In this document: positions 1-51,231 of the stretch, piece after piece
Numbering within the stretch: the first letter of the stretch is position 1
Layout: each line of letters starts with the position of its first letter
Virus record (IMG/VR): IMGVR_UViG_3300049482_000044
Coordinates: 64,001 to 115,231 of that record
Direction: 5' to 3' (one strand)
Source: a virus
Taxonomy: Duplodnaviria > Heunggongvirae > Uroviricota > Caudoviricetes
DNA: 51,231 bases
Notes under the pieces: generated by a model
Seen by the model: only the letters and a program-made list of their open reading frames with translations
What the model was told of the DNA's origin: nothing
Databases searched by the model: none
Program-made: the position numbers and the translations under genes

Positions 1-266
1 AGGGCGGTTAGTGACTCGAAGCCATAGATAACGTGCTCGTGCTTCGGCATGCTAAGCCCATCCTCACGAGGGGCGGGACGGGCAATGCTCGTGTCATGCA
101 TGAGGCGGGTATGAAGATCATCGGCGTCCCAGGACTCACACTCAGGGCGGTGGTCGATAGCAGCATTACACGTACAGTATTCACGCTCGAACTTACGCAT
201 ATGCGGAAGCGCGCCCGCATACGGACCATGACGCCTTACCTTGTGCTCAACCCGGAATACCCTCAT
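1..266 (-). CDS. Hypothetical phage protein, partial (runs off the left edge; not in the ORF track)
   Basis: Manual translation from ATG at 266: MRVFRVEHKVRRHGPYAGALPHMRKFEREYCTC...PAPREDG...IYGFESLTA, open to the edge. The RVxRVE..GPY / P.P.ED / GFESL pattern resembles a common small phage protein family (recall). Confidence 0.65.
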   Translation of the reverse strand, partial: MRVFRVEHKVRRHGPYAGALPHMRKFEREYCTCNAAIDHRPECESWDADDLHTRLMHDTSIARPAPREDGLSMPKHEHVIYGFESLTA

Positions 267-372
267 ACAGAGAACCTATCATATGGGTATGACAGTCGTC
301 TAGATCCTGGCAACTTTCCAGCATATCGTAACCTAGTCGTAACCTAGCCTTGACAGACGGGGTAAGACCTTG

Positions 373-388
373 CCCCGCCGAAGCGGGG
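373..388 (-). terminator. GC-rich hairpin with cUUCGg loop on the minus strand
   Basis: CCCCGC-TTCG-GCGGGG on the minus strand, intergenic, nested inside the CTTGACA/TGTCAAG inverted repeat (349-355/391-397). Confidence 0.5.
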
Positions 389-427
389 TTTGTCAAGCAG
401 CCTATGGTAACGATTCGGTAACGGTTG

Positions 428-538
428 TTATCGAACGAAGTTACGAAACGCCTGTGCGATTCGCTGAATTGTAGACAAATACATGTAGTCATTCAGGTAC
501 GCAATAGCATTTCGCCTTTCCTTGCGTGACAATGCCAT
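428..538 (-). CDS. Small hypothetical protein, 36 aa (not in the ORF track)
   Basis: MALSRKERRNAIAYLNDYMYLSTIQRIAQAFRNFVR*; starts 1 nt after the stop of the upstream leftward ORF. Confidence 0.5.
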   Translation of the reverse strand: MALSRKERRNAIAYLNDYMYLSTIQRIAQAFRNFVR

Positions 539-539
539 G

Positions 540-689
540 CTAGACATTGCGTGTACCTACCCATTCTAGCGCTGCGCGCTTAGTGCTGAAAGCGTTAATG
601 ATAACGCCATTGTTGATTACCATCCAAATGCCAATCAGCATATTGGGGTAACGGTGGGCGGTAAGGCGCGTGACCTTCTCAATACGCAT
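540..689 (-). CDS. Small hypothetical protein, 49 aa (not in the ORF track)
   Basis: MRIEKVTRLTAHRYPNMLIGIWMVINNGVIINAFSTKRAALEWVGTRNV*; TGATG overlap with the upstream ORF stop. Confidence 0.6.
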   Translation of the reverse strand: MRIEKVTRLTAHRYPNMLIGIWMVINNGVIINAFSTKRAALEWVGTRNV

Positions 690-910
690 CAGAGAACACC
701 CTTTCCAAAGTCACTAACGGGGGTCTGTACCAGCACGGTAACGAATGCGTTATACGTGCGAGCGATGAGCCTACCCTGGGCAGATACGCCGGTGAGGGTG
801 ACGTCAGAGCCGTTACGTACGGTACGCTTGATTACGTAGGCGCACGTACCCATGAGGGCCGACTCACCTACGGTGATCCTTGCGCTTGCCTTGCTTTCGA
901 TCTTGATCAT
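689..910 (-). CDS. Hypothetical protein
   Basis: ORF 689-967; likely start at ATG 910 (MIKIESK...); coupled to the downstream ORF. Confidence 0.5.
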   Translation of the reverse strand: MIKIESKASARITVGESALMGTCAYVIKRTVRNGSDVTLTGVSAQGRLIARTYNAFVTVLVQTPVSDFGKGVL

Positions 911-976
911 CAGACTGTCTCTCTCTTTGTTGATACCCCTAGCGTAGCAGCAGGGGCAGACAGTCACACGCTGATT

Positions 977-995
977 GGCACCCGAATAGGGTGCC
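977..995. terminator. Perfect 7-bp hairpin (possible terminator or operator)
   Basis: GGCACCC-gaata-GGGTGCC, intergenic. Confidence 0.4.
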
Positions 996-1140
996 GTTAT
1001 CGTATCGTTATGGGCGCACTATTCGAACATACGTATAGTCAGAAAAAAGCGGAATTATACAAGTGGTAATTTTATTCGTATTTTAGTTTTTTCAAATTTT
1101 ATTAAAAATAGACATATTTGAATAATATAATGGAACAGCG

Positions 1141-1404
1141 TTACGAAACTGGCACCCATACCGGCTGTAGTTCGACATATACACGAAAACAGTCAGACAG
1201 GAACTCTTTGTAGCCTCTGGGAGTATTTCTGTCCGCTTCCCACGGCACTGCGTACACAATGTCCTTGTCTACTCTTACTATAGCAAGACAACGATCAGAG
1301 TCATATTGTTCTTTTATCGTCTCGAACCCCGCCTTGGAATACCTGAAATACCCCGGCTCACTATCTGCTGCTAGTATTCTGTCGATAAAATCTTGTTTAA
1401 TCAT
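1141..1404 (-). CDS. Hypothetical protein
   Basis: 87-aa ORF in a tightly packed leftward operon. Confidence 0.7.
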   Translation of the reverse strand: MIKQDFIDRILAADSEPGYFRYSKAGFETIKEQYDSDRCLAIVRVDKDIVYAVPWEADRNTPRGYKEFLSDCFRVYVELQPVWVPVS

Positions 1405-1591
1405 GTGGTTTCCTTAGTATAGTCTTCAATACTACTGTAGTTATGTCTTCTAGTATCTGTCTACGTATGTCTCCTAGCGCCCCGCCCAGACGGTTCATGC
1501 TGGCGCTGAACGTGTCGCACTGATATCTATGATGATATTCGACATTGACCTGATTGCCGGTTATATTGCGACCGCACTTATCACAACGCAT
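1397..1591 (-). CDS. Hypothetical protein with N-terminal CxxC
   Basis: MRCDKCG start; overlaps the next gene by 8 nt. Confidence 0.6.
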   Translation of the reverse strand: MRCDKCGRNITGNQVNVEYHHRYQCDTFSASMNRLGGALGDIRRQILEDITTVVLKTILRKPHD

Positions 1592-1657
1592 ACTGCACCT
1601 GCCAATACAAAGTATTTAGCACAGTATACGGCTAGACTGACACGGAAGCATAATGCC

Positions 1658-1936
1658 TCAAACGGAGCGGCGTTCATACGTGATCACCGCATGACAGTTA
1701 CTGCAACGAACATCACATTTGATAATCTCTAGCAATATAGCCTGCGTACTGTATCTACCAGGCATATCTGCTATATTCTGGCGCTTGTCGTTGCCAGGAC
1801 GATGATCAAACTGCAATGCTCGTGGGTTTTTGTCATAGCCACAGTCTTTGCACGATTCAGCAATTTTATATGCGTCGATCAGATCGCGCTGATGCTGAGC
1901 CAGTTCAGACCTGCTGAATAAGGATTCTGCCTTCAC
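1658..1936 (-). CDS. HNH endonuclease
   Basis: CKDCG...LQFDHR...KCDVRCSNCHAVIT: two CxxC pairs plus the HNH-type DH...N.H motif. Confidence 0.85.
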   Translation of the reverse strand: MKAESLFSRSELAQHQRDLIDAYKIAESCKDCGYDKNPRALQFDHRPGNDKRQNIADMPGRYSTQAILLEIIKCDVRCSNCHAVITYERRSV

Positions 1937-2045
1937 TGTCCGAGTCCTTGAACCATATCTCTATTTCTCTCAATGCTTCGGTCAGGGTAATATATTCTTG
2001 GACGTCAACTATCAGATTAAAATATAGATAACTGACGCGATACAT
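1905..2045 (-). CDS. Small hypothetical protein, 46 aa (not in the ORF track)
   Basis: MYRVSYLYFNLIVDVQEYITLTEALREIEIWFKDSDSEGRILIQQV*; TGATG overlap with the 2045-2305 stop; fills the gap in the operon. Confidence 0.5.
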   Translation of the reverse strand: MYRVSYLYFNLIVDVQEYITLTEALREIEIWFKDSDSEGRILIQQV

Positions 2046-2305
2046 CAGGCTCCGTGCAGTTCCTGCAGCAGTTTAACTACGTCAGGATCTTCGGTGAAGT
2101 TCTCGAACTGCCAGATAAAAGCCTGTTCCTGATCATCGGACGTGATGCTCCGAACGTGAACAATGCCTTCCATTACTACAACGTCAACATAACCGTTATG
2201 GGTAAATGACCTGTATACGTCTAGTGTCTTGTCATCTATGGTTACTGGGTCTATTTCAGACCAGTCCCCGCCGATTCTTTGGGTTAGTGCCAGTGTTTCC
2301 ATCAC
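2045..2305 (-). CDS. Hypothetical protein
   Basis: 86-aa ORF with a 4-nt overlap to the upstream gene. Confidence 0.7.
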   Translation of the reverse strand: MMETLALTQRIGGDWSEIDPVTIDDKTLDVYRSFTHNGYVDVVVMEGIVHVRSITSDDQEQAFIWQFENFTEDPDVVKLLQELHGA

Positions 2306-2520
2306 TTACCTCGCTTGGTTGCTCTACGGTCGCGGCGGATAAAGCCACGCTGCGCTGATTCTGCTTTTTCGATGTCTGTCAGCGGCTTGGGGCCGGTAGT
2401 TAGTTCCGGCTTGGTCTTTGTAATCTTGATGGACATGTTTTCCATCAATTCCTCAGAAATCGATAGACCTTCCGCATTGCGGACCTTAGTCTTACCCGAT
2501 AGCGTCTTATTCTTATTCAT
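2302..2520 (-). CDS. Hypothetical basic protein
   Basis: 72-aa Lys/Arg-rich ORF, operon-coupled. Confidence 0.6.
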   Translation of the reverse strand: MNKNKTLSGKTKVRNAEGLSISEELMENMSIKITKTKPELTTGPKPLTDIEKAESAQRGFIRRDRRATKRGK

Positions 2521-2704
2521 CAGTGCCTTTCAGGGCCGGGGGAGGACTTAAAAGAACACCTTTTTCATGGCTGTTCATAATAGTCTCTACAAGTTCTTGT
2601 GACTGCAAGCCTAATAGTAGCAGCAGAACGTCATACATGCGCGATTGCTGGATATATATGGCAGTAAGGATCTCATCCACGCCTTCTAGCGTCTTTTCTT
2701 CCAT
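2513..2704 (-). CDS. Hypothetical protein
   Basis: 63-aa ORF; TAATG overlap with the upstream gene. Confidence 0.7.
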   Translation of the reverse strand: MEEKTLEGVDEILTAIYIQQSRMYDVLLLLLGLQSQELVETIMNSHEKGVLLSPPPALKGTDE

Positions 2705-3330
2705 TACTTATCCCGCCACTTCCATAGCCAATCGATGTTATCGCTAATGATATCATCTTTCACCCACCCGGAATCGAAATAGTCTGATTCGTAGCCGGGG
2801 CAGTCCAGAATGACAGCCCCCTGGTTGAGACAGGAGCGAACGTCAGTAATCGTGGCATCCATACCCTTAAAACCGACCTTCATGCCATTAACCTTGTCGA
2901 TATCTTCTGGCTGCCACCATCCAAATGCTGAGTGCTGCTGCAATTTAGTGACAATCTTGTCTACTTGAATAAGATGACGCAGCCTGTCGGCAGGATATGC
3001 CCTTACAGCATAGACCTGGATGCCATTAAAGTAGACATATGTATTAATGGTGGGCTGAATATCATCATAGCCCTTCCAGTCATTATATCGGCGCTCGTTT
3101 GTCTGAACTGTGTCCAGTTTCACATAAATACGGTTAGCCTTGGTGTCGACCATAGACATCATGCCATTAATGCTCACATATTCAGCATATGAGTCCTGAG
3201 ACTTCCATTTTGGCTCAGTTCCCTGATGCCAGTCAAAAAACTGGTCCCGTACAGGGAATTTATGGCTGGGCGGGCCAAAGGTGCCGCCCGAATTTACCTG
3301 AGACTCAGGAATTACTGTATCGCCCTGCAT
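2704..3330 (-). CDS. Hypothetical protein
   Basis: 208-aa ORF coupled by TAATG at both ends. Confidence 0.8.
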   Translation of the reverse strand: MQGDTVIPESQVNSGGTFGPPSHKFPVRDQFFDWHQGTEPKWKSQDSYAEYVSINGMMSMVDTKANRIYVKLDTVQTNERRYNDWKGYDDIQPTINTYVYFNGIQVYAVRAYPADRLRHLIQVDKIVTKLQQHSAFGWWQPEDIDKVNGMKVGFKGMDATITDVRSCLNQGAVILDCPGYESDYFDSGWVKDDIISDNIDWLWKWRDK

Positions 3331-3596
3331 CAGTTGCCATTCTGATCCGGGTACGACTGATGCTGCTTAAGCAGAATGGTGTCATCGGTGTGATGATTGT
3401 TGTACATAACCCCGCCGATTCTATTCGGCTGGAATGGACGTGTCGTGTCGGCGGTGGTAAGCGGCTCCTGCAATATTGTAACATTCGTTCCAGAAGGCAT
3501 CGCAGCGACTAAATCAGTAGCATCGCGTAGTTCTTTAAAAACTTCGGTAGCCGTGCCACCGGATAGAAAGATTTGAACTCTCATTAAAAACTCCAT
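3330..3596 (-). CDS. Hypothetical protein
   Basis: 88-aa ORF coupled to the downstream gene. Confidence 0.6.
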   Translation of the reverse strand: MEFLMRVQIFLSGGTATEVFKELRDATDLVAAMPSGTNVTILQEPLTTADTTRPFQPNRIGGVMYNNHHTDDTILLKQHQSYPDQNGN

Positions 3597-3623
3597 ACAT
3601 ATGCGTCAACAGACGACTTTCTC

Positions 3624-4319
3624 TTACACATTTATCTTCCTCCACGCATCCAAAGTAGCAGGGAATTGACTATAAACAATTTCATCAACCGCCCGCGCAT
3701 ATTCTTGGATCTCAAACTGCGCGTGCTGTTCGTTTCGCTCATCGAGGAAGTGTAGCACGGCGGCTAGGCTGACGGTCCAGCGCCAGCGAACATACATGCC
3801 ATAGGCGGGCAAGAACAGCCGGGCTTGCTCAGGCGCCAGTCCTTTTTCTAAGGCCACAGAATAAAGCGTGAGACTTCTGTCTATGTGCTCTTCTAGAGCC
3901 TCAGTCCACTGCAAGCCATCGGCGGGATATAGATTGCTTCCTGAACCCTGCTTTGAATTTTCAGGCTTGCTGCGCCATGAAGCATGGTCGGGAATATAGA
4001 ATTCCTCGTTCTCAGTGATATAACGCCTACTGGACTCGTTCCAGCCTGACATATCCTCAAGATGGGTGCTAGAAACTGCATATTTCCACCATTGGCGGGC
4101 TACCATAAGCGGAGCATAGACCTCAAACGTGATGGCAGCATGACGGAGCGGGCTTAGATGCCCCTCCCTAATCAAAAACTCAAGCAGTCGCTGATCCTTG
4201 TCAGAAAACTCTAAGGATTCCTTGTCGTAGGACACGCGGGCGGCGTTAACAATACTGCTGTCGCTACCCAAAACGTCTACAAGGCGTACGTAGCCCTTAT
4301 CTAGGATGGATAGTTTCAC
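3624..4319 (-). CDS. thyX: FAD-dependent thymidylate synthase ThyX
   Basis: GYVRLVD...IVNAARVSY, GHLSPLRHA..TFEV.APL.VARQW, WNESSRRY and PEQARLFLP motifs. Confidence 0.95.
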   Translation of the reverse strand: MKLSILDKGYVRLVDVLGSDSSIVNAARVSYDKESLEFSDKDQRLLEFLIREGHLSPLRHAAITFEVYAPLMVARQWWKYAVSSTHLEDMSGWNESSRRYITENEEFYIPDHASWRSKPENSKQGSGSNLYPADGLQWTEALEEHIDRSLTLYSVALEKGLAPEQARLFLPAYGMYVRWRWTVSLAAVLHFLDERNEQHAQFEIQEYARAVDEIVYSQFPATLDAWRKINV

Positions 4320-4639
4320 AGATCAAGTATTCTCTCTATCAGTCTTACTTTTTGTGCCTGAAATTCAGGATTGGGGTCCGAAGAATATTCAGGTATCCGT
4401 AGTTCTGTGATCCATTCAATGATCGCTGCGCGGTCCATAGGACCGTCAAGATCATCTACAGAAGTTATGCGCTCAAACGGTATTGGGCATGAGCATCCCG
4501 CATCTGTCGCAGCATAAAAAACGTTGTTTTCTGTACGCCAGATACAGGCGAAGTCAAATTCATAATCAGCGACCCTGAAATCTACCTGTCCAAACACTTC
4601 TAAACCATATGGTTCAGGGTGGTAGTAGATATAATCCAT
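4316..4639 (-). CDS. Conserved hypothetical phage protein (GCSCP motif)
   Basis: Start refined to ATG 4639 after a GAGGAG RBS; YYHPE.YGLE...DAGCSCPIPFE. Confidence 0.75.
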   Translation of the reverse strand: MDYIYYHPEPYGLEVFGQVDFRVADYEFDFACIWRTENNVFYAATDAGCSCPIPFERITSVDDLDGPMDRAAIIEWITELRIPEYSSDPNPEFQAQKVRLIERILDL

Positions 4640-4641
4640 AG

Positions 4642-4878
4642 TTACTCCTCGTCTAGCCATCTAACGTCAAAAACGCTGAGGCACTTTTTCATTTCATCAT
4701 AAGCAATAGTGCCGAGGGACATCGTCCAGTGGCAAGCCAAACAGTATAGTTCAGGCTCGTCGTTGCTGTCAAGATGGACAAAAGGGCGGGTGTGATCTAC
4801 GTCGTTTCCGCACTTAATATATGGCACCCGCCCCTCGTCCATCTTTTGTAGGTAGGCGTTAACTACTTGGATCTGCAT
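4642..4878 (-). CDS. Hypothetical zinc-binding-like protein
   Basis: KC..D.DH...YCLAC motif; 78 aa. Confidence 0.7.
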   Translation of the reverse strand: MQIQVVNAYLQKMDEGRVPYIKCGNDVDHTRPFVHLDSNDEPELYCLACHWTMSLGTIAYDEMKKCLSVFDVRWLDEE

Positions 4879-4890
4879 CCAAACAGTCTA

Positions 4891-5469
4891 TCAGAAGCAC
4901 CTGATATTTCCGCCTCGCCAATGTTTACTACCCTTCCCGTTATTCCAAGCAGCCCAGAATCCATGATCCTGATCCTGCTGGCTCCACTTCCAGATCGGAA
5001 CCTGCTTTAATTGGGGTTTACCAATCATGTAAGCAAGTCCACGAGTCCAATTCGGTAGGAACTGATACGCTCCACCCGCTTTGTTACCCTTTCTGTGAAC
5101 TGAATAGTTTCCACGGGACTCTCTAAATACAATGCACTTTCGCACATTCTCCCATCGTGGGTTGTAATTCTTGCCACGCCAAGCAGATGCTTGAACGCCG
5201 CGTACGTTACGGACCAAATTACTTGGCTTCACCTGAGGCTTATGTGTCGTTTTGACCACATATGTCTTAGTTGTCCGTTTTATACTGCGACTTACGTTGG
5301 CTTGATTACGCGAAGCCACCTTGGTAGAAGGCTTAGTGACGCTCTGCGCCGCCTCCTGAGTTACAGACTTAGCCTGAAACTGCGCTGACACTGGCTCTCG
5401 CGCTGCGGTGAGTAAGGTTACGCTCATCGCAGCAGCCAAAATGCTAGCAACTAGGTTCTTTTTCGTCAT
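4891..5469 (-). CDS. Secreted lysozyme-like transglycosylase (Rpf-like domain)
   Basis: Start at ATG 5469 after GGAGG; N-terminal signal-like segment MTKKNLVASILAAAMSVTLLTAA; C-terminal CIVFRESRGNY...AGGAYQF...W...QD motif with a catalytic-type Glu. Confidence 0.8.
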   Translation of the reverse strand: MTKKNLVASILAAAMSVTLLTAAREPVSAQFQAKSVTQEAAQSVTKPSTKVASRNQANVSRSIKRTTKTYVVKTTHKPQVKPSNLVRNVRGVQASAWRGKNYNPRWENVRKCIVFRESRGNYSVHRKGNKAGGAYQFLPNWTRGLAYMIGKPQLKQVPIWKWSQQDQDHGFWAAWNNGKGSKHWRGGNIRCF

Positions 5470-5500
5470 GTTGACCTCCGATGGCGGAAACAACTCGTCA

Positions 5501-5530
5501 AGACTACCACAGGCCGATACTACGAGTCAA
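5501..5530 (-). promoter_or_regulatory. Sigma70/HrdB-like promoter for the Rpf-like gene
   Basis: Minus strand TTGACT-18 nt-TAGTCT, preceded by TGG (extended -10). Confidence 0.6.
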
Positions 5531-5710
5531 GGGGTGATATAAACCACTTATACGTAGTTTCGTGAACTATCCTGTTTCCAGGAGATTTTGCGAAACGCTG
5601 CGTGATTAAGCGAGTTGTGCTAGCATGTCTTTAGACTTAGATATAAGAAAGATATTGCTTAAAACTAACAAAATGTAACAAAACTTAACATATAGGAAGA
5701 ATTTACGTAT

Positions 5711-6694
5711 ATGATCATCTCGTACTGGACTGACCTCGGAAATCTGAACACTTCTGTCGGATATGGAGAGGCCGGATATAACATCTGTAAGTCTTTGGTA
5801 GAACTGGGTCATAAAGTTCCCTTTGACTCCCCCGACGCACCCGTCCAGATGAGTTTTGTTCAGCCTGAATACTACGGCTTTTATGACCATCAGTATAAGA
5901 TCGGTTACACTCCGTGGGAATCAACCGCACTGCCCGAGTTTTGGTTGGAGCACATGGAGCAGTGCGACGAGATTTGGACTACAAGCCCGTGGGTTGCTAA
6001 GGTCTACCGAGACAATGGGGTCACCAAGCCTCTGTACGTTTACGAGCACGGCGTAGATAAAGTCTGGACTCCCAGGGCCAGACACCGCAGAAACAAACTG
6101 AGATTTCTCCACGTTGGCGAACCGGCCCCTCGCAAGGCGGCGCAGTTGGTTCTTGACGTGTTCCGCGAGGCTTTCGGCGACTCCGACGATGTAGAATTAA
6201 CGATCAAGGCTCACAACACCAACACGACCCGCGTGCGGGATCGTATGGGGTCGATCATTTGCACGCCCGACCAACTCAAGAACGTCAACGTCATCACGAA
6301 GGAATACTCTCGTGAGGAGATGGTCTCACTCTACCAAGGCCACCACGTCCTTGTCTACCCTTCTTGGGGGGAGGGCTTCGGATTCATCCCCGCCCAAGCA
6401 CTAGCAACAGGCATGCCTACGATCTGCACCTCGTCCTGGGCACCGTACGCAGACTGGCTTGGCGACCTAAAAGTAGACTCTCGTTTAGTTGACTCACCGT
6501 GGGAGTGGACTCACACGGGGCAGGTTTATGAGCCAAATGCCGATGATCTTTACAAGAAAATGATGCTTGCGTACGAAGATTTTGAGAATCAGTCGGATAA
6601 GTTCTTCAGTCAAGCAGAGGCTTTCCGAACAAGGTATGATTGGGTCAACCTTACTGAGAAAGCATTTGAACACATCGTTACAAAGTTTTCTTAG
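5711..6694 (+). CDS. Glycosyltransferase family 4 (GT-B)
   Basis: YTPWEST, CDEIWTTS, RFLHVGEPAPRK and LVYPSWGEGFGFIPAQALATGMP motifs. Confidence 0.9.
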   Translation: MIISYWTDLGNLNTSVGYGEAGYNICKSLVELGHKVPFDSPDAPVQMSFVQPEYYGFYDHQYKIGYTPWESTALPEFWLEHMEQCDEIWTTSPWVAKVYRDNGVTKPLYVYEHGVDKVWTPRARHRRNKLRFLHVGEPAPRKAAQLVLDVFREAFGDSDDVELTIKAHNTNTTRVRDRMGSIICTPDQLKNVNVITKEYSREEMVSLYQGHHVLVYPSWGEGFGFIPAQALATGMPTICTSSWAPYADWLGDLKVDSRLVDSPWEWTHTGQVYEPNADDLYKKMMLAYEDFENQSDKFFSQAEAFRTRYDWVNLTEKAFEHIVTKFS

Positions 6695-6784
6695 ACCGTC
6701 TGCCTTATAAAATCTGGGTAGTATGATGGAACAACTAACAAAGAAACTAGGGGTCTTTAGCGACCCCGCTGGAGGCGTACTATT

Positions 6785-8725
6785 TTGTCCGGACACATCG
6801 AAAACAACTACGAAAATTTCATAGCACTCAGCAGATATGCGAGATGGGTTGAGGATGAGGGGCGACGCGAAACATGGCGCGAGTCTGCTGACCGCTATGT
6901 AGACTTCATGGCTGATTATGCCAAAAAGTCACTAGGCTACGAAATAACTCCCGAGATGAACGGGCAATTGCGCGAGGCTATTTATCATCGAGAAGCAATG
7001 CCGAGTATGCGTGCTCTTATGACAGCAGGCCCAGCCCTGGCGCGCGATCACGTAGCGGGATACAACTGTGCATTCCTTCCGGTTGACTCACCCCGTAGTT
7101 TTGATGAGGCTATGTATATCCTTATGTGCGGGACTGGCGTAGGGTTCTCGGTCGAGTCTAAGCACGTCGACAAGATGCCTGTTATCAACGAGCACTTTGA
7201 GAGGTCATCGACAGTAATTGGTGTAGACGATAGCAAGGGTGGTTGGGCCAAGGCTCTGAGAGAACTACTGGCACTACTTTGGCAGGGACAGGTTCCATCT
7301 ATAGACATCAGCCGTGTTAGGCCATCAGGAGCCCGCCTAAAGACATTTGGAGGCCGCGCGTCTGGGCCTCAGCCGCTGGTTGACCTATTCGACTTCTGTA
7401 TCCGTACATTTAAGGGCGCAGCGGGCCGTAAACTGACTCCGCTAGAGGCTCACGACATTATGTGCAAGGTCGGTGAGGTAGTAGTAGTCGGCGGCGTTCG
7501 TCGCTCTGCTCTTATTTCACTATCTGATCTTAACGATTTCGATATGGTCGGCTCAAAGTCTGGTAACTGGTGGGAGCAGAACGTACAGCGCGCACTAGCC
7601 AATAACTCAGCCGTTTATAACAGTAAGCCAGACCCAGTCCGGTTTCTTACCGAGTGGACCGCTCTTGTAGCATCCGGCTCGGGTGAGCGCGGGATATTCA
7701 ATCTAGATGTCGCCAAGAAAGAGACAATAAGACACGGACGTCGAGATGCAACACAAATCGCAGGAACCAATCCTTGTGGTGAAATCAACTTGCGTGCATA
7801 CGAGTTCTGCAATCTTACAGAGGTTGTTGTTCGTGAAAACGATGACCTGGACTCGTTGAAATACAAGGTCGAGGTCGCTGTATTTCTCGGAACACTACAG
7901 TCAACCATGACCAGTTTCAAGTATCTTCGTAAGATCTGGAAAGATAACTGCGAAGAAGAAAGATTGCTTGGAGTGAGTCTCACCGGACAGTTTGGAAATA
8001 AACTACTAAACGGCACATATGGTCTAGACAAACTCGCACAGGCGCTAGATGAATTGCGTGAATACGCAATAGAAAGCAACAAGAAGTGGTCAGCGGAATT
8101 TGGAATCAACCAGTCTGTTGCTGTCACAACAGTTAAGCCGTCTGGAACAGTAAGTCAGTTGACAGGAGTTTCTTCTGGAATGCACCCCTGGTACAGCGAA
8201 TATTACGTTCGTACTGTGCGCGGGGATAACAAAGACCCGATTACGCGAATGATGACAGACTTTGGTATTCCTAACGAGCCAGATGTAACCAAGCCTGGAT
8301 CAACCACTGTATTCAGTTTCCCAATCGCCGCCCCGAAGGGCGCGATCACGAGAAATCACATCACTGCTATCGAGCACCTCGAAATCTGGAAGGTCTACAA
8401 GCAGCACTGGACTGAGCATAACCCCAGCATCACGATTAACGTCAGGGACGAGGAATGGACTGACGTGGCTGCATGGGTATATAAAAACTGGGATATCGTT
8501 GCAGGAGTAAGTTTCTTGCCTCACTCTGAGCACACGTATAAGCAGGCTCCCTATCAAGAGATAGATCGGGCGGGATATGACGCGCTTGTAGCCAAGATGC
8601 CTAAGTCGGTAGCCTGGGATATATTGTCTGCTTATGAGACAGAGGATATGACAACCGGTTCGCAGCAATTGGCCTGTGTTTCCGGCGAGTGCGAACTTGT
8701 AGATTTGGTTGCTTCTTCTGTATAA
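6785..8725 (+). CDS. nrdJ: Class II (adenosylcobalamin-dependent) ribonucleotide reductase
   Basis: MPSMRALMTAG, YNCAF, GGVRRSALISLS, TNPCGEI, TTVKPSGTVSQL and C-terminal CVSGEC; GGAGG RBS before a TTG start; no intein-sized insertion. Confidence 0.95.
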   Translation: MSGHIENNYENFIALSRYARWVEDEGRRETWRESADRYVDFMADYAKKSLGYEITPEMNGQLREAIYHREAMPSMRALMTAGPALARDHVAGYNCAFLPVDSPRSFDEAMYILMCGTGVGFSVESKHVDKMPVINEHFERSSTVIGVDDSKGGWAKALRELLALLWQGQVPSIDISRVRPSGARLKTFGGRASGPQPLVDLFDFCIRTFKGAAGRKLTPLEAHDIMCKVGEVVVVGGVRRSALISLSDLNDFDMVGSKSGNWWEQNVQRALANNSAVYNSKPDPVRFLTEWTALVASGSGERGIFNLDVAKKETIRHGRRDATQIAGTNPCGEINLRAYEFCNLTEVVVRENDDLDSLKYKVEVAVFLGTLQSTMTSFKYLRKIWKDNCEEERLLGVSLTGQFGNKLLNGTYGLDKLAQALDELREYAIESNKKWSAEFGINQSVAVTTVKPSGTVSQLTGVSSGMHPWYSEYYVRTVRGDNKDPITRMMTDFGIPNEPDVTKPGSTTVFSFPIAAPKGAITRNHITAIEHLEIWKVYKQHWTEHNPSITINVRDEEWTDVAAWVYKNWDIVAGVSFLPHSEHTYKQAPYQEIDRAGYDALVAKMPKSVAWDILSAYETEDMTTGSQQLACVSGECELVDLVASSV

Positions 8726-8755
8726 TCGGGTATAATCTAAATATCGGAGGCGCAA

Positions 8756-8848
8756 ATGAGAGTTTGGGATTTTTCGACCGGGCGGTTTACAGGTATTGAG
8801 ACCGAAGATATCGACTGGATAACTTTTGAGGATGATGACAATGATTGA
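8756..8848 (+). CDS. Acidic micro-protein, 30 aa (not in the ORF track)
   Basis: GGAGG RBS at 8746-8750; MRVWDFSTGRFTGIETEDIDWITFEDDDND*. Confidence 0.6.
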   Translation: MRVWDFSTGRFTGIETEDIDWITFEDDDND

Positions 8849-8972
8849 CAACGAAGATGAGGGCGTAGTTCTCAGCGATGAGGAGTTTGTGTACCTTGAG
8901 TCGCCATATGACGACAATGACGAGGAAGTAGACACGGACGACCAGAACGAATTTGAGGATGAGGGCGTATGA
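8841..8972 (+). CDS. Extremely acidic micro-protein, 43 aa (not in the ORF track)
   Basis: MIDNEDEGVVLSDEEFVYLESPYDDNDEEVDTDDQNEFEDEGV*; GAGGA upstream; ATGA overlap with the endolysin start. Confidence 0.6.
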   Translation: MIDNEDEGVVLSDEEFVYLESPYDDNDEEVDTDDQNEFEDEGV

Positions 8973-9697
8973 GGACTTATGAGCAAGCGCAGGCGTTTGC
9001 GGAAAAGCAGCGTCTATCTAATCGCGCTATCTGGTTCAATCTATGCCAGAAGTTCAGTCGTAGTTGCGTCGGTGCAGGCGGCTGGGCACCATCTGCACGC
9101 AAGGCCTTTAACGCAGTTCCCGCCAAGTGGCGCTCGACATCATTCCCACCTCCCCCAGGTAGTATTGCTTATTACGGTTCGGCAACCCACGGAAACGGCC
9201 ATGCGGTATTTGTTTCGGGCAAGCCCGGATTCGTATATAGCAACGACATCAAGCGCCGAGGTAAGATCGATCTAGTACCATGGAATGTATTCGGTTCAGC
9301 ATGGGGAATGCCTTATCGTGGATATATTACCCACACACCAAACGGCACCCCGCTGCCTATCAAGCCGCACGCTACGCCAGTCAAGCCCAAGCCAGCAAAT
9401 ACGATTATTCCAACGGTGTCCGTCGCACGTTTGATCAAGGCTGCTAAGGCAGACATTCCTGCTGCCACTGGTCACAAGACCTACCCAGCCGAGGTTCTGA
9501 TCGTAGAAAAGGCGCTTAACCGCGCAGGCCTGCTTGCCTCGAAGTTTGTTGATGGTAGTTTTGGAACTACTACTCGTGATGCTTATGGAGACTGGCAGCG
9601 CCACCTAGGGTATTCGGGTGCCGACGCTAACGGCGTCCCCGGCTTAGTATCGCTAACAGCGCTAGGAAAGAAATATGGATTTAGGGTGGCAGCATGA
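8969..9697 (+). CDS. Endolysin: CHAP/NlpC-like peptidase plus C-terminal peptidoglycan-binding domain
   Basis: LCQKFSR...PPPGSIAYY...GHAVFV; Pro-rich linker; C-terminal VDGSFGTTTRDAYGDWQRHLG...ADANGVPG...LTALG. Confidence 0.85.
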   Translation: MRTYEQAQAFAEKQRLSNRAIWFNLCQKFSRSCVGAGGWAPSARKAFNAVPAKWRSTSFPPPPGSIAYYGSATHGNGHAVFVSGKPGFVYSNDIKRRGKIDLVPWNVFGSAWGMPYRGYITHTPNGTPLPIKPHATPVKPKPANTIIPTVSVARLIKAAKADIPAATGHKTYPAEVLIVEKALNRAGLLASKFVDGSFGTTTRDAYGDWQRHLGYSGADANGVPGLVSLTALGKKYGFRVAA

Positions 9698-10434
9698 CAA
9701 CACATAAACTAGACGCGCTAGAACTAGACAAGTTACTCGCACAGGCTGGTTTTCCAGACCCTGACGTAGCACTAGTAATTTCTCCTGCCGGAAACTACTG
9801 CCGTAGATCGGCATGGGCAAAAGCGATGGCTGAGTCTGGCGGCTACTACGATATTATCGGTGGGCCAAACCCAAACGGTACATATGACTATGGACTGTTC
9901 CAGTTCAATGAGATTCATAAGAATGATCCAGATATCGACTGGTCGAGAATTCTAGAGCCTTTGTATAACGCACAGATCTGTGCTCGTTGGTCAAAGCAGG
10001 GCAAGGACTGGTCCTCATGGGGTATTGGAACATCTGGCTGGGCCGGTAATTTGAAGGTCTCCAATCCCGCTGCATGGCAGATGATTCAAGACTCGTACCG
10101 TAAGTGGTACGATCTATATCCATCATATATTGCCGCTGCGAAGGAAGCCCTGCTGCTGACCCCAGTGACGCTGGCGAATCTAAAGCCGGGGCTACGAAAC
10201 CCTGACGTTACTGTTTATCAGACAGCGCTACGTAAGTTCCTTTCTGATCGTAAGATCCTTGGAGCACTTAATCCTTCCGGTGTTACCGGATACTACGGCA
10301 CAGAGACCAAGAATATGACAAAGGCTGTCTATGCTTATCTGGCTAAGACAACTGGCCGCTCTTCATGGCTAAATGGTGACACAACAACTCCCGGCCCTTC
10401 GATGCTAACCAAGATCGGCCTTAGGTCGGTATAA
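9694..10434 (+). CDS. Endolysin 2: lysozyme-like transglycosylase plus peptidoglycan-binding domain
   Basis: AKAMAESGG...NPNGTYDYGLFQFN...ILEPLYNA; C-terminal LKPGLRNPDV..YQTAL...VTGYYGTET. Confidence 0.85.
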   Translation: MTTHKLDALELDKLLAQAGFPDPDVALVISPAGNYCRRSAWAKAMAESGGYYDIIGGPNPNGTYDYGLFQFNEIHKNDPDIDWSRILEPLYNAQICARWSKQGKDWSSWGIGTSGWAGNLKVSNPAAWQMIQDSYRKWYDLYPSYIAAAKEALLLTPVTLANLKPGLRNPDVTVYQTALRKFLSDRKILGALNPSGVTGYYGTETKNMTKAVYAYLAKTTGRSSWLNGDTTTPGPSMLTKIGLRSV

Positions 10435-10437
10435 TCT

Positions 10438-10797
10438 GTGGTTAAAATTGGCTCAGTCGAGCGCGTAGACTTAGTAATCAGAAATAATGCAACGTTTAAG
10501 TTGACGCTGACTCATACCGACCCTGTAACGGGCGCGGTTGTTCCTTTGACCGGTTGGTCTGTTCAAATGCAGTTTAGGGACCAACCAGGAGGCAGATTGC
10601 TGGATACATTCACTTCTGGCACTGGATTTACAATTGATGAGCCAAACGGACGGGTAGATTTTAAGGTCCAGCCCGTAACCATCCAATCATGGACGTTTAA
10701 GTCTGGTTGGTACGACGTTAAAATGACTGAGCCAGGCGGGGACCAAGATGTTTGGCTCGAAGGCAAGTTTGAGGTAGGTATTGGTGTAACGGTATGA
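10438..10797 (+). CDS. Putative virion structural beta-sandwich protein (BppU-N-like)
   Basis: [15 protein letters not shown]...[12 protein letters not shown]...WYDVKMT...LEGKFEV pattern typical of fibre-adjacent beta-sandwich proteins. Confidence 0.65.
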
Positions 10798-12038
10798 GCA
10801 GGACGTTAATACGTGTTGGCTCTATCGGTAACCAAGTATTAGTCGGTATTCCTTCATCTAGTAATATTGTTTTTCAAAAAGACACTATTGATGGAAACAA
10901 CGTAACTATAGCAACACCAGGCCCCGCAGGATTGCAGGGGCCTATTGGTCCTTCTGGAGGTCCAGTCGGGCCAGCGGGTCCGCAAGGTCCACAGGGACCG
11001 GCGGGCCAGGATGGAAACACTATTCTTCACGGAATGGGCGCACCCACAACTGGAATTGGTGTAACAGACGACTTCTACCTTGATGTCGTAACAAGCAATC
11101 TTTATGGACCTCGACTTATTTCGAGTTGGGGCACGCCCGTTTCTTTGATCGGACTACAAGGACCAATCGGTCTGACCGGCTCTCAAGGAATTCAAGGAAT
11201 TCAAGGTAATACTGGCGCGCAGGGAATCCAAGGTATCCAGGGCACCGTAGGTGCCACAGGCGCGCAAGGAGCGAAAGGCGACACTGGTGACACTGGAATC
11301 CAGGGACCAACCGGCTTGCAGGGCGCGCAGGGACCAAAGGGTGATACTGGACTTCAAGGTACACAGGGAATTCAGGGTATTCAGGGAGTAAAGGGTGATA
11401 CAGGAAATACGGGCTCGGCTGGACCGCAGGGAGATGTTGGTCCACAGGGTATTCAGGGCGTGCAAGGCGTACCAGGAAATACTGGGTTGCAGGGAATTCA
11501 GGGTCCGACTGGCGCAACAGGCCCGCAGGGAGTTATTGGCTCTACGGGGCCAGCAGGACCAACCGGACCTCAGGGTCTACAGGGAGATGCTGGACCAGTA
11601 GGCGCTACTGGCGCTACTGGACCGCAGGGAATTCAGGGAATTCAAGGGGCAACTGGCTCGACTGGCGCAACTGGCAGCACTGGCGCAACTGGCAGCACTG
11701 GGCCTCAGGGTATTCAGGGTGACCCCGGTGCAACCGGTGCTACTGGATCAACTGGTCCACAGGGTATCCAGGGTATCCAGGGCATTCAAGGAATTCAAGG
11801 ACCACAGGGTGATCCGGGTGTTGTGGAGGAGGAAGTCTTGGATATCGAAATTGACGAAGCATCATCAACAATTACATATGTTGGTCAGGCTGCTCCTGGT
11901 TCTGCAAAGTCGTCCGCTGTATGGCGTATTAAGCGCATCACAACATCGGGAGGGCTGCTAAGCATCGACTGGGCAAATGGCGATGCTACATTCACTAATG
12001 TATGGAACAACCGCGTTGCTTTAACGTATGGCCCATGA
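10794..12038 (+). CDS. Collagen-like (Gly-X-Y) fibre protein
   Basis: More than 200 residues of Gly-X-Y (GIQ/GPQ/GAT); G.P....G...DFYLD....LYGP module; C-terminal YVGQAAPG...WRIKRI domain. Confidence 0.9.
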
Positions 12039-12077
12039 TACAATTTTTTAGAAATTTAGTATAAGGAAGGAAGTATA

Positions 12078-12488
12078 GTGAGCAAGTCGAATAGCACAGA
12101 AAATGACGTACTAGACGCAGTATTGCGTGGAGTTGATCCCGCATGGCGTTCTGGTGCTAGCAGGTATGTTGCTTTCCACACAGCAGATCCCGGCGAGGCC
12201 GGAACCGCTATTACAAGCGAAGCAACATATACGAGTTACGCGCGCGTACTGGTGACTGCATCGACTGGATTCACGGCTGCCTCGGGCGGATCTTCGTCTA
12301 ATACAGGCCTTATTCAGTTCCCGCAATGTACTGGTGGAACAAATACTCTGACACATGTATCGATTGTTACAACAGCATCCGGCGCTGGACAGATCCTGTA
12401 TTCAGGACCGCTCGGATCACCACTGGCCGTAGCAAACCTAATTCAGCCACAGTTCAGTATCGGTGCCCTTGTCGTAACGGAGGACTAA
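12078..12488 (+). CDS. Putative virion/fibre structural protein
   Basis: SKSNSTENDVL...YVAFHTADPGEAGT...EATYTSYARV motif typical of phage fibre-associated small proteins. Confidence 0.7.
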   Translation: MSKSNSTENDVLDAVLRGVDPAWRSGASRYVAFHTADPGEAGTAITSEATYTSYARVLVTASTGFTAASGGSSSNTGLIQFPQCTGGTNTLTHVSIVTTASGAGQILYSGPLGSPLAVANLIQPQFSIGALVVTED

Positions 12489-12622
12489 TGCTATATCGTT
12501 GCTCCGAATGCGACCTGGCAGTGATTATCATTGGTGAAAACGTTCTACGTCCATGTGGTCATGTTTCGGCTATTATTGCTGAAGCAACGGCAGAAATGTT
12601 TGGCGTGGGGGCTGTGAAGTGA
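12488..12622 (+). CDS. Small Cys-rich protein, 44 aa
   Basis: MLYRCSECDLAV...RPCGH; TAATG and GTGA overlaps with its neighbours. Confidence 0.65.
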   Translation: MLYRCSECDLAVIIIGENVLRPCGHVSAIIAEATAEMFGVGAVK

Positions 12623-13482
12623 CCGGCGGATTTGCTAATATGGTTGAACTGGTAGACTCCGAACTTAATGGTGCTTCTGCTTATTATTCTTTTAGAAAAA
12701 CACCCACCCAGGTTACAGTATCCGGACAGTGGTTCGATCTTTCCATGTCACCAGGAAATCCAGTTCCCCAATATTACATTGGAACTATTCTTACTTCCAC
12801 CCCTTTCAGTTATACTGCTGACGGGGGTATTCCTCATGGAGGCGCAGTAGCGCCGAAAGAGAAGTTTATTCGACAAACTACGCTCCTAGCAAACTCTGCT
12901 ACTGGTTCTCCGATGACGATATACGGACTTGATTATCTAATCTTTTACCCGTTCATTGACGAATCAACTACCGATCCACAGACTTTAGTTAATTCAGTGG
13001 CGCTTCCTAGATATACTGACGGTAAGGGTGTCCTTGCAATGGCTATTTCTGTTGCTGGTAGAACTGGGGGTCAGTCCTTCTTCTACACCTATACCAATCA
13101 AGATGGTGTTTCTGGGCGAGTAAGTCCCAACATAGTTGAGAACAATGCAACAGCCAATGGTATAATCGTTTCATCTGCAACAGTAACGAATGGCGCTTTC
13201 GGGCCGTTCCTGCCAATGCAGTCAGGTGATACTGGAATTAGAAGTATTGAGTCAGTAACAATGAACGGAGCAGACGTAGGTCTGTTCACAATTGTTCTGG
13301 TCAAGCCTCTGTTTCAGACACAGATTCGTGGAGTAGATGCGCCAGTGGAACGTGACTATTTTCTGCAAGGGGCAGCAATGCCTCAAATTCAAGATAATGC
13401 GTATGTGAACCTCATTTGCCTACCGACCGGATCACTGTCTGGTGTAAGTATTTTCGGGGACTTAAAAACAGTATGGAATTAG
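12619..13482 (+). CDS. Putative virion protein, paralog A
   Basis: 287 aa; shares GGIPHGG, PRYT.G.GV, TYTN..G and GPF.P...GD.GIRS motifs with the next gene. Confidence 0.75.
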   Translation: MTGGFANMVELVDSELNGASAYYSFRKTPTQVTVSGQWFDLSMSPGNPVPQYYIGTILTSTPFSYTADGGIPHGGAVAPKEKFIRQTTLLANSATGSPMTIYGLDYLIFYPFIDESTTDPQTLVNSVALPRYTDGKGVLAMAISVAGRTGGQSFFYTYTNQDGVSGRVSPNIVENNATANGIIVSSATVTNGAFGPFLPMQSGDTGIRSIESVTMNGADVGLFTIVLVKPLFQTQIRGVDAPVERDYFLQGAAMPQIQDNAYVNLICLPTGSLSGVSIFGDLKTVWN

Positions 13483-13491
13483 GAGATTAAA

Positions 13492-14382
13492 ATGGGCTTC
13501 ACATCGATGGATGACCTAGTAAGTGAAACAACAGTTAATGGTAAGTTCTGGAGGGCTGACTGGAATAAGAACGCCCTTCCAACAACAGCACAAGCAGCGG
13601 GATCATGGTATTCGCTATCCGCAGGCGCTGGTAACCCATCAGCCGCGACAAAACTCGGAACTGGTACTAACCTAGCCTTCCAGGCATGGACTGATGCAGA
13701 TGCGGGCGGTATTCCTCACGGCGGTAACGTATCGACTGATACCAAGCATATTCTCAATGCCTCTGCATTCAGTGCGGCAGCAACAACAGCCCCAGCCGTT
13801 CTGATGCTAGTCGACTTGCTGGGTCACTACACCATTACAACGACGACTCTAACCACCGCACAGACACTTGACAACACTGTAACCGTTCCTAGATATACAA
13901 CTGGTGCCGGTGTCCAGGCATTTATCGTTCCGTCAACTGTTTATGGTGCAGGCGCTCCGACAGTTACTTTGACATATACAAACTCAGCGGGAACGGCTTC
14001 GAAAGTTACTCCCTCTGCACCCGCGCTTCCAACAGAACTTACAGCCGCACCAGTTGGTCAGATCACGTATTCTGGTACTGGTGCTGGTAAGTATGGACCA
14101 TTCATTCCGCTAGCGGCGGGTGATGCTGGTATTAGATCCGTACAGTCTATTCAGTTCTCAGCAACTCACACATCCGGTGTGGCAAACCTAGTTCTCTGCC
14201 GCCCACTACTGACACTGCCAATAACAACTGTCGGTGTGGCATCCGAGCGCGACCTTGTTAATCAGTTGCCATCAATGCCTCGCGTATTCGATGGAGCGCA
14301 TCTTTCATGGCTGATATATGCAGGCGCAGCAACTCCCGTTAACTCTGCTTTCTATGGACACCTGGACCTTGGGTGGGGATGA
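13492..14382 (+). CDS. Putative virion protein, paralog B
   Basis: 296 aa; GGAG RBS; paralogous to 12619-13482. Confidence 0.75.
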   Translation: MGFTSMDDLVSETTVNGKFWRADWNKNALPTTAQAAGSWYSLSAGAGNPSAATKLGTGTNLAFQAWTDADAGGIPHGGNVSTDTKHILNASAFSAAATTAPAVLMLVDLLGHYTITTTTLTTAQTLDNTVTVPRYTTGAGVQAFIVPSTVYGAGAPTVTLTYTNSAGTASKVTPSAPALPTELTAAPVGQITYSGTGAGKYGPFIPLAAGDAGIRSVQSIQFSATHTSGVANLVLCRPLLTLPITTVGVASERDLVNQLPSMPRVFDGAHLSWLIYAGAATPVNSAFYGHLDLGWG

Positions 14383-14385
14383 GTT

Positions 14386-15144
14386 TTGGCCCTATTAGGG
14401 AATTACTCGGTATTTAATAAGCAGCCCGGCTCGATGCGCGGCGGCTCCACTATTTGTGACACTAGATCTAACTACAATAAGTCAGGTCATATTCGCGGGA
14501 TTTGGTACGGCTATGCCGGTATGGAAAAGAAAGACGGTATTCCTCGCGGATACCGTCATCCGTACACCTGGGCTATGGCTCCGAAAGACGGCGGTGTAAC
14601 AACCGTTAATATGATCACCGGGTTCGGTGGGCTGGTTGCTAATGGCGCGCTAGGTAGGAATCTAGATGCCGCGCTAGCGGGCTACGGCACTATTGATCCA
14701 TCTAGTTCCGCTCAACTTATCGTATCTGCTGTTGCAGCACTCGCGGGAATTGGTGGATTGTCAGCAGACGTTATCGGCAAACTTGAAACATCAGCAACAC
14801 TCGCGGGTGCGGGCGATATCACAGGAAGCCTTGGTGCATTGGCCTGGGCTGTTAGCAATATTACTGCTTCGAGTAGTATTACTGGAACACCCAAGGGAAT
14901 TGGTAGCGTGTCTGCTAATATCACACCGTTCACAGCGCTCAGCCCTGAATCTCTGGCGGCGGCGGTATGGAATGCCGTCGCCGCTGGATATAATTCTGGC
15001 GGGACGATGGGCGAGAAACTAAATGCTTCTGGCTCTGCCTCTGATCCTTGGACAGCGGACCTTGCTTCGTACAACACGGATGGAACGGCGGGCAAGCGAA
15101 TGAAGGACTTGCTTACCAAGATCCAATTTATAGGACTTAAGTAA
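14386..15144 (+). CDS. Putative virion protein
   Basis: 252 aa, Ala/Gly-rich; C-terminal IAAAVW..GTMG.KL-type motif. Confidence 0.7.
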   Translation: MALLGNYSVFNKQPGSMRGGSTICDTRSNYNKSGHIRGIWYGYAGMEKKDGIPRGYRHPYTWAMAPKDGGVTTVNMITGFGGLVANGALGRNLDAALAGYGTIDPSSSAQLIVSAVAALAGIGGLSADVIGKLETSATLAGAGDITGSLGALAWAVSNITASSSITGTPKGIGSVSANITPFTALSPESLAAAVWNAVAAGYNSGGTMGEKLNASGSASDPWTADLASYNTDGTAGKRMKDLLTKIQFIGLK

Positions 15145-15551
15145 TGCCAGTAGACGAGATTGAATATATCGTAACGGTCAAGCCGCAGTTAAATGAAGTT
15201 AAAATTGGCGTGCCTGGGCCTGCAGGAGTCGCAGGACCGCCTGGCTCTGGAACTGGAAACTCTGAGATAGAAATAGTAGGCAATTCGTGGGTTCCAGACG
15301 GTGGAACCAGTTACGCCGCTGGTAATCAAAAATTCTCAACTTCCGGTATTTTATGGATATGTTCCGCTAGCGGAACGCCTGGTACCTGGTTTAAGATCAG
15401 CGGATTTATGTTATATGTAGAAACACAGTATCTGTATCCTTCTAGTCAAACATATCCTTCTGGGCAGACATTTCCGTTTGCATTATATCAATATTCACCA
15501 TATCCTAGCATTGATGTTTATCCATCAATTAATATGTATCCAGGGAGTTAG
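15144..15551 (+). CDS. Putative fibre-associated protein
   Basis: Short collagen stretch, CSASGTPGTW module and YPS repeats at the C-terminus. Confidence 0.65.
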   Translation: MPVDEIEYIVTVKPQLNEVKIGVPGPAGVAGPPGSGTGNSEIEIVGNSWVPDGGTSYAAGNQKFSTSGILWICSASGTPGTWFKISGFMLYVETQYLYPSSQTYPSGQTFPFALYQYSPYPSIDVYPSINMYPGS

Positions 15552-15553
15552 AG

Positions 15554-17815
15554 TTGCCTTATACACCTAAGGTTTGGAAAGACCTGCCGGATCAGACCAC
15601 TCCGATCACAGCATCTGAACTTATCAGAATGGAAACCGGTATTGATACCGCGATTGACCATGCTGATACCTCTGGCAACCCCCATTCAACTACTGCAATA
15701 CAGGTCGGCGCGGCTGACTTAGCACACACACACCCAGATACATCACCGGGATCTACTTGGAGGTGGGCTTCTGCCGCACTGTCTACCAACCCCGGTGCGG
15801 GCAAGGTTGGTGTAGACAATAATACCGTTGGAAGCGCAACCCTACTTTATCTATCTGCAACTGATAAGGCCGGAACAGATTATTCTGGATTCGCCTCGGC
15901 TCTTAAGACAAAAGACGTAGTTTTTATCTGGGATAGAACAAACGCCGACAACTGGGCCAGGTTTGAAGTATCTGGAACCGTTGTTGATAATACATCATGG
16001 CTTCAAATCCCAGTAGTGCCCGCAGCCGGGCAGGGGGCAGAACCTTCAAATAATTCTGATGTCATGGTCATGTTCCTTTATGGTCCAAATTCTGTTGGCT
16101 CTGCTCTAACTGTTCAGGATGAAAACAGTAACGTTTCTAGTTCGGTAACGCAGATTGATTTTCAGGGTTCTGGCGTAACAACAACCTCTGGATCGGGTGA
16201 AGTTATTGTTACTGTGCCCGGCCTTACGGTACAGGACGAGAACGGAACTGTTGCATCTGGTGTAACACAAATTGATTTCCAGGGTGCTGGCGTAACTGCT
16301 GCTGCTGGATCTGGTGAAGTTGTCGTAACAATTACTGGTGCAGGCGGTGGAGCCGGAATTGCAAGTGTATCTGATGAAGGCAGCCTACTAACAAGTGCAG
16401 CAACTAGCGTCAATTTTGTCGGTTCCGGAGTAACCACTACAAATGTCGGTGCAGCCGTCACTGTGACTATTCCTGGGGCGACCGGTGCGAATACTGTAAG
16501 GTCTGGATCTGGTGTTCCCTCGAATGGTCTAGGCGTTGATGGAGATTTCTATATCAATACTGCTGCGAATACGATTTATGGACCAAAGGCATCTGGTGTT
16601 TGGGGTTCTTCTACAAACCTAGTTGGTCCGCAGGGCGCAACAGGAACAACGGGTTCTGCTGGTGTTGATGGAAAAACCGTTCGTTCCGGTTCTGGCGTCC
16701 CCAGTAATGGTCTAGGAGTCGATGGTGATTTCTATATTAATACCGCTGCCAATACAATTTATGGACCCAAGGCGTCAGGTGTTTGGGGTTCCTCAACGAG
16801 CCTTGTCGGACCACAGGGAACCACCGGAGCCAACGGCCAGGGTGTACCAACCGGAGGTACGACTAGCCAGGTTCTATCAAAAATAGATGGAACCAACTAC
16901 AACACCCAGTGGGTAACTCCTTCTGGCGGCGCAGCCAATATTACAGTAAAAGATGAAGGCACTACACTCACATCATCGCTGGCTCAAATAGACTTTACTG
17001 GTTCTGGTGTAACTGCTACAACCTCTGGTGCCAACGTTACCGTTACTATTCCCGGCGGGGCGGGTGGCGGAAATACTATCACCTGGCTAACTACAAATGT
17101 ACTGCCATCACCAGCCGGATACATTGATGGGGATGTAGTAGTTCTTCAAAATGCCGCCGCTGCTGCTGGTAACGGTTTTTATAAGCGCGTGTCGGCGGCG
17201 TGGGTTCTTCAAGCGGCGGGCCTTCAGTCAATGGCAAATACCTATATTGCACCATATTTAACTGCAAACTTCGCAAGCGCGGCGAGCAGTACAACATCGA
17301 CCGCCTCGTCCTTTTCAATAGATGCACCCTCACTACCAGCAGGCATTTTTGCTGGACAATATACCAAAACTGGTACATGGGCTAACAGTTCTGGGCTTTA
17401 CTGTTCTAGCGGCGCTGGTGGCATTAAATTTGGTTGTGGTCTGAAGGCAAGTGTTACTATTATACTTAGTGTTTTGGGTGCAGGATTCAATCTTGGTACT
17501 AGTTCCAACACCAGTCTCACACCCACAAATGGACTTTCTGTATCGGCTACCGGAATTATAACATATAGTAATGATTATTTTCCAACGGTTAAAAACATGT
17601 CAGCACCGATGGTCGCGGGAGATGTTCTTAGGCTGAGTTATGTGTCAGATATGCAGACAAGCATAGAACACTTTGATTCTAATAGTGCATTGATACAGAC
17701 AGCGGTGGGCGGACTTGGAAGTTATGCGGCAGCGGTAGGTTTCGGCAGGGAATTTATTGGTGTAAATGTTCCTGGATCTTCAACAAAATTTGGTTATATT
17801 GGATTTGAGGTATAA
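15554..17815 (+). CDS. Repeat-rich tail fibre/adhesin-like protein
   Basis: 753 aa; YTPKVW..TPITA N-terminus; several DE(G/N)...(D/N)F.G.GVT repeats; a 48-aa tandem duplication. Confidence 0.75.
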   Translation: MPYTPKVWKDLPDQTTPITASELIRMETGIDTAIDHADTSGNPHSTTAIQVGAADLAHTHPDTSPGSTWRWASAALSTNPGAGKVGVDNNTVGSATLLYLSATDKAGTDYSGFASALKTKDVVFIWDRTNADNWARFEVSGTVVDNTSWLQIPVVPAAGQGAEPSNNSDVMVMFLYGPNSVGSALTVQDENSNVSSSVTQIDFQGSGVTTTSGSGEVIVTVPGLTVQDENGTVASGVTQIDFQGAGVTAAAGSGEVVVTITGAGGGAGIASVSDEGSLLTSAATSVNFVGSGVTTTNVGAAVTVTIPGATGANTVRSGSGVPSNGLGVDGDFYINTAANTIYGPKASGVWGSSTNLVGPQGATGTTGSAGVDGKTVRSGSGVPSNGLGVDGDFYINTAANTIYGPKASGVWGSSTSLVGPQGTTGANGQGVPTGGTTSQVLSKIDGTNYNTQWVTPSGGAANITVKDEGTTLTSSLAQIDFTGSGVTATTSGANVTVTIPGGAGGGNTITWLTTNVLPSPAGYIDGDVVVLQNAAAAAGNGFYKRVSAAWVLQAAGLQSMANTYIAPYLTANFASAASSTTSTASSFSIDAPSLPAGIFAGQYTKTGTWANSSGLYCSSGAGGIKFGCGLKASVTIILSVLGAGFNLGTSSNTSLTPTNGLSVSATGIITYSNDYFPTVKNMSAPMVAGDVLRLSYVSDMQTSIEHFDSNSALIQTAVGGLGSYAAAVGFGREFIGVNVPGSSTKFGYIGFEV
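16493..16819 (+). repeat. Intragenic tandem duplication (2 x 144 nt, period 183 nt)
   Basis: Copies at 16493-16636 and 16676-16819 encode 47/48 identical residues. Confidence 0.9.
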
Positions 17816-18760
17816 ATGAAACTACAGGACTATACAAAGCGAACCACTGGCGCTCCCGCTACAGGAACCTACAGCGTTGGTGATGAAATTATTGATTCGG
17901 CGGGCGCGATTTATCGATGTGTGACTGCTGGCACTCCAGGAGTCTGGTTGTCGCTAGTCGTTGGTGGAGGCATTACTATTTACGCATCCGGAATCCCAAG
18001 CAATGTGGCTGGAAATAATGGCGATACGTATGTAAATACTGCTAACGGCTTTATATATGGACCAAAAGCGGCGGGCGCGTGGCCTACCACACCAAGGCTT
18101 AATACATCTCAGGTTGGGTCCACTGGGGCAGTACCACTAGTCACCGGCATGTCATCATCTAATGGGATTAATCGCTTCGCTATTGCATCCGGATCCACTA
18201 ACGGACAGGCGCTCCCAGTTGCTTCTACCAATGGAAACAGCGATGCTTCTATAGTCTGGAATACAACAGCAGCAGGTTGGCGTCGCAATACAGCGATTAC
18301 TGCTTATGCCTATTATGCGCCAACAGGATACGACGCGTTTAATTATTCTATTTATGCTAGTTATACTTCTGCAAAAGCAACTATAGCCGAACTGCCCACC
18401 GGCTCAGATACTATGGCCCTAAGCGCCGGAGGGTTTTATGGCTTACCAGCCTATCCGATGATTACCGTGTCTAATACTGGAGCGGCGACGATTAACATTA
18501 ATAATGGTTATGGGTATTATATTACTGGTAGTTCGGGCACCGTCCTTGCGGTTAATGATAAAATTTCTATTTCTCGCAATAATGATGAGGTTCAAGTTAT
18601 AGCCTATTCTACCGCCACGAGCCCAAAAATATTTTGGCGCGGGGGTTGGGCGGGCGACCCAGACCCATATGTTCAATGTCCGGCTTTTGCATTCGCCTTC
18701 TCGGGAACTTCTGGCGTACAGGGGGCATGGGCTTCCCCTTCGATTCAGTGGAAAATATAA
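17816..18760 (+). CDS. Putative fibre/receptor-binding protein
   Basis: 314 aa; CVTAGTPGVW and G.PSN..G..GDTYVNT....YGPK modules shared with neighbouring genes. Confidence 0.7.
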   Translation: MKLQDYTKRTTGAPATGTYSVGDEIIDSAGAIYRCVTAGTPGVWLSLVVGGGITIYASGIPSNVAGNNGDTYVNTANGFIYGPKAAGAWPTTPRLNTSQVGSTGAVPLVTGMSSSNGINRFAIASGSTNGQALPVASTNGNSDASIVWNTTAAGWRRNTAITAYAYYAPTGYDAFNYSIYASYTSAKATIAELPTGSDTMALSAGGFYGLPAYPMITVSNTGAATININNGYGYYITGSSGTVLAVNDKISISRNNDEVQVIAYSTATSPKIFWRGGWAGDPDPYVQCPAFAFAFSGTSGVQGAWASPSIQWKI

Positions 18761-19146
18761 AATATCTTGATATAGGAACTGGCCGTGGCGAGCATTTAAA
18801 AAAAATGATACAAAAATATGGTCAGAGTAATATAGTGTCTGTAGACACCGACCTACCGTGTGTAAACTGGGCCAAAAGATTGTATCCTGATGTTACTTAT
18901 GTACATGGAGACTGGAGCCTTGCGTTGCATTATGGACCTTTTGAATATGCCCATGTTGATCATTTTGGCAATAGGCTAGAAGCAACCAGAATTCTTATGG
19001 ATTTAAACACTAATATTATAGAGGTCGATGATATGGATATTATGACAACAGAATGGTCAGAAAAAATTCCGCAACTCGCAAAAGAATACGGATACAGTTA
19101 TACTAATAATGGAAAGAAAGCCTATATGGTGAAGGAGGATATATGA
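18748..19146 (+). CDS. Class I SAM-dependent methyltransferase
   Basis: Motif I LDIGTGRG, acidic VSVD at the end of beta2, VHGD; start probably GTG 18748 (ATG 18727 possible) rather than 18634. Confidence 0.8.
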   Translation: MENIKYLDIGTGRGEHLKKMIQKYGQSNIVSVDTDLPCVNWAKRLYPDVTYVHGDWSLALHYGPFEYAHVDHFGNRLEATRILMDLNTNIIEVDDMDIMTTEWSEKIPQLAKEYGYSYTNNGKKAYMVKEDI

Positions 19147-19466
19147 GTTACGCAAGAATGATCGAGTTGTCCCGAGACGTTAATTTTAGGTCTCTAGTTC
19201 AGGCAGCAATCACAGACAAGGCTCTAGCAGTAATGTCTGAGCCAGAGCCAGAAGTTATGCCGTCCGACCGGGCGACTAAGCGTGGAATTCTAGCGGGATA
19301 TGTTCTCGCCGCCCCCGCAAACGAAGTGGAAAGATTTTCTATAGCCGTTGCCGTTAGGACGCCAGAGACAGCAACATCACAGGAACTCCCATCCGATTCC
19401 GATATTGCAGACATACTAAATGATATTTGGAATAGTGTTGCCGGTGTCAAGGAATGGGACATCTGA
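19143..19466 (+). CDS. Small conserved phage protein (possible fibre assembly chaperone)
   Basis: MSY...FRSLVQAA...SDSDIADILNDIWNSVAG pattern seen after fibre genes in actinophages (recall). Confidence 0.65.
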   Translation: MSYARMIELSRDVNFRSLVQAAITDKALAVMSEPEPEVMPSDRATKRGILAGYVLAAPANEVERFSIAVAVRTPETATSQELPSDSDIADILNDIWNSVAGVKEWDI

Positions 19467-19472
19467 TATAAT
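19464..19472 (+). promoter_or_regulatory. Extended -10 promoter (TGnTATAAT) for the candidate sRNA
   Basis: TGATATAAT, perfect consensus, overlapping the upstream stop codon. Confidence 0.55.
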
Positions 19473-19475
19473 CAT

Positions 19476-19590
19476 ACTACGGGTTCGCGGTTGTCGCCGC
19501 TAAGTCGTTACAGGGAATGTGCAGGATTTCGCTGCATAGCCTTAGGATGGTAGTTACTGCACGGACCCGGCTTCGGTCGGGTCTGTTGCA
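19476..19590 (+). ncRNA. Candidate structured small RNA (family not recognised)
   Basis: Non-coding gap with nested stems 19476-80/19550-54, 19481-85/19538-42, 19487-90/19497-500 and 19520-24/19532-36, then a UUCG hairpin; flanked by a promoter and terminator. Confidence 0.5.
19561..19586 (+). terminator. Intrinsic terminator-like hairpin
   Basis: ACGGACCCGGC-TTCG-GTCGGGTCTGT, 11 bp including G-U pairs, cUUCGg loop. Confidence 0.75.
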
Positions 19591-19613
19591 TTTCCGGCCC
19601 AAAATGCTATACT
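19586..19613 (+). promoter_or_regulatory. Sigma70-like promoter
   Basis: TTGCAT-16 nt-TATACT with TG extension; ATG 9 nt downstream with no SD. Confidence 0.65.
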
Positions 19614-19622
19614 TTTAATACA

Positions 19623-22016
19623 ATGTATCGTGAGCATGTTCTAGCAACCCGGCCATATAGTTACTTCACCTTAGACGGATCTACAGGTAATGTGGACACC
19701 CTCGGTAGGTCAACAAGCCTGACTGGTGTCACGGCCACCAACCTGGGCGCAGTTCCTCCTCGCTGGTATCAACCGTTAGTTCCTGGGTATACCGCTTCTG
19801 AACTATCATCAGCATCAACGACCCCGACCAAGCCTTTCGGCAAGGTGGGCTACGAATCAAAGGCGTTCAGCATCGACTTCTGGTTTGATCTGCATACTGT
19901 TATCAACACATCATCATACACAGTGAGCACTACATTATTTAGCCAGGGCGGGCAGAATCTAGTAATCGCTGATCCGAAAAACCTATATGTTCAGTTCACC
20001 GCCTCTGATCCGACTAAGACAATAGTTCTGCAGTACCAGATAGAGGATTCCTGGTCCGCCAAGCATATCTGTATCTCCTGGGGCGGGACCATTGCAGCCC
20101 TGTTCGTAAACGGAGAACTAGTAGATGCCGTCCCAGTGCCTACTGGATTCGTATTCGCTAATAGCACGTCTGCTATGGTATTCACCGCACCCGCCGCTGG
20201 GCATATTGCCATTTACGACCGTCTGCAGACACAGAATGAACTTATAGACAAGTACAATAGTATTTCAGATCTTACCTCTCACTCCAACTCGGTAGAGCGT
20301 GACGGAGGGGAACTATTTGAGATGTGGTTGACGCCAGAGAAATATACTGATATACCTCTGACGTATGATCTGGCTGGGTCTGGGTCTATCGGTGCAAACA
20401 TAAATACTGATGGACTATATTCGCCCGTCGTAGTTAACAAGGCGGTGCTATCGGGCGGGTCTCTGACTCAGGATGGAGCCGGAACAACTATCTCGTCCCA
20501 GTATATTTTCATAGATGCCTATAATTATCTATCATCATCATCATGGGTTATCTCCATCGAGACCAACGACGACAACACCCGCGCGGGAAATGAATATCTA
20601 TTTACTATATACAACCCACGCGAGGCGCTAGAGTTCTATGTCACGTCCGGGAACGTACTGACGGTAAAGAAGATAAACTTCAACGCCGATGGAACTACCA
20701 CGTCGACAACATATGCCTATGATACCGTGGTAACAACCACCGCCCGCAAGTTCGTCTTTGTCATGGATAATAACTATCTGTACGCAAAGACCGGTGCTTC
20801 GTCTACTGTACTGAATACAATTTCGGCGGTGGATAATACATATATACCTATGAGTGTTATGTCGGGAACCAAGATCCTTATCGGAACATCGGCTGACCTA
20901 ACTGGCGTTGCTGTGCCGAAGATCCTGAATTTCTACACCCACCGCGCGAAGTTGTCAGCAACAATAACAGGTGGCAGTTATGACTTCTATCAGAACCAGT
21001 ATTACTCATCTGGATACTGGCCTCTTACCAGTTCCTACGGCCTGCGCGGGCAATCAGCGCAGAGTCTAGTTTCTGCTCCATATGTTTCTACATCAAGCAC
21101 AATCCAGTCGGCCTTCCTAAAGAGCGAGAAAACATATGGAACTGATATCACTTTCACATCGAGCGTGGGCAACTTCACCACGCGGGAGCAAGTGGCGTCT
21201 GTACCAACCGCCACCATCCCGTTTGGGTCGGTAGCAGGAGCAGGATTCGCTCGTCAGATAACATCAATGATTGTAGACCAGCAGACTGCCAATAACAGGG
21301 TTGACACACAGGCACCGGGCATTAAGTCGTCTACCCTGCGTCTATTCCATACACTGCGTAGCAATTCGACTAATTCCGCATCTTACGTGGCATTTACAGG
21401 CGCTGGCGCATGCTGGATGAATAATGGTCCGTCAACTACTATGAATCACGACAGATATGCTGGAGTATTTTTCCAGTCAGGCTCAGTGGGTGGGCCCGTA
21501 GTGAATCCGCTTGTAGACGGCTCAACAATCAGATATACATATAGGAGTTTCGAGTTCTTAGTATATTGCCAGTCGGCTGCTACCAACACGGGTCACATCG
21601 TCAGTTTCTACGACGGCACGACAGAATACTACTTTAGGATATCTGGCAATTCATGGCAGACAAACTTCAGTAATGTGAAGATAAACGGTCAGGCTATCGC
21701 TGGACAGTCGGCTCAATACCTGCTAGATAATTGGGTTCACGTCTATGTCGAAATCCCATCGACCATTCAAGACCGCCAGGTTTACGTCGGCAAGTCATAC
21801 AATGGGGCTACCTATGTGAACGGGGTGGGTGTGAAGAACTTTGCAACTTATGATCGAGTGCTTACAGCCGCTGAAATAGACGAGCACTACCAATGCTTCA
21901 CTGGAAGATATAGTAAATCTTTAGCCGTGGTAGATACTATCTCACTGGCAGAAAATGCTGTCGTAAGCATGTATTCTGTAGCCTGGTTCAGCAACATTGT
22001 TCCAGGATCATCATAA
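19623..22016 (+). CDS. Virion protein with LamG/concanavalin A-like domains
   Basis: YREHVLATRPYSYFTLD start; FSIDFWF, HICISW...LFVNG and V.NFATYDRVLTAAEIDEHY LamG-type motifs at both ends. Confidence 0.75.
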   Translation: MYREHVLATRPYSYFTLDGSTGNVDTLGRSTSLTGVTATNLGAVPPRWYQPLVPGYTASELSSASTTPTKPFGKVGYESKAFSIDFWFDLHTVINTSSYTVSTTLFSQGGQNLVIADPKNLYVQFTASDPTKTIVLQYQIEDSWSAKHICISWGGTIAALFVNGELVDAVPVPTGFVFANSTSAMVFTAPAAGHIAIYDRLQTQNELIDKYNSISDLTSHSNSVERDGGELFEMWLTPEKYTDIPLTYDLAGSGSIGANINTDGLYSPVVVNKAVLSGGSLTQDGAGTTISSQYIFIDAYNYLSSSSWVISIETNDDNTRAGNEYLFTIYNPREALEFYVTSGNVLTVKKINFNADGTTTSTTYAYDTVVTTTARKFVFVMDNNYLYAKTGASSTVLNTISAVDNTYIPMSVMSGTKILIGTSADLTGVAVPKILNFYTHRAKLSATITGGSYDFYQNQYYSSGYWPLTSSYGLRGQSAQSLVSAPYVSTSSTIQSAFLKSEKTYGTDITFTSSVGNFTTREQVASVPTATIPFGSVAGAGFARQITSMIVDQQTANNRVDTQAPGIKSSTLRLFHTLRSNSTNSASYVAFTGAGACWMNNGPSTTMNHDRYAGVFFQSGSVGGPVVNPLVDGSTIRYTYRSFEFLVYCQSAATNTGHIVSFYDGTTEYYFRISGNSWQTNFSNVKINGQAIAGQSAQYLLDNWVHVYVEIPSTIQDRQVYVGKSYNGATYVNGVGVKNFATYDRVLTAAEIDEHYQCFTGRYSKSLAVVDTISLAENAVVSMYSVAWFSNIVPGSS

Positions 22017-22018
22017 GT

Positions 22019-22047
22019 TTGCATTATTCGGTACAGAATGCTAATAT
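22019..22047 (+). promoter_or_regulatory. Sigma70-like promoter, probably leaderless
   Basis: TTGCAT-17 nt-TAATAT with TG extension; ATG 6 nt after the -10. Confidence 0.65.
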
Positions 22048-22053
22048 CTGGTC

Positions 22054-22443
22054 ATGGCTGTACCAATCTTAACCCCGAAACAAGAAATTGAAGCAACCGA
22101 GACTACGCCCAAGGCGAAGGTTTCGATAGTCGATGAAACCAATATCGGTCTGTATATTTGGATGCTACCAACTGGCGAGCCGCTTGCTGATGAGGATGCT
22201 AACTTCCTCGCTATTCCAGCCAAGCGCGGGGACAAGAAAAGAATGAAACTTCTTGCAGACACAGCAAATAGTTATGGATATCCTGATGGTGAGGCCGTGT
22301 TCTACGCAGGCTCTCGCAGAATTAGCGATGACGAGTTCTGGCATCAGGTAGACAATATTATGAACGGTAGAGTGCCAGATGATTACGACATACCAGCCCT
22401 AATGGGCGAGATTGAGGCGAAGCAAAGTGGTCTTGGTTACTGA
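22054..22443 (+). CDS. Conserved hypothetical protein upstream of portal
   Basis: 129 aa; GLYIW.LPTGE.L.D.D.NFL.IP motif. Confidence 0.75.
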   Translation: MAVPILTPKQEIEATETTPKAKVSIVDETNIGLYIWMLPTGEPLADEDANFLAIPAKRGDKKRMKLLADTANSYGYPDGEAVFYAGSRRISDDEFWHQVDNIMNGRVPDDYDIPALMGEIEAKQSGLGY

Positions 22444-23968
22444 AACTGAAACCGACGACGGAATCGAAGTTTATGTAAGCCCAGGCACTCAAACAGTGCC
22501 GCAGGACTCCGACCCGTTTGTTATGTCTGCAGAGGACTTTCTTAAACTAGACGGTCTATCTACAGCATTCAAGCGCAGGAGGATGAATAAGGCCGAGCAA
22601 GTACGGACGAAGTCTGCCGAGGTCGGTAGTTTCTTTTCTTATGATAACTTCAATGTGGTATCACCAGAATACAACCTCGTATATCTTGCCAAGATTTATG
22701 AAATGTCGTCTCCTCACTACGCTGCTGTACAGGCCAAGGTATCTAATATCGTTGATCTTGGATACGACCTTGAGCCTACATACAAGTTGAAGCGGGCCAT
22801 TGAGACAGCCACCACTGATAATAAGCGTAAAACACAGGAGCGCAAGGCCGAGGATGAGAAGCAGCAGATACTTGACTGGCTAGACACGCTTAATTGGCAC
22901 CACCCATTCGGGGAAACGCTTCACAATCTATGGATTGATTACGAGTCCACTGGAAACTGCTACCTAGAAATAGGGCGGACCAAGACCGGAAGAATAAACT
23001 ACGTAGGACATATTCCTTCCACCACGATGCGTGTTCGAGTTAATCGTGACGGCTTTGTTCAGTTAATAGGAAATAAGGTCGTGTTCTTCCGTAACTTCGG
23101 AGACCTTGTTGCTGAAAACCCATTAACTGTAGACCCAAATCCAAATGAAGTAATCCATATCAGCAATTACACTCCTATGGATAGTTACTATGGAATCCCT
23201 GACATTATCCCCGCCAAGGAAGCACTGGCGGGCGACGAGTTCGCATCAAGATATAACCTTGATTACTTCGAGCACAAAGCAGTTCCGCGCTATGTGATTA
23301 CTTTAAAGGGCGGCAAGTTAAGCCAGAATAGCCAGCGGGCCATTGTAGAACTATTCGAAACGGGAGTAAAGGGAAAGAACCACAGAAGCATCTTTGTTCC
23401 GCTTCCGCCAGACACCCCGGATTCCAAGGTTGAATTTAAGATGGAGGCTATTGAGTCGGGAACTCAAGACTCTAGTTTCAATACTTATCGCAAGATGAAT
23501 ATTGATGAGATTTTTATGGCTCACCGTACCCCTAAATCTAAGTCTGGGTATATGGATGGAGTCGGCCTCGCCGCTGCGCGAGACGCTGACAAGGGCTTCA
23601 AGGAGCAGGTAACTCGACCAAAGCAGACGATGATCGAGAAGCGCATCAATTTGATCCTTGGAACCATAACCGACAATTTCAAGTTTATGTTGAATGAACT
23701 TACTCTATCTGACGAAGAGACTCAGTCTAAGATTGATGAGCGCTACCTACGCATGCAGACCTTTGTTCCTAATGAGGTTCGTAAGCGCCAGGGGCTACCG
23801 CCAATTGATGGTGGCGATGACGTTGTCAAGATCGGCGCCCAGGCAAATGCTGACCAGGCAGCGACGGCAAATCAATCTCGGACCAGAGACGCCGCCCGTT
23901 CGGCGGGGGCCTCTGACAGCGCTGGTAATGGTAGAAATGCTCAGGGTGACGGTAGGACTACACAATAA
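22427..23968 (+). CDS. Portal protein
   Basis: HK97-like portal motifs (WIDYESTGNCYLEIGR, NEVIH, YYGIPDI, YFEHKAVP, PNEVRK..GLPPIDGGD); start GTG 22427 (TTG 22412 possible). Confidence 0.92.
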   Translation: MVLVTETETDDGIEVYVSPGTQTVPQDSDPFVMSAEDFLKLDGLSTAFKRRRMNKAEQVRTKSAEVGSFFSYDNFNVVSPEYNLVYLAKIYEMSSPHYAAVQAKVSNIVDLGYDLEPTYKLKRAIETATTDNKRKTQERKAEDEKQQILDWLDTLNWHHPFGETLHNLWIDYESTGNCYLEIGRTKTGRINYVGHIPSTTMRVRVNRDGFVQLIGNKVVFFRNFGDLVAENPLTVDPNPNEVIHISNYTPMDSYYGIPDIIPAKEALAGDEFASRYNLDYFEHKAVPRYVITLKGGKLSQNSQRAIVELFETGVKGKNHRSIFVPLPPDTPDSKVEFKMEAIESGTQDSSFNTYRKMNIDEIFMAHRTPKSKSGYMDGVGLAAARDADKGFKEQVTRPKQTMIEKRINLILGTITDNFKFMLNELTLSDEETQSKIDERYLRMQTFVPNEVRKRQGLPPIDGGDDVVKIGAQANADQAATANQSRTRDAARSAGASDSAGNGRNAQGDGRTTQ

Positions 23969-23970
23969 AT

Positions 23971-23999
23971 TTGCATTTTAAGTTAAATACAATTAGTAT
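23971..23999 (+). promoter_or_regulatory. Sigma70-like promoter
   Basis: TTGCAT-17 nt-TAGTAT; ATG 9 nt downstream with no SD. Confidence 0.5.
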
Positions 24000-24008
24000 C
24001 AACACACC

Positions 24009-25265
24009 ATGAAGTTTAGCAAAGCGAATTTCGATATTAGTGGCAGTAGCCTAAAGTTCTCTGTCCCTATTATGAAGGTGGACCAGGAGCACCGAACGGT
24101 GTCTGGTTTCGCTACTCTAGATAACGTAGACCGCCAGGGAGACATTGTTTCCACGGCGGCGAGCCTAGATGCTTTTAGTGAGTTTCGTGGCAACCTGCGC
24201 GAAATGCACCAGTCAATTGCTGTAGGAAAGGTACTTACTTTCTCAGTAGAGGAGTTCTATGACCCTTCTGCAGACAATGGTTTAGGAAAAGTCTATAGCG
24301 GCATCTTTGTAACAGCCTACATTAGCAAGGGCGCTAATGATACGTGGGAAAAGGTTCTTGATGGAACCCTTTCTGGTTTTAGTATTGGCGGCGAGATCCT
24401 AGAGTCGGAAAACGTCTTTGACAAGGCTCTTGGTGTTATGGTTCGAATGATCACTAAGTACGCCCTAATTGAACTTTCGGTTGTTGATAGTCCTGCAAAC
24501 CAACTAGCGAATATTCTATCGGTTATAAAAAACGATGGAGTTATGACGCTGAAGGGTATTTCTGCCGACATCAAGACTGAAAATATTTTCTGGTGCAGTC
24601 AGCATCAGATTGCTGTAATAAAAGAAGCAGATGCTGCGGATTGTATCGATTGCGGTCGCCCAATGGAAAACATTGGCTGGGTCGAGTCGGATGATATCGA
24701 TAAGGCAGATGCGATTCGAACGCTGATTAAAAACTATTCAGCAGATTCGACTATCGAAAATACCCTTGGCGAAGGAGGTAAAAATATGCCAAACGAAGTA
24801 AATGACACGACAGAGGTTGAGGTTGTAGAGAAGTCTGTAACCGTAGACGAAGTTGTTGTCGAGGCGGCGGTCGAAGAGACAGTCGTAGAGGAAGTGGAGA
24901 AGGTTGCAGTGGCTGACGAAGTTGTCACCGAAGAGCCTGATCTTGCCAAGATGATCGGTGAAATCCGTGAACTTGTAACAAAGACCGTTGAGGAACGTGC
25001 CACCGAAAACGCCGAGGCTATTGCAGCAATTGCGAAGTCCGTGGCTGACAACTCAGCATCGTTCAATGAGGCTATCACAGCAATTACAGAGGCACAGAAG
25101 TCCCTGCTAGCAACTGTGGAGGGCCTAAGCACGGCAATCGAGTCAGTATCGAAGACGGTAACTGCAATCGATGAGGCCGATGCAATTAAGAAGTCTGGTG
25201 ACCTTGGCCGGTCAACAGAGGTAACAAAAAATAGTATCTGGGGCGACGTTTTCCGCGTACGCTAA
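24009..25265 (+). CDS. Prohead protease fused to scaffold-like region
   Basis: VSGFATLDNVDRQGD, LREMH, LSGFSIGG and LIELSVVDSPAN (HK97-type protease); acidic coiled-coil C-terminus. Confidence 0.9.
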   Translation: MKFSKANFDISGSSLKFSVPIMKVDQEHRTVSGFATLDNVDRQGDIVSTAASLDAFSEFRGNLREMHQSIAVGKVLTFSVEEFYDPSADNGLGKVYSGIFVTAYISKGANDTWEKVLDGTLSGFSIGGEILESENVFDKALGVMVRMITKYALIELSVVDSPANQLANILSVIKNDGVMTLKGISADIKTENIFWCSQHQIAVIKEADAADCIDCGRPMENIGWVESDDIDKADAIRTLIKNYSADSTIENTLGEGGKNMPNEVNDTTEVEVVEKSVTVDEVVVEAAVEETVVEEVEKVAVADEVVTEEPDLAKMIGEIRELVTKTVEERATENAEAIAAIAKSVADNSASFNEAITAITEAQKSLLATVEGLSTAIESVSKTVTAIDEADAIKKSGDLGRSTEVTKNSIWGDVFRVR

Positions 25266-25267
25266 CC

Positions 25268-25291
25268 AAAATCAGAAAAGGTAGGTGAAAT
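25268..25291 (+). promoter_or_regulatory. Conserved leader/RBS motif, copy 1 (major capsid)
   Basis: AAAATCAGAAAAGGTAGGTGAAAT; 23/24 identical to 29567-29590. Confidence 0.8.
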
Positions 25292-25296
25292 AATAA

Positions 25297-26283
25297 GTGA
25301 GCAACAATGAAATTCTAGAGAAGGTAACTACCACTACCGTTCTTTCGGCTGGTGCGGGTGGTCTGCTAAACGCAGAGCAGTCGGACAAGTTTATCGACTA
25401 CATGTGGGACGCAACCGTTCTTGCTAAGGAAGGCTTTGTAAAGCGTATGAAGGCAAACACTGCCGACATCGACAAGGTTGCCGTAGGATCGCGTATCGCG
25501 CGTCTGGCAACTGAAGCGACTGACGATGGTGTCAACGTCGTTCCTACATTCACGAAGATCTCTATCACGACGCGCAAGTTGCGTCTTGACTGGGAAGTTT
25601 CAACAGAATCAGTTGAGGACGGTATCGAGGGAAGCCTCGAAGACCACATCGCTCGCCTGATGGCAACTCAGTTCGGAAACGACGTTGAGGATCTAGCCAT
25701 TAACGGTGACACAGGTGGTTCCGGTCTTCTATCCGGTTTCAACGGATTCAAGAAGTTGGCGCTAACCAGCGGTCAGGTCGTGGACGCTCTTGGAGCAGGC
25801 CTAGACAAGGCTATCTTCAACAAGGCTATCAAGGCTATGCCTCGTAAGTACCTTCAGCGTCGTAATCAACTGCGATTCTACACAGGTAGCAACTTGCAGC
25901 AGGACTGGCTATATGCTCTGACAAACATCAGCACATCTCCATACACGATTGCAGAGGCTATCCTACAGGGTAACCCAACTGCCCGTGAAGGTGCTGCTGG
26001 TACTCAGATCAGCGAGCACGCATTCGGTATTCCTGTCAAGGAAGTTCCTCTATTCGATGAAACTCTTGTAGGTACATACTCTGGTACATCCGGTCAGCAC
26101 GGACACGTCGAACTGACGTTCCCTCAGAACCGTATCTGGGGTATCAAGCGTGAGGTCAAGGTTTACTCTAACTTCGCAGAGAAGAAGGACACAACCGAGT
26201 TCACCGCTTACATCCGTGTAGGTGTTCAGATCGAAAACGCTGACGCATATGTCATCGTGAAGAACGTAAAGGTAGCAACCTGA
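25297..26283 (+). CDS. Major capsid protein (HK97 fold)
   Basis: GGLLNAEQSDKFIDYMWD, KLRLDWEVSTES.ED, FGNDVEDLAINGD, GIPVKEVP; follows the protease gene. Confidence 0.92.
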   Translation: MSNNEILEKVTTTTVLSAGAGGLLNAEQSDKFIDYMWDATVLAKEGFVKRMKANTADIDKVAVGSRIARLATEATDDGVNVVPTFTKISITTRKLRLDWEVSTESVEDGIEGSLEDHIARLMATQFGNDVEDLAINGDTGGSGLLSGFNGFKKLALTSGQVVDALGAGLDKAIFNKAIKAMPRKYLQRRNQLRFYTGSNLQQDWLYALTNISTSPYTIAEAILQGNPTAREGAAGTQISEHAFGIPVKEVPLFDETLVGTYSGTSGQHGHVELTFPQNRIWGIKREVKVYSNFAEKKDTTEFTAYIRVGVQIENADAYVIVKNVKVAT

Positions 26284-26304
26284 TAACGGGTTGACACAAG
26301 CAAC

Positions 26305-26330
26305 AGGGCCGGGGCTTTTGCCCCGGTCCT
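26305..26330 (+). terminator. Intrinsic terminator after the capsid gene
   Basis: AGGGCCGGGGC-TTTT-GCCCCGGTCCT followed by TTGCATTT. Confidence 0.8.
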
Positions 26331-26358
26331 TTGCATTTGAACTTACAGATGCTATAAT
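26331..26358 (+). promoter_or_regulatory. Sigma70-like promoter
   Basis: TTGCAT-16 nt-TATAAT with TG extension, directly after the terminator. Confidence 0.7.
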
Positions 26359-26381
26359 TACATGAACCGAAAGGAAATAAA

Positions 26382-26792
26382 ATGGCTTTCAAGACACATA
26401 CTGTGAAAGAACTAAAGGAAGTTGCCGAGTATTTCGGCGTAGAACTGGACAATGTCAAGGGCAAGGATGCTTTGATCGCTGCAATTGAGGGCGACGGGGT
26501 AGAGTATGCTGACGCTGTCAAGTTTGTTCTAACGCCAGAAGTAGACGATGACGCCGAGGAAGTTGTTGAGCAGCCAGTAGTAGCGGCACCCGCTCCGACT
26601 GGGCCATCGCTAGTTGTAAGAATGACTCGACAGAATGCACGTTATGATGCCGAGGCAGGCGGACGTCTTTACACATTCACAAAGGAAAATCCTTACTGTG
26701 TAATGCCAGAGGCAGATGCAGAAATTATCACTGACCGCGAGGAAGGCTTCAGGATCGCAAGTCCATCAGAAGTCCGCGAATTTTACGGGTGA
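26382..26792 (+). CDS. Hypothetical protein with N-terminal HeH/Rho-N-like helical motif
   Basis: TVKELKEVAEYFGVEL...KDALIAAI; AAAGGA RBS. Confidence 0.7.
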   Translation: MAFKTHTVKELKEVAEYFGVELDNVKGKDALIAAIEGDGVEYADAVKFVLTPEVDDDAEEVVEQPVVAAPAPTGPSLVVRMTRQNARYDAEAGGRLYTFTKENPYCVMPEADAEIITDREEGFRIASPSEVREFYG

Positions 26793-26808
26793 GACGGAGT
26801 CCCAGTAA

Positions 26809-27741
26809 GTGACCGAAATATATAAGAATACCAGTCAAGATATATTCATAGATTTCTATAATCCTGCTACTGGGACTCCCACAGCCACGCTCGTTCGCGC
26901 TGACGCTACCACGCTTGGCCTTACTGTAATTCCGCGTACCCCCGCGCTCAATAACGCTAGTAGCACCTGGCAGGCCACCATTCCTCTTTCAGAGACGGGG
27001 TCTGAGTCGGAAGTATCTGTAACCTGGGTTGCAACAGTTTCTGCTGTATCGACAACCATTAATCGCTACTACTCAATTGCTACTCCATATGCCTCTCCCT
27101 ACCAGATTGCTAGTAGGCTGGGGTGGCAATTCGATGACCCCGCCAATGCTGGGTATCAGGATTATGACAGGCTGGTAGCCGCCGAACTTATTTCTCGGAC
27201 TCTAATCGAGCAGATTGCAGATCAGAAATTTGGCACAATTACAAAAACCGTAACGGGGTGGGGGCAGAATACAGATGTCCTTACTCTACCTGACCGTATC
27301 ATCAATATCAAAAAGATCTATCAGGATGACGAACTTATCTATGATGCAACGGTCGGACCAGTTTACAACTACTGGGGCTACGACTTTGCAGTCACGGACA
27401 CTAATTTCGCCATCAGGCTGAAGTATGCTGGCATAAACTTTAATGAGTCCGAGCAGGCCTCGCTTGTATATAACGGCGGTAGTTTCAAGCAGGGTAGCCG
27501 CTATTCCGTATATGGAGATTACGGACACAACTACGTACCAGATGCCATATTCGAAGCAACCATCCTTATCGTAAATGACTTGATGTGCCAGGACTCAGTT
27601 TATCGCTCTAGGTACATAAATAACGTTCAGGTGAAGGATTGGAAGTTCACCTATAACGCGATGACTTGGCTAGGGACCGGCAACGCTCTTGCTGACGGTT
27701 TGATCGCTAGTCAAAAAATACAGCCAGTTTGGGTAATCTAA
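26809..27741 (+). CDS. Head-to-tail adaptor (putative)
   Basis: Position after the capsid gene; PYAS..QI, YSVYGDYG..YVPDAI.EA..L motifs. Confidence 0.7.
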   Translation: MTEIYKNTSQDIFIDFYNPATGTPTATLVRADATTLGLTVIPRTPALNNASSTWQATIPLSETGSESEVSVTWVATVSAVSTTINRYYSIATPYASPYQIASRLGWQFDDPANAGYQDYDRLVAAELISRTLIEQIADQKFGTITKTVTGWGQNTDVLTLPDRIINIKKIYQDDELIYDATVGPVYNYWGYDFAVTDTNFAIRLKYAGINFNESEQASLVYNGGSFKQGSRYSVYGDYGHNYVPDAIFEATILIVNDLMCQDSVYRSRYINNVQVKDWKFTYNAMTWLGTGNALADGLIASQKIQPVWVI

Positions 27742-28170
27742 ATGTACGGCTGTTTGGCGGGAGCAAATTATACTATGACGGCTGACATACTGGAACCTAC
27801 CGCTACCCAGAATGCAATGACCGGCCAGATCGAGAAAGTATGGTCAGTCACTCAGAGTATAAAATGCTATGCAGAATCCATCCTTACCGATGCTGTTTCT
27901 GATGACTCATCCGGAAAGCAGTTTACCGGTAAGGAGTATTCAGAGTATGAGTATATTGGTATTAAGGCTGGCACCCCGCTTTCTAAGCGCACCAGGATTC
28001 AGAATATTCGTGGCGCTGACGGATCATCCCTGTGGCCTCAATATGAACGACCATCGCATTCAATGGTCTTTGAGGTACAGGGATGCATCCCGTTGCTGAA
28101 TCCATTTGGCGCTGTGATGCAGTACAAGATTCTCGCCAAGAGAATAGAGATCCAGGATGCCCAAGCCTGA
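27742..28170 (+). CDS. Head-to-tail stopper (putative)
   Basis: 142 aa; TADILEP..TQ..TGQI.K.W; synteny. Confidence 0.65.
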   Translation: MYGCLAGANYTMTADILEPTATQNAMTGQIEKVWSVTQSIKCYAESILTDAVSDDSSGKQFTGKEYSEYEYIGIKAGTPLSKRTRIQNIRGADGSSLWPQYERPSHSMVFEVQGCIPLLNPFGAVMQYKILAKRIEIQDAQA

Positions 28171-28978
28171 GGTTCGACTTCCGGCTCATTTAACGGCGGG
28201 TGGTAAGAATATTACTGTTCACACCAATCTTGCAGAGGCAGTATCTGGCGCTCTGTATTATGAACTGATGGTTGCGTGGCACGCTGGCGGAAGCCCCGAG
28301 GCCATGCGTAAATACAACGATAAGATCTACCAGGACGTCGACAAGAATTTCGGAAAATATCTCGATTCTCGCGCGAGACTAATGCCTAAGAAATACCACC
28401 ATGTTTATGAGTGGGGCGCGGTCGGGACTAAAACAGGCAGGCTGTGGCGCGTTCGTAAGCGCAACAACGGTGACGCCTCGATGTATCTTAGATATGACTT
28501 TCTTACCAGCAAGAAGGTAGCGCCTATTCACCCGAGTTTGAAGATCCCCGGCCCGAACGGCAAGGTGGTTAAACGCTCAACAGTATTCAAAAATAAGGCA
28601 TTCATCATGGATGAGGGAATCCCTGTAACAATAAGACTAAAAGAGGCCAAGTGGCTAGCCATGCCAGAGACTTATACCTTTGAGAAAAAGCAGGGTATAA
28701 TTTTTAGCAAGGGCCCTGTTACGGTAAAGTTCCCTGGTGGTCCAGATGTAAGGTTTAGTTTTGCTAGAACCTTTTCTGGATATTTCTCCTCGGGGCTGGC
28801 TGTTAAGCAACTAAAGGCGTCCGGGGTGTTAGACACACCGGCAAGACTTACCCGGCTTGCTGGCAATGATGTTCCTTCGGCTATCTATTCTGCTAGTGCA
28901 GCCAGCCGTGGTATTAACAAGGCCGGTATAGAAGCAATGGCTAGGCGAAACGTAGAAAGATATTCTGGGAGGCAGTAA
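28157..28978 (+). CDS. Neck/tail completion protein (putative)
   Basis: Basic 273-aa protein between the stopper and terminator; synteny. Confidence 0.55.
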   Translation: MPKPEVRLPAHLTAGGKNITVHTNLAEAVSGALYYELMVAWHAGGSPEAMRKYNDKIYQDVDKNFGKYLDSRARLMPKKYHHVYEWGAVGTKTGRLWRVRKRNNGDASMYLRYDFLTSKKVAPIHPSLKIPGPNGKVVKRSTVFKNKAFIMDEGIPVTIRLKEAKWLAMPETYTFEKKQGIIFSKGPVTVKFPGGPDVRFSFARTFSGYFSSGLAVKQLKASGVLDTPARLTRLAGNDVPSAIYSASAASRGINKAGIEAMARRNVERYSGRQ

Positions 28979-29502
28979 TGACAAGTAAATACGATTATGC
29001 GGCGGTGTACGATGTCAATAAATACCTGTGGTCAAGAATCACCTCAGCAGGGGTGCTCGCAACATCTTCTTATACCCTTCCTGATCTCGGAATTACTATT
29101 GTTCCCATCGTCCCTGTTCAAGAGGTTCCTGAACTGTCTAATCACCTAGATAGTAATCCATATATTGTTTATGATGTGATGACCACTAAGAATAGCGTTT
29201 CTTCTGAGGATGCTTGGTGGCACGAGCGGGATGAAGTGACTTATGCTATCTATGCTCCCAGCACCGCCAAACTAAATGAGATAGTGAACTGTATCAAGGA
29301 CAGTTTCCGACAGATGGATCAGTCAGCGGCAAGAATTCAATTGACCGCCGGAATCAGCAATAAGTTTTGGTTTCATACCACAGACATAGAGTGGACCGAA
29401 AACTCCAAGGGTGGTAAAGATGAATCGGGCAGGCTGGTCGCAGAGGTGCAGGTTTGCTATAACTACAGCCGTAAATCAGACTCGACCGGACAATACGAAT
29501 AA
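28978..29502 (+). CDS. Tail terminator (putative)
   Basis: 174 aa; PYIVYD...TYAIY motif; directly before the major tail gene. Confidence 0.65.
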   Translation: MTSKYDYAAVYDVNKYLWSRITSAGVLATSSYTLPDLGITIVPIVPVQEVPELSNHLDSNPYIVYDVMTTKNSVSSEDAWWHERDEVTYAIYAPSTAKLNEIVNCIKDSFRQMDQSAARIQLTAGISNKFWFHTTDIEWTENSKGGKDESGRLVAEVQVCYNYSRKSDSTGQYE

Positions 29503-29503
29503 T

Positions 29504-29532
29504 TTGCTTTTTAGTCGGTTTGGACCTATTAT
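29504..29532 (+). promoter_or_regulatory. Sigma70-like promoter for the major tail gene
   Basis: TTGCTT-17 nt-TATTAT. Confidence 0.55.
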
Positions 29533-29566
29533 CAAGCGAACGCGGAAAATGCCTAGCCAGCAACAA

Positions 29567-29590
29567 AAAATCTGAAAAGGTAGGTGAAAT
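29567..29590 (+). promoter_or_regulatory. Conserved leader/RBS motif, copy 2 (major tail)
   Basis: AAAATCTGAAAAGGTAGGTGAAAT. Confidence 0.8.
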
Positions 29591-29597
29591 TTAAAAC

Positions 29598-30221
29598 ATG
29601 GCAGCAACATCACGTAACGTTATTGTTGGTGCAGCCCAGATCTTCCTTTCTGTCGCAACGAAGAAGGATGGTACGGCAGCAGCAGCATATCCAACACTTT
29701 CTGGTTCCGTTTCAGCAGCAGTAACACTGACCGCTGATACAACTAACTGGCGAGACGTTGGTTACACAACCGATGGTCTAGAACTCATGTATGAGCCACA
29801 GTACGGAGAGGTTGTAGTTGACCAGGCACTTGACGCAGTTCAATTGTTCAAGCAGTCAATGAAGGTAAGCCTTAAGACTACTATGTCCGAGGCAACCCTC
29901 GAAAACCTGTTCGTCGCATTCAACCAGACAACTGGACTTGTGCGTACAGACGCGGACAACGCATCTCTTGAAGTACAGGGTGGAACGCTCGGAGAATATC
30001 CATCAGAGCGCTCATTCATCGCAGTCGGTGGTGCGCCTCGCCCAACTCTGGGCTCGGCAAACTCGCAGCGTCTATACTACGCCGCTCGTGTTATGAACGT
30101 AGAATCTTCAAGCCACTCAATGAAGCGTAATGAAGAGACTAAGGTTCCTGTAAGTTTGCGTCTACTACCGTTGGCTTCGACATCGAACGCTTATGGTCGT
30201 ATCGTAGATCGTTCTTACTGA
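29598..30221 (+). CDS. Major tail protein
   Basis: RNVIVGAAQIF, WRDVGYTTDGLELMYEP and TTMSEATLENL motifs of siphovirus tail tube proteins. Confidence 0.88.
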   Translation: MAATSRNVIVGAAQIFLSVATKKDGTAAAAYPTLSGSVSAAVTLTADTTNWRDVGYTTDGLELMYEPQYGEVVVDQALDAVQLFKQSMKVSLKTTMSEATLENLFVAFNQTTGLVRTDADNASLEVQGGTLGEYPSERSFIAVGGAPRPTLGSANSQRLYYAARVMNVESSSHSMKRNEETKVPVSLRLLPLASTSNAYGRIVDRSY

Positions 30222-30243
30222 TCGATAACATAGACAAGCAATC

Positions 30244-30269
30244 GCCCGCCCCTTCGGAGGCGGGCTTTT
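30244..30269 (+). terminator. Intrinsic terminator after the major tail gene
   Basis: GCCCGCCCC-TTCG-GAGGCGGGC followed by TTTT. Confidence 0.85.
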
Positions 30270-30272
30270 GCT

Positions 30273-30301
30273 TTGCCTTTTACGACTTCTTTTGTTACAA
30301 T
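30273..30301 (+). promoter_or_regulatory. Sigma70-like promoter
   Basis: TTGCCT-17 nt-TACAAT with TG extension. Confidence 0.65.
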
Positions 30302-30327
30302 TCTTTTATGACAAGTTGGAGGAAGTA

Positions 30328-30678
30328 ATGGCAAAGCCAAGTAGCATCAACAAGGTTACGCTACAGGATGGTACAGAAGTTGAACTTCGCCCCCTAAACA
30401 TTAAGTTATTCAGAAAGTTTCAAGAGCGCTGGACCGAAATGATCGAGAACAGCGGCGACCTGGATGTTCTAGACAGAGTAGACGATCTAATTGACCTCGC
30501 GGTGATTTGTGTCTCGCGCGAGATCGGTGAAAACGCCACTAACCGCGAGTGGCTAGAGGATGTGCTTGATTTCGATATCATCTACACAATCCTGAAGGAC
30601 TGTGCTGATGTGGATTTAAAACCGACGAACGTCGTAGCGACGGCGACAGCGGCAGTAAGTGGTCAGACTTCGATCTAA
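30328..30678 (+). CDS. Tail assembly chaperone (G-like)
   Basis: Start at ATG 30328 after GGAGG (not 30268); lies between the major tail and tape measure genes. Confidence 0.85.
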   Translation: MAKPSSINKVTLQDGTEVELRPLNIKLFRKFQERWTEMIENSGDLDVLDRVDDLIDLAVICVSREIGENATNREWLEDVLDFDIIYTILKDCADVDLKPTNVVATATAAVSGQTSI

Positions 30679-30956
30679 TCGGACATGAGGCGGAAGCCAT
30701 GTGGACGGGCTCGTGGAAAACAATTGATGAATTGGAGGAGTGTCTAACGCTCGATCAACTGCTCAAGATAGTAGAGGCAGGCCGTAAAAAGGAAAATCGG
30801 CTGTTTAAGATAATTCTTGCATCTGCTGGGGCGGAAGTTGATTGGGATGACGATCCAGATAACGAAAACGATATCATAGATGATATCGCTAGGGGTGGCG
30901 TCGTAGATAGCGATGGGCAGTTCCTAGACTTTGGGATCGGATACGAAATAGAATAA
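30615..30956 (+). CDS. Tail assembly chaperone extension (GT-like) via -1 programmed frameshift
   Basis: Slippery T TTA AAA at 30615-30621; the -1 frame is open (KTDERRSDGDSGSKWSDFDLIGHEAEAMWTGSWK...) and continuous with ORF 30699-30956. Confidence 0.85.
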   Translation, partial: FKTDERRSDGDSGSKWSDFDLIGHEAEAMWTGSWKTIDELEECLTLDQLLKIVEAGRKKENRLFKIILASAGAEVDWDDDPDNENDIIDDIARGGVVDSDGQFLDFGIGYEIE

Positions 30957-30957
30957 T

Positions 30958-33900
30958 ATGGCTGTAGTACAAGTAGAATTCAGAGCAAACGCTAACTTCT
31001 CCGACCTAATCGCCCAGACAAATGCCGCGAATGCTTCCGTTAAGGCTCTGAATGCATCATTCGGGTCGCTACAAAAGCAGAAGATCGATAGCATTGTCAA
31101 TGCGTTTAATCAATCATTGACGAGTAGCGGTCAGTACACAGCCCAGACCGTTAGACTTACCAGCGAAGCAGAGCGCTTTGGCAAGGCACTAGACAGGCAG
31201 AAACTATCACTAAGAGACTACCACCGAGAGTACCAGTCATTTAAGCAGACTCAGGGCGGTATGATTCGTGAACTCGCCCGTCAGCAGACCATGCTAGAGC
31301 GCTCTGTCGTTGTTTCTCGTGGCCGTGACGCCCAGGGTCGTACTCTGGCTGACGTTATTACTCCTACAGGCCTAGATAACGGCATAGCGACAAAGGCTAT
31401 GCAGGCCCGCAAGGAACTCCAGATTATGAACAAGGTTCTTAATGATGGGGCAACCTCGCTGATCAACTGGGGTAAGAATACTCAGTGGGCCGGTCGTCAG
31501 TTGACCGTTGGACTTACCGTTCCTTTGACGATCCTTGGTGGAGCCGCTGCAAAGATGGCATACGACCTTGATATGCAGATGACCAAGGTTGTCAAGGTTT
31601 ATGGTAACTCTATCAATGCGATGATGACCGCACCAGAAGTAACTGCTCTTAAGAGCCAGTTGACCGACCTAGCGAAGCAAATTGCTCAGACATACGGCCA
31701 GTCCGCCACAGACACGCTTGACCTGGCCGCTCAATTAGCGGCGGCGGGCAAGACGGGAAGTGACCTTACTGCCTCTATTACTCAGACAACCAAACTAGCC
31801 ACGCTTGGTGAAATTGACCGTGCCGATGCTATGGCTGCTACTCTGTCAATTCAGACAGCATTCAAGCAGTCGAACGCTGAACTAGCCGATAGCATTAACT
31901 TCCTGAACGCCGTAGAAAACCAGACATCCAGCAGCCTGCAGGACTTTGTTGAGGCTATTCCAAAGACCGGCCCTATCATCAAGGGTCTTGGTGGAGATAT
32001 CAAGGATCTTGCACTGATGATGGTTGCTATGAAGGAAGGTGGTGTTCCCGCCACCGAGGCTGCCAACGCTATCAAGTCTGGTTTGTCCAGTCTGATTAAC
32101 CCAACTCGCAACGCGCGCGACGCCCTTTCTGGTTATGGTATTTCAATGGACAAGATCCAGAAGGATTCCGGCGGAAAGATGATGCCGATGATCCTTGGAT
32201 TCAAGAAGGCTATTGATGGACTAGACACTTTCAGCCGCAGTCAGGTGCTTGAAAAGGTATTCGGAAAGATGCAGTTCGCTCGTATGTCTGCCATGTTTAG
32301 TAACATTGGCGAGGCGGGCAGCCAGACAGTTGAGGTAATGAAACTAATGGGTGCCTCTACTGAGCAACTAGCCGGAATTGCTGACTCCGAGTTAAAGGCT
32401 CTGAGCAACTCTATTTCTGGTCAGTTCAACCGCGCGCTTGAATCAATGAAGGTAAACCTCGCTAGCGTCGGTGATGAATTCCTGGTACTAGGAACCAAGG
32501 CCCTACAGGGACTTAACTGGATTTTCGACAAGTTCGACTCACTTCCAGATATCGTTAAGAAGGCTCTAGGAGGGCTGGGACTTGGAGTAGCCATTATTGG
32601 TCCGGTCATTATGACAGTCGGTGTGCTCGGAAACCTTGTCGGATACTTGATCAAGGGCTTTGCTTGGTTCAAGTCGTTTGGTAATTCTGGCGTCCGCGCC
32701 TTTGGCCTTCTGAATGCCGAAATGGTTGCAACGAAGCACGCTGGTGACCTACTTGAAAAATCCATGTTCAACCAGTCAGAAGCAGCGAATGTTCTTAATG
32801 CTTCTATCGAAAAACTAATTGCATCGCTAGCAGGTGTCGGACCAGTCGCGTCCAATTCTGGTAAGGCTATGGTTAATGCCATCAATGAATCGCAGGCTGC
32901 AGCAACCCGTGCCACTATGGCTGATCATGAGAAGCAGGCTTTTGCGCGTCAAGGCCAGGTGTATATTAACCCAATTCATTCGCCATCTACAAGTGTGGAT
33001 ATGTTCAATGTTGGGGAAGTTTCCCACTTTAGCCCCACATCTCACAAGGATGAGAGCGTGCATGGTATATCGAATAAGAAACTTATTGCTGGGTCGTCCC
33101 TTGTAACTCCTGAGGCTGCTTACATGTTCCAGCGAGAGGCAAAGGACTCTTTCCATGCCCAGTTCATGAACGAAAAAACAGTGACTGATGTCGAGCGAAA
33201 GGCTGTTCTGCAAAAGATGGTTGCGGAAATTAAGGCACCCGCACAAAAGGCTGCGGCGCAGGGATGGCTTGATAAGACCGGCCCAGAGGGCCGTGCACAA
33301 CTATTGCCGACAATTCAAGCAGTGAAGGGTATTAATGCTAAGTACGTAGCACAACTTCAGGCGCTGGCTACGATGTCTAAGGATGATCTACGACTGCTAC
33401 GGGTTGGTATGGACGCCGACGTTAAGCAAAATGGCAGGACCAGGCAGCAGGCGCTGGCGGCTGCCATGAAGGGAATTAATTCGACTGCCTTCCATAATGA
33501 AATAGTCGCACAAATTGATTCTATTAATGCTTCTGAAAAGGATGCTATTGTCGCTGCTAGAAAGATCTCTCTATACCTAGATGATCTAGAGGCACGCGCG
33601 CGCGCGGCTATGAAGGCTACCTCCGGATTGAAGAACGGGTCTCTTGGTTTTAGCAATGACGGTAGACGGGGTTATGGTGTTGCTAGTGGAATGATGGCAA
33701 ACCTTACAAATGAGTATAATACTGCAAATATGTCTCCAGAGAATAGGGCGCGCGCTGCTGCAATTGCGGTGAGAGGGTCTACTGGTGCTGATCTAACTAC
33801 CGCCCGTGCAGAATACAAGGCTGCGATGCAGGCGCTCGATGCATCCAGAGAGCAGGAGCGGGCCGCTAGATTGCAGTCTCGTGCTGCTGCTATGCAATTG

Positions 33901-36900
33901 GCTAATGCAGAGCGCGGGGCCGTCACAGAAACCACAAAGGCTGGCGCTGCTGCTATGGATGCAGGCATGGTTCCTGGCGGAGCGGGCGGGAAGATGAAGA
34001 AGTTTGGCAAATATGCTGGCGTCGGTGCTGGCGTCGCCCTGCTTGGTGCTGGTGCTGCTAATTCTGATTCTAACCTTGGTATGGCCTCTGGCGTCGCGGG
34101 CGGTGCTATGACTGGCGCTATGATGGGAATGATGCTTGGACCAGAGGGTGCTGCGGTGGGTGCTGTTGCTGGTGCCATAATGGCTGGATTGCCCATGCTT
34201 GTCAGCCGTGTTAACGAAGCAACCGCCCAGATGAATTCACTTGGAGTTGCTGGTGAAACAGCCGCTTCGAAGTTTGGCGCATCCGTCAAGACACTGGCCG
34301 ATGTTCACATCACAAACCTGGCAGAGCAGACCAAGGCCGCGCGGTCGGAAATCGATGCGCTAACAGAGTCGTTCAAGAACGCAGCCGAAGGCTCTGCTGA
34401 CGCTGCATTTATTAAGTTGCTTACTGGGGAGTCCGACAAAAATAATCTTCGCGGCCTTATCGGAGACAAGATCACATCGCTGCTGGCTGCGGGGGTAAAG
34501 CCTGATGATGTGAAGAAGATTATCACCGCAGCCCTAACCGCTTCCGGTCAATCAAGTCAGATCGGCAGTATTTTTACAACTATGGGCGAAGATATGAAAC
34601 TATCTGTCGGTGAGTCTATTCGCAAGCAACTTGAAAGCGCTCGCACACAGTGGACTACAACTGGCGACATGAACTGGGATACAGGAAAAACACCTGGCTT
34701 CACGAGCATGAATTTCGATGATGCTAAATCAGCAGCCGAATCTCTTACCACTATGTCAATTGCCATGGGGCAATCAGGAAACTTTGCGGAATTCAATAAG
34801 CAACTTGGTATAGTTGGCGACAAGATTATGGATATAAGAGACCTGACGCCACAACTTACCGACGAGTGGAAGGATTATGGCGCAGCGATGGAGAAGTCTG
34901 GTGGAACATCTGCCCAGATGCTTCAACTAATTGCGCTGAAGGCGGCGGGTCTTAATCTTGATTTACAGCGTCTTACTGAGCACCCATATGAAATCAGCGT
35001 GGTAATGACTCAGTTTCAGAATACGCAGTCAATTGATAGCGCACTAAAAACCGGTTCTAATTCTGTTATTGATGCCAAGATCGCCAAGTTGCGAGACTCT
35101 AACCCTGTAATCACGGCTCAGAAGGAGAAGTCTAACAAGGCTGCCGAAGATGCCCAGCAGAAGCATATTGATGCTATCGGTAAGATGTACGACAAGCAAA
35201 TCGAGGCAGAAAAGAAGCGCCAGGCTGATCTACAGCGTGTGCAGGATGCTGAGAAGCGCCGTCTAGACCGCGAGAAGTCTATGCGTGACGATCAGGTCGG
35301 ATATAACCAGGCTATTGCTGCTGGTAACTTCGGTCAAGCCGCATTGATCAAGAACAACATGGATGCTAAGCAGGCTGCCTGGGCGCTCGAAGATAAGCAG
35401 CGCGGTGCTGACGAAAAGAATAAGTCTCGTCTAGATGTGCTAGAAACCGCAAAGGCTTCTGCCCTAGACAAGGAAAAGGCTAAACTGGATGCGCTGAAGA
35501 AGGCTCACGAGGCTGTTAATAATAGCGCGACTTCTGCTGCTAAGAAAATGGCTGACTCGCAGATCGCAGCCCTTGAAAAGGTTAAGGTGGCGGTTGACGA
35601 AGCGATGAAGCGTAACCCAACTAGCGTCGCTAAGGCTATGAAGGAAATCACCGAGAACCCTGCGAACATGGAACTACTTCGTCAGGCGGGCGTCAGTGCG
35701 ATGGACGTCTTTGGTAAGGCTCTACGTGACGAAGGCCCAGCCCTCACAGCAGGATTTATGAACCAGTTCGGCAAGAACCTTGTGTCCGCTCCGTGGGATC
35801 TAATCGAGAACTATCTGGCAGCCAGGATCTCTGGTGATCCCGGCGATATTCGTGCCGCTAGAGAGGCGCTGCTGTCTGGTGCTCCCAGCGCGACCCCGAC
35901 AAACGCTGCTCGCGCTGGCGCTGTATCTAAGGCAACCAAGATCCCATTTGCTACTGGTGGTTATATCGCTGGTCAGGGCCACGGCACATCTGACCAGATC
36001 GATGCAAGACTAAGCAACGGCGAATATGTTGTAACAAATGCTGCTGTTAACTGGTATGGCAAGGGGATGCTTGACCAGATCAATACCCGCCAGTATGCTG
36101 AGGGTGGCATAGTTCAGCCTCTAGCACAAAGGGCAACTGCCGATGCCTTCACCAGTGTGCTTGCTGGTCGTATGTCACTGCTTCGCTCTGGTGCGGGCAT
36201 GTTCGGCTCTAGCCCTGCCGACCCAGGCGCGGGGGCAATTGCTGGTGGCGCTAGCAACGGAATTGCCGGAAGCGCCATGGGATCAGCAATTGCCCGCTAC
36301 GCCCTACAGTTCGTTGGTGTTCCTTACAGTTACAGCGGGTCTACGCCTCAGGACGGATGGGGCTGCGCGCCATTCGTTCGCTATCTATATGACAAGTTTG
36401 GCTATAACATTCCTGGTGGATCTGTTTCTAATAGCCAGTACAACTCGATCAAGTCGCACCCAGACCGTGGATCAATCGGTGCCGGTGACCTTGTATTCTT
36501 CAAGTACGCTAATGGTCTGAATACAGGCAATGCCATCAACCACGTTGGTATGGCTCTTTCTGGATCAGCGATGATTCACGCAGCGAACCCATCGCGCGGA
36601 ACAATCGTTTCTGGAATTGACTGGGCAAACTATCGTGGAGCCGCACGACCTGTCGACTTCGCAACTGGGGTGAAGAACTACTCCAAGGGCGGAATTGCCA
36701 TGCTAGGCAAGCCTGGTGAATATATGGTAAATGACAGTGCGGTTCAACACTATGGAACTGGCTTTATGAATGCTGTGAATAACCAGACATATCACGGCGG
36801 CGGACTTGTAACGGCAGGCGGACCACAGCGCGGAGTTGCATCTGGCGGCGATGGACAGTATAGTTTCATTATCTACGGTGGAGATAATGACCCTTCAGAA

Positions 36901-36963
36901 ATAGCAGATGAGGTTATGCGTAGACTTGATAAGAAAAAGGCGAGGGTGGGTAGCGGACGTTGA
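30958..36963 (+). CDS. Tape measure protein with C-terminal NlpC/P60 peptidase domain
   Basis: 2001 aa, Ala-rich helical; TMP core (NWGKNTQWAGRQLTVGLTVP); ALQFVGVPYSYSG...GC..FV...GDLVFF...HVGM..MIHA. Confidence 0.93.
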   Translation: MAVVQVEFRANANFSDLIAQTNAANASVKALNASFGSLQKQKIDSIVNAFNQSLTSSGQYTAQTVRLTSEAERFGKALDRQKLSLRDYHREYQSFKQTQGGMIRELARQQTMLERSVVVSRGRDAQGRTLADVITPTGLDNGIATKAMQARKELQIMNKVLNDGATSLINWGKNTQWAGRQLTVGLTVPLTILGGAAAKMAYDLDMQMTKVVKVYGNSINAMMTAPEVTALKSQLTDLAKQIAQTYGQSATDTLDLAAQLAAAGKTGSDLTASITQTTKLATLGEIDRADAMAATLSIQTAFKQSNAELADSINFLNAVENQTSSSLQDFVEAIPKTGPIIKGLGGDIKDLALMMVAMKEGGVPATEAANAIKSGLSSLINPTRNARDALSGYGISMDKIQKDSGGKMMPMILGFKKAIDGLDTFSRSQVLEKVFGKMQFARMSAMFSNIGEAGSQTVEVMKLMGASTEQLAGIADSELKALSNSISGQFNRALESMKVNLASVGDEFLVLGTKALQGLNWIFDKFDSLPDIVKKALGGLGLGVAIIGPVIMTVGVLGNLVGYLIKGFAWFKSFGNSGVRAFGLLNAEMVATKHAGDLLEKSMFNQSEAANVLNASIEKLIASLAGVGPVASNSGKAMVNAINESQAAATRATMADHEKQAFARQGQVYINPIHSPSTSVDMFNVGEVSHFSPTSHKDESVHGISNKKLIAGSSLVTPEAAYMFQREAKDSFHAQFMNEKTVTDVERKAVLQKMVAEIKAPAQKAAAQGWLDKTGPEGRAQLLPTIQAVKGINAKYVAQLQALATMSKDDLRLLRVGMDADVKQNGRTRQQALAAAMKGINSTAFHNEIVAQIDSINASEKDAIVAARKISLYLDDLEARARAAMKATSGLKNGSLGFSNDGRRGYGVASGMMANLTNEYNTANMSPENRARAAAIAVRGSTGADLTTARAEYKAAMQALDASREQERAARLQSRAAAMQLANAERGAVTETTKAGAAAMDAGMVPGGAGGKMKKFGKYAGVGAGVALLGAGAANSDSNLGMASGVAGGAMTGAMMGMMLGPEGAAVGAVAGAIMAGLPMLVSRVNEATAQMNSLGVAGETAASKFGASVKTLADVHITNLAEQTKAARSEIDALTESFKNAAEGSADAAFIKLLTGESDKNNLRGLIGDKITSLLAAGVKPDDVKKIITAALTASGQSSQIGSIFTTMGEDMKLSVGESIRKQLESARTQWTTTGDMNWDTGKTPGFTSMNFDDAKSAAESLTTMSIAMGQSGNFAEFNKQLGIVGDKIMDIRDLTPQLTDEWKDYGAAMEKSGGTSAQMLQLIALKAAGLNLDLQRLTEHPYEISVVMTQFQNTQSIDSALKTGSNSVIDAKIAKLRDSNPVITAQKEKSNKAAEDAQQKHIDAIGKMYDKQIEAEKKRQADLQRVQDAEKRRLDREKSMRDDQVGYNQAIAAGNFGQAALIKNNMDAKQAAWALEDKQRGADEKNKSRLDVLETAKASALDKEKAKLDALKKAHEAVNNSATSAAKKMADSQIAALEKVKVAVDEAMKRNPTSVAKAMKEITENPANMELLRQAGVSAMDVFGKALRDEGPALTAGFMNQFGKNLVSAPWDLIENYLAARISGDPGDIRAAREALLSGAPSATPTNAARAGAVSKATKIPFATGGYIAGQGHGTSDQIDARLSNGEYVVTNAAVNWYGKGMLDQINTRQYAEGGIVQPLAQRATADAFTSVLAGRMSLLRSGAGMFGSSPADPGAGAIAGGASNGIAGSAMGSAIARYALQFVGVPYSYSGSTPQDGWGCAPFVRYLYDKFGYNIPGGSVSNSQYNSIKSHPDRGSIGAGDLVFFKYANGLNTGNAINHVGMALSGSAMIHAANPSRGTIVSGIDWANYRGAARPVDFATGVKNYSKGGIAMLGKPGEYMVNDSAVQHYGTGFMNAVNNQTYHGGGLVTAGGPQRGVASGGDGQYSFIIYGGDNDPSEIADEVMRRLDKKKARVGSGR

Positions 36964-37376
36964 TACTACCTCGCGGATCTATCCTGTCGGTTAATAACGG
37001 CACTCTTTCTGGAACACTTACAGAGCATGGTCGCTCCCCGCTTAATCTTTCCACAGAGCGCATAGGCTCAAAAGAGCGCATGTGGAACGGTACGATGCGG
37101 GCAGGATTTGTAGCGATTAAGTATACCCTTGATACCTCCTGGTCCATGCTTCCTTCGCTGGACACAGCGGCGGTCGATGGATATAAGGCGGGTAAGTGGA
37201 TCAAGGATTTCTATGATTCAACAACCGGAACGGTAGCACTGACCTTGAATTATGATGGAACGGATCTCGCTGTGACAGCACTGATGACTTCTTTTTCGTA
37301 CGTAGTCAACAAGCGCACTACCAATGCTGGTAACTACGACCTTGTAGATATATCAATTACTTTTGAGGAAGTTTAA
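36960..37376 (+). CDS. Distal tail (Dit-like) protein, putative
   Basis: 138 aa directly after the TMP; LTEHGRSPL...RM.NGTMR...W..LPS. Confidence 0.7.
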   Translation: MILPRGSILSVNNGTLSGTLTEHGRSPLNLSTERIGSKERMWNGTMRAGFVAIKYTLDTSWSMLPSLDTAAVDGYKAGKWIKDFYDSTTGTVALTLNYDGTDLAVTALMTSFSYVVNKRTTNAGNYDLVDISITFEEV

Positions 37377-40300
37377 TGCTTGGTAATGCAACAGACAAGG
37401 CATATACCGCTGGTAACACAGTAACCCAATTTGATGAGTCTCTATTTGTAGAACTTAATCAGAATTATTACTATGACATTCTGCCGCCCGATGTGTCCGT
37501 TTATGGGACGTTGGAGCCTGGATTCTATAAGAAGTTCTTTCCGCTCGATTCGGTCGTCAAAGGCTGGCGTCCAACTAGCGGAGTATATAAGCCTCGCAAA
37601 ATGTCATGGGGTCAGGCAACTACATATGGACTTAAGGGCACCAAGGGGTGGCGCAATAACATCACTGAAAACAGCACCCCGCAGTTGGGTGCCTCTACTG
37701 GTCAGCGCGAGGAGTATATTGCCAAGCCAAGAGTCTATTGGGCGCGTGAAGGACAGACATTCAAATACTGGGATAGCCCCGTAGTTATTGCTAGTTCCGC
37801 GTATGTCCATCCCTGGATCGAATACACGGCGGACGTAAAGACTAATAAGATTTCGGTGACGTTCCAGAATGTAATGGGCAGCCCAGTTCGATTCAAGATC
37901 CAGTATAAAACCAATGCTGGTTCTGGCGGCACATGGGTAGATGCTCTCGACGCAACTGGCGCTGACTACAGTATGCCATCAACGGGCGTTGTAGAAGTAT
38001 ATCGGAGTTCTGGATCGTGGACTCAGTCTCCAACAACCTATTTGCTAACAGACGCAATTAGCATCCGTCAGATTCGCGTATTCATCACGAAGATGTCCGA
38101 CCCAGCAATTCACCCTTCGATCATCGAGATGTCACCAAGACTATATATCGACATGTCCGATAGGCTAAAGGACTGGAGTTTCGATGCCAATATTGCGGAG
38201 TCTAATTCCGTGCTGCCTGTCGGTACTGTATCGAGCAATAGCGGATCTGTAACGCTGAGCAACAACGATAACGAACTAGAGCCCACAAACGCTGGTGGCG
38301 GGACTTTGAGGTACGCAGACCTTATGCGTAAGTACGCTAAGGTTGTCGTTAAGTTAAAGGCTGTCACCGCTGGATCGTCCTGGGTAGAAGCAGGAACAGC
38401 ATATATCGAGAAGGCCACTCCCAGCGGTAATAAGACCGTTGTTAATGTGACGCTATTCGACTATGCTAAGTTCCTACAAGATCAGCCCGCTCCGGATGTT
38501 TGCATGAATCAGGTATCGCCTACTGCTGCAATTCGGCAGTTGCTAGATACTACTGGTCACACGAACGTTCTAGTTAAGCGCGTCAAGGATCAGTCCGAGC
38601 CGATTATGCGTTGGTTCTGGTCGAATTCAGAAGAAACAGTCTGGGACGCTATTCAGAAGATCTGTGAGTCTCACCAGTACGCTGTATATATTAACGAAAA
38701 GAACCAGATCGTCATTATGACGAAGGAATATATTTACCTGAGTTCTACTGCTGTATATGCTGCGACTACCGAGGGAACGACGCTGAGTGCTGTAACGTAT
38801 GTCCCTAACGTTCAGGACATCTCCAATAATAAGGACGAGCCAATCAATGCTGCCTATGTTACATTCCGTCCTAAGAGCCTATCCAGTGAAGTAGATCCAG
38901 ACCCAGCGAAATATGCTGCGACGAATCAGGTGGCATTCAGCCGTATCGCAACGAGAGACCTATATGTTCCAGATCAGCCCATTCTACTAGGCGTAGCCCC
39001 AATGATTCAGACCATGGACTCTAGCCAGAATTACCTGTATATCAACCCTACCTCACTGGCCGGTGCCGGGGCAAAGAATAGCCTGGATGGTAATGGCATA
39101 CCTAGAATACCTCTATGGGGTGGTTTTTCTGGATACTTGCTGATTGACCAGGAAATCATTAAATACGACGGACTGGAACTTGCCTATACAGCAAAGGCGG
39201 GCAGTCCTGCTGGACCTCAGATAGCGAAGTCTCCTGAGCAGTGGCAGGAAATTATCAACTACGCACAGGGCTCGGTTGTATTCACTGGCAAGGTCTGTAA
39301 TCTTGAGCGTGGGCAGTTTAATACAACTGCCGCTGCACACACACTCAGCACTACTGGATGGACCAGCGCCCAGGGCGTAGTTCGTAGGGCTGACGAAACC
39401 GGTAACGGCTATTTGTGCATTCGCAATAGCACTGCGGGGGCCAAGCGACTGAATTGGACCGTGAAAAACATTCAGTCTAATGGTAACTGGGTAAACACCA
39501 AGATGGTTATTGACACCGGTCTAAAAACAGCAGTCCAGGCCGGTGGAATAGTGTTGTCAGCAACTCTATCTGGCGCTAACCTTTCTACCGGTCTGTATGT
39601 CGAGGCCAACCAGATCGGTGATGGCGGCGTTTCGCTTTACACCATTTCAAACAATATCATCGCCGCTGCTCCTATTGCTACAGTAAAGTTCAATATCCCT
39701 GACGGTGGACTTTTCGATCTTTCTGTTTATATCGCGCGCGGTGCGACAAGCACTTCTAGAATCGTCAGCGTGTATGTGAATAGATCAAGGGTTCTATCAA
39801 AGACGTTCACCACTACCGTGCCGCTTACCAGTTTGGTTGGACTAGGGTCGAGCGGCAATTCATCTGTGAAGTTTGACTATATTTGTGGTGGCAGCACCAC
39901 GCTCGGTGATGAGCAGTCGAAGTTCGACGGGTCAATCAAGGCATATGTCGAGTCTGTTCTTAAGATTGATCGTGGGCAGCAGTTGAGCAGGGCCATGCCA
40001 GACCTAGCAAGCATAGGTTTTGAGCGCTTTGATGACTATGTCCGTCAGATGTTCGTTGAGGACGTAAGTTTTAGTAAGACACCCGCGCTATCGGCAGACT
40101 TTGTTGCTACATCTAGCATCGTAAAAGACCCACTGAGTAGACAGTCAATTGCTTCTGGTGATGAAGTGGCTGGTGCTATAGCGAACATCACATCCTTCTC
40201 TGCTAAGGTTCTTATCGCCAATGTGTCATCAAGGTCGCTGCTGCTGGTATTCACTGACGAGTCTGGCGGGTCAACAAACTACCCACGAATCAACGGTATT

Positions 40301-40636
40301 CATGTCAACGAATTTGAGGAAGTTAGAATCAGTAAGCGTGATGAGGCCTCTGTCAACCGAATTGGTGAAAAGAAAGTCGACTTTAACCCTCGCTGGATTA
40401 CCTCTCGTAGCAATGCTGAAAGCGTTTCATCATGGATCGTAAGTCGTTGCAAGGACGGTGTGGATCGCATCACTGCAACAATCTGGGCCGGTCATCTATT
40501 ACAACTGGGGGATGTGCTTTACGTGCATTCTCCAAGTGACCAGAAAAACATCTCAGCAAACTATGTCGTAGTTGGAGCCAATAAGTCTGGCAGTGGAGGA
40601 AATATCGCAACTAGTGTAGACTTGGTCAAGATATGA
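37376..40636 (+). CDS. Tail hub/large minor tail protein
   Basis: 1086 aa; LPVG..SSNSGSV.L.N, WDAIQKICES, GH.LQLGDVL motifs; synteny. Confidence 0.8.
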   Translation: MLGNATDKAYTAGNTVTQFDESLFVELNQNYYYDILPPDVSVYGTLEPGFYKKFFPLDSVVKGWRPTSGVYKPRKMSWGQATTYGLKGTKGWRNNITENSTPQLGASTGQREEYIAKPRVYWAREGQTFKYWDSPVVIASSAYVHPWIEYTADVKTNKISVTFQNVMGSPVRFKIQYKTNAGSGGTWVDALDATGADYSMPSTGVVEVYRSSGSWTQSPTTYLLTDAISIRQIRVFITKMSDPAIHPSIIEMSPRLYIDMSDRLKDWSFDANIAESNSVLPVGTVSSNSGSVTLSNNDNELEPTNAGGGTLRYADLMRKYAKVVVKLKAVTAGSSWVEAGTAYIEKATPSGNKTVVNVTLFDYAKFLQDQPAPDVCMNQVSPTAAIRQLLDTTGHTNVLVKRVKDQSEPIMRWFWSNSEETVWDAIQKICESHQYAVYINEKNQIVIMTKEYIYLSSTAVYAATTEGTTLSAVTYVPNVQDISNNKDEPINAAYVTFRPKSLSSEVDPDPAKYAATNQVAFSRIATRDLYVPDQPILLGVAPMIQTMDSSQNYLYINPTSLAGAGAKNSLDGNGIPRIPLWGGFSGYLLIDQEIIKYDGLELAYTAKAGSPAGPQIAKSPEQWQEIINYAQGSVVFTGKVCNLERGQFNTTAAAHTLSTTGWTSAQGVVRRADETGNGYLCIRNSTAGAKRLNWTVKNIQSNGNWVNTKMVIDTGLKTAVQAGGIVLSATLSGANLSTGLYVEANQIGDGGVSLYTISNNIIAAAPIATVKFNIPDGGLFDLSVYIARGATSTSRIVSVYVNRSRVLSKTFTTTVPLTSLVGLGSSGNSSVKFDYICGGSTTLGDEQSKFDGSIKAYVESVLKIDRGQQLSRAMPDLASIGFERFDDYVRQMFVEDVSFSKTPALSADFVATSSIVKDPLSRQSIASGDEVAGAIANITSFSAKVLIANVSSRSLLLVFTDESGGSTNYPRINGIHVNEFEEVRISKRDEASVNRIGEKKVDFNPRWITSRSNAESVSSWIVSRCKDGVDRITATIWAGHLLQLGDVLYVHSPSDQKNISANYVVVGANKSGSGGNIATSVDLVKI

Positions 40637-41604
40637 ACGTAAATGCTGACAAGATTATCTGGACTGGTAATACACTAGACGAACTACGTAGGTTACTGGG
40701 CGGGGATATCGAGATAGAGTTCCCCGAAATGATGGACCGCGCTGGCCTCGATTATCCCTGGCCTATCATCGTAAAGTCTGTCAGTTATTCGTCCGAGGGT
40801 AAAAAGGAAGAATATGTCGTAATCGTACTAGGCTTCGATGAGGTTCCGAATGCTAGCGACTATGAGGTTCGTATTAGCCTTGTTCCCGCTGCAAAAATGG
40901 GGCCACCATCCGATATTATTGCGTTTAATGCAGCGGGAGGCTATGTTGGTAATTCCTCATCGTGGGGCGGTACGCTATCGTCTCCAATAACAGCCGGGGA
41001 TAGATGTATATTAGCAATCAATGCTGCTGAGACTCCTTCTGGAATGTTTTCCACATGGACCAAGGTTATTTCTGGCACTGCTAGTCCCGGTAATGGACAG
41101 TATGAGACATCAATATGGATAGGGTCCGGTATCGGAACCGGGACCATATCTGTTACCGCAAATGAGTATGGCGTAGCAGGAGCGGGAGCACACTTTGGCT
41201 CAGACACCGCCGCATTTATATACAGAAACTGCGGGAATCTGTCAATTGCAAGCCAATCTGTATATACAGTCACAACTGGAGCAGAAACACCCATGTCTGC
41301 TGCTGCGCTCACAACATCGCCCGGACAAATTGCGTTTTCTGTTGTTATGTCTGTAAAAGCATTCCTAGATGGTTGGTGCCCCAGATCTGATGGAAGTCGG
41401 GCAGTAACAGGGTTTATTGATACTTATTCAGGCAGACTCGGATCGGGGCTTGATTATGAAACGACGGCACATGGAATGGCTGCGGTGACAGGTGTAACAA
41501 CAGGGGCCAGCATGGACGCATCCTTTGATATGGTTGGCACTTATGCTGGGTACGCACAAAAGGGCCAGGTTAGAAACGTAGTGTTTAACTGGAGTGGCGT
41601 ATGA
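40633..41604 (+). CDS. Tail-tip protein, paralog 1 of 3
   Basis: Conserved N-terminal module (ADKIIWTGNTLDE...DYPWPI...GFDE....DYEVR) plus a beta-rich C-terminal domain. Confidence 0.8.
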   Translation: MNVNADKIIWTGNTLDELRRLLGGDIEIEFPEMMDRAGLDYPWPIIVKSVSYSSEGKKEEYVVIVLGFDEVPNASDYEVRISLVPAAKMGPPSDIIAFNAAGGYVGNSSSWGGTLSSPITAGDRCILAINAAETPSGMFSTWTKVISGTASPGNGQYETSIWIGSGIGTGTISVTANEYGVAGAGAHFGSDTAAFIYRNCGNLSIASQSVYTVTTGAETPMSAAALTTSPGQIAFSVVMSVKAFLDGWCPRSDGSRAVTGFIDTYSGRLGSGLDYETTAHGMAAVTGVTTGASMDASFDMVGTYAGYAQKGQVRNVVFNWSGV

Positions 41605-42524
41605 AAAATATTAACGCCGACAAGATCATCTGGACCGGGAATACGCTCGATGAGATGCGCCGATTGCTCGGTGGTGACATAGAAATAGAATTTCCCGAGA
41701 TGATGGATAGGGCGGGGCTGGACTATCCATGGCCTATATCTATTCTCGGCGTAAACTATGATTCAACAAGTCAGTCTGAATACGTATACGTGCGTCTAGG
41801 TTTTGATGAGATAAATGGTGCAAGTGACTACGAAGTACGGATTAGTCTCGTCCCGCCCCCCGCACCCCCTGCGGTGTCGGACAGGTTTGGTATGTATCCA
41901 GCCGGTGCCGCATTCCTTCAATCATCTCTATCTAGTCCAATAACTGCAAACGATCGCTGCATCATGATAATGGGCGATATACCTGACGGTCCATCTGGCA
42001 TGTTCTCAACATGGACAAAAATATATGGAGACAACTCTGCCTCATGGAAACTATCCGTTTGGATGGGGTCGGGGGTAGGATCGGGAAATCTTTCTGTCAG
42101 TAGTGCCGTGTACACAGGCTTTGGTGTTTATGGAATTCACTCTGTTGGTTTTATATTTAGAGATTCAGGAAATATGGCGCTTGTTGATAGTTCTATAGAT
42201 TCTCAGGTATCTACCGTGACACCTATCTCGGCTCCAGCGCTGACTGCTGCAAAGGACCAGATAGCCGTTTCTGGAGTTGTTGGTAAGTCCGGATTTTTGG
42301 ATAGGTATGCTCCAAGCCAATATGGTGGTCGAGTAGTTACAGGCTTTGAGGATCATTATGCCTGGGCAGCCGATGGAGATGCTGACCTATACAGCAAGGG
42401 GGCAGCCGGGTCTGCGGGTAGGACGTTTGGCGGAACCGTGGACGGATCATGGGACATGGCAACCAGCAGTGGCGATGGTGGGGGACAGGCCGGTAACTTC
42501 GTGTTCACTTGGAGCGGTGTATGA
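41601..42524 (+). CDS. Tail-tip protein, paralog 2 of 3
   Basis: Same N-terminal module; C-terminal domain homologous to paralog 1 (LSSPIT.DRCI, PSGMFSTWTK, VFxWSGV end). Confidence 0.8.
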   Translation: MKNINADKIIWTGNTLDEMRRLLGGDIEIEFPEMMDRAGLDYPWPISILGVNYDSTSQSEYVYVRLGFDEINGASDYEVRISLVPPPAPPAVSDRFGMYPAGAAFLQSSLSSPITANDRCIMIMGDIPDGPSGMFSTWTKIYGDNSASWKLSVWMGSGVGSGNLSVSSAVYTGFGVYGIHSVGFIFRDSGNMALVDSSIDSQVSTVTPISAPALTAAKDQIAVSGVVGKSGFLDRYAPSQYGGRVVTGFEDHYAWAADGDADLYSKGAAGSAGRTFGGTVDGSWDMATSSGDGGGQAGNFVFTWSGV

Positions 42525-43450
42525 AAAATATTAATGCAGATAAGATCATATGGACTGGAAATACACTAGATGAGATGCGTCGCCTACTCGGCGGTGACAT
42601 CGAAATAGAATTTCCCGAGATGATGGACCGCACAGGCCTGGATTATCCATGGCCTATTACAGTTAAGTCAGTCGAGGCTGTGTCTGACCCGGCTGGTGGA
42701 GTGTGGGCGACAATCATTCTAGGATTTGATGAGATTTCTGGGGCTACCGACTATGAAGTCAGGACGAGCATACAGGCTGGAAGTAGCACCCCGCTTAAGA
42801 TTTTTTCTCTATGGAACAACACACCTGGGGGCGCAGGCTACGCTCTTCTTGGTGATAACAGTGTTCGACTGACGCCAGCGGCGTACGGTCAAGGTACTTG
42901 CATTCGCTATCCCGACGTATTAAGCGGGTGGTCGAAGTTGGAGATCTCGTTTGATATTACTCAGTCATACTTGGAGGCAGACGGTTATGCGATTGCGCTA
43001 GAAGACGCTTTAATTTATTCACCTACATATATTGGAGATGGAGGGCAGAGGATTTGGTTTAATCAACAGGGCGGCGGAATCAGTGGTTATAACGGAATGG
43101 ACAATAGTCAAGGTCGGTACTCTATTTTCTTTGAAAGTATCTACCCATATACTGGTAATAGTGGTCCTACAATACAGTCGAATAGCACTTACGCGGGCGG
43201 CATGTCAACTGTTTACACGACGCTCGCCAGAGGGGCCTGGGCTATGACTGGAACCCACAACCTAAAAATAACCTGGACTCGAACTGCATATGAAACTGCA
43301 AACATGGTAGTAGTTCACGATAATAATGAAACGCTTTCTATGAGCGTCTTCGCACCTCAGAATGCTAGACTCAGTATTACAGCCGCCACTGGTGTCGCCT
43401 GGAATGATCACAGTGTGTCTAATTTCTCTGGTACTGTGACAAGATCTTAG
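42521..43450 (+). CDS. Tail-tip protein, paralog 3 of 3, with an L-type-lectin-like C-terminal domain
   Basis: Start at ATG 42521 (ATGA overlap); same N-module; unrelated C-domain VRLTPAAYGQG...ISFDI...ADGYAI resembling the legume-lectin fold. Confidence 0.75.
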   Translation: MKNINADKIIWTGNTLDEMRRLLGGDIEIEFPEMMDRTGLDYPWPITVKSVEAVSDPAGGVWATIILGFDEISGATDYEVRTSIQAGSSTPLKIFSLWNNTPGGAGYALLGDNSVRLTPAAYGQGTCIRYPDVLSGWSKLEISFDITQSYLEADGYAIALEDALIYSPTYIGDGGQRIWFNQQGGGISGYNGMDNSQGRYSIFFESIYPYTGNSGPTIQSNSTYAGGMSTVYTTLARGAWAMTGTHNLKITWTRTAYETANMVVVHDNNETLSMSVFAPQNARLSITAATGVAWNDHSVSNFSGTVTRS

Positions 43451-43453
43451 TGT

Positions 43454-43482
43454 TCGACTTTTCTTGATGGGATTGATATAAT
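43454..43482 (+). promoter_or_regulatory. Sigma70-like promoter, probably leaderless
   Basis: TCGACT-17 nt-TATAAT with TG extension; ATG 6 nt after the -10. Confidence 0.6.
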
Positions 43483-43488
43483 CAAAAG

Positions 43489-44421
43489 ATGCAAGGAACA
43501 TACGTACTTAGTCAAAACGGTGTAGAACTCGCCCGCTCAACCAATATCATTACCACAGAGGGTAAGAAGATTATTGCTTCCTATCTGGCCGGTATTGCTC
43601 CTAGTTGGGCTGGTGCGATGGCTATTGGTACTGGAACCACCGCCGCAGTTGTTGGAGACACGCAACTCGCCCTAGAATTCGCAAGGCAGGATGTAACCAG
43701 CAAAGCCGTCCTCATCGGTGGTGGTACTGCTGGTGCTCACCGAATTATTGCCAAGACTACAGTCCCGCAGGAAATCGCCGGTAACGTGTATGAATTAGGC
43801 ATCTATTCACTATCGACTGGTGTATCGTCGGCAAGCCCAAGTAAGGTGCTCGTCGGTATGGCTGCGTCTGGTGATTGGGAGGTCTACAGCGGTGGCAACT
43901 GGATTGCCTCAGCACAGGTACCAGAAACCACATACTATCGTGCGGGCGTAGATTCGGTAACACTGGCAACCTCGGCGGCGACGACAAAATATCGCTACAA
44001 TCTAGGTTCCGCTGATTTCAGCATGTACGGTGGACTTGACAAGATCAGTTTTGGTGCTTATTATACGGTTGGCACACTTACCTCCGTTGCTCTTAAGTTC
44101 TATTCAGACGACTCAAACTACTATTCATACACACCTACTCTCGCCACCCTGATAGGTGGAGCGACAAATACTTATACAACCAGTTCATTTACTAAGTCAT
44201 CGTGGGCGGCGACCGGGTCGCCGTCCTGGTCGAATATAACAAGCATTGGTGTTGATGTAGCGAGCGCCGGGTCGGCAACAGCCCACATCGACCTGATCAG
44301 AATTGATGACTCAGACAATTCAGACCCGAACTACGCACTGGTCAGTCGCAGCATTCTAGTTGCGCCACAGACCAAGGCGGCGGGGTCTGAAATGGATATT
44401 GAATACTTCTTGGACTACTAA
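43489..44421 (+). CDS. Minor tail/baseplate-like protein
   Basis: NIITTEGKKIIASYLAG...MAIGTG....D..L..EFAR...YELGIY...K..GSEMDIEY. Confidence 0.75.
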   Translation: MQGTYVLSQNGVELARSTNIITTEGKKIIASYLAGIAPSWAGAMAIGTGTTAAVVGDTQLALEFARQDVTSKAVLIGGGTAGAHRIIAKTTVPQEIAGNVYELGIYSLSTGVSSASPSKVLVGMAASGDWEVYSGGNWIASAQVPETTYYRAGVDSVTLATSAATTKYRYNLGSADFSMYGGLDKISFGAYYTVGTLTSVALKFYSDDSNYYSYTPTLATLIGGATNTYTTSSFTKSSWAATGSPSWSNITSIGVDVASAGSATAHIDLIRIDDSDNSDPNYALVSRSILVAPQTKAAGSEMDIEYFLDY

Positions 44422-46524
44422 GTGGAATACAAACTCGATAGGCTGAAGCCTGGTGCTAAATATGTAGCACAGATTAGATCTCTTAATGACGAAGAAACTT
44501 CAGAATGGTCCCCCGGCTTTTATATCACCACACCTGTTGATACAACTATTCCTGCCAATCTAGGTACTGTTACAGCGACATATGTTAACGGCGCATTTAA
44601 GTATGCCTGGCCCGCTGTTGTATATAACGTAGACGGCACCGCTATAAAAGATCTTGACGTATATGTCGTAACGATCAGCGACGGAACAAATAGTTTTGTT
44701 GAAACAACAGAGACACTAAGTTTCGTCGTTGATCAATCTACCTATTCAGGAAAACTTGGTTCAGGCCCCACCGTCTCCTGCTCTGTCAAAGCAAGAGATT
44801 ATTCAGCAAACCAGTCTGTAACAGCATCCAGCGCCAGTCTAACCGCCCCCGTTACATCAACCGTCACCGGTTTTACAGCCACGGGTACCCAGGGCCAGAT
44901 AAGTCTTAAATGGACCGCTGTAACAAATGTTCCCGTACTAAAGTATGAAATCTATGCTGGTGATACATCGGGATTTACCCCCGACACCACAACTTTTACA
45001 AACCTTGTAACTTCGACTAGCAGTACCGATGCCATCTGGTCTGCTGGTACTACGGTTGTTACATCAAAATACTTCAAAATTCGTGCAGTATCTATCTACA
45101 GCATTCCTTCTGCTGCTTTTACGTCAGCAAACTCTTCAACCTCATTCGTGGATACCCCGCGAGACTCAACTGATATTAATACAACGCTCGGTGCAATTGG
45201 TTTCTGGAAACTAGATGAATTGTCTGGAACTACTGCTACCGATTCTGGAATCAATCTTAATAACGGAACATATACAAACGGGGTGCTGTTAAACCAGACT
45301 AAGGTATTTCCAAACGCGAGTGCTAAATCAGCATACTTTGATGGAACTGATGACCACGTAGTCATTTCCACAACTAACTACCAAGCGCTGACTAGCGCCT
45401 GGTCCGTAACTGCTGTTGTAAAGCCGGGACTGACTACAGAGCAGGTTATATTAACTCACACCTACGCTGGCGGTGGAATACCATTTATTATTGCTACTGG
45501 TGGAGCAAGCACCTCAACTACTGCTGGCAAATTTATTGTTGGTTTTTACAATGGATCGTGGCGGGCAGTTAATAGTACGACCTCCTTCGTAACTGGTCAG
45601 GCCTACGTGGTTACTGGCACATGGGATGGAACCAATCTTAAGATCTATATCAATGGACTACTTGAAGCGACTGCTGCGCCTGGATCTAGTCCAACCTCCG
45701 CCACTGCCAGCAGTATTTATATTGGAAGGCGCTGGGATTCTGCTGCTTCAAACTATTTTAATGGTAATATTTCAGATGTAAGCATTTATGGTAGATGCCT
45801 ATCTGCTACCGAGGCTTCTGCTATTTATGATGTTATTTCTGGCAGTAGCGGCGGGGGTGCCATTACTGTTAAGGATGAAGGGACGACACTTACGGCCGCT
45901 GCTACTACGATTAACTTTGTTGGGGCGGGAGTAACTTCAACAAATGTGGGCCCATCTGTAACCGTAACCGTTCCTGGCGGTGGCGGGCATGTCATCTACG
46001 AGGAAACAACTGCACTTTCACCGCGCTCGAAACTAAGATTCCTTGGTCCATCTACCGCTGTTGACAACTCTGGCAACGATTCTACTGATGTAACAGTAGT
46101 AGGTGTATTTAGTCAGGCCTCCGCGCCGTCTAGCCCCGCTGTTGGTGCGATGTGGTATGACAACGATGCCCCTGATATAGCAGCAACAGATGCTGTTGTG
46201 TCATTCGGGCCTAACAGCCAGGCTCTCACTGCTACTTATGCGACTATAACATACGTCACAACACTTACTACCGGCTCATGGTTGGTACAAATAGACGCTG
46301 ATGGAATCATTTACACCGGATATATGCCATGGAAAACTGGCTCGGTGACTGGAAATGCATTTAGCGAACTCTTGCTGACAAGGGCGAGTTTAACAACCCC
46401 GTCACAAACAATAACTGCTAGAATATATGGAGACAACACGGATAACACGCAGAAGTTCCAACTTGCTGCTACAGGAAGTTTTACAGTGACAAACCTCTAT
46501 CTTACATTTAGGAAGTTAATTTAA
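44422..46524 (+). CDS. Tail fibre/receptor-binding protein (FnIII-like + LamG + tip domain)
   Basis: LKPGAKY..QIRS...SEWS FnIII-like start; FWKLDELSGTTATDSG...LamG domain; C-terminal tip domain shared with 49614-51092. Confidence 0.8.
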   Translation: MEYKLDRLKPGAKYVAQIRSLNDEETSEWSPGFYITTPVDTTIPANLGTVTATYVNGAFKYAWPAVVYNVDGTAIKDLDVYVVTISDGTNSFVETTETLSFVVDQSTYSGKLGSGPTVSCSVKARDYSANQSVTASSASLTAPVTSTVTGFTATGTQGQISLKWTAVTNVPVLKYEIYAGDTSGFTPDTTTFTNLVTSTSSTDAIWSAGTTVVTSKYFKIRAVSIYSIPSAAFTSANSSTSFVDTPRDSTDINTTLGAIGFWKLDELSGTTATDSGINLNNGTYTNGVLLNQTKVFPNASAKSAYFDGTDDHVVISTTNYQALTSAWSVTAVVKPGLTTEQVILTHTYAGGGIPFIIATGGASTSTTAGKFIVGFYNGSWRAVNSTTSFVTGQAYVVTGTWDGTNLKIYINGLLEATAAPGSSPTSATASSIYIGRRWDSAASNYFNGNISDVSIYGRCLSATEASAIYDVISGSSGGGAITVKDEGTTLTAAATTINFVGAGVTSTNVGPSVTVTVPGGGGHVIYEETTALSPRSKLRFLGPSTAVDNSGNDSTDVTVVGVFSQASAPSSPAVGAMWYDNDAPDIAATDAVVSFGPNSQALTATYATITYVTTLTTGSWLVQIDADGIIYTGYMPWKTGSVTGNAFSELLLTRASLTTPSQTITARIYGDNTDNTQKFQLAATGSFTVTNLYLTFRKLI

Positions 46525-46967
46525 TGGCTAAGCCACTATATGTGTGGGACGGTTCAGCATGGCAACAGATTAATACACCATCTGCCGTGGTTTTTGGTAC
46601 GCCATCAAGAACAACAGTAACAGTCACTACGGCCTCGCTTGCGAATAACGCAACCGAAAATAATACAGTTACTATGGAACTGGGTTACAGGGTCTTGTCG
46701 GTAACTGTTGACAGGGCTTGTCGCATAAGGCTTTATACTAATACCACAAAGCGTACTGCAGACGCGGGGCGTGCTGTAGGAACAGATCCAACTGGTGACC
46801 ACGGATTAATGCTAGAACTGGTATTTACAGCCGCCGGTACTTTAACCATGTCACCCCTAGTAGACGGCTTTGTTGACTCTGGAACAGCAATACCGTATGC
46901 TATAACAAATACTTCTGGCGCTACTAGCACAGTACAGGTACAACTTACTTATTTGAGGACTCAGTAA
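46524..46967 (+). CDS. Putative fibre-associated protein
   Basis: KPLYVWDGSAWQQI start; Thr-rich beta protein. Confidence 0.7.
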   Translation: MAKPLYVWDGSAWQQINTPSAVVFGTPSRTTVTVTTASLANNATENNTVTMELGYRVLSVTVDRACRIRLYTNTTKRTADAGRAVGTDPTGDHGLMLELVFTAAGTLTMSPLVDGFVDSGTAIPYAITNTSGATSTVQVQLTYLRTQ

Positions 46968-47869
46968 TGGCAAAGGCTACGGTATCGCTCATCCTGAATC
47001 ACACAACCGATGCTGGGTATAGGGTGTGGGGGCAACAGATGAATACTTTCCTCGGAACTACCATCGCCTTAACACAGACTTCTGATACAGGGCAGGTTAA
47101 CTGGACCACAATCACTCGGCCTGGAGCGGGCACATATAATGGATATGAAATGTATAGGCTAAATGATTCTGCACAGTCAACTGCCCCATTATATATTAAA
47201 GTAGAGTATGGAACATCATCTGGTGGTACTGGCAGATCAGCCTGCAAGTTCTCCCTCGGTGAGGGGGCGAATGGAACTGGAACACTTACTGGTGCTACCT
47301 GGAATGATCTTGTTCTATTCAATTTTGCTAGCGATGGCTCTACCCAGGCGCTGGATCTTATTATGAATTGGAACTCGACCGTAGGATACCTTGGTATGTT
47401 TACGAACAACGCTGTTTATGACAATCCCTCTAACGGGTATCCGACATTTTCCTTTGAAAGGCTGAGGACTATTACTGGAACACCGTCAACTAGAGGATTT
47501 GCCGCATGTGTGCTTAATAGCACGGCTGTAAACGCCTATAGAACGTTGAACGTTGGGGCCTATGACTCAGCCACTAGCAACTCAATTCCACTTTTCTGGC
47601 CGTGGCGATCGACCGGTGCGGCGAGCGCCGGGGGTACTTTTGTTAGCGGCCTTACACCATTAACAGGCAACGGCACTCACGGACCGCTAGAAAAAACCCT
47701 CGGTTTATGTGGTCTTGGTGCTGCTGATGCTAGTGCTAGTTCTGTTTTTAGTGTCACTAGGTGGGATGGAAACGTGCATAGTTACATTACAACAAGATCT
47801 TTCGGGTCTGCCAATATGAATTCAACAGGAGTAGAAGGAAATTGCAGACATGCAATATTATGGGATTAA
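46967..47869 (+). CDS. Putative virion protein, paralog C
   Basis: 300 aa; colinear paralog of the next gene. Confidence 0.75.
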   Translation: MAKATVSLILNHTTDAGYRVWGQQMNTFLGTTIALTQTSDTGQVNWTTITRPGAGTYNGYEMYRLNDSAQSTAPLYIKVEYGTSSGGTGRSACKFSLGEGANGTGTLTGATWNDLVLFNFASDGSTQALDLIMNWNSTVGYLGMFTNNAVYDNPSNGYPTFSFERLRTITGTPSTRGFAACVLNSTAVNAYRTLNVGAYDSATSNSIPLFWPWRSTGAASAGGTFVSGLTPLTGNGTHGPLEKTLGLCGLGAADASASSVFSVTRWDGNVHSYITTRSFGSANMNSTGVEGNCRHAILWD

Positions 47870-47881
47870 TGGTGTTTAGTT

Positions 47882-48775
47882 ATGTCTAAAGGCGGCGTTA
47901 CATTAAGCATGGATCATGATACCGATGCACACTATCGGGTATATGGTCAGCAGATGAAAACCTTTCTGACAACAACCTTGGGGTTAACCCAAACTTCTGA
48001 CACCGGGCAGGCTGATTGGACGACGGCTACCAGGCCTGCGACGAACACGTTGACGGAATATGAAATCTATAGGTTCAATGATTCTGCACAATCAACCAGG
48101 CCATTTTTCTTCAAGATTCGTTATGGAACTGCATCTTCTACTGGTCGTCCGCAGGCCGACATCTCTTTTGGTGAAGGATCGAATGGAACTGGTAGTCTGA
48201 CCGGGGCTGTCACAACGTCCCAACTTTGGTACTACGGTGGGTTTAACGCAGGTATGACTTTAGATGTATCAGCAAACTGGAATGCAACTGTAGGATATTT
48301 TGGGTTATTCACTAGCAATGCCGCTGGCTATGGTCCAGATTCGTTTAAGGTTTTTTCCGTAGAAAGACTAAGGAATACCTCTGGAGGGCCCACCACTGAA
48401 GGTTTTTCTGTGGTATTTGGAAATAATACAGGAACACCAACATATAAAAGTCTTTTTCCTGGTTCTTGGTCTTCAGAAAGCGGAAACACTATCCCGCTGT
48501 TCTGGCCTGTAAGGAGTAACTCTGCCGCTTCAAGTGGTGGTACTTTTATCAGCGGACTATCTCCGTTGACTGGTAGGGGCACATTCGGGCCCCTGGAGAA
48601 AACACTCGGTTTTTGTGGTGTCGGCATGGGAGATATGGGTGCCGGTGCGAGTTTTTCGATAACTCGATGGGACTCTGTTCTTCACAATTACCTAGCCACA
48701 CCGTGCTACGGCTGCGCGCACTCAAACAGTACAGCCCAAGAGGCTAACTGTAGAAATGCAATATTATGGGATTAA
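47882..48775 (+). CDS. Putative virion protein, paralog D
   Basis: 297 aa; shares YRV.GQQM.TFL, LTQTSDTGQ, GPLEKTLG.CG and AILWD* with paralog C. Confidence 0.75.
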   Translation: MSKGGVTLSMDHDTDAHYRVYGQQMKTFLTTTLGLTQTSDTGQADWTTATRPATNTLTEYEIYRFNDSAQSTRPFFFKIRYGTASSTGRPQADISFGEGSNGTGSLTGAVTTSQLWYYGGFNAGMTLDVSANWNATVGYFGLFTSNAAGYGPDSFKVFSVERLRNTSGGPTTEGFSVVFGNNTGTPTYKSLFPGSWSSESGNTIPLFWPVRSNSAASSGGTFISGLSPLTGRGTFGPLEKTLGFCGVGMGDMGAGASFSITRWDSVLHNYLATPCYGCAHSNSTAQEANCRNAILWD

Positions 48776-48778
48776 CAT

Positions 48779-49585
48779 ATGTCATACGCATCTGAGGTAT
48801 TAGCAGACAGTCCACTAGTCTATTTAAAATTGGATGAAACCTCTGGGTCTACCGCTAATGATTCATCTGGTAATGGGTACAATTTTACCTATACATCTGC
48901 CGCTCAGTTAAATAGCGGTGTGACCGCCGATGGAAGTGTAGCGGTTGGAACTGACGGCACCAATGCAATAGCAAAGTACGGGTCGCTGGTTCCTGGTCTG
49001 GGGAGTCCCACAGCATTCACCCTTGAGGCCTACGTATATATAGAAACAACAGTCGAGTCGGGTGGCTTCATTGCTGTAGGAAATAATGGTGGAAACGGAT
49101 ACGGCTATGGTGTTGGTGGACCCTCAAGTTTTGAACAGACTGGCAACCAGTTTGACGGTCTGGCTGACACCTTGGCTTGGAAAAATACCGGAGTTAATCT
49201 GGGAACCGGCTGGAGACATGTTGTGTTAGCACGAGATGCCACTGGTTGGTTTTATTATCTCGGCGGCTCGCTTGTTTCTTCTCTCAGCGCACAGTCTATA
49301 GCCACAGCGACATCAGAGGTATATATAGGTGGTTATACTGCTGGCGGAAGAGCGCTAAGCGCTGGAAATAAAATGGCGCATGCCGCTATATATACAAGCA
49401 GGTTGAGTGGCGCTAGAATTGCTACACATGCTGCTGCGGGCGCTAATTATCAGATAATGGATACACTCTTGGCGGGCGCAGTGGGAACACAGCCATCGCC
49501 TTTCTACCCGTTCGGTGAAGGCGTATCAGGTGGCGGGGCTGTAGTTCCAACAACCGGCCAGACCTGGCCTAGGGGCAATTGGTAA
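48779..49585 (+). CDS. LamG/ConA-like domain protein
   Basis: YASEVLADSPLVYLKLDETSGSTA.DSSGNG; FTLEAYV; WRHVVL; MAHAAIYTSRLS; PTTGQTWPRGN tail. Confidence 0.8.
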   Translation: MSYASEVLADSPLVYLKLDETSGSTANDSSGNGYNFTYTSAAQLNSGVTADGSVAVGTDGTNAIAKYGSLVPGLGSPTAFTLEAYVYIETTVESGGFIAVGNNGGNGYGYGVGGPSSFEQTGNQFDGLADTLAWKNTGVNLGTGWRHVVLARDATGWFYYLGGSLVSSLSAQSIATATSEVYIGGYTAGGRALSAGNKMAHAAIYTSRLSGARIATHAAAGANYQIMDTLLAGAVGTQPSPFYPFGEGVSGGGAVVPTTGQTWPRGNW

Positions 49586-49607
49586 TAGAAACTAGGGATG
49601 GTATAAT
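49579..49607 (+). promoter_or_regulatory. Sigma70-like promoter, probably leaderless
   Basis: TTGGTA-17 nt-TATAAT with TG extension; ATG 6 nt after the -10. Confidence 0.6.
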
Positions 49608-49613
49608 TCTAAT

Positions 49614-51092
49614 ATGTCAGTGAAAATCAAAGACCTTGTAATCCTGTCAACTATGACCCTCGCGGGCAACAACGTTCTCAGTACCTCCGACCGAGGTGCG
49701 GCTGGTGGCGTTGCAAGTCTTGACGGTTCTACACTCGTTCCTATTGCACAGATTCCTACAGGAACCACAGGAACTACAGTATCGCTAGGTAACCACACAC
49801 ACGCGGGTGGTGGAACAAACTACCAGACCGTACAGGATGCGGGTTCTGCCATGACCACTCGCCCGGTCCTGAACTTTGATGACACATCACTTATCACATT
49901 CACCGCCACTGACAACGCGGGGGCGACTCGAACTGACATCACCGCCACGCTTGTAACTAACCCTACAGTTGCTGGTAACCTGACAGTAACGGGAAACCTT
50001 ATCGTTAATGGTACTACCCAAACAGTCAATTCTACTACCGTAACAATTGACGACCCTGTCTTCACAATTGGTGGAGATACCGCGCCGGTGGCGGACGACA
50101 ACAAGGACCGTGGAATTGAGTACCGTTGGCACAACGGATCGGTAGCGAAAATAGGATACTTCGGATTTGATGACTCTACCGGATTCTTTACATTCATCCC
50201 CGACGCCACTAACACATCTGAAGTGTTCTCAGGAACACTAGGTGTTATCGACGCTACTAGAATCACTGGCTCGGCGGCGAGCCTGACAACCGCCCGGACC
50301 ATTAATGGTACAAACTTCGATGGTACTGGAAACATCACTATCACGGCAAATACAACAAACGCACTGACTATTGGTACTGGTCTTTCTGGAACATCATTCA
50401 ACGGCTCTGGCGCTGTAACTGTTGCTCTTGCCTCAGCATACGGTGATACAACCAACCCATATGCATCAAAGACCGCGAACTTTATTCTAGCCGCCCCATC
50501 CGGATCTGCCGGTGTTCCAGTATTCCGTGCGATGACCTCAGTAGACGTTCCTACTCTTAACCAGTCAACCACCGGCTCAGCGGCAACACTTACAACCGCT
50601 CGCACTATTGCCATTACAGGTCGAGTAACTGGTACAGCCACATCTTTTGATGGATCTGCTAACATTTCTATAGCCACAACCGCGCTGACACCAACAGAAA
50701 CAGAAATTACTACTGCCCTGGCGAACGGTTTTGGAAACGTTGTTTCATTCACGCCGGGTACTATTTCGCTAACTACCTCATACGCCTCGGTGACCGGTAT
50801 TGCTGGAACGGCGCTACCAACTGGAACCTATGAATTCCAGATTAAGTTCACTGACTCCACAAACACAATCGTATATTCTGGTATTATGTCATGGTACGGA
50901 GTAGCAGATATCGGCACCACCGGAAACAGCGAGATCCTAATGCACCAGTCAGGTAAGACTCCCGGTTCGGCAGTTCTTTACGCGCGGGTGCTACATGATC
51001 TTACCGGTACGACAACAAGGTTCCAGGTAGCAGGGTCAACGACTATGACTATGACTAGCCCGACCTTCCGCTTCCGTCGAATCTTCGACTAA
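49614..51092 (+). CDS. Tail fibre protein
   Basis: 492 aa, Thr/Gly-rich; GTTQTVNSTTVTIDDPVF...DDNKDRGIE module; SA.TLTTARTI..FDG..NI repeats; C-terminal tip domain. Confidence 0.8.
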   Translation: MSVKIKDLVILSTMTLAGNNVLSTSDRGAAGGVASLDGSTLVPIAQIPTGTTGTTVSLGNHTHAGGGTNYQTVQDAGSAMTTRPVLNFDDTSLITFTATDNAGATRTDITATLVTNPTVAGNLTVTGNLIVNGTTQTVNSTTVTIDDPVFTIGGDTAPVADDNKDRGIEYRWHNGSVAKIGYFGFDDSTGFFTFIPDATNTSEVFSGTLGVIDATRITGSAASLTTARTINGTNFDGTGNITITANTTNALTIGTGLSGTSFNGSGAVTVALASAYGDTTNPYASKTANFILAAPSGSAGVPVFRAMTSVDVPTLNQSTTGSAATLTTARTIAITGRVTGTATSFDGSANISIATTALTPTETEITTALANGFGNVVSFTPGTISLTTSYASVTGIAGTALPTGTYEFQIKFTDSTNTIVYSGIMSWYGVADIGTTGNSEILMHQSGKTPGSAVLYARVLHDLTGTTTRFQVAGSTTMTMTSPTFRFRRIFD

Positions 51093-51099
51093 GGATAAC

Positions 51100-51231
51100 A
51101 TGTCTATAAAAATAGAGGATCTAAGCCTCGGAAATACTCTTTTAACCTTCACGTCGGCAACTACTGGTGCTAGTATCAATATGCCCCATGGCGCTGCGCC
51201 AACATCGCCTGTGAACGGTGATGTCTGGACT
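51100..51231 (+). CDS. Fibre-like protein, partial (runs off the right edge)
   Basis: AAGGA RBS; MSIKIEDLSLGNTLLTFTSATTGASINMPHGAAPTSPVNGDVWT; N-terminus resembles 49614 (MSVKIKDL). Confidence 0.7.
   Translation, partial: MSIKIEDLSLGNTLLTFTSATTGASINMPHGAAPTSPVNGDVWT

Follow-up and report, generated by a model that had tools for sequence, protein, structure and literature searches.

A predicted small RNA gene, conserved in actinobacterial phages, with antisense similarity to 23S rRNA helices 69 to 72

A non-coding gap in front of the head genes of a large phage appears to be a stand-alone, unannotated small RNA gene of about 114 nt, with a predicted promoter and terminator of its own. As judged by sequence comparison, the body of this RNA is a diverged antisense copy of nt 1910-2009 of Actinomycetota-type 23S rRNA, without the helix 71 hairpin. 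The reading that we consider best, and to which we would give roughly an even chance, is that the product works in trans as an antisense RNA, base-pairing with the 23S rRNA of the host while 50S subunits are free or still being assembled. The window (IMGVR_UViG_3300049482_000044:64001-115231), by which we mean the whole stretch of 51,231 nt that was analysed, forms the right-hand 51 kb of an IMG/VR phage genome that is complete at 115,231 bp, bears direct terminal repeats, and has a GC content of 49.5%; positions are counted from the first base of the window.

A promoter-to-terminator unit in front of the head genes

The 156-nt gap (19467-19622) lies between a 107-codon ORF (19143-19466) and a 797-codon LamG-domain ORF (19623-22016), the latter followed in order by genes for a small conserved protein, the portal, the head protease, and the capsid protein. 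A preliminary description, made from the sequence alone, had read the gap as non-coding and as opening with an extended -10 element. This agrees with our results—TGATATAAT is found at 19464-19472, where it overlaps the stop codon of the upstream ORF, and no conserved ORF was detected in 19467-19622—and the other sequence features that it listed are likewise all present where it had placed them. A 33-codon ORF (19517-19618) was rejected as a gene, given that non-triplet indels in relatives break its reading frame. The upstream ORFs drew nothing from Pfam or PHROGs, no Q-like gene was recognised adjoining the unit, and the RNA gene is single-copy in the 115-kb genome. Its components and those of the downstream gene are as follows.

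19444-19472, + strand: promoter P1, with a weak -35 (GTGTCA), a 17-nt spacer, and the extended -10 TGATATAAT (19464-19472)
19479-19592, + strand: predicted small RNA of about 114 nt, from A19479 (7th nt past the -10) to the U-run after the terminator
19479-19508, + strand: hairpin SL1 of the MFE fold, starting at +1
19512-19543, + strand: hairpin SL2, carrying GUGCAG (19519-19524) fused directly to GAUUUCGCU (19525-19533)
19540-19557, + strand: single-stranded tail CCUUAGGAUGGUAGUUAC, mean unpaired probability 0.6-0.9
19558-19593, + strand: intrinsic terminator, with a GC stem and UUCG loop (19563-19583), a UGCA/UGCA extension to 19558-19590, then UUU
19586-19613, + strand: promoter P2, with -35 TTGCAT (19586-19591), 16 nt, TATACT (19608-19613), and TG at 19605-6; extended -10 TGCTATACT
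19623-22016, + strand: LamG-domain structural gene (797 aa, Pfam Laminin_G_3), its ATG 9 nt past the P2 -10

P1, which scores 10/12 with TG in a consensus scan, is predicted to be the sigma-70-type extended -10 promoter of the small RNA. A -10-like hexamer stands at the equivalent place in 19 of 19 window-type loci, several of which have full consensus promoters; that of L027 is a perfect TTGACA-17-TATAAT. In the window and in most of 24 folded relatives, the P1 -10 sits 7 nt before the first hairpin, and 20 of the 24 have this hairpin start within +1 to +5. Both predicted ends of the RNA were placed from promoter and terminator sequence signals, and CM R1 matches 19469-19594 with 39 bits (E 1.5e-6).

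At the other end of the unit, the cUUCGg hairpin previously taken for a terminator is found at 19563-19583, and its stem differs in sequence in every relative or lineage while retaining its pairing. Distant members have clear U-tracts, and window-type units all carry U-tracts on the + strand. The promoter that had been assigned to the downstream gene (19586-19613) is kept in all 18 window-type units where P2 was located, and its -35 overlaps the 3' arm of the terminator and the U-run. Because the ATG lies only 6-9 nt past the P2 -10 in all relatives (18/18 units), the structural gene would have its own, effectively leaderless mRNA, and the upstream RNA would be a separate transcript. Together with the spacing of P1 and the terminator, this favours the earlier proposal of an independently transcribed, structured RNA of about 110 nt over that of a leader of the downstream gene. 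Similar terminator-promoter modules, without such an RNA, occur at 26305-26358 and 30244-30301 in the window.

Distribution among related phages

Relatives were gathered by portal-guided searches and a core-motif scan, and it was by way of the portal that the RNA family came to light. With the gap as query, BLAST returned nothing from cultured phages, a LamG protein search in IMG/VR found no relatives, and two 14-base DNA patterns run against IMG/VR gave mostly chance matches, with L027 alone useful. The promoter-RNA-terminator-promoter-ATG unit was recovered upstream of a homologous LamG-like gene in about 20 uncultured phages, among which there are 18 distinct window-type loci. The order of its parts is the same in these relatives: a -10 hexamer (TATAAT/TATACT, frequently accompanied by TG or a good -35) is followed by an AT-rich spacer, mostly of 7 nt, by a hairpin at +1 and another after it, and by a conserved stretch that is unpaired; then come the GC hairpin and its U-run, a second promoter whose -35 (TTGNNN) overlaps that U-run, and the ATG. 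The non-coding DNA of the unit is 68-75% identical where the LamG protein is 32-34% identical, and the unit is kept where the portal is 46-54% and the downstream protein 23-34% identical; the upstream genes vary.

Among cultured phages, the closest relatives are the ~130-kb Streptomyces phages of cluster BE (Stanwilliamsviridae), whose portal is 54% identical. BLAST detected the unit in 127 of 127 Streptomyces phage records having the portal, in a gap that carries no annotated feature. In BoomerJR, for example, it fills the 147-bp gap (MK359351.1, 22297-22443) from the LysM endolysin (gp46) to gp47, a protein that aligns with the window's LamG protein from residue 2. A second phage group carries a minimal version of the core, closed by a covarying 13-bp stem, inside tRNA arrays. 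No RNA copy was detectable at ~55 freshwater portal-relative loci, which are most of the freshwater relatives. The link to morphogenesis entertained in the preliminary description is unsupported, and adjacency to the head genes is better seen as inherited synteny.

Fold of the RNA and compensatory changes

The conserved fold is predicted to consist of SL1, SL2, the single-stranded tail, and the terminator. Shuffled controls and covarying stems in relatives had been named as checks on the structured RNA, and both speak for it: the RNA proper (118 nt) folds with z = -3.3 (1/200 shuffles equally good), and conserved, covarying stems are found in SL1 and the terminator. The gap as a whole (162 nt, + strand) folds at -52.6 kcal/mol with z = -1.9 (9/200 shuffles equally good), and the minus strand with z = -1.3. 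The nested fold first drawn fared less well. Its stems (ACTAC/GTAGT, GGGTT/AGCCT, GCGG/CCGC, and TGCAG/CTGCA) are present, and it is one of the near-optimal folds of the window, but as a particular fold it is unsupported—the outer stems ACTAC/GTAGT and GGGTT/AGCCT are not kept in relatives, and nearly all of the 5' arm of ACTAC/GTAGT falls within the 7-nt spacer that separates the -10 from the predicted start at A19479.

Compensatory changes in the outer helix of SL1 include ACGG/UCGU, AACG/CGUU, AAUG/CAUU, ACAAC/GUUGU, ACAGCCU/GGGUUGU, ACGACCU/GGGUCGU, ACAGCUU/GAGCUGU, and others, and RNAalifold on nine cluster BE-type sequences identified three SL1 pairs with double changes. When MAFFT and RNAalifold were applied to distant members, the 5' half was misaligned and the terminator alone was recovered; likewise, the CM R1 alignment was poor for distant members, and R1 was too narrow to find the BoomerJR or L010 copies. 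Because these alignments are poor, covariation is documented per sequence and on the cluster BE subset. The core (CCUUAGGAUGG...AGUUAC) is unpaired in the window RNA (0.6-0.9) and in the MFE folds of L004, L005, L010, and L027, and the tail is the most conserved block of the RNA family. In keeping with the preliminary description, which had recognised no tRNA, riboswitch, or ribozyme, ARAGORN reported 0 tRNAs in the gap, no tmRNA was detected, and Rfam 15 gave 0 matches at gathering score, the best E-value belonging to rncO at 14.8 bits against a cut-off of 43.

Antisense identity with 23S rRNA

The RNA body (19480-19558, +2 to +80) aligns colinearly to antisense Microbacterium-type 23S over nt 1910-2009, and the bases agree at 63 of the 71 aligned positions. 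In the E. coli numbering used here, which was checked on annotated rrl, this stretch comprises the loop and 3' strand of helix 69, helix 70, and what follows up to about helix 72. The largest alignment gap removes 23S nt ~1941-1961, which is the helix 71 hairpin, cleanly deleted, and the GUGCAG/GAUUUCGCU junction that skips it is shared with other window-type members. The complementary segments are listed below.

19480-19493, + strand: SL1 5' strand and loop, complement of 23S 1997-2010
19502-19511, + strand: SL1 3' strand AAGUCGUUAC, complement of 23S 1976-1985; constant among phages
19519-19524 (GUGCAG), + strand: (UUC)GUGCAG, complement of 23S 1963-1971 (GUGCAG 1963-1968); constant among phages
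19525-19533, + strand: GAUUUCGCU, complement of 23S ~1932-1941
Block GAAUUUCGC: complement of 23S 1933-1941; constant among phages
Block CCUUAGGAUGG: complement of 23S 1920-1930; constant among phages
Block AGUUAC: complement of 23S 1910-1915; constant among phages
19540-19557, + strand: tail CCUUAGGAUGGUAGUUAC, complement of 23S 1910-1915 and 1919-1930 (helix 69 loop, 3' strand, and junction)

It is the rRNA-complementary blocks that are conserved from phage to phage, and the intervening stems covary. A search of 185,579 bacterial genomes with the core pattern (GTGCAG ... CCTTAGGATGG ... AGTTAC) returned two matches, both in 23S genes of Actinomycetota and on the strand opposite the rRNA; Rfam places 23S on the other strand at these sites. 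Ten family members tested against shuffles attained z = 2.6 to 11.8, and their reverse complements stayed at shuffle level. For the whole body, duplexes with actinobacterial 23S are predicted at -85 to -90 kcal/mol, compared with -46 +/- 4.5 for shuffles and -63 for E. coli 23S. The tail is predicted to form a 20-bp duplex with Microbacterium-type 23S 1909-1931 (-29.9 kcal/mol), in which A1916, U1917, and A1918 are bulged; its best site in the phage's own genome reaches -24.8 kcal/mol. Complementarity has decayed in some lineages, such that in cluster BE the 3' half of SL1 no longer matches the rRNA.

When the phage genome was compared by BLAST with actinobacterial rrn loci, even the known element went undetected, so further anti-rRNA segments may escape this method, and BLAST of true antisense 23S against the phage collection matched host rRNA contamination in phage records alone. 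A full-text search of the literature returned no description of a phage RNA complementary to 23S rRNA. The phage small RNA proposed in the preliminary description is supported, but both the antisense identity with 23S and the candidate target had been missed there.

Match to host rRNA type

The complementary blocks also differ among phages in step with the rRNA of particular hosts. GGAUGG complements the CCAUCC variant of helix 69, and 80 of 80 genomes with CCAUCC, among the matches listed, are Actinomycetota; other phages carry a GGACCG version that matches the CGGUCC form of the rRNA. At the variable hairpin near 23S 2000, the Streptomyces phages have GCCUAUGG, the complement of the Streptomyces-only CCAUAGGC, the window has GGGUUCGCGGUUG, the complement of a Micrococcales-type variant, and L308, L336, and L335 match two other actinobacterial variants. 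The Micrococcales-type match points to a probable Micrococcales-like host for this roughly 50%-GC phage. Such host-type tracking is consistent with selection for pairing, and it might also have arisen by repeated capture from hosts. Conservation of rRNA-complementary blocks after capture of rDNA does not by itself prove that selection maintains rRNA pairing.

Proposed action on the ribosome

Pairing with host 23S rRNA, as we propose it, would begin at the 3' tail CCUUAGGAUGGUAGUUAC, which is always unpaired: the tail would first engage the loop of helix 69, which is exposed, and then open the short stem of that helix. From there the duplex could grow through the loop of SL2 and through SL1 while the target's helix 71 is looped out. 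In the mature 70S ribosome, helices 69-71 are buried at the subunit interface, and only free or immature 50S could therefore be targets. Domain IV folds last in 50S assembly intermediates. The site of action would be free 50S or, more easily, late pre-50S with domain IV still unfolded, and the outcome either a 50S unable to form the B2a bridge or complete its maturation, or long duplexes for RNase III to cut. A broader proposal is that large actinobacterial phages, and by extension the tRNA-array groups, attack or reprogram the host ribosome with an RNA that invades helix 69-72 on free or nascent 50S, blocking bridge B2a and late 50S maturation or marking rRNA for RNase III; we advance it tentatively, expecting it to fail somewhat sooner than to hold.

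Several points weigh on the 23S-antisense reading. Ribosomes are very abundant, and a stoichiometric inhibitor would therefore need very high expression. The freshwater loci without a detectable RNA are a weak point as well. Relatives carry 43-48 tRNAs and a tmRNA (PMC5764925), and such heavy investment in translation is hard to square with the disabling of ribosomes. Were an attack on the ribosome nonetheless real, it might shut down the host's supply of ribosomes, release rRNA nucleotides, or shift translation to the phage's leaderless late mRNAs. That disabling free 50S would favour the translation modes used by leaderless mRNAs is speculative, and that a leaderless late operon always lies next to the RNA gene may reflect nothing more than synteny.

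Alternative explanations

The RNA could be real and its likeness to antisense 23S the mark of an origin in captured rDNA, its present role being, for example, that of a protein-binding or sponge RNA or of an antisense regulator of mRNA. Such a history would accommodate the loss of much complementarity outside the core in some members, the maintenance of the SL1 and SL2 structures by compensatory change, and the fact that the tail is also predicted to form duplexes of about -24 to -25 kcal/mol with sites in the phage genome itself. However, the blocks that are invariant across very distant phages are exactly the rRNA-complementary ones, lineage-specific variants track host-type rRNA (including a GGACCG variant), and no phage site equals the 23S site in energy or length. 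We consider this origin without present rRNA pairing unlikely, if worth keeping in mind.

It is more doubtful still that the unit acts solely in cis, with transcription from P1 that ends at a terminator overlapping the P2 -35 tuning P2 and the late structural genes while the RNA itself is irrelevant. The overlap of terminator U-tract and P2 -35 in 18/18 units fits this idea, as does the presence of comparable modules elsewhere in the window, yet those other modules lack such an RNA, and the core also occurs in tRNA arrays with neither P2 nor the structural gene. Moreover, interference in cis leaves unexplained the kept sequence of 80 nt, the covarying hairpins, and the complementarity to rRNA.

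The question of strand bears on a third possibility, namely that the active product comes from the minus strand and imitates the sense strand of 23S helix 69-72, as a mimic or decoy directed against some toxin, modification enzyme, or other factor recognising this rRNA region. The minus strand would indeed bear rRNA-like sense sequence, and toxins that cut this part of 23S exist (e.g., MazF-mt6 at helix 70). Against it, the minus strand shows no conserved promoter or U-tract, and similarity in the ten-member shuffle test is confined to the antisense strand. The 5' strand of helix 69 is absent from the RNA region, such that a sense mimic of this helix cannot form, and with the whole helix 71 hairpin also missing the rRNA helices cannot be rebuilt. 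In addition, the tRNA-array copies of the core are co-oriented with the tRNAs, in the antisense sense, in 4/4 distinct loci, and the UUCCU site is not retained; a decoy for MazF was rejected on the same ground. Given the position of P1, the plus-strand U-tracts, the missing helix 69 strand, and the orientation of the tRNA-array copies, a minus-strand mimic is very improbable, and these signals indicate that the transcribed strand is the one antisense to 23S.

We attach equally little probability to a riboswitch-like or protein-dependent attenuator, or an antitermination leader of the lambda PR'-6S-tR' type, that decides whether transcription from P1 continues into the head genes. The entrance to the late genes does have a promoter followed by a short RNA and a terminator, and the GTGCAG/CTGCAC pairing on which a switch or attenuator had been suggested is possible in the window alone; it is absent in relatives. 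P2 lies past the terminator and provides a leaderless start, making read-through unneeded, the read-through mRNA would be without a Shine-Dalgarno sequence, and Rfam offers no match. The lambda-type arrangement is further opposed by the conserved near-consensus promoter after the terminator and by the failure to recognise a Q-like gene adjoining the unit. An HK022 put-like antiterminator was also rejected, the promoter coming after the terminator.

Least probable of all is that the sequence is a relic of host rDNA with no function, or that it matters as DNA, for instance as a target of recombination or homing: it does derive from rDNA, and 23S 1910-1935 is a known hot spot of homing endonucleases and introns, but promoter, terminator, and compensatory stem changes are kept across phages with 23-54% identical proteins, and indels fall inside the putative DNA site. 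Resemblances to an SD-sponge, to an external guide for RNase P, to a Y-RNA, to hammerhead/HDV-like ribozymes, and to a 5S rRNA loop E/sarcin-ricin mimic were set aside, as antisense identity with rRNA explains the sequence better.

Relation to known RNAs

Structured antisense RNAs that dock via loops and a single-stranded tail are known from CopA/CopT of plasmid R1 and RNA I/RNA II of ColE1. Like the phage RNA, CopA and RNA I are ~100 nt long, hold their complementary bases in stem-loops plus an unpaired segment, have their own promoter and terminator, and face a structured target; unlike it, they are cis-encoded and perfectly complementary and regulate replication, with no rRNA target and no host-virus conflict. 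Lambda OOP, P22 sar, DicF, and IpeX are short promoter-to-terminator RNAs of phages or prophages that base-pair with mRNAs, and we know of no phage or prophage small RNA reported to be complementary to rRNA. The RNA described here, in contrast, is complementary to rRNA and has no Rfam match, and it would be a promoter-to-terminator antisense RNA with an unprecedented target.

The box C/D and H/ACA guides of archaea and eukaryotes are likewise small RNAs with conserved complements of functional rRNA regions, and the likeness extends to the predicted tail duplex, in which the target U1917 is left unpaired between two paired flanks. The phage RNA differs in that its complementarity is far longer and in that neither C/D boxes (RUGAUGA, CUGA) nor a hairpin-hinge-hairpin with an ACA box placed 3 nt before the 3' end were found in its 114 nt; to our knowledge, bacteria have no box C/D or H/ACA machinery.

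In Helicobacter pylori, a cis-encoded antisense RNA pairs with the 23S-5S precursor, and RNase III cuts the duplex and precursor processing is altered (Iost et al. 2019, PMC6582327). Both this RNA and the phage RNA are natural small antisense RNAs against an rRNA transcript. The H. pylori RNA is host-encoded and transcribed in cis from the strand facing the rrn leader, and what it complements is the leader of the precursor, which is subsequently removed (PMC6582327), whereas the phage RNA is phage-encoded, is proposed to act in trans, and is ~89% complementary over 71 bases, with deletions, to the mature 23S core (helix 69 to ~72). As for the target site, synthetic PNA against helix 69 inhibits growth of E. 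coli (Kulik 2017, as cited in PMC7038079). The site shared with the phage RNA can thus be reached in cells and its binding stops growth, though the PNAs are artificial 10-15-mers and the phage RNA is natural, structured, ~114 nt long, and directed at ~100 nt of target (PMC7038079).

Implications

On the most cautious reading, we describe a widespread conserved non-coding phage gene that is also a marker of host lineage, its blocks following host rRNA variants. It may have been overlooked because rRNA filtering in RNA-seq would discard rRNA-like reads on either strand and because annotators left the gap empty. Among cultured phages, 127 Streptomyces phages carry the same unannotated gene, and their hosts, S. 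lividans and S. griseus for instance, are tractable. If the RNA does bind 23S rRNA, this would be a new mode of phage-host interaction, in which the most conserved inter-subunit element of the ribosome is hit by a viral RNA and not by a protein or small molecule, and it would offer a natural precedent for antisense antibacterials directed at helix 69. Ribosome targeting, if demonstrated, would be new to biology as a category, and would make this the first RNA of natural origin that acts in trans against rRNA in a virus-host conflict.

Gene neighbourhood of the anti-23S RNA

Judged by gene order, the gene for the anti-23S RNA, a predicted small RNA resembling the reverse complement of part of 23S rRNA, travels with the downstream LamG-like gene and not with the upstream gene, because the upstream genes differ between the window, the uncultured loci L004-L006 and the cultured Streptomyces phages of cluster BE. 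Three ORFs precede it in the window:

window 17816-19466: ORFs of 314, 170 and 107 aa upstream of the RNA gene

None of the three was assigned to a PHROG family; the 170-aa ORF carries a weak SAM-methyltransferase signal. All three are missing from the region preceding the element in L004-L006, and cluster BE phages have a LysM endolysin gene at that place.

Variant and possibly related forms of the antisense core

One family member (L297:1824-1937) retains a GC hairpin, GCCGGGGUCACAGCCGGU, where other members delete the helix 71 complement. It also matches antisense 23S over a greater length than the others, so this copy of the RNA may have undergone less reduction.

A second architecture of the core, GUGCAG followed after 4 nt by CCUUAGGAUGGUGUAGUUACC, was found in four phage loci:

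L331:5024-5053 (-): tRNA-array core copy
L338:3173-3203 (+): tRNA-array core copy
L339:5036-5065 (+): tRNA-array core copy
L344:8518-8547 (+): tRNA-array core copy

All four copies sit within phage tRNA gene arrays in the same orientation as the tRNAs and lack a promoter of their own. In each, a 13-bp stem that covaries (CCCAUAUGCUGAC/GUCAGCAUAUGGG or a variant of it) closes off the core. Some copies immediately precede a tRNA, and L344 also encodes a tmRNA.

Other phage elements carry CCUUAGGACCG...UAGUUACC, which is complementary to helix 69 in its CGGUCC (non-actinobacterial) form:

L471:371-425 (+): element with CCUUAGGACCG...UAGUUACC
L472:8000-8054 (+): element with CCUUAGGACCG...UAGUUACC; L473 is the same

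Downstream lies a conserved GGCGGCUGCUGCC, 10 nt of which also occur in the antisense sequence to the 16S 530 loop. These elements may represent a related RNA that is differently laid out.

The gap-limited core pattern also matched a bacterial 23S rRNA gene (Microbispora triticiradicis scaffold15, L349:2340-2520), owing to three tandem copies of a ~60-nt helix 69-70 segment and a shortened helix 71—probably an assembly artefact.

Candidate leaderless starts and terminator-promoter modules

TATAAT stands 6 nt before the ATG of two window ORFs, both further candidate leaderless starts:

window 43477-43491: candidate leaderless start, ORF 43489-44421
window 49602-49616: candidate leaderless start, ORF 49614-51092

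Such hexamer-before-ATG patterns are not above chance (5 found, 5.2 expected), but three of the five coincide with long-ORF starts.

GC hairpin terminators run directly into promoters at two further sites, past the capsid gene and ahead of the tail genes:

window 26305-26358: terminator-promoter module
window 30244-30301: terminator-promoter module

In both, the -35 (TTTGCA or TTGCCT) overlaps the U-run and is followed by an extended -10. The arrangement resembles a punctuation device that this phage uses generally.

Follow-up and report, generated by a model that had tools for sequence, protein, structure and literature searches.

The window analyzed here, a 51,231-nucleotide stretch (positions 64,001 to 115,231) of IMG/VR record IMGVR_UViG_3300049482_000044, derives from a large, uncultivated phage that is distant kin of Streptomyces phages. 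Three consecutive genes of its tail-tip block, referred to as copies 1 to 3 (c1 to c3), lie directly 3' of a putative tail hub gene. The block contains the following features.

36960-37376, plus strand: minimal Dit-like gene, 138 aa, after the tape measure gene (role from position only)
37376-40636, plus strand: putative tail hub/minor tail protein, 1086 aa, ATGA-coupled to c1 (phrog_10359, E 5e-81)
40633-41604, plus strand: c1 open reading frame, 323 aa
40633-40887, plus strand: c1 N-terminal anchor module, residues 1-85 (alignments, profile search)
40888-41604, plus strand: c1 C-domain of the c1/c2 type, built of two beta-sandwich subdomains and closing with VFNWSGV (~50% identity to c2)
41601-42524, plus strand: c2 open reading frame, 307 aa
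41601-41855, plus strand: c2 N-terminal anchor module, residues 1-85 (alignments, profile search)
41856-42524, plus strand: c2 C-domain of the c1/c2 type, ending VFTWSGV (AF2 model, structure matches)
42521-43450, plus strand: c3 open reading frame, 309 aa counted from the ATG
42521-42778, plus strand: c3 N-terminal anchor module, residues 1-86 (alignment, profile search)
42779-43450, plus strand: c3 C-domain, predicted L-type (legume/ERGIC-53-like) lectin fold (PDB profile match, VIA-align)
43454-43482, plus strand: promoter-like TCGACT-17-TGATATAAT, ending 6 nt 5' of the next ATG (consensus scan 10/12, extended -10)
43489-44421, plus strand: p310, conserved tail protein, 310 aa (phrog_9983 tail protein, E 1e-49)
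44422-46524, plus strand: p700, fibre-like protein, 700 aa, with a conserved ~240-aa N-terminus, FN3 and Laminin_G_3 (Pfam, PHROG)

Open reading frame coordinates and junctions agree with the initial annotation in placing three ATGA-coupled genes in a row after the hub. ATGA overlaps occur at all three junctions (hub/c1, c1/c2 and c2/c3), a GGAG Shine-Dalgarno sequence for c2 lies within the last c1 codons (TGGAGTGG), and the c3 ATG at 42521 overlaps the c2 stop codon; the mechanically called c3 frame begins upstream at TTG 42509. PHROG and Pfam profile searches assign no annotation to any of the three copies.

The surrounding genes form a recognizable tail-tip neighborhood. Upstream of the Dit-like gene is a tape measure protein with PhageMin_Tail and NlpC/P60 domains. 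The genomic position of the 138-aa protein is what suggests that it is the distal-tail protein; its PHROG match is to a family without known function, a PDB sequence search returned no match, and it is 64-67% identical to its counterparts in loci L007, L009 and L010 and 38% identical to that in L015. The 1086-aa protein, conserved in L006, L009, L010, L013 and L015, likewise has no PDB sequence match and is taken as the probable hub from its position and PHROG name. On the 3' side, p310 has homologues of 40-59% identity adjoining anchor-module genes in L009, L010, L012, L013 and L015, and is 38% identical to minor tail proteins of BK phages; a PDB sequence search gave nothing usable. The promoter-like element indicates a probable leaderless start for p310, and the TGATATAAT-N6/7-ATG arrangement is kept in L007, L012, L013, L015, Jollison and Coruscant. 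The following gene, p700, matches Pfam Laminin_G_3 (E 3e-21) and fn3 as well as phrog_11445 (minor tail protein), and relatives encode proteins of 360-1737 aa that share its N-terminus.

All three copies begin with a common module of ~85 aa, hereafter the N-module. Alignment bears out the near identity noted earlier: over residues 1-46, c2 and c3 differ at a single position (45/46 identical), and c1 and c2 differ at two positions plus a one-residue indel. Searched against their own genome, the copies match one another at E values of 3e-37 to 3e-81, far beyond chance. The N-module is a previously unannotated anchor module that has no Pfam family and whose PHROG relative has no assigned function; a PDB sequence search found no usable solved homologue. 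In an AF2 model of c2, the N-module (pLDDT 40-64) is predicted to start with a helix, after which come 3-4 short strands. Modeling the N-module in complex with p310 gave a score of 0.00, a value that speaks neither for nor against contact.

The codons tell a different story from the protein. Across the first 46 codons, protein identity among copies is 95-98% and silent sites are saturated; of the codons that differ between c1 and c2, 30 are synonymous and only 2 nonsynonymous, and third-position identity for this pair is 0.29. Values of 0.29-0.56 among the copy pairs rule out recent gene conversion as the source of the identical N-termini, and saturation despite protein identity points to old copies held by strong purifying selection at the protein level. 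The beta unit that follows supports the same history, as it follows positional orthology: identity between the window and L006 is 0.86 for c1-c1, 0.76 for c2-c2 and 0.66 for c3-c3, versus 0.44-0.53 between paralogues. The triplication is thus old and maintained.

Beyond the N-module, the copies diverge into two kinds of head, as initially described. The c1 and c2 C-domains are diverged homologues, aligning over their full length at ~50% identity to the shared VF(N/T)WSGV ending. Similarity of c3 to c1 and c2 in the own-genome search is confined to residues 1-106, and its C-domain is unrelated to theirs.

Several lines of evidence support the proposal that the c3 head is L-type-lectin-like. A profile of c3-type domains matches ERGIC-53 in the PDB over 183 profile positions, the whole domain (E 0.0056). 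The hallmark ADG loop and C-terminal SAATG..DH strand are present, with c3 EADGYAIAL and SITAATGVAWNDHSV aligning with GADGLAIWY and GISAATGGLADDHDV of ERGIC-53. In a low-confidence model (pLDDT 51.5), the fold is a concanavalin-A-like beta-sandwich for which L-type lectins are the best matches: VIA-align wide gives a Z of 13.8 with peanut lectin (186 aligned, rmsd 3.8), 13.4 with the M. jannaschii legume-lectin domain (20% identity), 13.1 with ERGIC-53, 12.3 with VIP36 and 12.0 with Emp47p. The domain thus resembles ERGIC-53, VIP36, legume lectins and bacterial SraP/Aap modules in predicted fold (Z 12-13.8) and in the W..G...v.Lt..G, ADG and SAATG..DH motifs. It differs in being carried on a phage tail protein, in scoring below the Pfam gathering cutoff for Lectin_leg-like (PF03388; E 0.1, 12.4 versus 24 bits), and in its canonical Ca2+/sugar-binding acidic residues, which are not clearly conserved given an ambiguous alignment of the ERGIC-53 acidic cluster FFDSFDND with either WFNQQ or IFFESIYP of c3. 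A word-based search with this head found only c3 itself.

For the c1/c2 head, comparison with solved lectins and CBMs gave noise-level matches only, with Z no higher than 4.8. The c2 C-domain is modeled at a pLDDT of ~90, and Foldseek against the PDB, VIA-align wide and a second look gave no solved structure above noise. Jelly-roll, CBM, TNF-like and adhesin folds were considered and set aside at this noise level, and no fold is assigned. Structure matches in BFVD are actinophage minor tail proteins, and in ESM-Atlas the matching module is fused to enzymes of the PhoD, metallophosphatase, GDPD and GH99 types; this enzyme-attached form occurs in phages and Actinomycetota. A shape search of ESM-Atlas with c2 returned noise-level matches only. 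It is the company these domains keep that suggests a binding role for the c1/c2 head.

The N-module is not confined to this phage. Its profile matches 51 representative metagenomic protein clusters of 62-1597 aa, lying at the extreme N-terminus in 47 and at near-full length in most; it is internal or partial in a few of the longest proteins. Behind it stand at least 15 BLAST-unrelated clusters of C-terminal parts, including GH16 and GH71 glycosidase domains, and free-standing N-module proteins of 86-130 aa also exist. One N-terminal domain joined to unrelated C-domains is the pattern of modular RBPs, and it confirms the constant module with exchangeable C-domains that had been proposed. The N-module serves as a marker for putative accessory adhesins of the tail tip across a clade of large phages, most of them uncultivated, that are kin to the Streptomyces BK-cluster, and it offers a handle for cataloguing exchangeable heads in metagenomes, among them lectins, CBM-like modules and GH16/GH71 depolymerases. 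A narrow N-module profile matched nothing among the viral contigs scanned; a medium-breadth alignment found three loci. No prophage copies appeared in a profile scan of genome contigs, and hence prophages provide no host assignment. A phage collection searched with the locus (DNA) and with c2 (protein) yielded no match.

Relatives carry one to three N-module copies, always within the Dit-hub-p310-fibre block (L006-L015), so that both tail-tip location and variable content are found among related phages. L006 and L008 have c1, c2 and c3 in the same order as the window; the other loci are arranged as follows.

L009: hub-N-N-p310
L010/L011: hub-N-N(bare)-N-p310
L015: Dit-hub-N-p310
L012: N(bare)-p310
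L013: hub-p310-N(GH16+GH71)-fibre
L007: Dit-N-hub

The closest relatives retain c1 and c2 (the c1 C-domain orthologue in L006 is 75% identical) and differ in the head on c3. At the third slot, the window has a lectin-like domain, L006 one of the c1/c2 type and L008 something different again. The third copy in L006 joins a c3-like anchor to a c1/c2-type head, a head swap. Synteny thereby provides the domain exchange that had been predicted. It also shows that the triplication is not peculiar to this genome: metagenomic relatives carry two or three copies, and three copies already existed before the closest relatives diverged.

Cultured Streptomyces BK-cluster phages do have a single short gene here, as initially proposed. 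This gene, of the phrog_11696 type, lies where the N-module genes of the window lie, flanked by the hub gene and the p310 homologue. The N-module is probably homologous to it: hhalign of the N-module alignment with Jollison gp63 gives E 8e-5 and a probability of 61%, and N-module protein P0022 matches phrog_11696 at E 8e-5 (profile positions 60-119). The window's own copies have no match to phrog_11696 at E 0.01, and BLASTP of the N-module against the BK-phage short protein gives no alignment. The gp63-type protein of BK-cluster phages (Stanwilliamsviridae) resembles the N-module in having an N-terminal helix, an acidic linker and a C-terminal beta unit ending ..DVR. Unlike c1-c3, it is a single-copy protein of ~120 aa with no C-terminal head; its acidic linker is long and its FPWP and YEVR motifs are degenerate. 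A short orphan gene in more than 100 sequenced Streptomyces phages may thus be explained as a bare anchor.

A constant anchor with swappable heads is already well established in phages, and c1-c3 are a clean new example, an incremental advance. Klebsiella phage RBP systems (Latka et al. 2019, PMC6872550) and the TSP1-4 complexes of Ackermannviridae (PMC11414711) are modular in this way, pairing a constant N-terminal anchor with distal domains that can be exchanged. Like c1-c3, they consist of tandem RBP-like genes whose products attach through a conserved N-terminal part and carry unrelated binding or depolymerase C-domains acquired by horizontal exchange, and the sets vary in related phages. 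Those systems have Gram-negative hosts and beta-helix tailspike heads, and the second RBP usually sits on a branching domain of the first, whereas c1-c3 carry the same anchor on all copies (parallel rather than branched) and have small beta-sandwich and lectin-like heads. The anchor of c1-c3 also differs in being found free-standing at 86-130 aa, and there is no sequence relationship.

A second comparison is with Gram-positive siphophage baseplates, which include BppA of Tuc2009 and the CBMs of evolved Dit and Tal proteins (Hayes et al. 2019, PMC6669499; Goulet et al. 2020, PMC7291167). There, too, small sugar-binding beta-sandwiches are added to structural tail-tip proteins, beside the main RBP or fibre, in numbers that vary among related phages. 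In those baseplates the CBMs sit within Dit, Tal or the neck passage structure (NPS) protein, or else make up one BppA; in c1-c3, by contrast, a dedicated small anchor protein has been duplicated and each copy extended, and the Dit is minimal (138 aa). The N-module provides a natural plug-and-play scaffold to study added binding specificities in actinobacterial siphophages.

Taken as a whole, the locus probably encodes accessory tail-tip adhesins that use one shared anchor to place several glycan-binding heads on a virion, a reading held with reasonable rather than high confidence. The three genes would specify paralogous baseplate proteins on one plan: a constant 46-residue N-terminal peptide (an amphipathic helix, a short acidic linker and a DYPWPI motif), a copy-specific beta unit of ~35 residues ending GA.DYEVR, and an exchangeable head. 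This head is a two-lobed beta-sandwich in c1 and c2, of a type fused elsewhere to cell-wall-polymer hydrolases, and has an L-type lectin fold in c3. The N-module is probably an ancient small baseplate protein, still standing alone in Streptomyces BK phages and some metagenomic relatives, that was multiplied and extended in this phage's lineage. All three copies would probably dock via the N-module on a single partner within the Dit-hub-p310-fibre complex, so that each virion would display several different glycan-binding heads for a first, reversible attachment to the envelope of its host, probably an actinobacterium. The analysis bears out the architecture, the modularity, the varying copy number, the purifying selection and the lectin fold; virion location, N-module docking, glycan binding and joint display on a single virion are inferred.

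A different assembly, possible though rather unlikely, is an obligate heterotrimer in which the products associate 1:1:1 through their N-modules as an asymmetric three-headed fibre, with several such fibres around the baseplate. The precedent is mycobacteriophage Mysterious, an actinophage siphovirus whose gp35, gp36 and gp37 form heterotrimeric inner tail fibres, six per baseplate (PMC13252515). These, like c1-c3, are beta-rich baseplate accessory proteins of similar size encoded by three consecutive genes, and their N-terminal arms serve docking; compared by description, the Mysterious proteins measure ~205 aa apiece, and neither an identical N-terminal peptide nor unrelated heads are described for them. 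Translational coupling suggests near-equimolar synthesis of c1-c3, and a constant 46-residue peptide beside position-conserved, copy-specific beta units fits three non-equivalent places in one assembly; the c1-c2-c3 order retained in L006 and L008 also speaks for a heterotrimer. Even the bare N-module among extended copies in L010/L011 is plausible as a space-saving third chain. However, a single copy suffices in L015 and BK phages and a pair in L009, and the N-module must therefore be capable of assembling without three different chains.

An extension of the obligate heterotrimer holds that silent sites of the identical peptide were driven apart to counter recombination between tandem repeats, and is unlikely. 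c1 and c2 share fewer identical codons than chance (8 versus 14.1 expected, P 0.022 before correction), which would suggest such selection, but the deficit fails correction for three pairs and the c2-c3 trend is opposite; selection for silent-site divergence is no more than a lead.

Shared-anchor adhesins displayed together must also be weighed against a single central site. The N-module could trimerize and fill the cavity at the distal end of the hub trimer as a central plug or central-fibre anchor, an improbable arrangement for which the model is the Mysterious central fibre protein gp30, whose N-terminal 64 residues sit in that cavity (PMC13252515). A helix with 3-4 short strands is descriptively like the published gp30 stalk (PMC13252515), c1 directly follows and is coupled to the hub gene, and bare N-module forms exist. 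With one site per virion, the paralogues would compete to give virion subpopulations with different tips, and the 86-130-aa forms would be plugs, which is equally doubtful. Against a central position, p700 and its 360-2000-aa homologues with their conserved N-terminus are the more obvious central fibre, and N-module genes vary in position relative to the hub (L007, L013).

That c1-c3 are instead non-virion proteins that happen to sit in the tail operon, acting in assembly or binding glycans in secreted form or during lysis, is consistent with their lack of PHROG or Pfam annotation but highly improbable, given that the genes are embedded and translationally coupled in the tail-tip block of every relative, that a head fold is common to annotated actinophage minor tail proteins, and that the depolymerase-type enzyme fusions are typical of tail spikes.

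The three consecutive genes c1, c2 and c3 are, on the best-supported reading, predicted to encode accessory tail-tip adhesins. They lie within a plus-strand tail operon in the window, which makes up the 51 kb at the right-hand end of a 115,231-bp IMG/VR record with direct terminal repeats. ORF coordinates, overlaps and alignment bear out the initial annotation's claim of three coupled tail-tip genes with a common N-terminal anchor (N-module, ~85 aa).

30958-36963, + strand: tape measure protein, 2001 aa (PhageMin_Tail and NlpC/P60)
36960-37376, + strand: Dit-like protein, 138 aa, at the Dit position in the tail operon
37376-40636, + strand: hub, 1086 aa, upstream of c1 (phrog_10359)
40633-41604, + strand: c1, 323 aa, ATGA overlap with the preceding gene
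41601-42524, + strand: c2, 307 aa, ATGA overlap with c1
42521-43450, + strand: c3, 309 aa counted from ATG, ATGA overlap with c2
43489-44421, + strand: p310, 310-aa tail protein, after c3 (phrog_9983)
44422-46524, + strand: fibre-like protein, 700 aa (FN3 and Laminin_G_3)

Cultured relatives are only Streptomyces and Rhodococcus phages of the BK-cluster/Stanwilliamsviridae type, with ~38% identity in the 310-aa protein, and the phage collection held no nucleotide-level match to the locus. The protein at the Dit position (36960-37376), with 64-67% identity in metagenomic loci L007, L009 and L010 and 38% in L015, has roughly the length expected of a lone Dit N-domain. A separate small anchor protein may exist because such a minimal Dit lacks the customary docking domain at its C-terminus.

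The N-module opens with an amphipathic helix (..ADKIIWTGNTLDEMRRLLGG) at its N-terminus; a short acidic linker connects this to a beta unit running from DYPWPI to GA.DYEVR. Its two halves behave differently in evolution. Residues 1-46 are 95-98% identical across the three copies. In these 46 codons, c1 and c2 differ synonymously at 30 codons and nonsynonymously at just 2, with a third-position identity of 0.29, which implies very strong protein-level constraint; reading the silent-site divergence as saturation under purifying selection holds on these codon counts. The same divergence excludes recent gene conversion as the source of the near-identical N-termini. Constant-part residues also co-vary among paralogues within a genome (T12/E32/M33 in the window, S12/D32/I33 in c1 and c2 of L006), a pattern expected from co-evolution with a shared partner, albeit at three positions only. 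At 38 informative same-residue positions, c1 (40633-40770) and c2 (41601-41741) share just 8 identical codons, against 14.1 expected from independent draws at phage codon usage (one-sided P 0.022), whereas c2 and c3 show the opposite trend (21 observed, 14.9 expected). The deficit hints weakly that nucleotide identity between neighbouring repeats is selected against; after correction it is not significant.

Residues 47-81 are only 44-53% identical between copies, yet they are conserved by position across genomes. Between the window and L006, which with L008 is its nearest metagenomic relative, identity is 0.86 for c1, 0.76 for c2 and 0.66 for c3. The triplication is thus older than the split of the window from L006/L008, and has been maintained. 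In all recovered loci the N-module genes lie inside the Dit-hub-p310-fibre block, with variable copy number and position.

Gene order around N-module genes (N)
window: hub, c1, c2, c3, p310
L006: hub, c1, c2, c3'
L008: three copies
L009: hub, N (280 aa), N (c2-type), p310
L010/L011: hub, N (525 aa), bare N (94 aa), N (c2-type), p310
L015: Dit, hub, N (558 aa), p310
L012: bare N (88 aa), p310
L013: hub, p310, N (1302 aa, GH16+GH71), fibre
L007: Dit, N (263 aa), hub

Probably an ancestral anchor, a small protein of the baseplate, was multiplied and each copy extended by a different, putatively glycan-binding head; all copies would dock on one partner via the common, highly constrained N-terminal peptide. 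An obligate c1-c2-c3 heterotrimer would suit the translational coupling and the position-specific beta units, and gp35/36/37 of mycobacteriophage Mysterious are published as a heterotrimer (PMC13252515), but relatives with one or two copies weaken the case for this less likely geometry. Less probable still is competition of the copies for one central site in the hub, as plug or fibre.

The exchange of C-terminal domains proposed initially is evident well beyond the window. A profile built from the three N-modules matched 51 proteins of 62-1597 aa among 1.84 billion representative proteins. Of the 51, 47 carry the module at the extreme N-terminus; it is nearly full length in most, and internal or partial in the few longest. 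The C-terminal parts form at least 15 clusters without mutual BLAST similarity. The c1/c2-type head is commonest (16 representatives), followed in some longer proteins by GH16 or GH16 plus GH71; for the c3 head there is one close relative, plus three at a greater distance. The third copy of L006 joins a c3-like anchor to a c1/c2-type head, with the swap point just past the YEVR motif. Free-standing N-modules (86-130 aa) also exist, the longer ones with a ~40-residue acidic linker between helix and beta unit. GH71 is an alpha-1,3-glucanase family, and the 1302-aa GH16 and GH71 protein P0035 (L013:3384-7292, between the p310 and fibre homologues) is probably a tail-borne polysaccharide depolymerase on the same anchor.

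A single short gene had been expected at this position in relatives, and the Streptomyces phages Jollison and Coruscant do have a ~120-aa orphan gene of N-module-like layout there, flanked by the genes for the hub and the p310 homologue. BLASTP found no similarity between the N-module and this gene, hhalign gives E 8e-5 (probability 61%), and the N-module protein P0022 matches the orphan's family, phrog_11696, with E 8e-5. Homology is probable, not proven.

Constant anchors with exchangeable heads in several tandem genes are a well-known design, as in Klebsiella phage RBP systems (PMC6872550), Ackermannviridae tailspikes (PMC11414711) and the CBM decorations of lactococcal siphophages (PMC6669499). 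New here are the so far unannotated anchor family, the fact that it exists on its own as well as in fusions, its deployment in parallel (not branched) by as many as three tandem paralogues, the L-type-lectin-like head on it, and its probable tie to the orphan gene of Streptomyces BK phages.

Alignment shows c1 and c2 to be homologous end to end (~50% identity), both terminating in VF(N/T)WSGV, and homology of c3 to be confined to the first ~100 residues. The c2 head, modeled from a 14-sequence alignment (pLDDT ~90), forms two beta-sandwich lobes (residues 88-192 and 193-305). Structure searches against solved structures returned no match above noise; among predicted structures, the fold reappears in minor tail proteins of actinophages (Foldseek BFVD, E 1e-6 to 1e-3), including those of Mycobacterium phages Gaia and Tweety and Gordonia phage GodonK. 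In the ESM Atlas, c2-type modules (TM ~0.7) from phages and Actinomycetota are attached to PhoD/purple-acid phosphatases, GDPD, GH99 and PKD/RCC1 proteins. This co-occurrence, with the GH16/GH71 fusions, suggests that the c1/c2 head is a substrate-targeting (CBM-like) module.

The proposal that the c3 C-domain is L-type-lectin-like is supported by two approaches. Its model is of low confidence (pLDDT 51.5), with best structural matches that are all L-type lectins (Z 12-13.8); independently of the model, a sequence profile matches ERGIC-53 at E 0.0056, in an alignment that pairs the ADG and SAATG..DH motifs. Pfam's own lectin model scores c3 below threshold, and the metal and sugar ligands show no clear conservation. 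At least three concanavalin-A-like domains occur in the tail-tip region of the window, suggesting heavy investment in glycan recognition.

42779-43450, + strand: L-type-lectin-like head of c3
44422-46524, + strand: Laminin_G_3 of the 700-aa protein
48779-49585: Laminin_G_3 of a 268-aa protein

Within the WSG codons of c1 and c2 (TGGAGTGG / TGGAGCGG) lies a GGAG that serves the next gene as ribosome-binding site, and the WSGV codons (TGGAGTGGCGTATGA / TGGAGCGGTGTATGA; 41587-41604 and 42507-42524) hold both this site and the ATGA overlap, so the RNA, too, may constrain part of this conserved protein end. A conserved extended -10 box, TGATATAAT, ends 6-7 nt ahead of the start ATG of the gene after the N-module block, without a Shine-Dalgarno sequence.

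window 43454-43491
L007:3505-3560
L012:323-378
L013:2423-2478
L015:9667-9722
L004:11586-11641
L005:11595-11650

In most loci this downstream gene encodes p310, and in L007 it encodes the hub; in Jollison and Coruscant it is the short N-module gene itself that follows such an arrangement. Leaderless mRNAs are common in actinobacteria, and the element looks like a promoter for one. This putative promoter divides the translation-coupled hub and c1-c3 unit from the p310/fibre unit.
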